Shown here: piece by piece, positions 1 to 42,648 of the stretch
Layout: the number at the start of each line of letters is the position of its first letter
Numbering within the stretch: the first letter of the stretch is position 1
Assembly: GCA_038279365.1 (NCBI GenBank)
Contig: JAYODI010000052.1
Coordinates: forward strand, 1-42,648
Reading direction: 5' to 3'
Source: Candidatus Latescibacterota bacterium
GTDB taxonomy: Bacteria; Latescibacterota; UBA2968
Length of the DNA: 42,648 nt
Notes under the pieces: model-generated
Seen by the model: only the letters and a program-made list of their open reading frames with translations
Database searches by the model: none
Told to the model about the DNA's origin: nothing
Program-made: the position numbers and the translations under genes

Positions 1-55
1 CACCCACAACCTGCCAAGAAACCACTGGCAGGTTCTTGAACCTTATACGTTATGA
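1..55 (+). repeat. attC site, family A, left part cut off by window edge
   Basis: Near copy of 2810-2863. Hairpin AACCTGCCA(8-16)/TGGCAGGTT(26-34), ending in R' GTTATGA (49-55). Confidence 0.8.
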
Positions 56-163
56 AAACTGGCGCAGAAAATCCCAACCACCCAACACTTAAAATTCACG
101 CACAAAACCTTCCAGCCAAACCGGAGACACCAACCCAAGAAGCAGATCTTTCAGTTTCTGCGT

Positions 164-203
164 GTTAATAACGCTTGATGTTATTAACGGAAGTCGTTAT
201 GTT
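164..203 (+). promoter_or_regulatory. higBA sigma70 promoter with tandem palindromic operators
   Basis: -35 TTGATG (175-180), 17 bp, -10 TATGTT (198-203). Inverted repeat GTTAATAAC-N7-GTTATTAAC (164-188) and TAACG-N5-CGTTA (185-199) overlap the promoter, as in HigA autoregulation. Confidence 0.7.
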
Positions 204-209
204 TGAGAT

Positions 210-491
210 ATGATCAGATCCTTCAAAGACAAAGAAGCCGAAAAAGTCTTTCGCGGTCAGTTTTCTCGCAAAATACCACAGGATATTCAACGGATTGCGG
301 CAAGAAAACTCGAACAGCTAAATGCTGCTACTGTCCTTGATACCCTACGTGTTCCACCTGGCAATCGACTCGAAGCATTGAAGCGTGATAGACAAGGTCA
401 ACATAGCATTCGTGTGAATGATCAGTGGCGTGTGTGTTTTGTGTGGCGTGATGATAATGCCTTTGACGTCGAAATTGTTGATTACCACTAA
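210..491 (+). CDS. higB: HigB/RelE-family toxin (plasmid maintenance system killer protein)
   Basis: 93 aa; MIRSF...PPGNRLEAL...QHSIRVNDQWRVCF...VEIVDYH signature. Confidence 0.95.
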   Translation: MIRSFKDKEAEKVFRGQFSRKIPQDIQRIAARKLEQLNAATVLDTLRVPPGNRLEALKRDRQGQHSIRVNDQWRVCFVWRDDNAFDVEIVDYH

Positions 492-500
492 GGAGAGACA

Positions 501-800
501 ATGGCTAAACGCGACTTTCCACCCATCCATCCCGGCGAAATCTTACTTGAGGATTTTCTCAAACCTATGCAGATGAGTCAATATCATTTGGCTCAAGGAA
601 TCGGAGTGTCTCCGCGTCGCATCAATGAAATAGTTCATGGAAAGCGAGGCATCACAGCAGACACCGCTTTGCGGTTGGGTCGTTTTTTTGGAATGGAAGC
701 ACAATTTTGGATGAACCTTCAAACCAGATACGATCTTGAAACAACCCGTGAATTCTTAGCTGAAAGACTGGATCAAGAAGTTCAGATGCACTTGGTCTAA
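501..800 (+). CDS. higA: HigA family antitoxin (HTH)
   Basis: PIHPGEILLEDFL...RRINEIVHGKRGITADTALRL...FWMNLQ..YDL; RBS AAGGAG; toxin-first gene order. Confidence 0.95.
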   Translation: MAKRDFPPIHPGEILLEDFLKPMQMSQYHLAQGIGVSPRRINEIVHGKRGITADTALRLGRFFGMEAQFWMNLQTRYDLETTREFLAERLDQEVQMHLV

Positions 801-893
801 AGCAAAACAAAAACTTCAAAAACAATGTTTATGGTGTGCGTTGTAAGTTGGCCTCTTTAAGGGCTTCGACGTGATTAAGGCCGCGCCAGCAAT

Positions 894-1034
894 GCATAAC
901 AAGTCCATTGCCGCACCACTCCATCCCCTGCCACCCAAACAAGGGTGTGACGTGATTTCTCTTTTTGACTGCAAGTTTACCGATTATCTTACTTGATAAT
1001 GTCACACCTTCGTCGGCAATGGCAGACGTTACCA
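894..1034 (+). repeat. attC site, family B (141 bp)
   Basis: R'' GCATAAC (894-900), CCATTGCCG (905-913) / CGGCAATGG (1014-1022), R' GTTACCA (1028-1034); inner stem GGTGTGAC/GTCACACC. Confidence 0.85.
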
Positions 1035-1219
1035 GCAACCAGCGCAAGGGTTGCCCCGCAACCCTACACCGGCAAATCGTGCACAAAAACAAAATACTAC
1101 ATAGCCAACAATGGGCACTCTTCTCTTATTGTCTTATCTCTTTGCGGAGTGATAGGGTAGCACAATATCAGATTGTGACACAAATAGGATCACGTTTGAC
1201 CTGAGACGAAAGGTATCTT

Positions 1220-2629
1220 TTGGCGAATAGAAAACCGAATATCGTATGGATTTATTGCGATGAACTGCGTGCCGATGCACTGGGATGTTATGGGCACCCC
1301 AGTCTGCAACTCCATACTCCCAACATCGACCGACTGGCAGATAGTGGTGTTCTTTTTAGCAACAACTTTTGCAATTCCCCCGTCTGTGTTGCCTCAAGAT
1401 GCTCTGTACTCACGGGTCTGTACCCAGAAGACACGGGAGTGTATAACAACGAGGGCGCATTCCCTGCCTTCCGCCTTCCACAACCTTTGCACACCTTCCC
1501 GGATGAATTCTCAAGAAACGGCTATGAAACAGCTAATTTTGGTAAACTTCACGTCCCCAGGGAGATGGCGCCTGATGTTTTTCAGCATCACAATGCGACC
1601 GGTAGTGAAGGCAATTTCTGGAAGATTCTCGGTGAAGAAACACTTCAGGTCATTCGCTCGCCCAACGGCACTATCAACGGGGGGGTGTACCCAGATGATC
1701 AGATATACCCCCCTGATGCCGTTACTGATAACGGTTTACGCTGGATGGAGAATAGGAATGGGCCATATCTGATCAGGTTTTCGATTCAACAGCCACATAC
1801 GCCAGTTCTGCCACCTGCGAGATATGTTCGCTTATATGAGAACCAGGATCCCGGCTTGCCAGGCCCTCTGCCCAAGACACTGTCAGCCTTCGAGCGGCGT
1901 GTAGCGGAGATTCAAGATGTATTCAATATGGATCCGGAGCAGTTGGTTCTCACCAGAATTCACTATTACGCGCAAGTTGCCTGGATAGATTCTCAGGTTG
2001 GGCGGATCATGGAGTTTCTGGAACAGAACGGGTTGATCGAAAATACTGTAATCATCTTCAGCTCTGACCATGGAAACCCTGTCGGTGATACCGGTGCCTA
2101 TGAAAAACTGACCTTTACGCCTACGGTTCATCGGGTGCCTCTACTGATCTCCTTTCCGAGAACTATTCCGGCTGCTCAAGTCCGTGGCGATATCTGTGAT
2201 AGTCTCGATATCGGCCAGACACTATTTGGTTTGGCCGGTATTGATGCGCCCAAATCATTCAAAGGGCGCAACCTGTTTAGAGATCCAGCACCCGAGACAA
2301 TCTACTCAACCATTGGATACGGTCAGCCGTCCAGCAGATTTGCCCCCCTCAGAGGTTTCGGTAAATGGCGTGGTGATAGAGGGTGGCCTCGTCGCAGTTG
2401 TGTTCGTACGGATTGCTACCGACTTGATATGAACGTCCTGATCGACGGCGAGAAGCCCGGAGCTGACGAACAGGATGTCTTCCTAGCAGATGTCGTGGCT
2501 GACCCGCTGGAGTTCATAAATCTCGCGTCTGAACCGAAATATGCAGAAGTAGTTTGTGAGTTATCGAAGCGACTGGCGGAACATACTGAAGGCTCAGTTG
2601 AAGTCGCATCCGAGTCATTGCAGAGGTGA
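1220..2629 (+). CDS. Formylglycine-dependent sulfatase (S1), cassette-borne
   Basis: KPNIVWIYCDELRAD, TPNIDRLA, SPVCVASR motif, GKLH, SSDHG; TTG start with GAAAGG RBS. Confidence 0.9.
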   Translation: MANRKPNIVWIYCDELRADALGCYGHPSLQLHTPNIDRLADSGVLFSNNFCNSPVCVASRCSVLTGLYPEDTGVYNNEGAFPAFRLPQPLHTFPDEFSRNGYETANFGKLHVPREMAPDVFQHHNATGSEGNFWKILGEETLQVIRSPNGTINGGVYPDDQIYPPDAVTDNGLRWMENRNGPYLIRFSIQQPHTPVLPPARYVRLYENQDPGLPGPLPKTLSAFERRVAEIQDVFNMDPEQLVLTRIHYYAQVAWIDSQVGRIMEFLEQNGLIENTVIIFSSDHGNPVGDTGAYEKLTFTPTVHRVPLLISFPRTIPAAQVRGDICDSLDIGQTLFGLAGIDAPKSFKGRNLFRDPAPETIYSTIGYGQPSSRFAPLRGFGKWRGDRGWPRRSCVRTDCYRLDMNVLIDGEKPGADEQDVFLADVVADPLEFINLASEPKYAEVVCELSKRLAEHTEGSVEVASESLQR

Positions 2630-2631
2630 AA

Positions 2632-2690
2632 GACGAACAAGTTCTTGCAGGCGACGTTCTGACAACCTCGCCTGAGGAGTGACATCAAAA
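2632..2690 (+). repeat. Degenerate short attC directly after the sulfatase stop
   Basis: GACGAAC-aagtt-CTTGCAGGCGA...TCGCCTGAGG-agtgac-ATCAAAA: classical short attC layout with a bulged G, but R' GTT is replaced by ATC. Confidence 0.6.
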
Positions 2691-2770
2691 AAGAAGAAAA
2701 CCAGAATATATGGCGTGCACTAAATCTCTGCCCCTTTAGGGCTTCGCCGTGACGTGGCGCGCCACCAGAC

Positions 2771-2863
2771 GTGTAACACCAGATTCACGTTCCACACCAA
2801 AGCCCAACCACCCACAACCTGCCGAAAAAGCACCGGCAGGTTCGTGAATCTTAAACGTTATGT
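2771..2863 (+). repeat. attC site, family A (93 bp)
   Basis: R'' GTGTAAC (2771-2777), AGATTCACG (2781-2789)/CGTGAATCT (2843-2851), R' GTTATGT (2857-2863); inner hairpin AACCTGCCG/CGGCAGGTT. Confidence 0.85.
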
Positions 2864-2982
2864 GCAAGCAGCCTAAAAGGCAAATCATGCGCAAAAACCA
2901 TCTCTCCCAAAACCTTTAGAAGTGGTAACAGTCTTTCTCTTTTTTTCGTATATTTGTAGAAAAACATATATGAGACTCCAAA

Positions 2983-3315
2983 ATGAATCTCCCAAATCGG
3001 GAAAATGCTTACATTAGTCCAGAGAAATTGACTGAATATTTATTATCTGTATCGCACTCAACGGGTAAGACAAAAGCGCGATATCTTCGAACGGTTGGTT
3101 TCAACGAGCAAACAGCAGATATCCTTCAGCAAGGTTTAATCGGAATCGCTCAATCCTGCAGGGTTGTGAATTCTGTCGTAACTGTCCACGGCGAAAAATT
3201 CATTATAGACGGTGAACTCCAAGCACCCAACGGAAACTTTATTCAGCTGAGGACAATTTGGATAATTGATACCGGCCATAATCGACCTCGTTTTGTGACT
3301 GCTTATCCTGAATGA
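2983..3315 (+). CDS. DUF6883-like protein (putative toxin/RNase-like)
   Basis: LPN...I..EKL..YLL...H..GK.KA...GF...WIID....PRFVTAYP pattern recalled for DUF6883; coupled to the next ORF. Confidence 0.75.
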   Translation: MNLPNRENAYISPEKLTEYLLSVSHSTGKTKARYLRTVGFNEQTADILQQGLIGIAQSCRVVNSVVTVHGEKFIIDGELQAPNGNFIQLRTIWIIDTGHNRPRFVTAYPE

Positions 3316-3566
3316 GTGAAAGTGAGGAACCTGAAATGATCCAAGAATTAGAGACCGTTGTTTTAACCCATGATATCGAAAATGAGGGATTACAAAAAGG
3401 GGATGTTGGAGCCGTTGTACATTGCTATGAGGATGGTGAAGCATTTGAGGTGGAATTCGTAACGGCTGAAGGCAAAACAATCGGGGTTTTAACATTAACA
3501 GCGAAAGACATTCGCCCAATGATTAAAAGTGAAATTTTACACGTTCGCGATCTTGCGATACACTAA
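3312..3566 (+). CDS. DUF4926-like small protein (alternative start ATG 3336)
   Basis: ELETVVLTHDI..EGL.KGDVGAVVH.Y..GEAFEVEFV...GKT.GVLTL pattern; ATGA overlap with the upstream gene. Confidence 0.8.
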   Translation: MSESEEPEMIQELETVVLTHDIENEGLQKGDVGAVVHCYEDGEAFEVEFVTAEGKTIGVLTLTAKDIRPMIKSEILHVRDLAIH

Positions 3567-3644
3567 AAAGACAAAACCCAAATCTTATCGTGCGCATTCT
3601 ATAGATTTCCCTTTTTTGGCTTCGCCCTGATAGGGGCTGCCAGC

Positions 3645-3774
3645 ACATAACAAGACCATTTCCGCACCCAACCATCCATACAAGGTTGTAGCGTGATTTT
3701 TCTTTTCATCAAAACCTTACCGATTACCTTACTCAATAATGCTACACCCTCGTCGGCAATCGCAGACGTTAGTC
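3645..3774 (+). repeat. attC site, family B (130 bp)
   Basis: Homologous to 894-1034: R'' ACATAAC, CCATTTCCG/CGGCAATCG, R' GTTAGTC (3768-3774). Confidence 0.85.
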
Positions 3775-3944
3775 GACAGCGCCCCAACCACTCAAAAAAC
3801 AGCAAGCATATGGCGTGCAAAAACAAAATCATCTCTCCAAGCGCGCATTCTTTTCTTATACCCAAAGTGCAGCTATTCTGAAACACGATCATCTTGCAGA
3901 ACGCATATCGACTTGATGTTGATCAATATGGCTTTGCCCCAAGG

Positions 3945-3992
3945 ACTTAACTATCTCCGCCTCGAACCTTTGAGCAGAGGCACAAGTTATAA
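3945..3992 (+). repeat. Possible short/degenerate attC
   Basis: ACTTAAC...GCCTC...GAGGC...GTTATAA; only 48 bp. GTTATAACCC is nearly complementary to GGTTTATAAC after the VOC gene. Confidence 0.4.
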
Positions 3993-4029
3993 CCCTTAAT
4001 CAAGTTTTGCAGTAGGCGAGGGTTTTGAA

Positions 4030-4452
4030 ATGAGCGAATACTGGAATGTAATGGTACCCGAACTCACTGTCACAGATTTTGAAGGATCATTGTCTTTCTA
4101 CACAGATATTCTTGGCTTTAAGATTCGTAATCAAAGAGAAAATCCAAATTTTGCATATCTTGAGTATGAAAAAGTCCAGATTATGATCGAGCAATTCCAC
4201 GAAAATGGCTGGAATACAGCAGAACTTTCTCATCCTCTGGGTCGTGGGATAAATCTACAAATTGAGCTTACAAATATTCAGCCTATTCTTGATCGACTTG
4301 AAGATTCTAATATAGGGCTATATCGTGAAATCCAAGAATCATGGTATGACATAGGGCCAGTATTATCTGGACAAATAGAATTCTTAGTCCAAGATCCAGA
4401 TGGTTACTTACTCCGTTTCACGCAGTTTTTGGGGGAAAAGCCAAAAAAGTAG
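4030..4452 (+). CDS. VOC/glyoxalase/bleomycin-resistance family protein
   Basis: PEL.V.DF..SL.FY.DILGF...GRGINLQI...EFLVQDPDGYLLRF. Confidence 0.9.
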   Translation: MSEYWNVMVPELTVTDFEGSLSFYTDILGFKIRNQRENPNFAYLEYEKVQIMIEQFHENGWNTAELSHPLGRGINLQIELTNIQPILDRLEDSNIGLYREIQESWYDIGPVLSGQIEFLVQDPDGYLLRFTQFLGEKPKK

Positions 4453-4478
4453 CAAGTTTGAGATTTGCTCAAATCGGT

Positions 4479-4548
4479 TTATAACAAATTGAAATGAATA
4501 TCTTCAGATCAAATTTCCCTTGCTTGTGATCCCTATGCGGAGTTAGCT
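4479..4548 (+). repeat. Eroded attC-like remnant
   Basis: TTATAAC...GTTAGCT between two cassette-like genes; L-box pairing is poor. Confidence 0.3.
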
Positions 4549-4606
4549 TGATCTCAAATTCAAAATTCACCATCAAGCAATGGACCTAAACCCAAAGGAG
4601 TGAACC

Positions 4607-4909
4607 ATGTCTGTATACATCATTGCAAGCTACGATATTGAAGATCCAGAAGCATATGAAGGCTATGTTCCGGGTGTTGTACCGCTGCTTGGAAAACATG
4701 GCGCAGAAATCCTTGTTGCAGATTATGAGGCGAAAACGATTGAAGGGCAAGGTCGTGGGGTTCATGTTGTTCTGAAATTTGAATCAGAGGAAGCGACCTT
4801 AAATTGGTACAACGACCCAGACTACGCTCCAGTCAAGAAAATCCGACTCGACGCAACACAAAATGGAACACTTATAATGGCGAAGCAGTTTGTACCACCG
4901 TCTGAGTAG
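4607..4909 (+). CDS. DUF1330 domain protein
   Basis: YIIA...I.DPEAY..Y...KHGAE....EG.....VVLKF.SEEA...WY..P.Y....R; RBS AAGGAG. Confidence 0.9.
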   Translation: MSVYIIASYDIEDPEAYEGYVPGVVPLLGKHGAEILVADYEAKTIEGQGRGVHVVLKFESEEATLNWYNDPDYAPVKKIRLDATQNGTLIMAKQFVPPSE

Positions 4910-4958
4910 TTTGGGACTTATCTTGGTGCAGTTCGTTCTGCATAAGGATTTTTAGGCA

Positions 4959-5032
4959 AGAGTGGCCGTCATCTCTGATATGCAGGTAATCTTCAAGTGC
5001 TTCAGGCGATCCTTAACGATATCAAAAATTGA
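4959..5032 (+). pseudogene. Frameshifted N-terminal fragment of a metallophosphoesterase
   Basis: RVAVISDM, a 1-nt deletion, then GNLQVLQAILNDIKN*; matches the 'AVISDIHGNL.AL.AVL.DI' motif. Confidence 0.6.
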
Positions 5033-5171
5033 AGCTCAAACCCGAACTTCTACCCTGACCTTTATATCTCCAGACACCTCACAATCTCCCACACCAAAAC
5101 CTTCCCCATGTCAAAGAATGGCCTCCTCCCGTCCAGTGCCCCCACCATCATATGGATAAAGCGAAAAATCA

Positions 5172-5210
5172 TTGGCAACGATTGCAACACTGCGCTATCT
5201 TGTCTGACAA
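5172..5210 (+). promoter_or_regulatory. Candidate gudD promoter with LacI-like and GntR/FadR-like operators
   Basis: TGGCAACGATTGCA (5173-5186) resembles TGNAANCGNTTNCA; palindrome TTGTCTGACAA (5200-5210) overlaps -10 TATCTT. Confidence 0.5.
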
Positions 5211-5322
5211 CACATTGACGTTACGCTCACCCAATGTTGCGTAGCCGTGTTTTATGCTGAGCAGAACCACCTGCTTAAGACCATAGACATTGCCCTTGGC
5301 ATAGCAATCAGAAGGAGATGGC

Positions 5323-6684
5323 ATGACAGAATCAAACATCAAAGCCCATACAGACCATCACGCGGCCCCCGTGGTCACCTCTATGCGGGTCGTGCCTGTT
5401 GCAGGATACGACAGCATGTTGTTAAACCTCAGTGGTGCACATGGTCCTTTTTTTACACGCAACATCGTCATTCTTCAAGACAGCGCAGGACACACAGGTA
5501 TTGGTGAAGTGCCTGGGGGCGAAAAAATTCGCCAAACACTCGAAGATGCTCGTGAATTGGTTGTGGGCCAACCCATTGGTGCATACAACAACACCCTCAA
5601 CCAAGTGCGCAAACGCTTTGCAGATCGCGACGCGGGAGGGCGCGGCAACCAAACCTTTGACATGCGCATTACCATTCACGCAGTAACCGCACTGGAAGCC
5701 TCCTTGCTCGATCTGCTCGGACAATTTCTTAACGTACCCGTGGCGGCCCTGCTGGGTCAGGGGCAACAACGCGAAGCGGTAGAAATATTGGGGTATCTGT
5801 TTTATGTAGGCGATCGCAACAAAACCGACCTGCCCTATCGCAGTGAAGCCGATGCAAACAACGACTGGTTCCGCCTGCGCAATGAGGAAGCTCTAACCCC
5901 CGAAAGCATTGTAAAACTGGCCGAGGCCACCCATGCACGGTATGGATTTAACGATTTTAAACTCAAAGGCGGGGTACTGCGCGGTGAAGAAGAAGCCGAG
6001 GCCATCATTGCATTGGCTGAACGATTTCCCAATGCACGGGTAACCTTAGACCCAAATGGTGGTTGGTTGCTTCAAGATGCCATTCGCATTGGTCACACCC
6101 TACGCAATGTTTTGGCCTATGCAGAAGATCCGTGTGGTGCCCAAGATGGGTTTTCAAGCCGCGAAATTATGGCCGAGTTTCGTCGTGCAACCGGCCTACC
6201 AACGGCCACCAATATGGTCGCAACAGACTGGCGACAAATGGCACACACGATTCAATTGCAATCGGTTGACATTCCACTTGCCGACCCACACTTTTGGACG
6301 ATGCAAGGTTCGGTGCGTGTCGCCCAAATGTGCCACGAATGGGGATTAACGTGGGGGTCTCACTCAAACAACCACTTTGACATCTCCCTGGCCATGTTTA
6401 CCCATGTTGCCGCAGCAGCACCAGGCAACATCACAGCCATCGACACCCACTGGATTTGGCAAGACGGACAACGCCTCACCCGCGAACCCCTTCAAATTGA
6501 GGGTGGGCTGGTGCAAGTGCCCCAAAAACCTGGCCTGGGAATCGACATCGACGAAGCGCAATTGGCAAAGGCCAATGAGCTGTACAATCAACATGGATTG
6601 GGTGCCCGTGACGACGCAGTTGCCATGCAATTTCTCATTCCAAACTGGACATTTGACAACAAACGTCCTTGCATGGTGCGCTAA
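5323..6684 (+). CDS. gudD: Glucarate dehydratase
   Basis: [64 protein letters not shown]. Confidence 0.95.
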
Positions 6685-6734
6685 ACAACCTTTCAAGACA
6701 AACAAATCGCATACAAAATGCAAAAGGAGACAGC

Positions 6735-8225
6735 ATGGAATTTGCAGACGGGTTGGTCAACTACGAAGCTTTTGGTGCAAAAGGAGACGGTGTTACAGAC
6801 GATATGCAAGCCATCTGCGACGCCCACGAATATGCCAATACACACAGGCTGAGTGTACGCACCAAGCCAGATGCCACCTACCACCTCGGAGCGCGCGCCC
6901 TCACCGCCGTGATCACCACCAATACCGATTGGAACACCTCGCGATTTACCTTAGACGACACACAGGTTGAAGATCATAAAAAATCGTTATTTGAAGTGCG
7001 TTCCTTGTTAGACCCCATAGAACTCCAAATTGACAAACTCACACGAGATCAAAAAAAGGTCGATGCACGCCCAGAGCGCGACTGTCATGTATTGGTCGAA
7101 AACGACAACAAAAGACTGTATATCCGAAGGGGACTCAATCAAAATAATGGTACGCCCCAACACGACTGCTTTGTGCTTCGCAAAGACGGCACCATAGACT
7201 CCCCCATCGACTGGCATTACGACACAGTGACTCGGGTAGAGGCCCACCCCATTGACGACGAACCTCTGATCATTCGCGGTGGTATTTTTACCACATTTGC
7301 AAACCGCATGAAACAAGATGTGGGCTACAATTATTGGTCTCGAAACATTGTGATCTCACGGTCAAACACCGAAATAGACGGCTTGACCCACTATGTTGTG
7401 GGAGAAACTTCGGTTGGTCACCCCTATTCGGGCTTTATCAGTGTGCGCCAATGTGCCGATGTCACCTTGCGAAACTGCTTTGCCACCGGCCACAAAATTT
7501 ACTCAACCATTGGCGCCGCAGGCAAACCCGTAAACATGGGCTCCTACGATTACAACGCCAACAATGTGGTTAATTTTAGCATGATCAACTGCAAAATGAA
7601 CCACATTACAGACCGCTCACGTTGGGGTGTGATTGGATCCAACTTCTGCAAAAACATTTTGCTCGAAGACTGCACCCTCTCCCGAATGGACACGCACATG
7701 GGCGTATCGGGCAGTTATGTCATCCGAGGTTGCACACTGGGCTGGATGGGCCTCAACGCCATTGGCCGTGGCGACCTTATCATCGAAGATGCCACACTAT
7801 ATGGAAGCACACTCGTTAGCTTCCGCAGAGACTATGGAAGCACCTGGGAAGGCGACCTTTTTATTCGCAACAGCAAATGGATACCGGCCTGTGGAGATAC
7901 CCAATTGCCTCACATGATCAACGTCAGCAACGATGGCATGCACGACTTTGGTTATCCCTGCTCTATGCCCACCACCGTCACCATTGATGGGCTGTTTGTC
8001 GACGATTCGAACCACCCCGAAGACTACCAAGGCATGTATTTCTTCACCGATCATGAAGCACCTAACGACGGCGTTGGAGAATTGCCCCCGTCTGCCGAAC
8101 GTCCCTATCCTTATGCCCCATGTCAAAAAATTTCTGTAAAAGGACTGACAACGGCCAGTGGCAAAAAACCACGCGTTTCTCCAAATGAGCAGGTCGCCAA
8201 CCTTGTTGACGTCATTGAAGCATGA
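6735..8225 (+). CDS. Parallel beta-helix (pectin-lyase-like) protein
   Basis: N-terminal YEAFGAKGDGVTDD motif and Asn/Cys-rich beta-helix periodicity; true start ATG 6735 after AAGGAG; no obvious signal peptide. Confidence 0.7.
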   Translation: MEFADGLVNYEAFGAKGDGVTDDMQAICDAHEYANTHRLSVRTKPDATYHLGARALTAVITTNTDWNTSRFTLDDTQVEDHKKSLFEVRSLLDPIELQIDKLTRDQKKVDARPERDCHVLVENDNKRLYIRRGLNQNNGTPQHDCFVLRKDGTIDSPIDWHYDTVTRVEAHPIDDEPLIIRGGIFTTFANRMKQDVGYNYWSRNIVISRSNTEIDGLTHYVVGETSVGHPYSGFISVRQCADVTLRNCFATGHKIYSTIGAAGKPVNMGSYDYNANNVVNFSMINCKMNHITDRSRWGVIGSNFCKNILLEDCTLSRMDTHMGVSGSYVIRGCTLGWMGLNAIGRGDLIIEDATLYGSTLVSFRRDYGSTWEGDLFIRNSKWIPACGDTQLPHMINVSNDGMHDFGYPCSMPTTVTIDGLFVDDSNHPEDYQGMYFFTDHEAPNDGVGELPPSAERPYPYAPCQKISVKGLTTASGKKPRVSPNEQVANLVDVIEA

Positions 8226-8234
8226 TGGATCCTC

Positions 8235-8828
8235 ATGTCGACCAAAAAGAGAACCACCCAAACCTACGATCAAATAGCCGAAGTCTTTTTTGAAAATAAT
8301 AAAGATCGCAGTCAAATTGAAGACAATCTCAATGAGTTTGCCAAACATTGTCAAGCAAATGATTTGATTTTAGATATTGGCTGTGGGCCAGGGTTTGATG
8401 GTGATCTTCTGCGATCAAAAGGGTTGCGCGTGATGGGGCTCGAACTTTCTGCCCAAATGATTAAGATCGGTAAAAAAAGATTTTCCACACCTGTCGTTCA
8501 AGCCGATATGGAAGCCCTTCCCTTTCAACAAAAAATAGATGGGTTGTGGGTCAATGCATCTTTGTTACACCTTGAAAGAAAAGCAGTCCCCAAAACCCTC
8601 GATGAGTTTTTTCGCGTGTTAAAACCCCAGGGCAAACTGTTCATCAGCGTCAAAAAAGGCGCTGGTGAACAGTGGGAAACGGGCGAAGAAAACGCACCGC
8701 GTTGGTTCACCTATTGGGCTGACGACAACTTGGCCGATGCGATCAGGGGCGCAGGGTTTCATATTCTCAAAATCTGGTCGAACCCTTTCTGGATAAAATG
8801 TTGTGCCATGAAACAATCCAAAAAATGA
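8235..8828 (+). CDS. Class I SAM-dependent methyltransferase
   Basis: ILDIGCGPG motif I, ADM..LPF, ASLLHL, RVLKPQG. Confidence 0.9.
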   Translation: MSTKKRTTQTYDQIAEVFFENNKDRSQIEDNLNEFAKHCQANDLILDIGCGPGFDGDLLRSKGLRVMGLELSAQMIKIGKKRFSTPVVQADMEALPFQQKIDGLWVNASLLHLERKAVPKTLDEFFRVLKPQGKLFISVKKGAGEQWETGEENAPRWFTYWADDNLADAIRGAGFHILKIWSNPFWIKCCAMKQSKK

Positions 8829-8858
8829 AATTACCCCACCCAATCAAGAGCCTGCAAA

Positions 8859-9560
8859 ATGATTCGCCAATCCACCCAAAATGACGTCTTGGCCGTTGAA
8901 TCCATTACCCAAGCCGTGTGGGATCAAAAAATCGATCACAAAACTTTTCGCGATCATGTTGACAGTGATACCCGTGTTATTCGTGTTGCCATCAAAAATG
9001 ACCATGTGGCCGGATTTGTCTCAACCTTCTTAACCGTTGATGTTCACAACAACCGCCGGTGGGAAATAGACCTGCTGGTTGTTAACCCCGAAAACCAAGG
9101 ACAAGGATGGGGCACGGCACTCATTCAAAGTGTTTGGGAGGATGCTCAAAAACACAAAGCCACTTTTGCCAGAGCAATGGTACGCACAGATAACATTGCC
9201 AGCCAAAAGGCATTTGCACACGCAGGTTATTCGACCAATGGCAAAAGCCACCATTTGTATTTGTGGCCCCCTCAAAAATGTGCCACACAAGTAACCATAC
9301 CCAAAGATGTAACCCTCTTACCCATGGACACACTCACATACCGGGGTCTTTGGATTGAAGGGCTAATCTCTCCCCACCTCACCCAAAAAGATCAAAGCGA
9401 TATTCTCTCAAAGGCACAAGACATCGTTGCCACTCAAAAACGCCACAATACGGGTGCCGCCATTCCCGTTGGTGAGGAAGCGACCTTATCTGAGGCCATT
9501 CGAAACAAAGGAAAGATTCACGGCGAATACAACTGGTGGATCAAATCAGTCAAAGAATAG
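8859..9560 (+). CDS. GNAT acetyltransferase with C-terminal extension
   Basis: LVVNPENQGQGWGTALI motif A; N.AS...F...GY. Confidence 0.85.
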   Translation: MIRQSTQNDVLAVESITQAVWDQKIDHKTFRDHVDSDTRVIRVAIKNDHVAGFVSTFLTVDVHNNRRWEIDLLVVNPENQGQGWGTALIQSVWEDAQKHKATFARAMVRTDNIASQKAFAHAGYSTNGKSHHLYLWPPQKCATQVTIPKDVTLLPMDTLTYRGLWIEGLISPHLTQKDQSDILSKAQDIVATQKRHNTGAAIPVGEEATLSEAIRNKGKIHGEYNWWIKSVKE

Positions 9561-9599
9561 CCTTAATTTCTAAAGTCAACACGATCGAAAGCAGACACA

Positions 9600-10349
9600 G
9601 TGGAATCACAATATCTCATAGAAGCGATACTGATGCGTGACCACATTCCTTCCTTCGCACACTATCCGTTCAACCTCAATGCGGTCAAAAATCTACACAC
9701 GCTCAAATGCCACCCTGCCCTGACCTACATCATTGGTGAAAATGGCAGTGGCAAATCGACACTGCTTGAAGCTATTGCTGTAGCCTTAGGGTTTAATCCC
9801 GAAGGGGGAACGCGCAACTTTGGATTTTCAACCCGTCAATCTCATTCTCAACTGTGGAAATATTTACGGCTTGCCAAAGGCATTCATTTGCCTCAAGATG
9901 GTTTTTTTCTTCGGGCTGAAAGCTTCTTCAATGTGGCCACGAACATTGAAGCCTTAGACGAAGAACCTGCACCTGCCCCACCCATCATCAATTCTTATGG
10001 CGGTGTCTCCCTCCATGAACAATCACACGGTGAAAGTTTTATGGCTTTGGCCATGAACCGCTTTGGAGGCAAAGGACTTTATATTTTAGACGAACCCGAA
10101 GCCGCACTTTCTCCCACACGCCAACTGGCCCTTCTTGCCCGCATTCACGAACTGATACAAAACGATTCGCAATTTATCATTGCCACACACTCGCCCATTC
10201 TCATGGCCTACCCCAATGCCACACACTACCAACTCGAAGCAGATGGCCCTCGTAAAGTGGCTTATACCGAAACCGAACACTTCGAAGTCACAAGAAACTT
10301 TCTCAACAATCATGAATCCGTTTTGAATATGCTCATGAATGACAAATAG
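9600..10349 (+). CDS. Predicted ABC/AAA ATPase (COG3910-like)
   Basis: GENGSGKST, FFLRAESF, LHEQSHGESF, YILDEPEAALSP, IATHSPIL. Confidence 0.9.
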   Translation: MESQYLIEAILMRDHIPSFAHYPFNLNAVKNLHTLKCHPALTYIIGENGSGKSTLLEAIAVALGFNPEGGTRNFGFSTRQSHSQLWKYLRLAKGIHLPQDGFFLRAESFFNVATNIEALDEEPAPAPPIINSYGGVSLHEQSHGESFMALAMNRFGGKGLYILDEPEAALSPTRQLALLARIHELIQNDSQFIIATHSPILMAYPNATHYQLEADGPRKVAYTETEHFEVTRNFLNNHESVLNMLMNDK

Positions 10350-10434
10350 AGTATCTCATTTTTATTTTCTGTTTACAAAAACATCCTTTTATAAAAAATC
10401 ACCACAATTCCTTTTGGTGGGCAAACAGAAACAC

Positions 10435-10463
10435 TTGCATATCTGTTTCTGACACTCTATCTT
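10435..10463 (+). promoter_or_regulatory. sigma70-like promoter for the sulfatase-enolase pair
   Basis: TTGCAT-17 bp-TATCTT. Confidence 0.5.
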
Positions 10464-10493
10464 GAGCGTCGTTCATTGCTCATTGGAGGTTTT

Positions 10494-11951
10494 ATGGCGC
10501 GCAACCTACTTTTTATTACCACCGACCAACAACGTTGGGACAGTCTGCCCTGTTACGGTTTAGACTTTATGCAAACCCCCAACCTCGACCGATTGGCACG
10601 CGAAGGCATGGTTTTTAACAATTGTATTGTGCCGTCACCCGTCTGTGTGCCCTGCCGAGCCACGATGATGAGCGGGCAATATCCTGCCGTCACAGGCGTG
10701 CTTGGCAATGGCCATTGGTTGCCCAGTCACGTGCCCACCTGGCCAGCCCTTATTGGCCAAACAGGGCGCAAAACAGTCGCCATTGGCAAAATGCATTTTA
10801 ACCCTTGGGATTCGCTTCAAGGGTTTGACGAACGCATTATGGCCGAAGACAAGCGCCATATTTACCTGCCAGATCACCACGTCCAATTCCTCGCAGCACA
10901 CGGCCTCGACAGGCCCCATCCCACCACCTTACCCCAATACTACGAAAACCTCGGTGGCTCCCTCACCCCACGCGACCGAAAGTTTCCCGTTTTTGGATTT
11001 GTGGGCGATCAAGCCGCACACTGGCTCAATCAAAACGGCTCTGAACCATTTGCTGCTTGGGTCAGCTTTCCTGGCCCGCACGACCCCTATGACCCACCCG
11101 AAGATATGGCCGACCTTTACGCCCAAGCACCTATTCCCGAACCCGTAGGATCACCTGAGGAATTGGCAAACAAACCCCCAGCCCAACGCAGCAGAGGGGG
11201 TGGCAGTGTGAACAACTCTATGTTTCGCATTGACTATTCCAAAGCCACACCCGAACACTACCGCAAATGGCGGCAACACTATTATGCCAACATCACTTTA
11301 ATAGACGAAGGCATTGGTAAAATTCTTTCGGCACTCGAATCTCACAATGTGCTCGACGATACCCTCATCATCTTCACCAGTGATCACGGTGATGCATTAG
11401 GAGATCACGGCCTGCCATTTAAAGGTTTTTTCTACGACTGTATGTCTCGCGTGCCCTTAATTATTCGTGGCCCCAACGTGCCGGCCAATCAGCGCAGTCT
11501 CTCTTTGGTGAGCACCATTGATCTCGTACCCCTTTTTTACAATACGTGCGAAGCCCAAGCACCCAATACCTTACAAGGTGAAGACATACGCCCCCTCTTT
11601 GAAAATCCATCCGCAGTGATTCGCAATGCCGCATTTTGTGAAATTGGTGGGCGTGTGATGGTGCGCACCCCCCAGTACAAATACGCACATTATGACGATG
11701 GTTCTTCAGAGCTTTACGACCTTGAAGCAGACCCCAATGAAATCAACAATCAGGCAGGCAAAAATGCGTTTAAAGAAATAGAAAATGAACTCAAAGCACG
11801 CTTGCTTGAACATTGGCTACACAACCAAGCCTTCCAATCGCGCTACGTATCTGCCCCACAATATTGGATGCGAAACGCACTTGAAGCCGATTATAAAAAA
11901 CAACAAACATCAGGTGGTGATACCAAATACCGCCCACTCTACAGCAAATAA
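10494..11951 (+). CDS. Formylglycine-dependent sulfatase (S1)
   Basis: NLLFITTDQQRWD, SPVCVPCR (CxPxR), GKMH, PHDP, TSDHG; ATG 10494 after GGAGG. Confidence 0.92.
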   Translation: MARNLLFITTDQQRWDSLPCYGLDFMQTPNLDRLAREGMVFNNCIVPSPVCVPCRATMMSGQYPAVTGVLGNGHWLPSHVPTWPALIGQTGRKTVAIGKMHFNPWDSLQGFDERIMAEDKRHIYLPDHHVQFLAAHGLDRPHPTTLPQYYENLGGSLTPRDRKFPVFGFVGDQAAHWLNQNGSEPFAAWVSFPGPHDPYDPPEDMADLYAQAPIPEPVGSPEELANKPPAQRSRGGGSVNNSMFRIDYSKATPEHYRKWRQHYYANITLIDEGIGKILSALESHNVLDDTLIIFTSDHGDALGDHGLPFKGFFYDCMSRVPLIIRGPNVPANQRSLSLVSTIDLVPLFYNTCEAQAPNTLQGEDIRPLFENPSAVIRNAAFCEIGGRVMVRTPQYKYAHYDDGSSELYDLEADPNEINNQAGKNAFKEIENELKARLLEHWLHNQAFQSRYVSAPQYWMRNALEADYKKQQTSGGDTKYRPLYSK

Positions 11952-12013
11952 GCGTGTTGTTTGTGTAAAAATATCATGCACAGAAAACACCACGCTTGTG
12001 AAAGGAGCATCCG

Positions 12014-13150
12014 TTGAAAATTACAAATGTCGAAACCATTCGCTTCAAAACCATTTCCAACACCGTACGCGACAGTGACGGACACGGACACCCTGGCCCA
12101 GAACGAGAATCGAGCCAAACCTTACTCAAAATCACCACCGACGAAGATGTATCGGGGTATTGGTTTGGTGCCAATGCACAAATTATGGAAAGCGTGGTCA
12201 AACCTGCTATTGTGGGCGAAGACCCCTTCAACCGCGAAAAAATCTGGCGCGATCTTAACCATCGCCAACGCCTCAATATGGGCACCATGTCTGACAAAGT
12301 GCTCATGGCCGTTGATTTGGCATTGTGGGATCTTGCCGGACGCTATTTGAATCAACCCGTTTACAAACTCCTCGGTGGTTACCGAGACAAAGTGCCTGCC
12401 TACGCATCCACCATGTGTGGCGACGATCTCGAAGGTGGGTTGGCCACCCCCAAAGACTATGCCAACTTTGCCGAGTGGGCCATGAAACGCGGTTACACCT
12501 CTTACAAACTTCACACATGGCAACCCCCCTACGACGGCGCCCCCAGTGTCAAACGCGACCTCGAAGCCTGTGCCGCCGTGCGCGAGGCCGTTGGCCCCGA
12601 CGTACCGCTCATGCTCGACCCCTATCACTATTACGACAGAGAATCTGCACTCGCGCTGGCCAAAGGATTGGAAAAGCTCGATTACTACTGGATGGAAGAA
12701 CCCATGGACGAGCACAGTATGTCATCTTATGTATGGCTGTGCGAACAAACCAGTTTGCCCATTTGCGGCCCAGAAACCTGCGAAGGAAAAATGTATGTAC
12801 GCGCCGAATGGATCAAAGCAGGTGCCTGCGACATCAGCCGCTGCGGTGTGGGCGATGTGGGCGGTCTCACACCGCTCATGAAAACCATTCATTTGTGTGA
12901 GTCTTTTGGTATGCGCTGCGAAATTCACGGCGGTGGCCCTGGCAATCTCCACGCCTTATGCGCCATGTCCAATGGTGAATTTTACGAACGCGGCTTGCTC
13001 CACCCCTTCATCGACTTTGACCAACCCGCACCCTATTTGCACGAACATGGTGAACCCATGGATGACAAGGGATTTGTGCACGTGCCACAAAGACCTGGCC
13101 TGGGCATGAACATCAATTGGGATTATATTGAAAAGAACAAAATCAGCTAA
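12014..13150 (+). CDS. Mandelate racemase/sugar-acid dehydratase family enolase
   Basis: DLALWDLAGR...PVYKLLGG.RDKVPAYAST, YKLH, LMLD, WMEEP, GPE; TTG start after AAGGAG. Confidence 0.9.
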   Translation: MKITNVETIRFKTISNTVRDSDGHGHPGPERESSQTLLKITTDEDVSGYWFGANAQIMESVVKPAIVGEDPFNREKIWRDLNHRQRLNMGTMSDKVLMAVDLALWDLAGRYLNQPVYKLLGGYRDKVPAYASTMCGDDLEGGLATPKDYANFAEWAMKRGYTSYKLHTWQPPYDGAPSVKRDLEACAAVREAVGPDVPLMLDPYHYYDRESALALAKGLEKLDYYWMEEPMDEHSMSSYVWLCEQTSLPICGPETCEGKMYVRAEWIKAGACDISRCGVGDVGGLTPLMKTIHLCESFGMRCEIHGGGPGNLHALCAMSNGEFYERGLLHPFIDFDQPAPYLHEHGEPMDDKGFVHVPQRPGLGMNINWDYIEKNKIS

Positions 13151-13169
13151 TCCTTTTTGAAACCCACAC

Positions 13170-13203
13170 AAAAAAAGCCGATACAACTGTATCGGCTTTT
13201 TTT
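13170..13203. terminator. Bidirectional intrinsic terminator
   Basis: A7-GCCGATACA-ac-TGTATCGGC-T7 between convergent genes. Confidence 0.85.
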
Positions 13204-13230
13204 ATTGTCATAACAGCCACACAATACCCA

Positions 13231-14634
13231 CTACTTATCCAAAAGCACCCACACCTTTCCATCTTCCACCTTCACATCATACATCCTCAACGGCACCCGC
13301 ACAGGCACCCGTTGAGGAGAACCATCCTTCAAATCAAACCGCCCATTGTGCTTGGGACATTCAATCTGATGCCCCATCACCACCCCATCGGCCAAACATG
13401 CCCGCCCGTGTGTGCACAACCCATCACTGGCATAATAGTCACCATCAACACTTCTATAAATCGCATAAACATCCTCACCCCGTTCAAATCGCATAACATC
13501 TTCAGGCTGCAAACCACCAGCATCACACACAGCAATCCAACCATTGACAAACTCAGCCTCCAAGGAAACAACTTCAGAATCTGCACCGGTCTGTGTAACA
13601 GAGGATGTTGGCAACTCGCGTTTCACAAAATACGTCGGATCTTTTGCTTGTTTGAACAGCGCCGGAATAATTTCTTGATAAGCCTCCCAAAGCCCTCGAT
13701 ACGGTTTGGGCATATCATCTTTTACCAAAGCATGAAGTTTGGGCACCGCATGATATGGCACCAAAGGAAACATATGGTGTTCAACGTGATAGTTCATATT
13801 CCAATACAAATATCGAAAAATAGGGTTCATATATACGGTGCGACAATTCAACCGATGATCCAACACATTTTCAGCCAATCCAGCATGTTGGGTCAAGCCA
13901 AAAACCACCATCAACCAAGATCCATAAAGTGTGGGCAAGCCCACATACATGAGTGGTAAAATGCTTTGTTGATAAATGGCCAAACCAATCACACACGCAT
14001 AAATGAGCAGATAAATGCGGGCCTTAAAAAACACTTTGCCATATTCACTCTCAGGAATATACGTCTGCTCATCGGGCTTCATTTTACCCACAGCATGCAA
14101 AAGCATTTCTTTAAATTCATTGCGCGTGCTCCGAATGGCAAAAAATGCCAAAAAAACACCCCACAAATCAACAGGCCGAGGCACCGCAATTTCAGGATCG
14201 CGCCCCACAATAATCGTATCACTGTGATGTCGGTTGTGACTCCACCGCCAACATGTTGATTCTCGAAAAACCATAAACGATGCAATTTCATAAAGCGCAT
14301 TGTTCATCCAATCGCTTTTAAAAGCGGTGCCATGGCTCGATTCGTGCCAACGGGAATCTGAAGAAGATGCATACAACACCCCATATACTGAAAACGGTAT
14401 CACCGCCCACCAACTCCCCCACCACACATACCCCCAATACCCTGTGCCAAATAACAGCGCAAACCACAAAAGCGTGTCACGCACCGCAGGACCGTTTCGT
14501 CGCTCCAACAATGCCCGAAATTGATCGCGCGGTATCGGTGAGCTATACCACGTTGCCGATGCCAAACCGCGTGCAACGGCCTCTTCGCTCGTTTTGCCCA
14601 CCAAACTGTAGTCCAATGTCTGTGTCGCTGCCAT
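13231..14634 (-). CDS. Fatty-acid-desaturase-like hydrocarbon oxygenase (MocD-like) fused to a C-terminal Rieske ferredoxin (MocE-like)
   Basis: His boxes HESSH, HNRHH, HVEHH; C-terminal CTH...CPKHNGRFD Rieske motifs; start ATG 14634 with TAAGGAG RBS. Confidence 0.88.
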   Translation of the reverse strand: MAATQTLDYSLVGKTSEEAVARGLASATWYSSPIPRDQFRALLERRNGPAVRDTLLWFALLFGTGYWGYVWWGSWWAVIPFSVYGVLYASSSDSRWHESSHGTAFKSDWMNNALYEIASFMVFRESTCWRWSHNRHHSDTIIVGRDPEIAVPRPVDLWGVFLAFFAIRSTRNEFKEMLLHAVGKMKPDEQTYIPESEYGKVFFKARIYLLIYACVIGLAIYQQSILPLMYVGLPTLYGSWLMVVFGLTQHAGLAENVLDHRLNCRTVYMNPIFRYLYWNMNYHVEHHMFPLVPYHAVPKLHALVKDDMPKPYRGLWEAYQEIIPALFKQAKDPTYFVKRELPTSSVTQTGADSEVVSLEAEFVNGWIAVCDAGGLQPEDVMRFERGEDVYAIYRSVDGDYYASDGLCTHGRACLADGVVMGHQIECPKHNGRFDLKDGSPQRVPVRVPLRMYDVKVEDGKVWVLLDK

Positions 14635-14920
14635 GGTCTTACTCCTTATCAGCCATTTACGATTTGCAAAAACACCAACACCGCAACCGACACCATCCCC
14701 CCACAACAAACGCCAATCTAAACCGCAATATAGGATCAAAAATGCCAATCCACAATGTCAGAAATTGGCCATTGTGACAGATTTCAACCTCTATTTTTTT
14801 ATATCCTTAAATGTTATTCATTTCCACAACAGGCAACACAAACAAAAACAGAACACACAAGCACATACAAAACAACATCTTAAACAGAATCACCCATCAA
14901 TTAATCTTTGATTTTCATTT

Positions 14921-14937
14921 TTGGCATGGAAATCGCT
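14921..14937 (+). promoter_or_regulatory. Putative sigma54 (-24/-12) promoter
   Basis: TTGGCATGGAAATCGCT with GG-N10-GC spacing; inverted repeat CACAATG/CATTGTG (14751-14776) ~150 bp upstream. Confidence 0.5.
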
Positions 14938-15010
14938 TGTAGAACAGTGCATTACAGACCGCCAAAAGACACCTCTCCCCGAGGTCTTTTGGAGCAAAAG
15001 GAGCAAAACA

Positions 15011-15163
15011 ATGAAACAAACACAACAAATCCAAGTGGTCGTGGTTACCGACAAGCCCAGCTTAAAACAAAAATTAATGGCCAAATTCTGTCGGCCCAAG
15101 CAAATGACCTTCAAAGCCAAATTGCATCGTTACCGGGCAATCCCCTCTGCGCAAGCTGCCTAA
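15011..15163 (+). CDS. Small basic hypothetical protein (50 aa)
   Basis: AGGAG 7 nt before ATG; own candidate promoter and terminator; MKQTQQIQVVVV...SAQAA. Confidence 0.5.
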   Translation: MKQTQQIQVVVVTDKPSLKQKLMAKFCRPKQMTFKAKLHRYRAIPSAQAA

Positions 15164-15188
15164 TATTTTTTTAGATTCTTTGAATCCC

Positions 15189-15233
15189 AAAAGTCTCGCC
15201 ACGATCTGCCCAGATATTGGCGGGACTTTTTTT
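15189..15233 (+). terminator. Intrinsic terminator
   Basis: AAAAGTCTCGCCA...TGGCGGGAC-T7. Confidence 0.7.
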
Positions 15234-15463
15234 ACAACCGCGAACAATCCAAATTGTTTATGGTGCCAGATTCCCCCATTCACGCGCTATAAACAAGATT
15301 TAAGGGGTGCTACAAAATTTGCCCCGATATTTTAGAAGAACAATTATCTCCCAACCTACGATCCCTTTTTGTGTTGCCCATTTCCCCAACAGCATGTATC
15401 ATGCAGAGCTGTTAAAAAACACAGAATTATTCAGCCTTAGGGCAACACATGAGGAGAGACTTT

Positions 15464-16624
15464 ATGGAAAAAGTAAGAATCGGTGTCATTGGCATTGGCA
15501 ATATGGGCAGCAGTCATGCCACCTATCTTAATGCCAATGAAATACCAGGTGCAGAATTAACCGCCGTTTGCGATTTAAAGCCAGACCGTATCAAATGGGC
15601 TCGTGAAAACTTAGGTGAAAACGTACGCACGTTCGACAACGCCGACGACCTATTGGCATCAGGTGCTGTAGATGCAGTCATGATCGCCACCCCACACTAC
15701 GAACATCCCGTCTGGGCCATCAAAGCAATGAACAGCGGTTTACACGCGCTTATTGAAAAACCAGCCGGCGTTTATACCAAACAAGTTAAAGAAATGAACG
15801 AAGTCGCCCAAAAAAGCGACCGCGTTTTTGGCCTGATGTTCAACCAACGCACGCTTTCACCTCATCAAAAACTCAAAGATCTCGTTGAATCAGGTGAATT
15901 AGGTAAAATCCAACGCACCAACTACATCATCACCACATGGTTCCGTTCGCAAAGCTACTACGATTCAGGGGGCTGGCGTGCCACTTGGGCTGGTGAAGGG
16001 GGCGGTGTCCTCATGAACCAATGTCCACACAACCTCGATCTGTGGCAATGGATTTGCGGTTTGCCAACCCGCGTTAGAGCTTTCATCGGGTTTGGCAAAT
16101 ACCACAACATCGAAGTAGATGACGAAGTCACAGCCTACGTAGAATACGAAAACGGTGCCACGGGTGTCTTTATCACCACAACAGGTGAAGCCCCAGGAAC
16201 CAATCGCTTCGAAATTGTTGGCGACAATGGCAAAGTGGTCATGGAAGGTGGAGACATCACTTTTTGGCGCACCCGTGAATCGGTGAGCAAATTCTGCAAA
16301 GAATACAAAGGTGGGTTTGGCAGCCCCGAAGTTTGGAAATGTGACATTCCCTCTGGAAAAGGCGGTGAAGCCCATCGTGGAATTACCAAAAACTGGGTCA
16401 GTGCCATTCAAAAAGGCACCCCCCTATTGGCACCTGGCACAGATGGCATTAACGGTGTTCAGTTGGCCAATGCCATGCTTCTTTCGGCCTGGACAGACAA
16501 TTGGGTGGACATTCCTGTTGATGACGATCTTTTCCACGAAAAATTGCAAGAGCAAGTCAAAAACAGCAAATCCCAAAAAGACGTTAATGCTGGCAAAACC
16601 TTGAATGTCTCTGGCACATATTAA
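15464..16624 (+). CDS. Gfo/Idh/MocA family NAD(P)-dependent oxidoreductase
   Basis: GVIGIGNMG, ATPHY.H, IEKP, WRATW.GEGGGVLMNQCPHNLDL. Confidence 0.93.
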   Translation: MEKVRIGVIGIGNMGSSHATYLNANEIPGAELTAVCDLKPDRIKWARENLGENVRTFDNADDLLASGAVDAVMIATPHYEHPVWAIKAMNSGLHALIEKPAGVYTKQVKEMNEVAQKSDRVFGLMFNQRTLSPHQKLKDLVESGELGKIQRTNYIITTWFRSQSYYDSGGWRATWAGEGGGVLMNQCPHNLDLWQWICGLPTRVRAFIGFGKYHNIEVDDEVTAYVEYENGATGVFITTTGEAPGTNRFEIVGDNGKVVMEGGDITFWRTRESVSKFCKEYKGGFGSPEVWKCDIPSGKGGEAHRGITKNWVSAIQKGTPLLAPGTDGINGVQLANAMLLSAWTDNWVDIPVDDDLFHEKLQEQVKNSKSQKDVNAGKTLNVSGTY

Positions 16625-16631
16625 TAAAACA

Positions 16632-16667
16632 CTTACCGGTATGATAAAACATCATCATACCGGTAAG
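16632..16667 (+). terminator. Hairpin after the oxidoreductase (probable terminator/stabiliser)
   Basis: CTTACCGGTATGAT/ATCATACCGGTAAG 14-bp stem; no clear U-tract. Confidence 0.55.
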
Positions 16668-16699
16668 GTTAGACTTGTATTAATTTATTATTCTTTTTA

Positions 16700-16723
16700 T
16701 ATTGTCACATTAATGTGACAATA
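16700..16723. promoter_or_regulatory. Perfect 24-bp palindrome, candidate transcription-factor site
   Basis: TATTGTCACATTAATGTGACAATA, ~90 bp upstream of the HDOD regulator. Confidence 0.55.
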
Positions 16724-16812
16724 CTGTAACAATTGTGTCATATCTTTTGCTATCTGATAAAATTTATAAGTACTTTATTTATGCTCATCATAACAATTGG
16801 TTAAAATAAACT

Positions 16813-18165
16813 GTGGGCGATAATCTCGAAAAAGCAGAAAAACAAAAAAATATACTGGTTGTCGATCAAGAGCGATTAGGGTCTCTCATCCTCAAGATGT
16901 TACACAAAGATCAACTCGGATCTGAGTTGGCAACAGATGGTCTAAAAGCCATTACCAAGTTGCGTACCTTTGCTCCCGATCTCATCGTAGCCGATGTCAA
17001 CATACCAGGTGGTGGCATTCGTTTGGCCGAACTGGTGGCCATGAATCCACGCCTGCAAAATGTGCCTGTCATCCTCATGTCGGCCAATCCAACCCCCGAC
17101 ATTGTTATTCGTGCACGCAATGCTGGAGCAAGTTCCTATTTGGCCAAACCGTTTCGCCCCAGTGAGCTAACCAACCGCATCACGATGGCACTCTCCCAAC
17201 CACCTCCAGCACCACCCAAGGCTGTCGAATCAGCCAAGAGCGACCCAGAAGCCCCCAATGATATAAAAGGCACAGAAGACAAGCCTGAGGGCGAAGATGA
17301 AGACTCCGAACAGGGTTCAGACATCATCAGTCGGGTAAAGTCCATTGAAGGCCTGCCCTCCTTCCCGTCCACCCATGCAGAAATCCTAAAATTAGCCAAA
17401 AGTGACGATGCCTCCAGTGATGATATTGCTGACAAATTACAGCTCGATCCTGGGCTTTTGGCCACGATGTTTAAGCTGGTCAATTCTTCGGCTTACGGGT
17501 TTAACAAGCAAGTCAAAGACCTTTCCTTGGCCGTAACGCTACTTGGTCTAGAAGAAATTGCCAACCTTGTTCTTGCCGCTCAGGTATTTGACAAACTCGG
17601 AAACTACGACGATGGTGCAGGTTTAGATCTCAAAGAGTTTTGGCGTCATTCTGTAGGCACTGCATTTGTCGCACGTGCTGTAGCACGCAAACTCAATACA
17701 GAAGTGGAATCCGCATTTTTAGCGGGCATGATGCACGATTTGGGCAAAATCATTCTCGATCGATATTTTGGTGATTATTACAAAGCCGTTTTTGATGTCA
17801 TTGGCGGGGAAGATATCACCATCTTACAAGCCGAAAAAGAGATTTTGGGTGTCACACACGCCGCTGTTGGTGGTCAATTGGCCGAAGAATGGAAATTTCC
17901 CAAAAATTATCTCAATGCCATTGCTTACCACCACGATGTACGCACCGCTCCACGCTATCAAAGATTGGTGTGTATTATCCATTTGGCCGATGTGATTTGT
18001 CGACGTTTAGAATATGGCAATGGTGGTGACAACCAAAAACCAGATCCCGATGATTCTGCTTTAGATCGGTTCTCATTGGGTGAACGCGGTTTTAAAATTT
18101 TGGTCGAAGTTGCCGAAGAAGAGCTCGAAGGCGCAGCATCATTCCTTGCAGCACTTGCAGGTTAA
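16813..18165 (+). CDS. Response regulator receiver + HDOD domain protein
   Basis: ILVVD...PDLIVADVNIPG...YLAKPF; acidic/Pro linker; LPSFP, DPGL, VNS, FWRHS, AGMMHDLGK, AYHH. Confidence 0.9.
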   Translation: MGDNLEKAEKQKNILVVDQERLGSLILKMLHKDQLGSELATDGLKAITKLRTFAPDLIVADVNIPGGGIRLAELVAMNPRLQNVPVILMSANPTPDIVIRARNAGASSYLAKPFRPSELTNRITMALSQPPPAPPKAVESAKSDPEAPNDIKGTEDKPEGEDEDSEQGSDIISRVKSIEGLPSFPSTHAEILKLAKSDDASSDDIADKLQLDPGLLATMFKLVNSSAYGFNKQVKDLSLAVTLLGLEEIANLVLAAQVFDKLGNYDDGAGLDLKEFWRHSVGTAFVARAVARKLNTEVESAFLAGMMHDLGKIILDRYFGDYYKAVFDVIGGEDITILQAEKEILGVTHAAVGGQLAEEWKFPKNYLNAIAYHHDVRTAPRYQRLVCIIHLADVICRRLEYGNGGDNQKPDPDDSALDRFSLGERGFKILVEVAEEELEGAASFLAALAG

Positions 18166-18186
18166 ACAACCCTGATCAAAAAAAGA

Positions 18187-18221
18187 AAAAAGGCATTGGT
18201 CTAAGTTACCAATGCCTTTTT
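18187..18221. terminator. Bidirectional intrinsic terminator
   Basis: AAAAAGGCATTGGT-N7-ACCAATGCCTTTTT. Confidence 0.85.
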
Positions 18222-18241
18222 ATGTATCCATCCCCAATGCC

Positions 18242-19213
18242 CTATTGCGGAGCCCACCGGGGAACCCGACCCTGGCGAGACATGGTCACCTTTTTAAAAT
18301 TTGAGCCAGTATGATTCACCGTAGCAATATACCAATACGTTTGTACGGTAACAGGCGATACCTCCGAGAACTCAAAAGCCAAAGTCTTACCACTGGGATC
18401 CCAAGTTGGCCATCGGGCTGCATGCAATGGATCCGACACATAGGTAATACGTCGCAAGTCTGACCCATCAATGGCCACGGTATATATCTCAAATTCTGCA
18501 GAAGCAACTTCTTGCCCCCCCAACGGTGCTTGATGCAAGTTTGATGCAAAAGCGATTCGCCTACCATCGGGTGACCAAGCAGGTGTTTCGTGAGCCACAC
18601 GCCCACCCCCTGCAACCAACAGCCTGCGATTTTGCCCATCCACATCCATCACATAGATACTGGTCCCCCCTATTTCTCGCACCTGACACACCAATTGCGC
18701 CCCATCAGGTGACCACGAAACCACTTCTTCATCCTCTGCCGATTGTGTAATATTCCTTTCATTTGAACCATCTACATTGACCACATAAATATCCCATCCT
18801 GTCTCAGCCGAACGTTTGGCCTGAAAAGCCACCTTATTCCCCGTTGGAGACCAACTTGGCGCAAAGTCTCCACCAGAGTCGCCCACAATACGCGTTAATT
18901 GCCCCCCATCCAAGCCCATCGTATAAATATCAAAATTGGCATTCCCACCTAAATTCGACGCAAAAACCAACTGTTTCCCATCAGGCGACCACGATTGACC
19001 ACTAAAATCTGAGCGAGGATCAACATCAGGCAACACCGTTTTCAACCCTGTTCCATCTGACCACATCACATAAAGCTGAAAGTTTAATTCATCTCCCCCA
19101 CCAATAAATGCAATGCGCCCTCCCGGATCCTCTGCATCATGATCCGTTGCAACAGTTATGCGCCCACAACCATACAGCACAACCAAAACCAGGAATAAAG
19201 CCCGAAACAACAT
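18242..19213 (-). CDS. TolB-like PD40 beta-propeller lipoprotein
   Basis: Lipobox LYGC; repeated P.WSPDG..IAF motifs. Confidence 0.85.
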   Translation of the reverse strand: MLFRALFLVLVVLYGCGRITVATDHDAEDPGGRIAFIGGGDELNFQLYVMWSDGTGLKTVLPDVDPRSDFSGQSWSPDGKQLVFASNLGGNANFDIYTMGLDGGQLTRIVGDSGGDFAPSWSPTGNKVAFQAKRSAETGWDIYVVNVDGSNERNITQSAEDEEVVSWSPDGAQLVCQVREIGGTSIYVMDVDGQNRRLLVAGGGRVAHETPAWSPDGRRIAFASNLHQAPLGGQEVASAEFEIYTVAIDGSDLRRITYVSDPLHAARWPTWDPSGKTLAFEFSEVSPVTVQTYWYIATVNHTGSNFKKVTMSRQGRVPRWAPQ

Positions 19214-19356
19214 AACAACACCTCCCTTATGGACAATTCGATTTTCTTATCAGATGCAATCACAGCCCATAGGGTTTAAAAATAAAGGACTTGGAGCCAA
19301 ATGAATTGTTTCTACAAGCAATATTTGTTCATCGCTCTAAGGAGGCATACAATAGA

Positions 19357-19388
19357 AAAAGGCAGGTTGCACGTGCAACCTGCCTTTT
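19357..19388 (-). terminator. Intrinsic terminator (perfect 32-bp palindrome)
   Basis: AAAAGGCAGGTTGCACGTGCAACCTGCCTTTT just after the stop at 19411. Confidence 0.75.
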
Positions 19389-19410
19389 GCCAATCTATAT
19401 AATAGTGACG

Positions 19411-19758
19411 TTATCGCAATACCAACTTACGCCCACGCGCCAACGCACCCCGAAATTGTCGTTTCTGCAAATCTAAAAACAATGCCTGATAATGTGTTTG
19501 TTCCGCCAGCAATTTGCCATTGATGTCTTCAACTTCTCGCATCAGGTCTTCCCGAACCCCCCGAACAGAAGCCACCCGCTGTTTCACATCAGCCAACTTG
19601 TGCACTTCACTTTCAATCAGGTTTTCCAAGCGATCTATCTTTTTTTCTGAGTTTTCCATCTCTGGCAAAACACTCATCTCATAGGCACGAAACTCCAAGA
19701 TGATGCGACTCAAATAAAACAGAGACCCCGCAATCAAGGCCAAATATAACATCGACAT
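19411..19758 (-). CDS. Single-TM coiled-coil hypothetical protein (type X)
   Basis: ATG 19758 after GGGAG; hydrophobic N-terminus, then heptad-like charged helix. Confidence 0.7.
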   Translation of the reverse strand: MSMLYLALIAGSLFYLSRIILEFRAYEMSVLPEMENSEKKIDRLENLIESEVHKLADVKQRVASVRGVREDLMREVEDINGKLLAEQTHYQALFLDLQKRQFRGALARGRKLVLR

Positions 19759-19841
19759 AATCGCTCCCGACAGCTTTTTTGGGGAGAGCTTATGTGGGGA
19801 TTTTACAAGGTCAAAAACAAGGGGGATGACCCGATGAGGCA

Positions 19842-19870
19842 AGTATAATCATTTTCAATATTGAAATCAA
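19842..19870 (-). promoter_or_regulatory. sigma70-like promoter with palindromic spacer
   Basis: TTGATT-17 bp-TATACT on the minus strand; TTTCAATATTGAAA palindrome at 19853-19866. Confidence 0.55.
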
Positions 19871-20003
19871 GGGCATCATCAAAATATATTTTTCCAGCCC
19901 TCTAATACACCGCTATTACTACGATCTTATACAATTCGCTTTTGCCACAACCTCTTATTTTCAAGATCACAGCCACCAAGGGGAGGTAACACTTTTACGT
20001 TTT

Positions 20004-20498
20004 TTAAATCTGTTTGGGCACATCATAAAAAAGCTTTAAACCGCGTCCATTTTTTATAGCCGACCACGCATCCACCTCAAATGCCAAACCAAACACGCCA
20101 CAGGTAGGCATTTCATCAATATCTTCTCCAGACAAAAACCTGACAATATCTGTCATATAAGGATTGTGCCCAATCACCATAACAGACTTAAAATGATAAT
20201 CAACACCACAAACCAGCGTTAACAAATCTGTCGCATTTCCCGAATAAATACGCTCATCCCAAACGACGCTCTCAATAGGATATTGTAGCTCCTTGAGCAA
20301 ACGTTTTGCCGTCGCCTTTGCACGTTTTGCAGGGCTACACAAAACCAAATCCAAAGTAACAGCACGGCGCATTCTCAAATGCTCACCCATCTCAGGGGCG
20401 TCTTTTTTGCCCCGACTGTTTAAGGGCCGATCAAAATCTGCCTGTTGGCCATTTGCCCAACTCGATTTTGCATGCCGCACCAAATATAGACGTTTCAT
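20004..20498 (-). CDS. sixA: Phosphohistidine phosphatase SixA family
   Basis: LVRHAKS, DRPLNSRG, CSPA.RA..TA, IGHNP; start ATG 20498 after AGGAG. Confidence 0.88.
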   Translation of the reverse strand: MKRLYLVRHAKSSWANGQQADFDRPLNSRGKKDAPEMGEHLRMRRAVTLDLVLCSPAKRAKATAKRLLKELQYPIESVVWDERIYSGNATDLLTLVCGVDYHFKSVMVIGHNPYMTDIVRFLSGEDIDEMPTCGVFGLAFEVDAWSAIKNGRGLKLFYDVPKQI

Positions 20499-20588
20499 CT
20501 CGCTCCTAAAATCAAAAATAAAAAACACTCACCAAATCTCTTAGCAAGTGTCACCACCCATATCTATTCCGATTACAATGTCGTCCGA

Positions 20589-20900
20589 TTAAATCCGAGG
20601 CTGAGAGCCTCCCGAATCGACAACAAGCTCAGTTTGAGCCTGATCGGATGTTTGCAAGCGGATACCAATATCGTGAATCAATTCTTTCATAAACCGAATG
20701 CGCTCACTGCTTAAAGCTTCTTCAGCCTGAATGCCTTCCTGTTTGGCCAATACGTTTTGGAATTCTTCCTTTTTGGTTTGCAAACCCTCCTTAACACGAT
20801 TGAGCCGTCGCTCCAAATCGCGCATTTTGGTGGCAGTAAAAAACTTTATCCCCACCACCATAACAAGAGAAAGCAGCATCCAAATAATCAAACCGATCAC
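20589..20900 (-). CDS. Single-TM coiled-coil hypothetical protein (type Y)
   Basis: Hydrophobic residues 1-20, then charged helix; GAGG RBS; TTGACA-17-CATACT upstream (20937-20965). Confidence 0.7.
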   Translation of the reverse strand: MIGLIIWMLLSLVMVVGIKFFTATKMRDLERRLNRVKEGLQTKKEEFQNVLAKQEGIQAEEALSSERIRFMKELIHDIGIRLQTSDQAQTELVVDSGGSQPRI

Positions 20901-21118
20901 CTCACAAAATAATCAATCGTCAAAATTATTATTTATAGTATGACGTATTACGCGCCCTATGTCAACATATTATCTTTCCTGAACTTATAAATAAACCACA
21001 AAATGGAATATAAACTCTGCAATCTCAACCCATATATACAAAAATCAAAACCGACTCCCATATGATCCATGAGCGCCGGTTTTGTCTCACATAATATGTG
21101 TATGCCCCCAAAAAGATA

Positions 21119-21325
21119 CTAAGATGGAGATTTGCCAAAAAATGACAGAATCCCCTTCTTCAAAGCCCCAGCCTCATCCAATTCCTCGGCCAACATTTCG
21201 GTAACGGTCTGATCTTGCTCTTTGCCCGCCTCATTAATATAAACATGCCAATGTTTCACCATGCGTCTTGCACGCGCTTGATACCGTGTGCCCTGATATT
21301 CAAATTCTATCATCTCACCCCTCAT
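21119..21325 (-). CDS. Small hypothetical protein (likely start ATG 21313)
   Basis: Plausible composition and RBS; followed by a weak hairpin at 21047-21082. Confidence 0.55.
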   Translation of the reverse strand: MRGEMIEFEYQGTRYQARARRMVKHWHVYINEAGKEQDQTVTEMLAEELDEAGALKKGILSFFGKSPS

Positions 21326-21407
21326 ATCTTACCATGAACAAATGAACGTCCATATATGTCCAATTATAGACACACGGCAAACCAAAGACAATGTGGAATT
21401 TAAAATT

Positions 21408-21445
21408 AAAAAGGAGCTTACGAACAAAATCGTAAGCTCCTTTTA
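21408..21445 (-). terminator. Intrinsic terminator after tRNA-Leu
   Basis: AAAAGGAGCTTACG-N8-CGTAAGCTCCTTTT. Confidence 0.8.
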
Positions 21446-21448
21446 AGA

Positions 21449-21535
21449 TGGTGCCGAAAAGGGGATTCGAACCCCTACACGGTTTCCCGTACTGCCCCCT
21501 CAAGACAGCGTGTCTACCAATTCCACCATTTCGGC
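21449..21535 (-). tRNA. tRNA-Leu (anticodon GAG)
   Basis: GCCGAAA acceptor stem, TGGTGGAATTGGTAGACAC D arm, CTGTC-TTGAGGG-GGCAG anticodon arm, long variable arm, GGTTCGAATCC, encoded CCA; classical position after secG. Confidence 0.97.
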
Positions 21536-21548
21536 TTCGGCACGATCA

Positions 21549-21926
21549 TTATTTTCCAGAATCAGCAGGTGCTGGTGTTTGTGTGCTTTCTACCGGAGCG
21601 GCAGGATTAAAGGGTTGTGGCATGGTTTGTGTTGCACCGCCCCCTTGTTCCAACAAACGTTCGGCTGCGGTTTTGACACCTGCGTCAGATGGGCGTCCGG
21701 CATACCACAAACTCACACACGTCAGTGCAAAGAGTATACCTGCATACGTGGTTACTTTGGCCAAAATGGGCACAGCGCCACCGCCTCCAAACATCGAAGA
21801 CCCACCGCCACTCATACCACCAAACGCACCACCAGAAAGCCCACCGCTTTTGCCTGGCTGCATCAAAATAGACATAATCAGCACAAGACAAACAAGCACA
21901 TGCACAATCAAAAGAAAAATTTCCAT
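21549..21926 (-). CDS. secG: Preprotein translocase subunit SecG
   Basis: ILMQPGKSGGLSGGAFGG, L.K.T; tpiA-secG-tRNA-Leu synteny. Confidence 0.93.
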   Translation of the reverse strand: MEIFLLIVHVLVCLVLIMSILMQPGKSGGLSGGAFGGMSGGGSSMFGGGGAVPILAKVTTYAGILFALTCVSLWYAGRPSDAGVKTAAERLLEQGGGATQTMPQPFNPAAPVESTQTPAPADSGK

Positions 21927-21938
21927 ACCAACAAACTC

Positions 21939-22697
21939 CTAAACTGCCGCTTTAACAATCGCAGCAAATGAGTCAGCAACCAATGCTGCACCGCCAATGA
22001 GGCCCCCATCAATATTGGGTTGGCCAAACAAATCGACGGCATTATCGGGTTTTACAGAACCACCATATTGGATACGCACACTTTGTGCAACCGCTTCGTT
22101 ATACAAATCAGCCAAAACTTGGCGAATCATGCCGTGCACTGCATCTGCCTGATCGGGTGAAGCTGTCAGGCCTGTGCCAATGGCCCACACTGGTTCATAG
22201 GCCAAAACCAAATCTTTTGCTTCATTCGCCAAAATACCTTCAAGAGCACCCGTAACCTGCTTGCGAACCACCTGATTGGTCACTTCAGACTTACGCTCTT
22301 CAAGGGTTTCACCTACACAAACAATAGGCTTTAAACCAACACGCAGTGCTGTTTTCAGGCGTTTGTTTACACTCTTGTCTGTTTCGCCAAAATATTGCCG
22401 ACGCTCAGAGTGGCCTAATATAACGTATTTGCACCCACAAGTCAATAACATCGCGCCAGACACTTCGCCCGTAAAAGCACCTTCCGCTTCCCAATGCATA
22501 TTTTGTGCACCCAATTCAACAGACGACCCTGCAAGTACGCTTGCCATACGTTCCAGTGCCGTATAAGGCGGGCACACCACCACATCCACGCCATCTATAC
22601 CAGAAACGGCAGAAACCACGCCCGTTACAAGTGCTTCAGCCTCATCTGATGTCTTGTTCATTTTCCAGTTGCCAGCCACAATCGGTTTTCGCATCAT
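21939..22697 (-). CDS. tpiA: Triosephosphate isomerase
   Basis: AGNWKMN, ILGHSERR, AYEPVWAIGTG, YGGSV, GGA.L. Confidence 0.98.
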   Translation of the reverse strand: MMRKPIVAGNWKMNKTSDEAEALVTGVVSAVSGIDGVDVVVCPPYTALERMASVLAGSSVELGAQNMHWEAEGAFTGEVSGAMLLTCGCKYVILGHSERRQYFGETDKSVNKRLKTALRVGLKPIVCVGETLEERKSEVTNQVVRKQVTGALEGILANEAKDLVLAYEPVWAIGTGLTASPDQADAVHGMIRQVLADLYNEAVAQSVRIQYGGSVKPDNAVDLFGQPNIDGGLIGGAALVADSFAAIVKAAV

Positions 22698-22703
22698 AAA
22701 CTC

Positions 22704-23921
22704 CTATTCGGTCTCACCATCCGTCGATTTATCCGATAACGCTGCCACCCCAGGAAGCGTCTTACCCTCTAAAAACTCAAGCGAAGCACCACCACCCGTC
22801 GAAACATGGCTCAGTGTTTCGGCCATTCCAAAATCAGCCACAGCCGCAGCTGTTTCTCCACCACCGACAATGGTTGTTGCACCACCATCTGTCGCATCAA
22901 CCAAAGCTTGGGCCACTGCACGTGAACCCAGTGAAAACGAATAAATCTCGCACACGCCCAAAGGGCCATTCCAAATAATGGTTTTTGCTTTTTTCACTTC
23001 ATCAGCAAACAGTTTTCGCGTCTCTGGCCCAATATCAAAACCTTCCAAATCTGCGGGAATTTGATCTCGAGGCACCGTTTGTGTGGGTACACCTTCGGCC
23101 ATATCCGCGGCCACAACCGTATCAACAGGCAATAACAATTTTACACCTTCATCTTTGGCGCGTTGAATCAATTTGGAAGCCACATCAATACGATCTTTTT
23201 CCAAAAGGGATTTGCCTATTTCCAAACCCATTGCTTTAAAAAAGGTAAAGGCCATCCCACCGCCAATAAGTAGCGTATCCACCTTGGAGAACAAATGTTC
23301 AATCACATCAATTTTGCCCGAAATTTTAGCCCCCCCCATAATTGCAACAAAGGGCCTTTCTGGTTCGGCCAATGCACCGCCCAAATAATCCAATTCTTTT
23401 TGCAACAACAAACCAGCAGCACATTCCACAAAATAATGGGTCACACCTTCCGTTGACGCATGTGCCCGATGTGCCGTGCCAAATGCGTCATTTACATACA
23501 AATCGCCCAATTCGGCCAATTGCATAGCAAAACCAGGGGCATTGTCTTCTTCTTCGTGGTGAAATCTTAAATTTTCCAACAAAACCACAGAACCTTCGGG
23601 GGCGCTCTTTACAACCGCGCTTGTCTGCGCGCCCACACAATCGGGTGCCATAATTACTTCTCGCCCAAGCAATACTTGCAAAGCCTCGGCAACAGGTTTG
23701 AGTGATAGTTTTTTCACCACCTCGCCATTGGGGCGTCCCAAATGCGACATCAATACGGGTTGTCCACCCTGATCTAAAATATGTCGAATGGTAGGGAGTG
23801 AAGCGCGCAAACGCGTGTCATCTCCCACCCGTCCATCTTCATCAATTGGCACGTTAAAGTCTACACGCGTCAACACGCGCTTGCCTGCCAAATTGAGATC
23901 CAGAATCGATAATTTATTCAC
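22704..23921 (-). CDS. pgk: Phosphoglycerate kinase
   Basis: RVDFNVP, SHLGRP, LENLRF, DAFGTAHRAHAS, STGGGASLE; GTG start 23921 after GGAGG. Confidence 0.98.
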   Translation of the reverse strand: MNKLSILDLNLAGKRVLTRVDFNVPIDEDGRVGDDTRLRASLPTIRHILDQGGQPVLMSHLGRPNGEVVKKLSLKPVAEALQVLLGREVIMAPDCVGAQTSAVVKSAPEGSVVLLENLRFHHEEEDNAPGFAMQLAELGDLYVNDAFGTAHRAHASTEGVTHYFVECAAGLLLQKELDYLGGALAEPERPFVAIMGGAKISGKIDVIEHLFSKVDTLLIGGGMAFTFFKAMGLEIGKSLLEKDRIDVASKLIQRAKDEGVKLLLPVDTVVAADMAEGVPTQTVPRDQIPADLEGFDIGPETRKLFADEVKKAKTIIWNGPLGVCEIYSFSLGSRAVAQALVDATDGGATTIVGGGETAAAVADFGMAETLSHVSTGGGASLEFLEGKTLPGVAALSDKSTDGETE

Positions 23922-23952
23922 AATCCCCTCCGGGAAACGCACCATACAAATC

Positions 23953-23997
23953 ATAAATCCCGCCCCGCAACAAAAAAGCGGCGTAGGCGGGATTTAT
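23953..23997 (-). terminator. gap-pgk intergenic hairpin (attenuator/mRNA stabiliser)
   Basis: ATAAATCCCGCC/GGCGGGATTTAT stem. Confidence 0.55.
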
Positions 23998-24020
23998 AAG
24001 ACAAAAACACACAATTAAAT

Positions 24021-25076
<1,056 letters not shown>

Positions 25077-25102
25077 CTATTTCGTGGCGTAATGAAAAAA
25101 CA

Positions 25103-26143
25103 TTATCCAAAAAAGACCTTTGCAATATCGTAAAGGCCCATATCAACCGTTCGCAACTTCGATACCGCATCCTTTAAGTCTATGGCCACAATATCCGTGC
25201 CCTTCAAGGCCACCATCTTGCCAAAATTACCTTCATGAACCAAGTCTATGGCCGCAATACCAAATCGAGTCCCCAAAACGCGGTCAAATGCGGTTGGGCT
25301 GCCCCCACGTTGAATGTGCCCCAACACAGTTGCACGGCTTTCAAACCCTGTACGTTTTTCGATTTCATCACTCAACATGGTGCCAATACCACCCAATCGA
25401 ACATGACCAAATGCATCCTTTTCTTGCGATTGCAAGACAAAACTGTCATCGGCCAACTTTGCACCCTCGGCCACCACCACAATACTAAAGGTTTTGCCTC
25501 TGGAATGGCGCTTTTTAATTGTGGCGCACACTTCGTCCAAATCAAAAGGTGTTTCGGGAATCAAAACAATATCTGCGCCCCCAGCAATGCCAGCTTCAAC
25601 TGCTATCCAACCGGCATGTCTGCCCATCACTTCCACCACCATAACCCGGTTGTGAGACTCGGCCGTGGTATGCAACCGATCGATGGCCTCCATCACAATA
25701 TTAATAGCCGTATCAAATCCAAAAGTTTGATCTGTTCCATCCAAGTCATTATCAATCGTTTTGGGCACACCAATGACAGATAACCCTTGCTGTGTGAGCT
25801 TGTGAGCCACCCCCAACGTATCATCACCACCAATGGCAATGAGTGCATCCAAACCCATTTTTTTCATACCTTCGGCAACGACTTGCCCCCCGTTATCGCC
25901 CTCTTTAAACGGATTGGTGCGCGAAGTACCCAAAATAGTACCGCCTCGGTGCAAAATACCCGACACATTGTGCAAGTCTAAGGGACGAGACAAACCTTTC
26001 ATCATCCCGCGCCACCCTTCCAACACACCAACTACTTCATAATCATAATATGTAATGCCTTTGCGAACAATTCCGCGAATGACGGCATTCAAACCAGGGC
26101 AATCTCCTCCACCGGTTAATACACCTACCCGCTTTGTTGCCAT
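25103..26143 (-). CDS. pfkA: 6-phosphofructokinase (group III; likely PPi-dependent)
   Basis: GGGDCPGLNA, IGGDDT, PKTIDND, EVMGRHAG; ATG 26143. Confidence 0.93.
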   Translation of the reverse strand: MATKRVGVLTGGGDCPGLNAVIRGIVRKGITYYDYEVVGVLEGWRGMMKGLSRPLDLHNVSGILHRGGTILGTSRTNPFKEGDNGGQVVAEGMKKMGLDALIAIGGDDTLGVAHKLTQQGLSVIGVPKTIDNDLDGTDQTFGFDTAINIVMEAIDRLHTTAESHNRVMVVEVMGRHAGWIAVEAGIAGGADIVLIPETPFDLDEVCATIKKRHSRGKTFSIVVVAEGAKLADDSFVLQSQEKDAFGHVRLGGIGTMLSDEIEKRTGFESRATVLGHIQRGGSPTAFDRVLGTRFGIAAIDLVHEGNFGKMVALKGTDIVAIDLKDAVSKLRTVDMGLYDIAKVFFG

Positions 26144-26249
26144 AAAAATCTCCCAATATAAAAAAACCAACAAACCCCAATACTCTCCTCCCTGCCCCAC
26201 GAAATCAACACCTTCCACCCAATCATCATCAAACCGCCCAAGGAGTTGG

Positions 26250-26278
26250 AATTTAACAGATTGCAAAATAGGTGTCAA
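26250..26278 (-). promoter_or_regulatory. sigma70 promoter of the pfk-gap-pgk-tpiA-secG cluster
   Basis: TTGACA-17 bp-(TGn)TAAATT. Confidence 0.65.
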
Positions 26279-26491
26279 GGGTTTGTTATCAAACACGCAT
26301 ACAGGTATAAATATACCTCATCTTTTATAGACCTTCCAAATGCAGTTTCTCGGCAACAGCAACGATGCTTTTTCCACCCATAAAGCCCACCAGACGAATA
26401 ACACCATTTATGAATGGTAGCAGATTCAATACGCTACCCGATATCTGTTTTTGGGAGTATGATTTTAACAGATCTCAGAGAGCGCTTATGT

Positions 26492-27175
26492 CTAAAAATC
26501 AGAAGACATGTCTTCTCCTAATTCTGGCCGTGCAACGGTTGCCACAACAACCTGTTTGACACCCGCCTCTATCAAAACTTTAACACAGGCACTTATCGTG
26601 GCCCCTGTGGTCACCACATCATCTATTAAGATGACCAACCGCCCACAAATAACACTGGCATCTCGAACAGCAAATGCAGAATCCATGTTAAGATAACGTG
26701 CTTTTCGATCCAAACGCGTTTGCGATGGTGTATGCCGCACCCGCTTAAGGCCTGTTTCACAAACCTGAAATCCTGTAACCTGCCCCATTGCACGCGCAAT
26801 AATGGCACTTTGATTATACCCTCGTTCTCTTTTTCGTGCCGAATACAAAGGCACTGGCACCACCAACCAATCAGCCATTCCCAACTCGCCAACCAAACCA
26901 TTCCCCAAGGCCTGCCCCAAAAGCCTCCCTGGCAAAGTTTTTCCCTGATACTTAAGCATGTGAATGAGTTTGCGTAAGGGGTCATTAAATGCTTGTAAAA
27001 AATAAACATCTATCCCATCAATTTGACTCACATCGATTTGTTTTCCCTCATTTAGCCCAACCATTTCTGCACAGGTATTGCACAAACCTGGCTGATTGGA
27101 CAATGACTTTTGGCAAAGAATACAATGAGGCGGGTATAAAAACCGCAACAGACTGTGCCATATCCAAATACCCAC
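26492..27175 (-). CDS. comF: ComF family phosphoribosyltransferase-like protein
   Basis: YPPHCILC..LC..C, LKY.G, VPVPL...R.RERGYNQS, LIDDVVTTGAT; GTG 27175 after GGAGG (ORF extends to 27241). Confidence 0.9.
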   Translation of the reverse strand: MGIWIWHSLLRFLYPPHCILCQKSLSNQPGLCNTCAEMVGLNEGKQIDVSQIDGIDVYFLQAFNDPLRKLIHMLKYQGKTLPGRLLGQALGNGLVGELGMADWLVVPVPLYSARKRERGYNQSAIIARAMGQVTGFQVCETGLKRVRHTPSQTRLDRKARYLNMDSAFAVRDASVICGRLVILIDDVVTTGATISACVKVLIEAGVKQVVVATVARPELGEDMSSDF

Positions 27176-27261
27176 ATCAACCTCCACGTGATCCAGATCA
27201 CATTCAGCGCCACCAAACTTTATGATATTTAACCCATTCATTCAGATCAAAAGGACCACAA

Positions 27262-27621
27262 ATGACAAAACGCATCCTCATTATAGACGATGAATCAGGC
27301 TTTTGCGATGTGCTCAAAGACCTGCTTGAAGATGAAGGATATACCGTCGACGCGCCTCTTCAGCTGGCGTCTGCTATTGGCATTGCCCTTTTGGGTAATT
27401 ACGATCTCATCATTCTCGACTTACGTATGCCTGGCATAGATGGTTTGGAAATAGCACGCCTTTTTAAACAACGTAAACTGATCACACCCATTTTAATCAT
27501 TTCGGGCTATATCACAGATGACATGCCCATAAAATTAGACCAGTTAGGCATACAGCACATGCTGTCCAAACCCTCGGGGGTTTCTCAGTTGCGTCAGGCT
27601 GTGGCCACAGCCATAGCTTAA
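27262..27621 (+). CDS. Single-domain response regulator
   Basis: ILIIDDE, LDLRMPGIDG, ISG, KP. Confidence 0.9.
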   Translation: MTKRILIIDDESGFCDVLKDLLEDEGYTVDAPLQLASAIGIALLGNYDLIILDLRMPGIDGLEIARLFKQRKLITPILIISGYITDDMPIKLDQLGIQHMLSKPSGVSQLRQAVATAIA

Positions 27622-27797
27622 ACACCGCGTAATCAGACAATTCCTTCCATGCCCCAATTGATTTTGGGGCATTTTTTTATCTCAAACGCTCCAAATTGCC
27701 TTTATCTAACCATTTGCTTATCTTCATTCTTGCTTCAACACCAAAGCCTTTTTGACGATATCTCATCTCCATCTTTACAGATCGTGGAAAACAGACC

Positions 27798-29765
27798 ATG
27801 CAAAAAACCCGTGCAATTGTTTTTGACTTAGACGGTACCCTATTTGACCTCAACCCCATCGTACAGGCAGCTCGAAAACGCGTTGCCAATTTTTTACACA
27901 CCCATGGTTTTTTCGCTTCCCCCAATTATGCCTTTAAACGCCTCAATACCCTTGAGCGCAAACACGGCCCTTATTATTCTTCTTCGCCCTATTATTTTGC
28001 GTTTTATGACATTGCCAAATCGCTTCAAAAAGACAAACCCGAAACCTTGAAAGCATTTTTTGAAAAACACATTTCAGATCCCGAGTTTGATCCCATTGAA
28101 GCATTTGTACACGAATTAGAGCACGTATATAATGCCGAAAATGTTGAGGCCATTACACCTTATCCAGATGCCCGTCAAACATTACGCGAATTGCGCAATG
28201 CAGGTTATCGCCTTTTTTTAATTACTTTAGGACGCTCCCAACGCCAACAAAATAAAATCGACCGCTTGGGCATTGCCCCCTATTTCGACCGCATCATCAA
28301 CGAAGGCCCCCCAGCCCATGACTATTGGCTCAATGAACTGTGCCAATCCACTCACTTCAAACCTGAAGAAATGGTTGTCGTTGGCGATCGTACCCACGAC
28401 GAAATTCGAGCGGGCAATCGTTTGGGATTTACAACCGTGTGGCTTCGCCGTGGGCGTTTTGCCGAAGAAGAACCCGCCATTGGTGAACGCCCTCACTATG
28501 AAATCCGTTATCTTGCCCAACTTTCCACCCTGTTACACCTTTCCCGCTTGGGCAAATCACCGGAAAGATTTCGAGTAGCCGTCATTGGAGGCGGAACAGG
28601 TTTGCCCACTGTTTTACGTGGTGTCAAACCTTATACCAAAAGCCCTACAGCCGTGGTTGCCGTCACCGACACCGGTGCATCCTCGGGTCGCATTCGCTGG
28701 AATTTGGGCGTGCAACCTCCAGGCGATATTCGCAACGCGCTCACCGCATTGGCCGATCCAGATCGCGTATCTCAAGGCCTATATCGGGTCTTCCATCACC
28801 GTTTTCCAAACAGCGAACAAGAATCTGGCATTTTTAAAAATGATCACATTGGCAATTTCTTAGTCGCCGCCTTAACACAGCAATTGGGCGATTTTAACGA
28901 TGCCATCCAAACAGCCAGTGAAATGCTCCATGTCAAAGGCACCATATTGCCATCGTGTTTGAGCAATGTAGACATTTGTGCCGAGCTTGAAGACGGCACC
29001 CACCGATATACCGAGTGGATGGTTAGAAAGCCAGGCAAACCCCCACTTAAACGCGCTTATTTGGTTGCCAATAACAATATCCTTTCAGAACTCAACCGCA
29101 AAAATGGGCCCCTGTACAGCATGATTGACGAGGCAACAGGTCAAGTTGAAGTGCATAACCATGCTGGGCGCAAAGTCAATTTGCCCCAAAACCAGGTACA
29201 AGCCCCATCTCAAGCGGTGCAAGCCATTCAAGATGCCGATGTTGTCATTATTGGCCCAGGAAGCCTTTATACAAGTGTCATCACCAATTTATTGGTGCCC
29301 GACATTCAAAAAGCCCTTCTCAACCGCCAAGAGGGCAAAACCATTTATGTGTGCAACATTGTTACCCAGCCCGGACAAGCCGATGATTTTGTTGCGTCAG
29401 ACCATTTACGGGCCATATTAAACCACTTTCCCGAAGATCAAAGGTATCGGGCCATTGACCATATGCTCGTACAAGACCCTCGCATCTTCCAAACACCCAA
29501 AAGTCGCCCTTGGCGACCACTCTTGCGGCAATATCAAAAAGATGGCAAAGTATTGGTTGAAGCCGATACAAACACCCTTGATGCCCTAATCCCTTGGACC
29601 CGCGCAGACTTTGTAGAAGAATTCCACCCCGATGTCATGGGCCGCGGCGTGGGTGATTTTATCAGCCATGATTCTGCCAAAGTAGCCGATGCCATTTGTC
29701 GCATCTATTGCGGCCTTCAGGTTCCTGACTATTGGGGGCTATCTGATGAATCTCAACAAGATTAA
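27798..29765 (+). CDS. HAD-family hydrolase fused to a YvcK/GlmR (UPF0052/CofD-like) domain
   Basis: N-term FDLDGTL...VVGDR..DE..AG..LG; C-term VIGGGTGL, V.VTDTGASSG, PPGDIRN, H..GN, GPGSLYTSV..NLLV, VCNI.TQPG. Confidence 0.88.
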   Translation: MQKTRAIVFDLDGTLFDLNPIVQAARKRVANFLHTHGFFASPNYAFKRLNTLERKHGPYYSSSPYYFAFYDIAKSLQKDKPETLKAFFEKHISDPEFDPIEAFVHELEHVYNAENVEAITPYPDARQTLRELRNAGYRLFLITLGRSQRQQNKIDRLGIAPYFDRIINEGPPAHDYWLNELCQSTHFKPEEMVVVGDRTHDEIRAGNRLGFTTVWLRRGRFAEEEPAIGERPHYEIRYLAQLSTLLHLSRLGKSPERFRVAVIGGGTGLPTVLRGVKPYTKSPTAVVAVTDTGASSGRIRWNLGVQPPGDIRNALTALADPDRVSQGLYRVFHHRFPNSEQESGIFKNDHIGNFLVAALTQQLGDFNDAIQTASEMLHVKGTILPSCLSNVDICAELEDGTHRYTEWMVRKPGKPPLKRAYLVANNNILSELNRKNGPLYSMIDEATGQVEVHNHAGRKVNLPQNQVQAPSQAVQAIQDADVVIIGPGSLYTSVITNLLVPDIQKALLNRQEGKTIYVCNIVTQPGQADDFVASDHLRAILNHFPEDQRYRAIDHMLVQDPRIFQTPKSRPWRPLLRQYQKDGKVLVEADTNTLDALIPWTRADFVEEFHPDVMGRGVGDFISHDSAKVADAICRIYCGLQVPDYWGLSDESQQD

Positions 29766-30453
29766 AGGCATTATATTCGATCTCGACGACACGCTCTTTG
29801 ATTGTACGGGGCAACTTACAGGAGCCGCACGCCATCGCGCAGCCGAAGTTTTCTCAAAAGCGTGCCCCCAATATCCCATCGCGTCTTGGGTTCAATGGCA
29901 AGAAACCCTGTCTCAATCTTTGGGGTCTTCGGGTGCACTGATTAAAATGGGCCAACAACACCATTTATCACCCGACCTTGTTGCACGTGCACGTGCAGCT
30001 TACAACCTCGACTTAGTCGAACACATCACACCATTTCCCGACACCCCCAAAACCCTCACCCAACTCGCTCAACGAGGCTATAAACTAACGCTGGTGACAT
30101 CTGGTCACCCAGTTAGACAACGTCAAAAAATTGAACGCCTGCAACTGACCCACCATTTTTCTGAAAAAAATGGCACGTTGGTACTCCACGACGATCAAAA
30201 AAGTTCAGACAAAACACCTTTTATCCAGCAAGCAGCCAACCACCTCAACCTTCCCAACCACACCATCCTTGCAGTGGGCGACAAATTGGATGCCGAGATA
30301 ACATCTGCCAACACATTGGGCATGACAACCGTACGCATGCGCCATGGTAGGCAAAAAGACCGATTGCCTCAAACACCCCAAGAACGGCCAGACATTGAAA
30401 TCACGCACTTAGAAGAACTCCTCCTTCTTTTGCCGCAAAAACCTCCCCATTAG
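29746..30453 (+). CDS. HAD-family hydrolase (paralog of the fused HAD domain)
   Basis: IFDLDDTL, LVTSG...RQ.QKI.RL, VGDK...EI..AN.LG.TTV....GR; ATG 29746 overlaps the upstream gene. Confidence 0.88.
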   Translation: MNLNKIKGIIFDLDDTLFDCTGQLTGAARHRAAEVFSKACPQYPIASWVQWQETLSQSLGSSGALIKMGQQHHLSPDLVARARAAYNLDLVEHITPFPDTPKTLTQLAQRGYKLTLVTSGHPVRQRQKIERLQLTHHFSEKNGTLVLHDDQKSSDKTPFIQQAANHLNLPNHTILAVGDKLDAEITSANTLGMTTVRMRHGRQKDRLPQTPQERPDIEITHLEELLLLLPQKPPH

Positions 30454-30555
30454 ACCAGCAATTGTTTTCATTGCGTGATCCAAATCACATAACACCCCAT
30501 TTGAAGAACGTATAATAGCATTGACACTTATCACAGACGCAGTCAAGCATCGTAG

Positions 30556-30647
30556 AAAAAGACGCATCGAAAGAGCCTGAAGTTGTGCCTTCGTCTCGGG
30601 GGAGAGCTTAAAAACGGCACTCAACCTCAACGCTTTCGATGCGTCCC
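30556..30647 (-). ncRNA. Candidate structured RNA: long interrupted hairpin ending in U5
   Basis: 13-bp terminal stem GACGCATCGAAAG (30561-30573)/CTTTCGATGCGTC (30633-30645); inner stems gain G-U pairs on the minus strand. Confidence 0.4.
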
Positions 30648-30670
30648 AACATTTACAGGAGTTATACCCT

Positions 30671-31060
30671 ATGACCAACATATTGGTCATCGACGACGAA
30701 CCCGCCGTTTGTGAACTCTTACAAACCATTCTCGAAGGCGCAGGATATGCGGTTCGCACGGCCACTTCGGCAAAACATTTGCCCGAATTATTATTGCCCA
30801 CACCCGACATCATTCTCCTTGATGTGTTGATGCCAGAGATCAATGGACTGGAATGTTTGCCACAAATTAAAACGCTTTCCCCCAACACGCAGGTGGTGGT
30901 CATCACGGGGGTTGATGATTATCGCATTGCCGACCTTTTTTATGAAGCTGGGGCGCATACATTTCTCACCAAACCCATTCGACACAACAACCTACTCGAT
31001 ACAATTAAACGTATCGAAGCGAGCCCCTCCCACCCCAAATCACCAGAAATTGACTTCTAA
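30671..31060 (+). CDS. Single-domain response regulator
   Basis: ILVIDDE, PDIILLDVLMP..NG, ITG, FLTKP; AGGAG RBS. Confidence 0.9.
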   Translation: MTNILVIDDEPAVCELLQTILEGAGYAVRTATSAKHLPELLLPTPDIILLDVLMPEINGLECLPQIKTLSPNTQVVVITGVDDYRIADLFYEAGAHTFLTKPIRHNNLLDTIKRIEASPSHPKSPEIDF

Positions 31061-31086
31061 GCAATAAAAACAACCGACATCATTCA

Positions 31087-31776
31087 TTAGAATAAATTGG
31101 CCTCCTTCATACTCAAAAAGCGCTCTCCACCAATAATGAGATGATCCAACACCTCTATGCCCATAATATCTCCCGCCTGAACCATCCGCCGAGTCAGTTC
31201 AATATCTTCCCGGCTCGGTGTCACATCGCCACTGGGATGATTATGTGCCAAAATCACGCTGGCAGCAGCAGAGCCAACCGCTGGGGCAAAAACTTCACGC
31301 GGGTGCACCAATGAGGCATTTAAGGATCCCACCGACACTTCTTCTCGGCAAATAACCTGATTGCGCGCATTGAGAAACAATGCAATAAAATGTTCCTTTC
31401 GCCGATCTTTGATGTCGGCCAGCATCACCGCACCATCGGCAGGACATGTAATGCTTGCCGCAATGCCCATACCTTGTTTTAAACCCCGCTTCGCCAACTC
31501 AAACCCCGCCACCAATCCCGCCGCTTTGGCACGACCAATTCCTTTTATTTGTGTCAACTGGTCAAATGCCAGGTTCATCAAATCTGCAATCGGGTGTTTT
31601 TTCAAAACATTTTGAGAAATATCCAAGACATTGCACCCTTCATATCCCGTACGCAACAAAACGGCCAACAATTCTTCATCTCTTAATGCCTCAGCCCCCA
31701 ACCGTTCCAACTTTTCCCGTGGCAAATCAACATCTGCAACACCCGCAATAACACCCCTACGTACAATACCATTCAC
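31087..31776 (-). CDS. radC: RadC (UPF0758, JAB domain) protein
   Basis: PREKL...GA..L.D.ELLA..LRTG, GIG.AKA, VHPREVF, AHNHPSGD..PS.ED, LDHLII; GTG 31776 after AAGGAGG. Confidence 0.95.
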   Translation of the reverse strand: MNGIVRRGVIAGVADVDLPREKLERLGAEALRDEELLAVLLRTGYEGCNVLDISQNVLKKHPIADLMNLAFDQLTQIKGIGRAKAAGLVAGFELAKRGLKQGMGIAASITCPADGAVMLADIKDRRKEHFIALFLNARNQVICREEVSVGSLNASLVHPREVFAPAVGSAAASVILAHNHPSGDVTPSREDIELTRRMVQAGDIMGIEVLDHLIIGGERFLSMKEANLF

Positions 31777-31940
31777 ATGAACCTCCTTTATGATTGACTC
31801 ACAAGGAAGGCAAAATGTGTTCCAAAGACATAAAAACACAAAAGCTCAAATAAAACAATATGATACATGCAATCGAAATCATGCGACACCTCCCCGAAAT
31901 AGAACAACCTGTTCAATTAAAAAACAAACTTTACCACATA

Positions 31941-31973
31941 AAAAAACCCCGATGAAATTTTCATCGGGGTTTT
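31941..31973 (-). terminator. Intrinsic terminator
   Basis: AAAAAACCCCGATGAAATTTTCATCGGGGTTTT. Confidence 0.8.
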
Positions 31974-32263
31974 AAATCAATTGTTTTTCTAAGGCTGCAT
32001 TATGTGCCCTTTGTTTTTCTAATTTGAGCTTATCTCGCTCCAAATAAGCGGCCAAGGCATAACGATCTTTTTTGAGTGCTTTTTCATCTCGTTCGCCCGC
32101 TTCTCGCTTTTGCACGACTTTTTTATATCGTTGATTTTGCTCATCACAAACCCGTTCAAGTTCACGCAGATTTTGATTTAATAGAGACATGTGTTTCCAG
32201 GGTACCATATTTTACCAAAATCACCAACACAAGCATCAACAATGTTACAAAGTCGAGAAACAT
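31972..32263 (-). pseudogene. Single-TM coiled-coil protein (type Y) interrupted by a +1 frameshift or sequencing error
   Basis: MFLDFVTLLMLVLVILVKYGT in one frame joins KHMSLLNQNLRELE... in another across GGTACCCTGGAAACAC (32191-32206). Confidence 0.65.
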
Positions 32264-32274
32264 CACCTGCTCCA

Positions 32275-32601
32275 TTATGAGGGCATCGGTAATCCACGTT
32301 TAAAAAACTCTTGCTTAATCGCTTGCTCGCGCGTTTGAGCGGCACGCATTTCCTGCTTTATTTCGGCCACAGCCAACTTGATTTCCGTTAATCCTATCTT
32401 TTCGTTTTCTACTTGTTCTTGCACAATTGCATCCAACTTGATTTCCGTTGCAATCGCATCTTCCAATTTGAGCGAACGTGCTTTTGCCCGGTCCATAAGT
32501 GGTTTTACCTTGGCAACAACCCCAATGTAGTTCATGATCGCTAAGATAATGTACAAAAATGATCCCAAAATAACACTGGCTTGCACCCACAGCATAACCA
32601 C
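32275..32601 (-). CDS. Single-TM coiled-coil hypothetical protein (type X)
   Basis: ILGSFLY..I..Y....V.P.M......LE..I..E aligns by eye with 19411-19758. Confidence 0.7.
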   Translation of the reverse strand: MVMLWVQASVILGSFLYIILAIMNYIGVVAKVKPLMDRAKARSLKLEDAIATEIKLDAIVQEQVENEKIGLTEIKLAVAEIKQEMRAAQTREQAIKQEFFKRGLPMPS

Positions 32602-32633
32602 ATTCTCCCAATCTATTAAATCATGGCATCTCT

Positions 32634-33218
32634 TTATCGCGCCAATTCGAATCGCCTGGAAACATCCTGAACCATTGCAAGCAACACCTTTTCATCCAAT
32701 CGCTCTCTGTAATTTGGATTCACATACAGATATTGAATGGTGCCATTGGGTGCCAACACAAATATGGATGGCACAGGCAATGCCCTTTCCGCTTTTTTAA
32801 AAGCGATACCAAAAGCCTTAGCTGCTTCAAAAGCCTGATCCGACAACAATGGAAATGTCAATTTACCAGCTTCACGCATTTCAACCAATTTATCGATAGA
32901 ATCTGGCGAAATGCCCACCAGTTGCAAACCGGCTTGATCAATTTGAGAAACGATTCCTTGCAGTTGTCCCAACTGCCGTCGACAATGGGGTCACCAGTGC
33001 CCCCGATAAAAAACCACAACCAATGGTTTTTGGCTATTTTCGACATTCAAATCAAAGTTTTTACCATCAGCATCTTGCAATACCAAAATCGGTAATTTTT
33101 GGCCCACCAACAACGGGCTTACCTGCTCTGGCACTGGTGCAAATCCCTCTTCGGCTTTTGCACCCCCACCCAAACAAATGGCCATCAACAACACCCAAAA
33201 CCACTTCATCTGCATCAT
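32634..33218 (-). CDS. Selenocysteine-containing peroxiredoxin-like (AhpC/TSA) protein with signal peptide
   Basis: Two track ORFs are in frame across TGA 32991-32993, giving VVFYRGHW-U-PHCRRQL (UxxC), then LVGISPD, FPLLSD, ALPVPSIFV, YVNPNYRER. Confidence 0.88.
32960..32976 (-). promoter_or_regulatory. Bacterial SECIS-like stem-loop
   Basis: GCAGTTG-GGA-CAACTGC begins 14 nt after the in-frame UGA; G opens the apical loop. Confidence 0.7.
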
Positions 33219-34642
33219 GCTCCTTTTCTTGCTTTTTTAGGTAAACGCATCGTAAAGGTTGTCCCCATTGCTTCTGAAGACGTGGCCCAAACCAGCCCAC
33301 CATGTGCTTCAATAAACAAGCGGGCAATGGTCGTTCCCAACCCTGTTCCTTTTTTATTTCGCTTTGTGGTATTGAACTTTTCAAAAATTGTATTGACGCG
33401 ATCTTCGGGAATAGGCTCTCCCCAGTTGTGTACAGAAATTTCTATGGCATCCTCAAAGTCGAGAAATTGAATCGTCACTTTTCCACCATCGTGCTCTAAG
33501 GCATTTTTGACCAAATTAGATATCGCACGTTGCAATTTTTGAGGATCGTGTAGAAATTTCAACTCTTTTACTTGAGATTGTTCGCCCCAAACCAACTCTG
33601 CCCGCCCACTTGCAGTCACATCTTCTTCACCTGCACCCAATACCGCATCTTGTATAGCATCCTGAATGGTTTGGATCACATCCACGTCAAAACAATGCAA
33701 CACAATCTCGCCATTTTCATATTGTGAAACTTCACGCGTCAAATCCAATAAACGTTCTAAGCGTTTGCCACCTTGATAAATAGCATCTAAATATTTGGCT
33801 ACCTTTGTGTTTTGCTGAACCTCGGCATAGTCTTCAATTAAAATTTGCGAAAAAGCCAATATCGGTGTCAATGGGCTTCGCAATTCGTGCCGAATAAAGG
33901 CATCCCATTCATCACGCAAATCTTGCATGCGTTTTTCCAATGCCTTACGCTCAGATATATCTATCGCAGATTCGATGAAGATGTGATCTTCACCACGAGA
34001 AAATATCCGAATGTGTGTTTCAACAGGTATTTGACGCCCTTCACGCCCTAACAAAACCATTTCACGACCACTGAGCGCCTCTCCCCCCACAGCTTCCAAT
34101 TCTTCACGAACCGTATCCCAACTCACGTCGTGAACAAAATCATACCCCCCACTTACAAGCTCACCATGCGCATAACCTGTTAAGTCACAGGCACGACGAT
34201 TCACTTGAAATAGTTCACCCGAGTCAGGGTCACCTATAAAAACCGCATCGGCAATACTCTCGAACAAATTTCGATATTCTTGTTCCAACCCTTTAATTTC
34301 ACGCAAATCGCGTAATCGCAATAAAAAAGAGGGCTCGTTACCCACAGTTTTTTGCACATCGAGCATCATAGGCAAACTGCGCCCCCCACCCACCACCTCT
34401 ACCTCCACTTCTGGCATCGTTGTTCCTTCAGCCGCACCAGACAACATCACTTCAAAACTTGCCTGATGGATATGAGGCAACATATCCTGAAAGCGCCCTC
34501 GCGGATCGGGTGCAAAGCCAAATATTTCGACAAACCGAGAGTTGGCAATCTGGATGACACCATCCATGTCAATTTGTAAAATGACATCGGGGACGGCATC
34601 AAATAAGGAGCGATAGAGAGACTCACTAAAAGGCATAATCAA
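33215..34642 (-). CDS. Cytoplasmic PAS-PAS sensor histidine kinase
   Basis: Two YR.LF...D PAS starts, HELRSPLT H-box, NLVKNA, GTGLGT, AHGG. Confidence 0.92.
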   Translation of the reverse strand: MIMPFSESLYRSLFDAVPDVILQIDMDGVIQIANSRFVEIFGFAPDPRGRFQDMLPHIHQASFEVMLSGAAEGTTMPEVEVEVVGGGRSLPMMLDVQKTVGNEPSFLLRLRDLREIKGLEQEYRNLFESIADAVFIGDPDSGELFQVNRRACDLTGYAHGELVSGGYDFVHDVSWDTVREELEAVGGEALSGREMVLLGREGRQIPVETHIRIFSRGEDHIFIESAIDISERKALEKRMQDLRDEWDAFIRHELRSPLTPILAFSQILIEDYAEVQQNTKVAKYLDAIYQGGKRLERLLDLTREVSQYENGEIVLHCFDVDVIQTIQDAIQDAVLGAGEEDVTASGRAELVWGEQSQVKELKFLHDPQKLQRAISNLVKNALEHDGGKVTIQFLDFEDAIEISVHNWGEPIPEDRVNTIFEKFNTTKRNKKGTGLGTTIARLFIEAHGGLVWATSSEAMGTTFTMRLPKKARKGA

Positions 34643-34648
34643 TACTCA

Positions 34649-35476
34649 TCACAAATACAACTCCGTCAAAGCACCCTGCAAATAGTCAAATGCCTCTTGA
34701 GGGGTATCGACAAAACGAAACAAGTTCAAATCTGCAGCGCTAATAACGCCCCACTTAGTCAACGCATCAAAATTGATAACTTCTTTCCAAAACTCAGATC
34801 CATATATCACCATAGGGATTTTTTTCTCAACTTTTCGCGTTTGCAACAAGGTCAACACTTCCATCAATTCGTCTAATGTGCCAAACCCACCCGGAAAAAT
34901 CACAACCGCTTTGGCCAAATAAACGAACCAAAGTTTGCGCATAAAAAAATAATGAAATTCGAAATTTAATTCATCTGTAATATAGGGGTTGTGGTGTTGC
35001 TCAAAGGGCAAGCTGATATTTAACCCAATAGACGGCCCGCCCGCTTTGGCAGCCCCCCGATTGGCCGCTTCCATAATGCCTGGCCCCCCCCCAGAGGAAA
35101 TAACAAATCGTCTCCCCCCCTTTAAACCTTGCGACCAAACGGTCATCAAACGAGCCAATTCTACGGCGTCTTCATAATATTGAGACAACTTGAGCCCAGC
35201 TTCAGCCAATGCCATTTCTTGCTTCAAGCGGGGGGTCTTGCGTTTGGCATTTCCAACCTTTTTTTCAACATCGCGCAGCCGCAAGCGGGCTTTTTGCCGA
35301 GACAAAATACGTGCAGAACCAAAAAACACAACGGTATCTTGTACGCCCATTTTTTCAAAACGATCTTTTGGCTCCATATATTCTGCTAAAATACGCAATG
35401 GACGCGCTGGGGCACTGTTGAGAAAGTCTAAATTTTTATATGCCTTTGGTGGCCAATCCTCTTTTTCAGACATCAT
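34649..35476 (-). CDS. LOG family (TIGR00730) nucleotide monophosphate nucleosidase
   Basis: FFGSAR, SGGGPGIMEAANRGA, FHYFFMRK, PGGFGTLDEL. Confidence 0.92.
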   Translation of the reverse strand: MMSEKEDWPPKAYKNLDFLNSAPARPLRILAEYMEPKDRFEKMGVQDTVVFFGSARILSRQKARLRLRDVEKKVGNAKRKTPRLKQEMALAEAGLKLSQYYEDAVELARLMTVWSQGLKGGRRFVISSGGGPGIMEAANRGAAKAGGPSIGLNISLPFEQHHNPYITDELNFEFHYFFMRKLWFVYLAKAVVIFPGGFGTLDELMEVLTLLQTRKVEKKIPMVIYGSEFWKEVINFDALTKWGVISAADLNLFRFVDTPQEAFDYLQGALTELYL

Positions 35477-35511
35477 CCTATCCTATCATTAAAAATGGAC
35501 CCTATTGGTCG

Positions 35512-35540
35512 ATTATACCCCGATACACATATGGTGTCAA
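35512..35540 (-). promoter_or_regulatory. Perfect consensus sigma70 promoter
   Basis: TTGACA-17 bp-TATAAT on the minus strand ahead of the LOG gene. Confidence 0.8.
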
Positions 35541-35708
35541 TATCTTTCTCTCTTTGCAATTTTAAGACTTTCTGCTTTCATCATAAAACAAAAAGTGATA
35601 CCATATACATTCATAAAGTCACACACGAAATGGGCAAACAACAAAATATCCCCACTCAGATGGGGTGTCTCCACAACCAACATCATTCTCTTTATCTAAA
35701 AGCTCTTC

Positions 35709-36797
35709 ATGACGACAATCATCACGTATTTGACATTAGGATTATGTGGGCTTTATATCCTTTTAACAGCATTGCTGTGCATAGGCCTCTTTCGACTGGC
35801 CCAACACACCCAGCATGCGCGACCATTCGTTAGCGTCATTATACCTGCCAAAAACGAAGAACACAACATCCTATCTTGCCTCAATGCACTCGCAACACAA
35901 ACTTATCCAGCTCATAAAATCGAAATCATTCTTGTTAATGATCGCTCTACAGATCATACCATAAAAAAAGCCCAATTGAGCAATCTGCCAAATCTTAAAG
36001 TGATCTCCATAGAACAACAAACGCATCTTTGTCCTAAAAAAAATGCCATACACCACGGCATTTTGGCAAGCTCTGGCGAAATTATATTGACCACCGATGC
36101 CGATTGTCGCCCAGAACAAGACTGGATAAGTAGCACCACACAATGTTTTACGCCTTCAATGGGGATGGTTTTGGGTTATGCACCTTTACTCTCTCCCACC
36201 CAATCGTTTCCCCCTTTCCTCAGCCTCCAAAGTTTGGTGGTTGCGGCCCTATCGGCAGGGGGGGCTGGCATTGGTTTTCCGCTCACGTGCACAGGTCGTA
36301 ATCTTGCCTATCGGCGCCAGGCCTATGATGCCGTAAACGGCTTTGCTGGTGTGGGGCACATAATTGGCGGAGATGATGTCTATCTTATGAACAAAATTGC
36401 TCAAACGCCCTACCAAATCGCTTTCAATCTCGCGCCCAGATCCAGTGTGCCATCTCTGGCCCATACCGACAGCCAATTTAATCGCCAACTGCGTTACCAA
36501 TCCAAATCATTGCACTACGGTCCCAGTGTCTTGCTTCCTGCCCTTGCGGTGTATATATTCCACCTTATATTCTTTTTGTTGCCCGTGTGGATCATCTATG
36601 CGCCCGCAACATTAGATCCCATATTCTATTGTTTTTTCGCAAAAGTAATGGTTGACGCCCTTTTTTTGGGTATTGCCGCCAAACGCTTTGGCTGTTTTCG
36701 CCAAATGATTTGGTTTCCAATGCTTGAAATATTACTCTTACCTTATGTTGTCATTATTTGCGCACTGGGCGCACTCTGGCCCACTAAATGGAAGTAA
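35709..36797 (+). CDS. Membrane glycosyltransferase family 2
   Basis: SVIIPAKNEE, VNDRSTD, TTDADC, GRNLAYRR, GGDD, QLRY; N- and C-terminal TM segments. Confidence 0.9.
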   Translation: MTTIITYLTLGLCGLYILLTALLCIGLFRLAQHTQHARPFVSVIIPAKNEEHNILSCLNALATQTYPAHKIEIILVNDRSTDHTIKKAQLSNLPNLKVISIEQQTHLCPKKNAIHHGILASSGEIILTTDADCRPEQDWISSTTQCFTPSMGMVLGYAPLLSPTQSFPPFLSLQSLVVAALSAGGAGIGFPLTCTGRNLAYRRQAYDAVNGFAGVGHIIGGDDVYLMNKIAQTPYQIAFNLAPRSSVPSLAHTDSQFNRQLRYQSKSLHYGPSVLLPALAVYIFHLIFFLLPVWIIYAPATLDPIFYCFFAKVMVDALFLGIAAKRFGCFRQMIWFPMLEILLLPYVVIICALGALWPTKWK

Positions 36798-36800
36798 ACC

Positions 36801-37859
36801 ATGCTCTCACTTAAACTTTTGCCAGCAACATTGATGCAATATCGCAAGGTCATTACACCCAAAAAAATTTGGAACGCAGCCAAGGTGCTCACATCTTATG
36901 CCTTATCCAATGTGTTCAAACGCGATATTCGCATGGGAAAACCATTTGTGCTCATGGTTGAGCCCACCAACTTATGCAACCTCAAATGCCCATTGTGCCC
37001 ATCGGGCAACGGTGACATGACCCGCCCACGCGGTACTATGGAATTGGCACATTTTGAAAAAGTAATCAAAGAACAAGCCAACCACCTTTTTTTGCTCATG
37101 CTTTGGAATCAAGGTGAACCCTTTATCAACAAACAACTCACCAACATGATTCGCATTGCAACCGCTCACAATGTGCCCACACTGACAAGCACCAATGTGC
37201 ACTACATCAAATCGCCCGAAATAGCCGAAGATATCGTTGACTCTGGTTTGTCAGAAATTATCGTGTCACTCGATGGGGTCACACCCGAATCGTATGTCAA
37301 ATATCGTGTTGGTGGCAATTTTGATCGGGTATTAGAGGGTATTCGCCTACTGGTGCAGGCCAAAGAAAAATTAGGGGCCACACACCCCGTGATCCATTTA
37401 CAATTTATTATTATGAAACACAACGAGCACGAAATAGCAGCCGCTCGAAAGTTATCTAAAGACTTGGGTGTGGACCGATTGTCGCTTAAAACCGCACAAG
37501 TTTATACAGAAGAAGAAGCACAAACCTATTTGCCGACAGATGAAAACCTTAGTCGATATGATTATCGTGCTGACAAATTGGCCACAAAAAGTAAAATAAC
37601 CAACTCCTGCCGGCACCTCTGGTATAGTACCGTTATCAACTGGGATGGTGCTGTTTCACCTTGTTGTTTTGACAAAGACGTACACTATGGCTTGGGGCAT
37701 GCAGGTAATGGACAAGCCTTTGAAGAAATTTGGACAGGTGAAAAGTATACCGACTTTCGCAATGCCATCCTCAAAGACCGAGCATCCGTCCCCATCTGCA
37801 ACAACTGCTCAGAAGGGCTTAAAGGTCTCTTTTTTGATATAGAACAGGTCAAACACTAA
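36801..37859 (+). CDS. Radical SAM protein with SPASM/twitch domain
   Basis: CNLKCPLC, NQGEPF, SLDG; C..LW....INWDG.V.PCCFD...C..C. Confidence 0.92.
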   Translation: MLSLKLLPATLMQYRKVITPKKIWNAAKVLTSYALSNVFKRDIRMGKPFVLMVEPTNLCNLKCPLCPSGNGDMTRPRGTMELAHFEKVIKEQANHLFLLMLWNQGEPFINKQLTNMIRIATAHNVPTLTSTNVHYIKSPEIAEDIVDSGLSEIIVSLDGVTPESYVKYRVGGNFDRVLEGIRLLVQAKEKLGATHPVIHLQFIIMKHNEHEIAAARKLSKDLGVDRLSLKTAQVYTEEEAQTYLPTDENLSRYDYRADKLATKSKITNSCRHLWYSTVINWDGAVSPCCFDKDVHYGLGHAGNGQAFEEIWTGEKYTDFRNAILKDRASVPICNNCSEGLKGLFFDIEQVKH

Positions 37860-37862
37860 AGC

Positions 37863-38993
37863 GTGGCCAGCATTCACATCATCCTCATAGTCAGCACCGC
37901 TTTCTATATCGGTGTGGCTTGTTATTTTTTAATTGGGCTTTACAGACCCTATCGCCCCCCTACCAACCCAACCCAACCCTTTATATCTGTCGTGATCGCT
38001 GCGCGAAACGAAGCCGAATATATTACCCATTGTTTAACAAGCCTCACCCAACAGACCTACCCTACCCACTTGTTTGAAGTACTCGTTGTCGATGATGCAT
38101 CCAGCGACAATACAGCCCATATCGTTGAAAGTTTTTCAAAAACATATCCACACATCCATCTGCTCAAAGTTGGCGAACAATTTCCTCAAATGGCGGCCAA
38201 AAAACGCCCTATGTCGGTAGGTATTCACCATGCAAAAGGCGAATGGATCGTGACCACCGATGCAGATTGCCAATGGTTACCCACCCATCTTGCCCACCTG
38301 ACCACCTATATGCACCCAAATACCGATGTTGTAATTGGCTTTTCTCAAATAAAAACGGCTCAAGAAACGCTGACACCATTTGAAAAACTACAAGCCTGTG
38401 ACTTTCTGTCTCTTATGAGCGCGGCTGCAGGTTCCGCCAATATGGGGTATCCATTGGCAGCAACGGGGCAAAACTTGGCCTATCGCAAAACCTTATTTGA
38501 CCACGTGGGTGGCTTTTCACAAGTGGCACACCGTCCTTCGGGTGACGATGTATTATTGCTACAACTCCTGCGCAACGCATCGACAAACAAAATCGTCTTT
38601 GCATCTTCCCCCAAAACATTTGTAAGCACCCATCGCCCAGAAACCCCCTTGAGTTTTTGGCGTCAGCGAAAACGCTGGGCCTCAAACGCCGCCTTTCAAA
38701 TTCGTTTGAATCCATATTTTTTTGCGTATATTCTCGTTGTATTTTCAACACACGCCTTCATACCAGTTGGCTTGTTGCTACATCCCCATACCCCATTTAT
38801 ACCATTGGGGTGTTGGTTGGCCAAATCAATAGCAGATGGGCTCGTCATTCAAAAAGGAGCCCGAGTTTTTAACCGCAAGGATCTGTTATCTATCTGGCCT
38901 ATTTGGGAAGTACTACAACCCTTTTATATTTTTTTCATTGGTATAGCCAGCACATTAGGCGGTTTTTCGTGGAAAGATCGCTACCACAAATAA
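37863..38993 (+). CDS. Membrane glycosyltransferase family 2
   Basis: SVVIAARNE, VDDASSD, TTDADC, SGDD, QRKRW. Confidence 0.92.
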   Translation: MASIHIILIVSTAFYIGVACYFLIGLYRPYRPPTNPTQPFISVVIAARNEAEYITHCLTSLTQQTYPTHLFEVLVVDDASSDNTAHIVESFSKTYPHIHLLKVGEQFPQMAAKKRPMSVGIHHAKGEWIVTTDADCQWLPTHLAHLTTYMHPNTDVVIGFSQIKTAQETLTPFEKLQACDFLSLMSAAAGSANMGYPLAATGQNLAYRKTLFDHVGGFSQVAHRPSGDDVLLLQLLRNASTNKIVFASSPKTFVSTHRPETPLSFWRQRKRWASNAAFQIRLNPYFFAYILVVFSTHAFIPVGLLLHPHTPFIPLGCWLAKSIADGLVIQKGARVFNRKDLLSIWPIWEVLQPFYIFFIGIASTLGGFSWKDRYHK

Positions 38994-39005
38994 GGACAAC
39001 ACAAG

Positions 39006-39965
39006 ATGCCTCGTTGCCAGTATACCTCTCCATCAGGTCTACCGTGTACGGAAAACGCTTCTGAACCTGAAAATTTGTGTCTGTGGCATGCCCCTATCAA
39101 AAAAGAGCAGTCCAACTTAAAAGCCGAATTGGAGGCCAAAGCCAAAAAAGGAGAATCTCTTTCCGGTTTTTATTTGGCAGGCACAAATTTGTCCGACGCC
39201 TATTTAATGGAAGCCGATCTATCGGATGCCAATTTAAGCCGAGCCGACCTCTCATCGGGACATTTTTTTGGTATCAACTTATCCAAGGCAAGTTTGTTTA
39301 AAGCCAATTTGAGAGAGGCCAATCTGAAAGAGGCCAATCTGGAAGAAACCAATCTATTGGGTGCCGATTTAACAAATGTCAACCTAGAACGCGTAAAGTG
39401 GGGGCCAGGCAACAAAGTATCCAACCACCAAGAAGCCGATTTGCTTGCAACCCAAGGCGAAGAACAAAAAGCCCAAGCCAAATACTTGGAAGCAGAAGAA
39501 GTCTATCGCAATATTCGAAAATGTTATGAAGCTGCGGGAACCTCGGATGTTGCGGGATATTTTTTTTACAATGAGATGGTGGTAAAACGCAAACAAATGC
39601 CCAAAATGTCATTTAGAAGAGCCTGGTCGAAACTCATAGACGTGCTTTGCGGATACGGTGAAATACCCTACCGCATTATTGGCTCATCAATTGCCTACAT
39701 CTTGTTCAATGCACTTTTATTCGACTTTTTAGGCCTATACCACAACAACGACATCCTTACATTTGATCAAACATTGGGGATCACAGACAACTTAAGATAT
39801 TTTGGATACGCCATTTACTTCAGCATAGTCACCTTCACCACACTGGGATATGGGGATTTTGCACCTGCAGGTTGGGCACGCCCATTTGCTGCCATAGAAG
39901 GTTTTGTTGGTGCATTTATGATCGCCCTATTCATTCTCTCTTTTGTGAAAAAAATGACCCGATAG
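39006..39965 (+). CDS. Pentapeptide-repeat protein with a 2-TM potassium-channel domain
   Basis: A(D/N)L repeats, GYGE.P.R, YFSIVTFTTLGYGD selectivity filter. Confidence 0.88.
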   Translation: MPRCQYTSPSGLPCTENASEPENLCLWHAPIKKEQSNLKAELEAKAKKGESLSGFYLAGTNLSDAYLMEADLSDANLSRADLSSGHFFGINLSKASLFKANLREANLKEANLEETNLLGADLTNVNLERVKWGPGNKVSNHQEADLLATQGEEQKAQAKYLEAEEVYRNIRKCYEAAGTSDVAGYFFYNEMVVKRKQMPKMSFRRAWSKLIDVLCGYGEIPYRIIGSSIAYILFNALLFDFLGLYHNNDILTFDQTLGITDNLRYFGYAIYFSIVTFTTLGYGDFAPAGWARPFAAIEGFVGAFMIALFILSFVKKMTR

Positions 39966-39980
39966 AGAGGAGGTATTAGA

Positions 39981-41099
39981 TTGAAATTTATATCTCTCAT
40001 TGTCTTTTGTATGCTCTTTGCAATACCCACCCACGCCCAACGCCCCAGGGCACGAACACTCGGCATACAAGTGGGTGATTTGCCTATAGGCACATACAAT
40101 GCCATAACCGATGTCCCTGGTGTAAAAGTCGGTCATATCACGCTCAACAAAGGCAAGGGCAAACTTGTTGTGGGCAAAGGTCCCATACGCACCGGTGTAA
40201 CAGCCATAGTACCCAATGAAGACATATACGAAAACCAACTGTTTGCAGCTGCCGAATCTTTAAATGGCAATGGCGAAATGACCGGCATGGCCTGGGTCAA
40301 TGAGCGGGGTCTGCTCGAAGTGCCCATCATCCTTACCAACACCTTAAGCATTGGCGAAGGCTACAGCGGGGTGGTCGATTATATGCTCAAACAATCTCCC
40401 AACAGAGTTCCCCTCCCCGTCATTGCCGAATGTTATGATGGAGGCCTCAATGACATTGCAGGACGCCACGTTAAACCAGAGCATGTCGTTCAAGCCATCG
40501 AAACCGCTTCTTCTGGCAATGTTGCTGAAGGTTCTGTAGGTGCAGGCACTGGCATGCGTGCCTATGAATTTAAAGCAGGCATCGGTACTGCCTCGCGTAT
40601 TTTGCCAAACAACTATACCGTAGGCGTACTCGTCAATGCCAACTGCGGGCGCCGGCCCAACCTCATCATCAATGGCGTGCCCGTCGGACAGGCCCTACCC
40701 AAAGAAACCCCACCGCCAACCCGCGATGGATCTATTATTGTTGTCATTGCCACAGATGCACCCATTTTACCCCACCAACTACGCCGGTTGTGCAAACGTG
40801 CGGCTTTTGGTATCACACGCACAGGCACCATTTCGCGCACCAGCAGTGGTGATTTTGCCATTGCATTTTCAACCGCCCAGGTCACCTTACGCAATCGTGC
40901 CCCCCAAGACAGCATTGTTGTCTTGCGAGACAATCAACTCAACGATCTGTTTCAAGCCACCATTGAAGCCACCGAAGAAGCCATCCTCAACGCTTTATTT
41001 GTGGCAGAACCCATGACGGGTCGCGATGATCGCACCATGCCAGCATTACCGCATCACCAAACCGTTGCTATATTGCGTGAATATGGACGCATAAAATAG
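39981..41099 (+). CDS. P1 family peptidase (DmpA-like aminopeptidase), exported
   Basis: Signal peptide; NAITDVPGVKVGH, RTGVTAI, NGNGEMTG, EGSVGAGTGM, DG/SII autocleavage site. Confidence 0.92.
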   Translation: MKFISLIVFCMLFAIPTHAQRPRARTLGIQVGDLPIGTYNAITDVPGVKVGHITLNKGKGKLVVGKGPIRTGVTAIVPNEDIYENQLFAAAESLNGNGEMTGMAWVNERGLLEVPIILTNTLSIGEGYSGVVDYMLKQSPNRVPLPVIAECYDGGLNDIAGRHVKPEHVVQAIETASSGNVAEGSVGAGTGMRAYEFKAGIGTASRILPNNYTVGVLVNANCGRRPNLIINGVPVGQALPKETPPPTRDGSIIVVIATDAPILPHQLRRLCKRAAFGITRTGTISRTSSGDFAIAFSTAQVTLRNRAPQDSIVVLRDNQLNDLFQATIEATEEAILNALFVAEPMTGRDDRTMPALPHHQTVAILREYGRIK

Positions 41100-41147
41100 C
41101 TCAAAACTCAAGGCTTCATCGACGATAAAATATAAAGGAGCCCATTT

Positions 41148-42617
41148 ATGGTACCTTGGACTGTAACCATAGGTCTATCTTGTTACGTATTGCTTACCCT
41201 TGGCATTGGGGTTTATGCGGGGCGAAAAGTCAAAGGATCCAACGATTTTATCGTAGCTGGTAGACGCTTAGGCGTGGTTTTGGCCACGGGAACCTTGGCC
41301 GCAACGTGGTTTGGCGGCGGTATTGTCATTGGTGCAGCCAGCGAAGCGTATAAACATGGCTTTTTAGGTGTGATTGCCGATCCCTTTGGTGCGGCTTTAT
41401 GCCTGATCTTGGCAGGTTTGTTCTATGTTCGCCTTATGCGCCGCATGGGGCTGACAACCATTGCAGAATTTTTCACCATACGCTATGGCAAAAGTGCAGG
41501 CACCATAGCCGCCCTTTGCACCATCCCCACTTATGTTGGTTGGGTTGCATCGTTGATGGTTGCTTTTGGCCGCATTATTCAAACCCTTACAGGTCTCGAC
41601 CCCACGTGGGGCATTGTGGTTGCTGCAGCCATTGTGCTCATCTATACAACGGCGGGAGGCATGTGGGCCGTCACATTAACCGATTTTATACAGGTATCGG
41701 TTTTGGTCATTGGTTTACTGATCTTGACCCCCATTTTGCTACACGACATGGGCGGGTGGGACGCCATTCGGGCCCAATTGCCCGATGACCGTTTTTATCT
41801 TTATCCACACGATGCCCAATGGACTTCTTGGTTCCATTATGCCCGTGATTGGTTGGTCATTGGTTTGGGCAATTTGGCAGGCCAAGACTTAATGCAAAGA
41901 AGCCTTTCCAGTCGCAATGAAACGGTTGCCCAAAACAGCGCCTATCTTTCTGCCATATTATATCTCACCATAGGACTCATACCTGTTTTTTTAGGAATCT
42001 CAGCAAAATTGATCTTTCCCAACCTCGAAGACCCCGATATGGTCATGATGAAGTTGGGACAAACTTATTTGCCACCATTGGGCATGGCCATTTTTTTGGG
42101 CGCATTGGTTTCGGCACTGATGAGCAGCGCAGACAGTGCCTTGCTAGCCCCCGCCAGTGTGATTGGCAACGATTTAGCAGACTTTTTCATCCCCAACATA
42201 AACGATGATAAGAAATTGTTTATTTGTCGCTTATGCGTACCTATCTTGGGTATAATAGCCTTGTATTTGGCCCTTTCTAAAAACACCATATACAGTCTCA
42301 TGGTCGACTCTTGGTCGGTTCTTTTGGCCACCTTGTTTGTACCCCTCACCGCAGGAATTTGGTGGCCAAAGGCCAATCTTTGGGGGGCCATATCCAGTAT
42401 GATTGTTGGTGGTATTGCTTGGCAAATTTTCTTGTGGACAACCCCAGATATGCCTGCCGATTTATTGGCAGTGCCATTGGCACTGGTTGCTTTGGGCATT
42501 GTCAGCCTGGCCACATCCAAAACGCATCCACCAAAACCATTACAAGACGCATCGGGCAACACCCTTACCTACAACAACCGCATTGGCATTTTATTTAGAG
42601 CCCCCAAACAGACTTGA
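41148..42617 (+). CDS. Sodium:solute symporter family transporter
   Basis: DFIVAGR.L, ATW.GGG, YT..GGMWAV..TD..Q, QD.MQR, SA.MSSADS; many TM segments. Confidence 0.92.
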   Translation: MVPWTVTIGLSCYVLLTLGIGVYAGRKVKGSNDFIVAGRRLGVVLATGTLAATWFGGGIVIGAASEAYKHGFLGVIADPFGAALCLILAGLFYVRLMRRMGLTTIAEFFTIRYGKSAGTIAALCTIPTYVGWVASLMVAFGRIIQTLTGLDPTWGIVVAAAIVLIYTTAGGMWAVTLTDFIQVSVLVIGLLILTPILLHDMGGWDAIRAQLPDDRFYLYPHDAQWTSWFHYARDWLVIGLGNLAGQDLMQRSLSSRNETVAQNSAYLSAILYLTIGLIPVFLGISAKLIFPNLEDPDMVMMKLGQTYLPPLGMAIFLGALVSALMSSADSALLAPASVIGNDLADFFIPNINDDKKLFICRLCVPILGIIALYLALSKNTIYSLMVDSWSVLLATLFVPLTAGIWWPKANLWGAISSMIVGGIAWQIFLWTTPDMPADLLAVPLALVALGIVSLATSKTHPPKPLQDASGNTLTYNNRIGILFRAPKQT

Positions 42618-42648
42618 AAAAGAGGTTTGCAAGTATTTTTATAATACT

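What the first reader, a model, noticed from the sequence alone, without database searches (positions are those of the whole stretch)
800..3860. attC sites embedded in a conserved non-coding frame: a shared trailer and leader around unrelated cargo
Seen: conservation extends ~100 bp beyond each attC on both sides. The trailers (801-893, 2691-2770, 3567-3644) all run A-rich tract, then TAT(G/C)G..GC box, pyrimidine tract, GGCTTCG(A/C)C(G/C)TGA (861-874, 2739-2752, 3618-3630), GCCA(G/C)CA, and R''. The leaders after R' share AAATC(G/A)TGC(A/G)CAAAAAC (1074-1090, 2882-2898; related at 92-109 and 3813-3830). The leaders starting at 1028 and 3768 also share GCA(C/T)TCTT(C/T)TCTTAT. The 12-mer ATATGGCGTGCA occurs in both a trailer (2708-2719) and a leader (3808-3819). 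The genes enclosed (higBA, sulfatase, DUF pair) are unrelated. Established: typical cassettes have short non-conserved flanks, and how cassettes are created is unresolved. Inference: on a circular cassette, trailer-attC-leader is one ~300-bp conserved element into which cargo was inserted. It could be a lineage-specific cassette backbone or capture system, or a set of accessory sites or RNA structures needed for recombination or expression.
Basis: partly seen in the sequence, partly recalled or inferred. Interest (0 to 1): 0.85.

Follow-up and report, generated by a model that had tools for sequence, protein, structure and literature searches.

The report
Gene cassettes with standard conserved ends
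The mobile gene cassettes in this environmental bacterium and its whole order all carry the same non-coding leader and trailer around unrelated genes, an unusual design whose purpose is still unproven.

Summary
Window 1-4500 is part of an integron-type cassette array. Each cassette reads R'(GTTA) - leader (~65 nt) - cargo - trailer (~95 nt) - attC.

- **Specificity.** Profiles of trailer and leader hit only the six array contigs of this 6-Mb genome.
- **Spread.** In relatives the trailer is in 30 of 41 genomes and the leader in 33 of 41. In a phylum sample the trailer is nearly confined to two families of one order.
- **Age.** Trailer copies within this genome differ from each other as much as from those of the other family. 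This points to a constrained shared design, not recent copying.
- **Mobility.** Metagenome contigs place cassette junctions at R', so leader and trailer move with the cassette.

The flanks are not complementary arms, not a folded RNA, and not a REP/MITE. No cargo-free frame was found. They keep attC polarity even when the cargo is reversed.

The neighbouring recombinase is IntI-like but lacks IntI's signature insert. It has a HARP-like N-terminal domain and points the same way as the cassettes.

My best reading, which is inferred, is that the flanks are lineage-specific accessory DNA sites of the cassette recombination site. The main rival is an outward promoter/UTR module.

I class it as a new variant of a known kind.

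The parts
1..55 (+). 3' part of a short-type attC, cut by the contig start; R' GTTATGA at 49-55
   Evidence: The first 55 nt are identical to the end of C37 and 97% identical to the end of C53. This is an assembly fork at a repeated attC.
49..110 (+). Leader of the higBA cassette: R', GGCGCAG, CCCAACCACCC, AATTCACGCACAAAAC
   Evidence: Leader HMM/model hits (E 1.3e-8; E 1.2e-10).
210..800 (+). Cargo: HigB-like toxin (210-491) and HTH antitoxin (501-800)
   Evidence: Pfam PF05015 1.5e-19 and PF01381 1e-7.
801..893 (+). Trailer: A-rich tract, ATGGTGTGC box (831-839), TAAGTTGG, CCTCTT, GGCTTCGACGTGA (862-874), GGCCGCGCCAGCA
   Evidence: Trailer HMM E 1.2e-17; model R1 52.8 bits.
894..1034 (+). 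Long-type attC: R'' GCATAAC 894-900, R' GTTACCA 1028-1034
   Evidence: Sequence and L''/L' pairing. 79-87% identical to the attC at 3645-3774.
1028..1096 (+). Leader of the sulfatase cassette
   Evidence: E 1.5e-9; E 1.3e-14.
1220..2629 (+). Cargo: sulfatase
   Evidence: PF00884 1.1e-42.
2682..2770 (+). Trailer: ATGGCGTGC 2710-2718, GGCTTCGCCGTGA 2740-2752
   Evidence: E 2.1e-15; 51.9 bits.
2771..2863 (+). Short-type attC: R'' GTGTAAC 2771-2777, R' GTTATGT 2857-2863
   Evidence: Metagenome contigs change partner between 2849 and 2856.
2857..2898 (+). Short leader variant of the DUF-pair cassette; it lacks the CCCAACCACCC block
   Evidence: (E 1.4e-5).
2983..3566 (+). Cargo: DUF6883 (2983-3315) and DUF4926 (3312-3566)
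3567..3644 (+). Trailer: ATCGTGCGC 3587-3595, GGCTTCGCCCTGA 3618-3630
   Evidence: E 5.8e-16; 60.9 bits.
3645..3774 (+). Long-type attC: R'' ACATAAC 3645-3651, R' GTTAGTC 3768-3774
3768..3848 (+). Leader of the last recognisable cassette
   Evidence: E 4e-9.
4030..4909 (+). Glyoxalase-like (4030-4452) and DUF1330 (4607-4909) genes at the array's end, with no trailer and no clear attC after them

Best explanation
What is shown:
- Window 1-4500 is part of a chromosomal array of integron-type gene cassettes, a CALIN by current software rules.
- Each mobile unit runs from the TT of one R' to the G of the next.
- Each unit carries a standard ~65-nt 5' leader: GTTAnnn-GCAAGCGGCGCAG-..-CCCAACCACCC-..-AAATCGYGCACAAAAAC.
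- Each unit carries a standard ~95-nt 3' trailer: A-rich/AAAACCA, ATGGYGYGCRC, TAnnnTTG, CCCC, GGCTTCGCCGTGA, GGGGC, GCCAGC, ending in R''.
- Both modules are order-wide and under sequence constraint.
- Both sit at fixed distance from attC and follow attC polarity, not cargo orientation.

What is inferred:
- The innermost ~13 nt on each side (GCCAGCnnnTAAC / GTTAnnnGCAAGC) are lengthened recombinase-binding R boxes. Arrays beside the same recombinase family in other phyla have them too.
- The outer blocks are lineage-specific accessory DNA sites. On the excised circle they make trailer-attC-leader one ~300-bp complex recombination site.
- This would be comparable to the arms of a phage attP or the accessory sequences of cer/psi.
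- The sites would be bound by a host factor or by the recombinase's extra N-terminal domain, and would tune attC folding, synapsis or direction.
For: - **Specific to arrays.** 13 of 13 significant trailer hits and 17 of 18 listed leader hits are in arrays. Short motifs are enriched there: CCCAACCACCC with up to 1 mismatch occurs 15 times, all in sense, in 19.2 kb of arrays, against 442 times in the remaining 6.01 Mb counted on both strands.
- **Mobile with the cassette.** In run X5 a contig matches from 2856 rightwards behind a different attC end. In run X8 a contig matches up to 2849 and then carries another R' plus leader. In X5 a 1,399-letter contig matches 43-1029 and runs on unlike sequence to the left of 43.
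- **Spread.** The trailer model R1 is in 30 of 41 relatives. In the phylum sample it is in f1 18/29, f2 16/19, f3 3/64 and 0/38 in 11 other families. The leader model R2 is in 33 of 41 relatives.
- **Constraint.** Mean trailer identity is 0.59 within G000 and 0.60 between G000 and family f2.
- **Anchored to attC.** Trailer-to-leader spacing is 73-125 nt across attC, whereas leader-to-start and stop-to-trailer distances vary.
- **Polarity.** In the C3 cassette with reversed VapBC-like genes, leader and trailer still follow attC polarity.
- **Recombinase fits a structure-reading site.** It lacks IntI's insert: 23 residues stand where VchIntIA has 65. Its N-terminal domain matches HARP: 13 of 22 family members hit Pfam HARP below threshold, the top PDB sequence hit is 4o66 at E 0.016, and the top folds are the XPB damage-recognition domain, 4o66 and MutS domain I.
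- **Architecture recurs.** In G025 and G002 the order is the same: recombinase, then hairpin(s), GTTA, leader, cargo, trailer, attC.
Against:
- The same recombinase family sits beside co-oriented attC arrays in Bacteroidota and Ignavibacteriota whose flanks are not conserved beyond ~13 nt. The family therefore does not need the outer blocks.
- One relative, G005, has trailers and a canonical IntI over the curated cut-off, and many genomes with one or two framed cassettes have no such recombinase. The frame therefore tracks the lineage, not one recombinase type.
- A -10-like TAnnTTTG sits at a fixed place in the trailer. That fits a transcription role just as well.
- All Foldseek matches of the N-terminal domain have E>0.001.
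- The link of the recombinase contig C128 to an array rests on a 43-nt overlap with C198 and on an identical sequence inside C173.
Confidence: 0.4

Rival explanations
1. Expression module across the junction. The trailer carries an outward promoter (ATGGYGYGC as an operator in the spacer, TAnnTTTG as the -10). This promoter would drive the next cassette through attC. The C-rich, G/T-poor leader would be the end of that 5' UTR, or a Rho-loading or insulating tract. Each cassette would thus switch on, or insulate, its downstream neighbour.
For: - 18 of 46 distinct trailers match TAnnTTTG in at least 5 of 6 positions, 15 of them at one fixed offset, against 3.2 +/- 1.6 in shuffled windows.
- In this genome TA..TTTG is enriched in sense upstream of long ORFs: 286 sense against 184 antisense, with a peak of 49 against 21 at -60..-40. 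TTGACA peaks at -100..-60.
- Orientation tied to attC rather than to own cargo is what an outward promoter predicts.
- An A-rich tract lies upstream of the box.
Against: - No TTGACA-like -35 lies at 16-19 nt. The conserved AAAACCA is unlike it, and TTGT(T/C)T lies only ~13 nt away.
- The sigma-70 scan of 1-5400 found no more sites than shuffles: 10 against 8.1 +/- 2.7, with none in a trailer's -10 position.
- A shuffle test of a conserved block is weak, because any conserved motif beats shuffles.
- By eye, the attI-side sequences that precede the first cassettes show no TAnnTTTG.
- No transcript ends could be seen. The only RNA contigs lie inside cargo genes.
Confidence: 0.3
2. Frame left by cassette genesis. 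Cassettes of this order are made by placing cargo between a standard leader and trailer, so the flanks are mainly a maker's mark and need no present function.
For: - The frame is confined to one order, while cassettes of other phyla served by the same recombinase family lack it. Framed cassettes must therefore arise inside the lineage, with both ends added.
- Both cargo borders are A-rich with a similar CAAAAACC(A) motif at the leader's end and the trailer's start. This was judged by eye only.
Against: - No empty frame: 0 of 32 leader-to-trailer pairs are closer than 400 nt.
- Trailer copies in one genome are as diverged as those between families, yet they keep the same blocks. This pattern is what selection produces; neutral relics would not keep it.
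- No RT, HUH or other candidate maker gene was noticed in the ~1.5 kb on the far side of the recombinase gene in G000, or in G025's array region (read by eye, not scanned).
- The A-rich similarity is low-complexity and untested.
Confidence: 0.15
3. Long complementary arms or a folded RNA. Trailer and leader would pair to lengthen the attC hairpin, in single-stranded DNA or in the transcript as a processing stem, or the trailer would be a structured RNA motif.
For: - Consensus blocks look inverted: GCGCYGCCAGC before R'' against GCAAGCRGCGC after R', and GTGCGC against GCGCAC.
- Offsets 7-8 outside the R box pair in 53% of 18 units against 28% in shuffles, with 0 of 2000 shuffles reaching that.
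- CCCC/GGGG could close a hairpin around GGCTTCGCC, with 73.5% of cells paired.
Against: - Local complementarity of 36-nt flanks: mean 6.64 for flanks of the same attC, 6.42 for non-cognate pairs and 6.41 +/- 1.44 for shuffles.
- Fixed register: offsets 11-17 pair 0.48 against 0.42 (124 of 2000 shuffles reach it), and offsets 19-40 are at or below shuffles.
- RNAalifold predicts 3 pairs in 9 sequences and 0 pairs in 50.
- The named hairpin is no better than shuffles or slid registers.
- Rfam gives 0 matches at E<=1 in 1-8000.
- Single-sequence DNA folds of 12 units are not consistent.
Confidence: 0.05

Closest known systems
Sedentary chromosomal integrons and CALINs (clusters of attC sites lacking an integron integrase; Cury et al. 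2016, PMC4889954, passages read)
   Same: Arrays of co-oriented, mostly promoterless, unrelated small genes and toxin-antitoxin pairs. Each is followed by an imperfect palindrome that starts ..AAC and ends GTT... attC sites are homogeneous within a lineage. Cassette borders lie at R'.
   Different: - ~65 and ~95 nt of conserved sequence lie outside R' and R''. Typical cassettes have short unconserved flanks, as I also saw in the Bacteroidota arrays.
- The adjacent recombinase lacks the IntI-specific region that defines IntI in that paper and is co-oriented with the cassettes.
- There are three copies of the attI-like site.
Vibrio VCR / species-specific attC repeats (recalled; the listing of PMC13638679 was seen only)
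   Same: Lineage-specific, highly similar repeats between unrelated cassettes of a chromosomal array.
   Different: In Vibrio the conserved unit is the attC itself, about 120-130 nt. Here two attC size classes share flanks that lie outside attC, and the conservation is in blocks at order level.
Complex recombination sites of tyrosine recombinases: lambda attP arms, cer/psi accessory sequences (recalled textbook knowledge)
   Same: A core crossover site flanked on both sides by 70-100 bp of conserved non-coding DNA at fixed distance, and a recombinase with an extra N-terminal DNA-binding domain.
   Different: No binding was shown. The N-terminal domain looks like a HARP/XPB-DRD type structure-specific domain; it does not look like a lambda-type arm binder. 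The partner site is a hairpin-forming attC.
Integron-like cassettes with ~80-100-nt mutually complementary leader and trailer in Patescibacteria
   Same: A standard leader and trailer shared by unrelated cassettes, with no published description found by those agents.
   Different: Here leader and trailer are not complementary. The sequences are unrelated: a look-up by sequence found nothing.

Membership tests
Integron (IntI + attI + attC cassettes) | attC sites: imperfect palindromes R''-L''...L'-R' with conserved AAC...GTT | tested here: met
   Four sites in the window and about 16 in the genome, with L''/L' pairing. IntegronFinder's attC covariance model was not available, so this rests on my own criteria.
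Integron (IntI + attI + attC cassettes) | Cassettes are the mobile unit, with the crossover at G|TT of R' | tested here: met
   Contigs of other metagenomes switch neighbours between 2849 and 2856 and at 43 (R' G at 2857 and 49). Another contig ends at 1029. This is contig-level evidence, laid at 90% likeness.
Integron (IntI + attI + attC cassettes) | Integrase carries the IntI-specific additional domain near patch III (the intI_Cterm profile of Cury et al. 2016) | tested here: not met
   TIGR02249 matches positions 2-171 and 231-314 only, at 223 bits against a cut-off of 265. In the alignment to VchIntIA (2a3v), 23 query residues stand where the structure has 65. No protein over the cut-off exists in G000.
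Integron (IntI + attI + attC cassettes) | intI transcribed divergently from the array, with attI beside it | tested here: not met
   The recombinase is co-oriented with the cassettes in G000 (by contig overlap), in G002 and in G025. The junction is one or two hairpins followed by GTTA.
CALIN | Two or more attC sites within 4 kb and no IntI nearby | tested here: met
   Window array plus arrays on C3, C53, C173 and C198. No canonical IntI in the genome.
REP/MITE-type dispersed repeat | Copies spread over the genome independently of attC | tested here: not met
   All significant trailer and leader hits lie at cassette junctions. Short motif counts are given.
Structured RNA family (Rfam or new) | Match to a curated model, or a conserved fold with covariation | tested here: not met
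   0 Rfam matches. No consensus structure. The named helix is not above controls.
HARP / structure-specific DNA-binding domain (SMARCAL1 HARP, XPB DRD, MutS domain I) | Significant sequence or fold match of the recombinase's residues 1-85 | tested here: inconclusive
   Pfam HARP below threshold in 13 of 22 members, best E 4.2e-4. 4o66 is the top PDB sequence hit at E 0.016. Foldseek's top hits are XPB DRD (E 0.034, prob 0.98) and 4o66 (E 0.059), with none at E<=0.001. The model has pLDDT 78.6.
attP-like complex site with arm-type sites | Recombinase or accessory proteins bind the flanking blocks | not testable with these tools
   Needs footprinting or EMSA.

The most novel reading that the evidence does not exclude
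Trailer-attC-leader may be the working part of a second, unrecognised kind of integron. It would be run by HARP-domain tyrosine recombinases that lack IntI's signature domain, a family that sits beside co-oriented attC arrays in several phyla. In this order the system would build its own cassettes on a standard frame. If so, the frame marks where cargo is joined to attC and makes cassette genesis directly traceable.
Probability: 0.15. Interest if true: 0.85.

Novelty: new variant of a known kind. Interest (0 to 1): 0.6.

Why it matters
How integron cassettes are made, and what besides attC they need in order to move or be expressed, is unresolved. This lineage offers dozens of unrelated cassettes with the same two non-coding ends. 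They are conserved in blocks across an order and clearly separable from attC. That gives defined sequences to delete, footprint and map transcripts on.

The work also points to a widespread recombinase family that current integron software would not call IntI, because it has a HARP-like N-terminal domain and no IntI insert. This family sits next to co-oriented attC arrays. If it is active, part of what is now filed as integrase-less CALINs would have its own enzyme.

Tried and rejected
- **Long complementary arms:** rejected. By eye the consensus looked inverted, but the statistics do not bear this out beyond 2 extra base pairs.
- **Folded trailer RNA:** rejected. Rfam gave nothing.
- **Mini-ORF in the trailer** (ATG GYG YGC ... 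stop): rejected. The variable positions of the ATGGYGYGC box fall on first and second codon positions (my reading), and the stop is not conserved.
- **Structure-only attC finder over the genome**: too noisy. It mostly picked up 7-nt tandem repeats, so I did not use it for counts.
- **Sigma-70 scan:** no excess of sites.
- **Trailer HMM at E<=10:** did not hit the attI-side sequences. Their similarity to trailers (AAACCAGAATA; GGTTCGCAGT or GCTTCAGCGTGGAA against GGCTTCGCCGTGA) is by eye only.
- **RNA run X17:** gave only three 151-nt contigs, all inside cargo genes (432-582, 3047-3197, 3333-3483). It says nothing about the flanks.
- **Joints 2849/2860 to 3723 and the loose ends at 73, 2811 and 3764:** these are cross-mapping of paralogous junctions on C53 and C198. 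They do not show rearrangements of this array.
- **Trailer and leader HMMs on 79 loci of the recombinase family from other phyla:** no hits.
- **Literature searches**: no description of conserved sequence outside attC, of HARP-domain tyrosine recombinases, or of integrons in this lineage. The library lacks most subscription journals, and I opened no supplements.

Full report
**1. Observation**

The window is the first 42.6 kb of contig C16 of a 199-contig, 6.03-Mb genome. Its first 4.5 kb holds four attC sites: 1-55 (3' part), 894-1034, 2771-2863 and 3645-3774. Between them lie unrelated cargo genes: HigB/HTH antitoxin, a sulfatase and a DUF6883/DUF4926 pair. Glyoxalase-like and DUF1330 genes follow, and these lack a recognisable attC.

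A trailer HMM built from 10 copies found 13 hits with E<1e-3 in the genome, the best at 1.2e-17. All 13 end at the R'' of an attC on contigs C16, C3, C53, C173, C198 or C37. A leader HMM found 17 hits on the same contigs and one outside at E 5.2. That model was built from 15 of these sites, so its value lies in finding nothing elsewhere.

The flanks are therefore far above chance. They are present at most attCs of the genome's arrays, and they are not a dispersed REP/MITE.

**2. Anatomy**

The leader reads: R' GTTAnnn, then GCAAGC(A/G)GCGCAG, a few variable bases, CCCAACCACCC(A/C)AC(A/C)CC, a few bases, then AAATCG(C/T)GCACAAAAAC. A short variant lacks the C-rich block; window 2857-2898 is an example.

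The trailer reads, in order:
- an A-rich tract with AAAACCA;
- (T)ATGGYGYGCRC;
- TAnnnTTG;
- CCCC(T)T;
- GGCTTCGCCGTGA;
- GGGGC;
- (GCGC)YGCCAGC;
- nnnTAAC, which is R''.

Its upstream edge is about 36 nt before the invariant C of the ATGGYGYGC box, and beyond -40 base content is at background.

Of about 16 attCs with an R'' in the genome:
- 9 have the full trailer;
- 2 have a variant without the TTCGCC box;
- 3 have a degenerate form;
- 2 have none. One of these is an ORF-less first cassette, and the other is a truncated site behind a reversed gene.

The same trailer type precedes both ~87-nt and ~130-nt attCs.

**3. The flanks belong to the mobile cassette**

I laid contigs of three other metagenomes on window 1-5400 at 90% likeness.
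- In X5 a contig matches from 2856 rightwards (R', leader, DUF pair) but has a different attC end to its left.
- In X8 a contig matches the sulfatase cassette's attC up to 2849 and then continues with another R' and leader.
- In X5 a 1,399-letter contig matches 43-1029, runs on into unlike sequence left of 43, and ends at 1029.

The junctions therefore fall at R' (G at 49, 1028 and 2857), as in integrons. The leader travels with the downstream cargo, and trailer plus attC travel with the upstream cargo. A low-depth X2 contig joins 991 to 3737, which is an array without the two middle cassettes.

**4. Spread and age**

- A sequence-only model of the trailer (R1) matches 30 of 41 related genomes at E<=0.01, in both families of the order.
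- In a sample of 151 genomes of the phylum, R1 matches f1 18/29, f2 16/19, a third family of the class 3/64, and 0/38 in 11 other families.
- A leader model (R2) matches 33 of 41 relatives.
- In G025, from the other family, the layout is recombinase, two hairpins, GTTACAC, leader, gene, trailer, attC, leader and so on. G002 is alike.
- Even genomes with a single hit have a leader 0.6-1.4 kb upstream of the trailer, around one gene.
- Mean pairwise trailer identity is 0.59 within G000, 0.60 between G000 and family f2, and 0.62 between G000 and other genera of f1.

Copies in one genome are as old as the order, yet they keep the same blocks. That pattern points to constraint; recent amplification would not give it. 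These genomes are kin, so the counts are not independent.

**5. What the flanks are not**

*Complementary arms.* By eye the consensus looked inverted, but the tests do not support it.
- Local complementarity of the 36 nt outside R''/R' has mean 6.64 for flanks of the same attC, 6.42 for non-cognate pairs and 6.41 +/- 1.44 for shuffles (18 units).
- In fixed register only offsets 7-8 pair above shuffles (0.53 against 0.28).
- Offsets 11-17 are marginal (0.48 against 0.42; 124 of 2000 shuffles reach it).
- Offsets 19-40 are at background.

*Folded RNA.* RNAalifold finds 3 pairs in 9 sequences and none in 50. The CCCC/GGGG hairpin that I proposed around the TTCGCC box does not exceed shuffles or slid registers. 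Rfam gives no match.

*Coding.* The variable positions of the ATGGYGYGC box fall on first and second codon positions.

*Empty frames.* 0 of 32 leader-to-trailer pairs are closer than 400 nt, and the minimum is 550 nt.

**6. What they are tied to**

The flanks sit at fixed distance from attC. Trailer-to-leader spacing is 73-125 nt across an attC, and 9 nt in one stem-less junction. Their distance to start and stop codons varies. The leader-to-start gap is roughly 85-200 nt for the window's four cassettes and about 20 nt in one C53 cassette. The stop-to-trailer gap is 0-55 nt.

In the C3 cassette whose two genes (antitoxin-like and PIN-like) are reversed, leader and trailer keep attC polarity. 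They therefore serve the cassette or its junction, and they do not serve translation of their own cargo.

**7. The recombinase**

The best integron-integrase match in G000 is C128:100-1170.
- Its best NCBIfam hits are TIGR02249 (223 bits, cut-off 265) and XerA (218.8, cut-off 220).
- Its closest solved relative is VchIntIA (E 7.8e-41), but 23 residues stand where that structure has the 65 that include IntI's specific insert.
- It has 85 extra N-terminal residues that are conserved across a very large family. At least 7,985 proteins have E<=1e-20, with invariant W38, W45 and F61.
- This N-terminal domain matches Pfam HARP below threshold in 13 of 22 members.
- Its profile's top PDB hit is the SMARCAL1 HARP domain (4o66, E 0.016).
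- A model of pLDDT 78.6 finds the XPB damage-recognition domain, 4o66 and MutS domain I at the top of Foldseek, all with E>0.001.
- From my own knowledge, these three are regarded as one class of structure-specific DNA binders.

The gene's 3' end is followed by two hairpins and, through a 43-nt contig overlap, by the C198 array in the same orientation. The same ~100-nt hairpin region precedes arrays on C173 and C3, so there are three attI-like sites.

**8. Controls from elsewhere**

79 loci of this recombinase family from named genomes of other phyla gave no trailer or leader hits.

Ten of those loci showed three or more attC-like hairpins, mostly directly downstream of and co-oriented with the recombinase. 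Alignments of units confirmed real repeats in L107, L123, L063 and L105. There, conservation stops within ~13 nt of AAC/GTT, at GCCAGCnnnTAAC / GTTAnnnGCAAGC.

Seven of the eight recombinases I translated show the N-terminal W...W motif by eye. The inner 13 nt are therefore probably part of the family's binding site, while the outer ~55-80 nt are a speciality of this order.

One relative, G005, has trailers and a canonical IntI over the cut-off (274 + 179 bits in two frames). Its contig ends 70 nt upstream of that gene. The frame therefore follows the lineage and is not tied to one recombinase type.

**9. Reading**

With position, polarity, block conservation and absence of folding, I commit to accessory DNA sites of a complex cassette recombination site, at about 0.4.

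The main rival is an outward promoter/UTR module, at about 0.3. Its support is a -10-like TAnnTTTG at a fixed place in 18 of 46 trailers, together with evidence that the genome uses TTGACA plus TAnnTTTG upstream of its genes. It lacks a -35 at working distance.

A pure maker's mark of cassette genesis is possible, at about 0.15, but no empty frame was found.

None of these could be tested directly.

**10. Novelty and limits**

Six searches of the paper library found no description of conserved sequence outside attC, none of HARP-domain tyrosine recombinases, and none of integrons in this lineage. Cury et al. 2016 (passages read) define IntI by the insert that this enzyme lacks. They report that only 50 of 18,808 other tyrosine recombinases lay next to an attC.

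Limits:
- The genome is a draft (98.5% complete, 7.4% contamination) with arrays broken over six contigs.
- attC calls rest on my own criteria.
- The metagenome evidence is at contig level.
- I opened no supplements.

Noticed in passing
L063, L094, L097, L105, L107, L123 (named genomes of Ignavibacteriota and Bacteroidota), downstream of the recombinase match at about 6001-7000: Relatives of the HARP-domain, insert-less recombinase sit directly upstream of co-oriented arrays of 3-8 attC-like hairpins of about 120-150 nt. This may be an unrecognised integron-type system that software would file as CALIN.
   Followed up: partly
G000 C128:1-100 with C198:46790-46871; C173:22600-22720; C3:29570-29640: Three copies of an attI-like site: two hairpins, the second directly followed by GTTA and a leader. 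Only one copy lies behind the recombinase gene, and each starts a cassette array.
   Followed up: partly
L037:1430-1562 (G009); L056:9440-9540 (G025) and its counterparts L033, L036, L047: Stem-less junctions: trailer, R'', 5-6 nt, R', leader start, with the whole L''-loop-L' part missing. They look like a simple double-stranded core site or a collapsed attC. In L042/L043 the trailer runs straight into GTTAGCCGAAGCGG.
   Followed up: partly
G000 C173:22320-22600 and L060:3210-3470 (G002): The first unit after the attI-like site is a ~110-150-nt ORF-less cassette. It ends in CCCAACCACC..CCAGCC before its attC and is similar in both genomes.
   Followed up: no
L009 (G000 C128) about 1263-1279, about 95 nt upstream of the recombinase start: A perfect 7-3-7 palindrome, TTGAACA ACA TGTTCAA. 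It may be an operator, recalling LexA control of intI in classical integrons (recalled).
   Followed up: no
L141 (G005 C423) 2584-3560: A canonical integron integrase, read in two overlapping frames (1-217 and 210-314 of the model). This is either a frameshift or an assembly error. The contig ends 70 nt upstream of the gene.
   Followed up: partly
G000 C13:43484-43629, C27:55-199, C33:5976-6127, C64:4118-4302, C77:3713-3886, C87:16058-16179; also L060:3010-3060: Runs of 7-nt tandem repeats on many contigs. The G002 recombinase gene itself ends in a repeat of CCGACA(CAG) units.
   Followed up: no
whole genome G000 (2,424 long ORFs): TTGACA is enriched in sense at -100..-60 and TA..TTTG at -60..-40 upstream of long ORFs. 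This suggests a hybrid promoter: a classical -35 with a Bacteroidota-like -7/-10. An example is window 2925-2954.
   Followed up: partly
window 1115-1129 and 3845-3859: The 15-mer GCAYTCTTYTCTTAT lies 87 and 77 nt after R' of the two cassettes that follow long-type attCs, and nowhere else in the genome. It is not part of the order-wide leader.
   Followed up: partly
window 991 / 3737 (run X2): A low-depth metagenome contig joins the attC at 894-1034 to the attC at 3645-3774. This is a natural variant lacking the sulfatase and DUF-pair cassettes.
   Followed up: no
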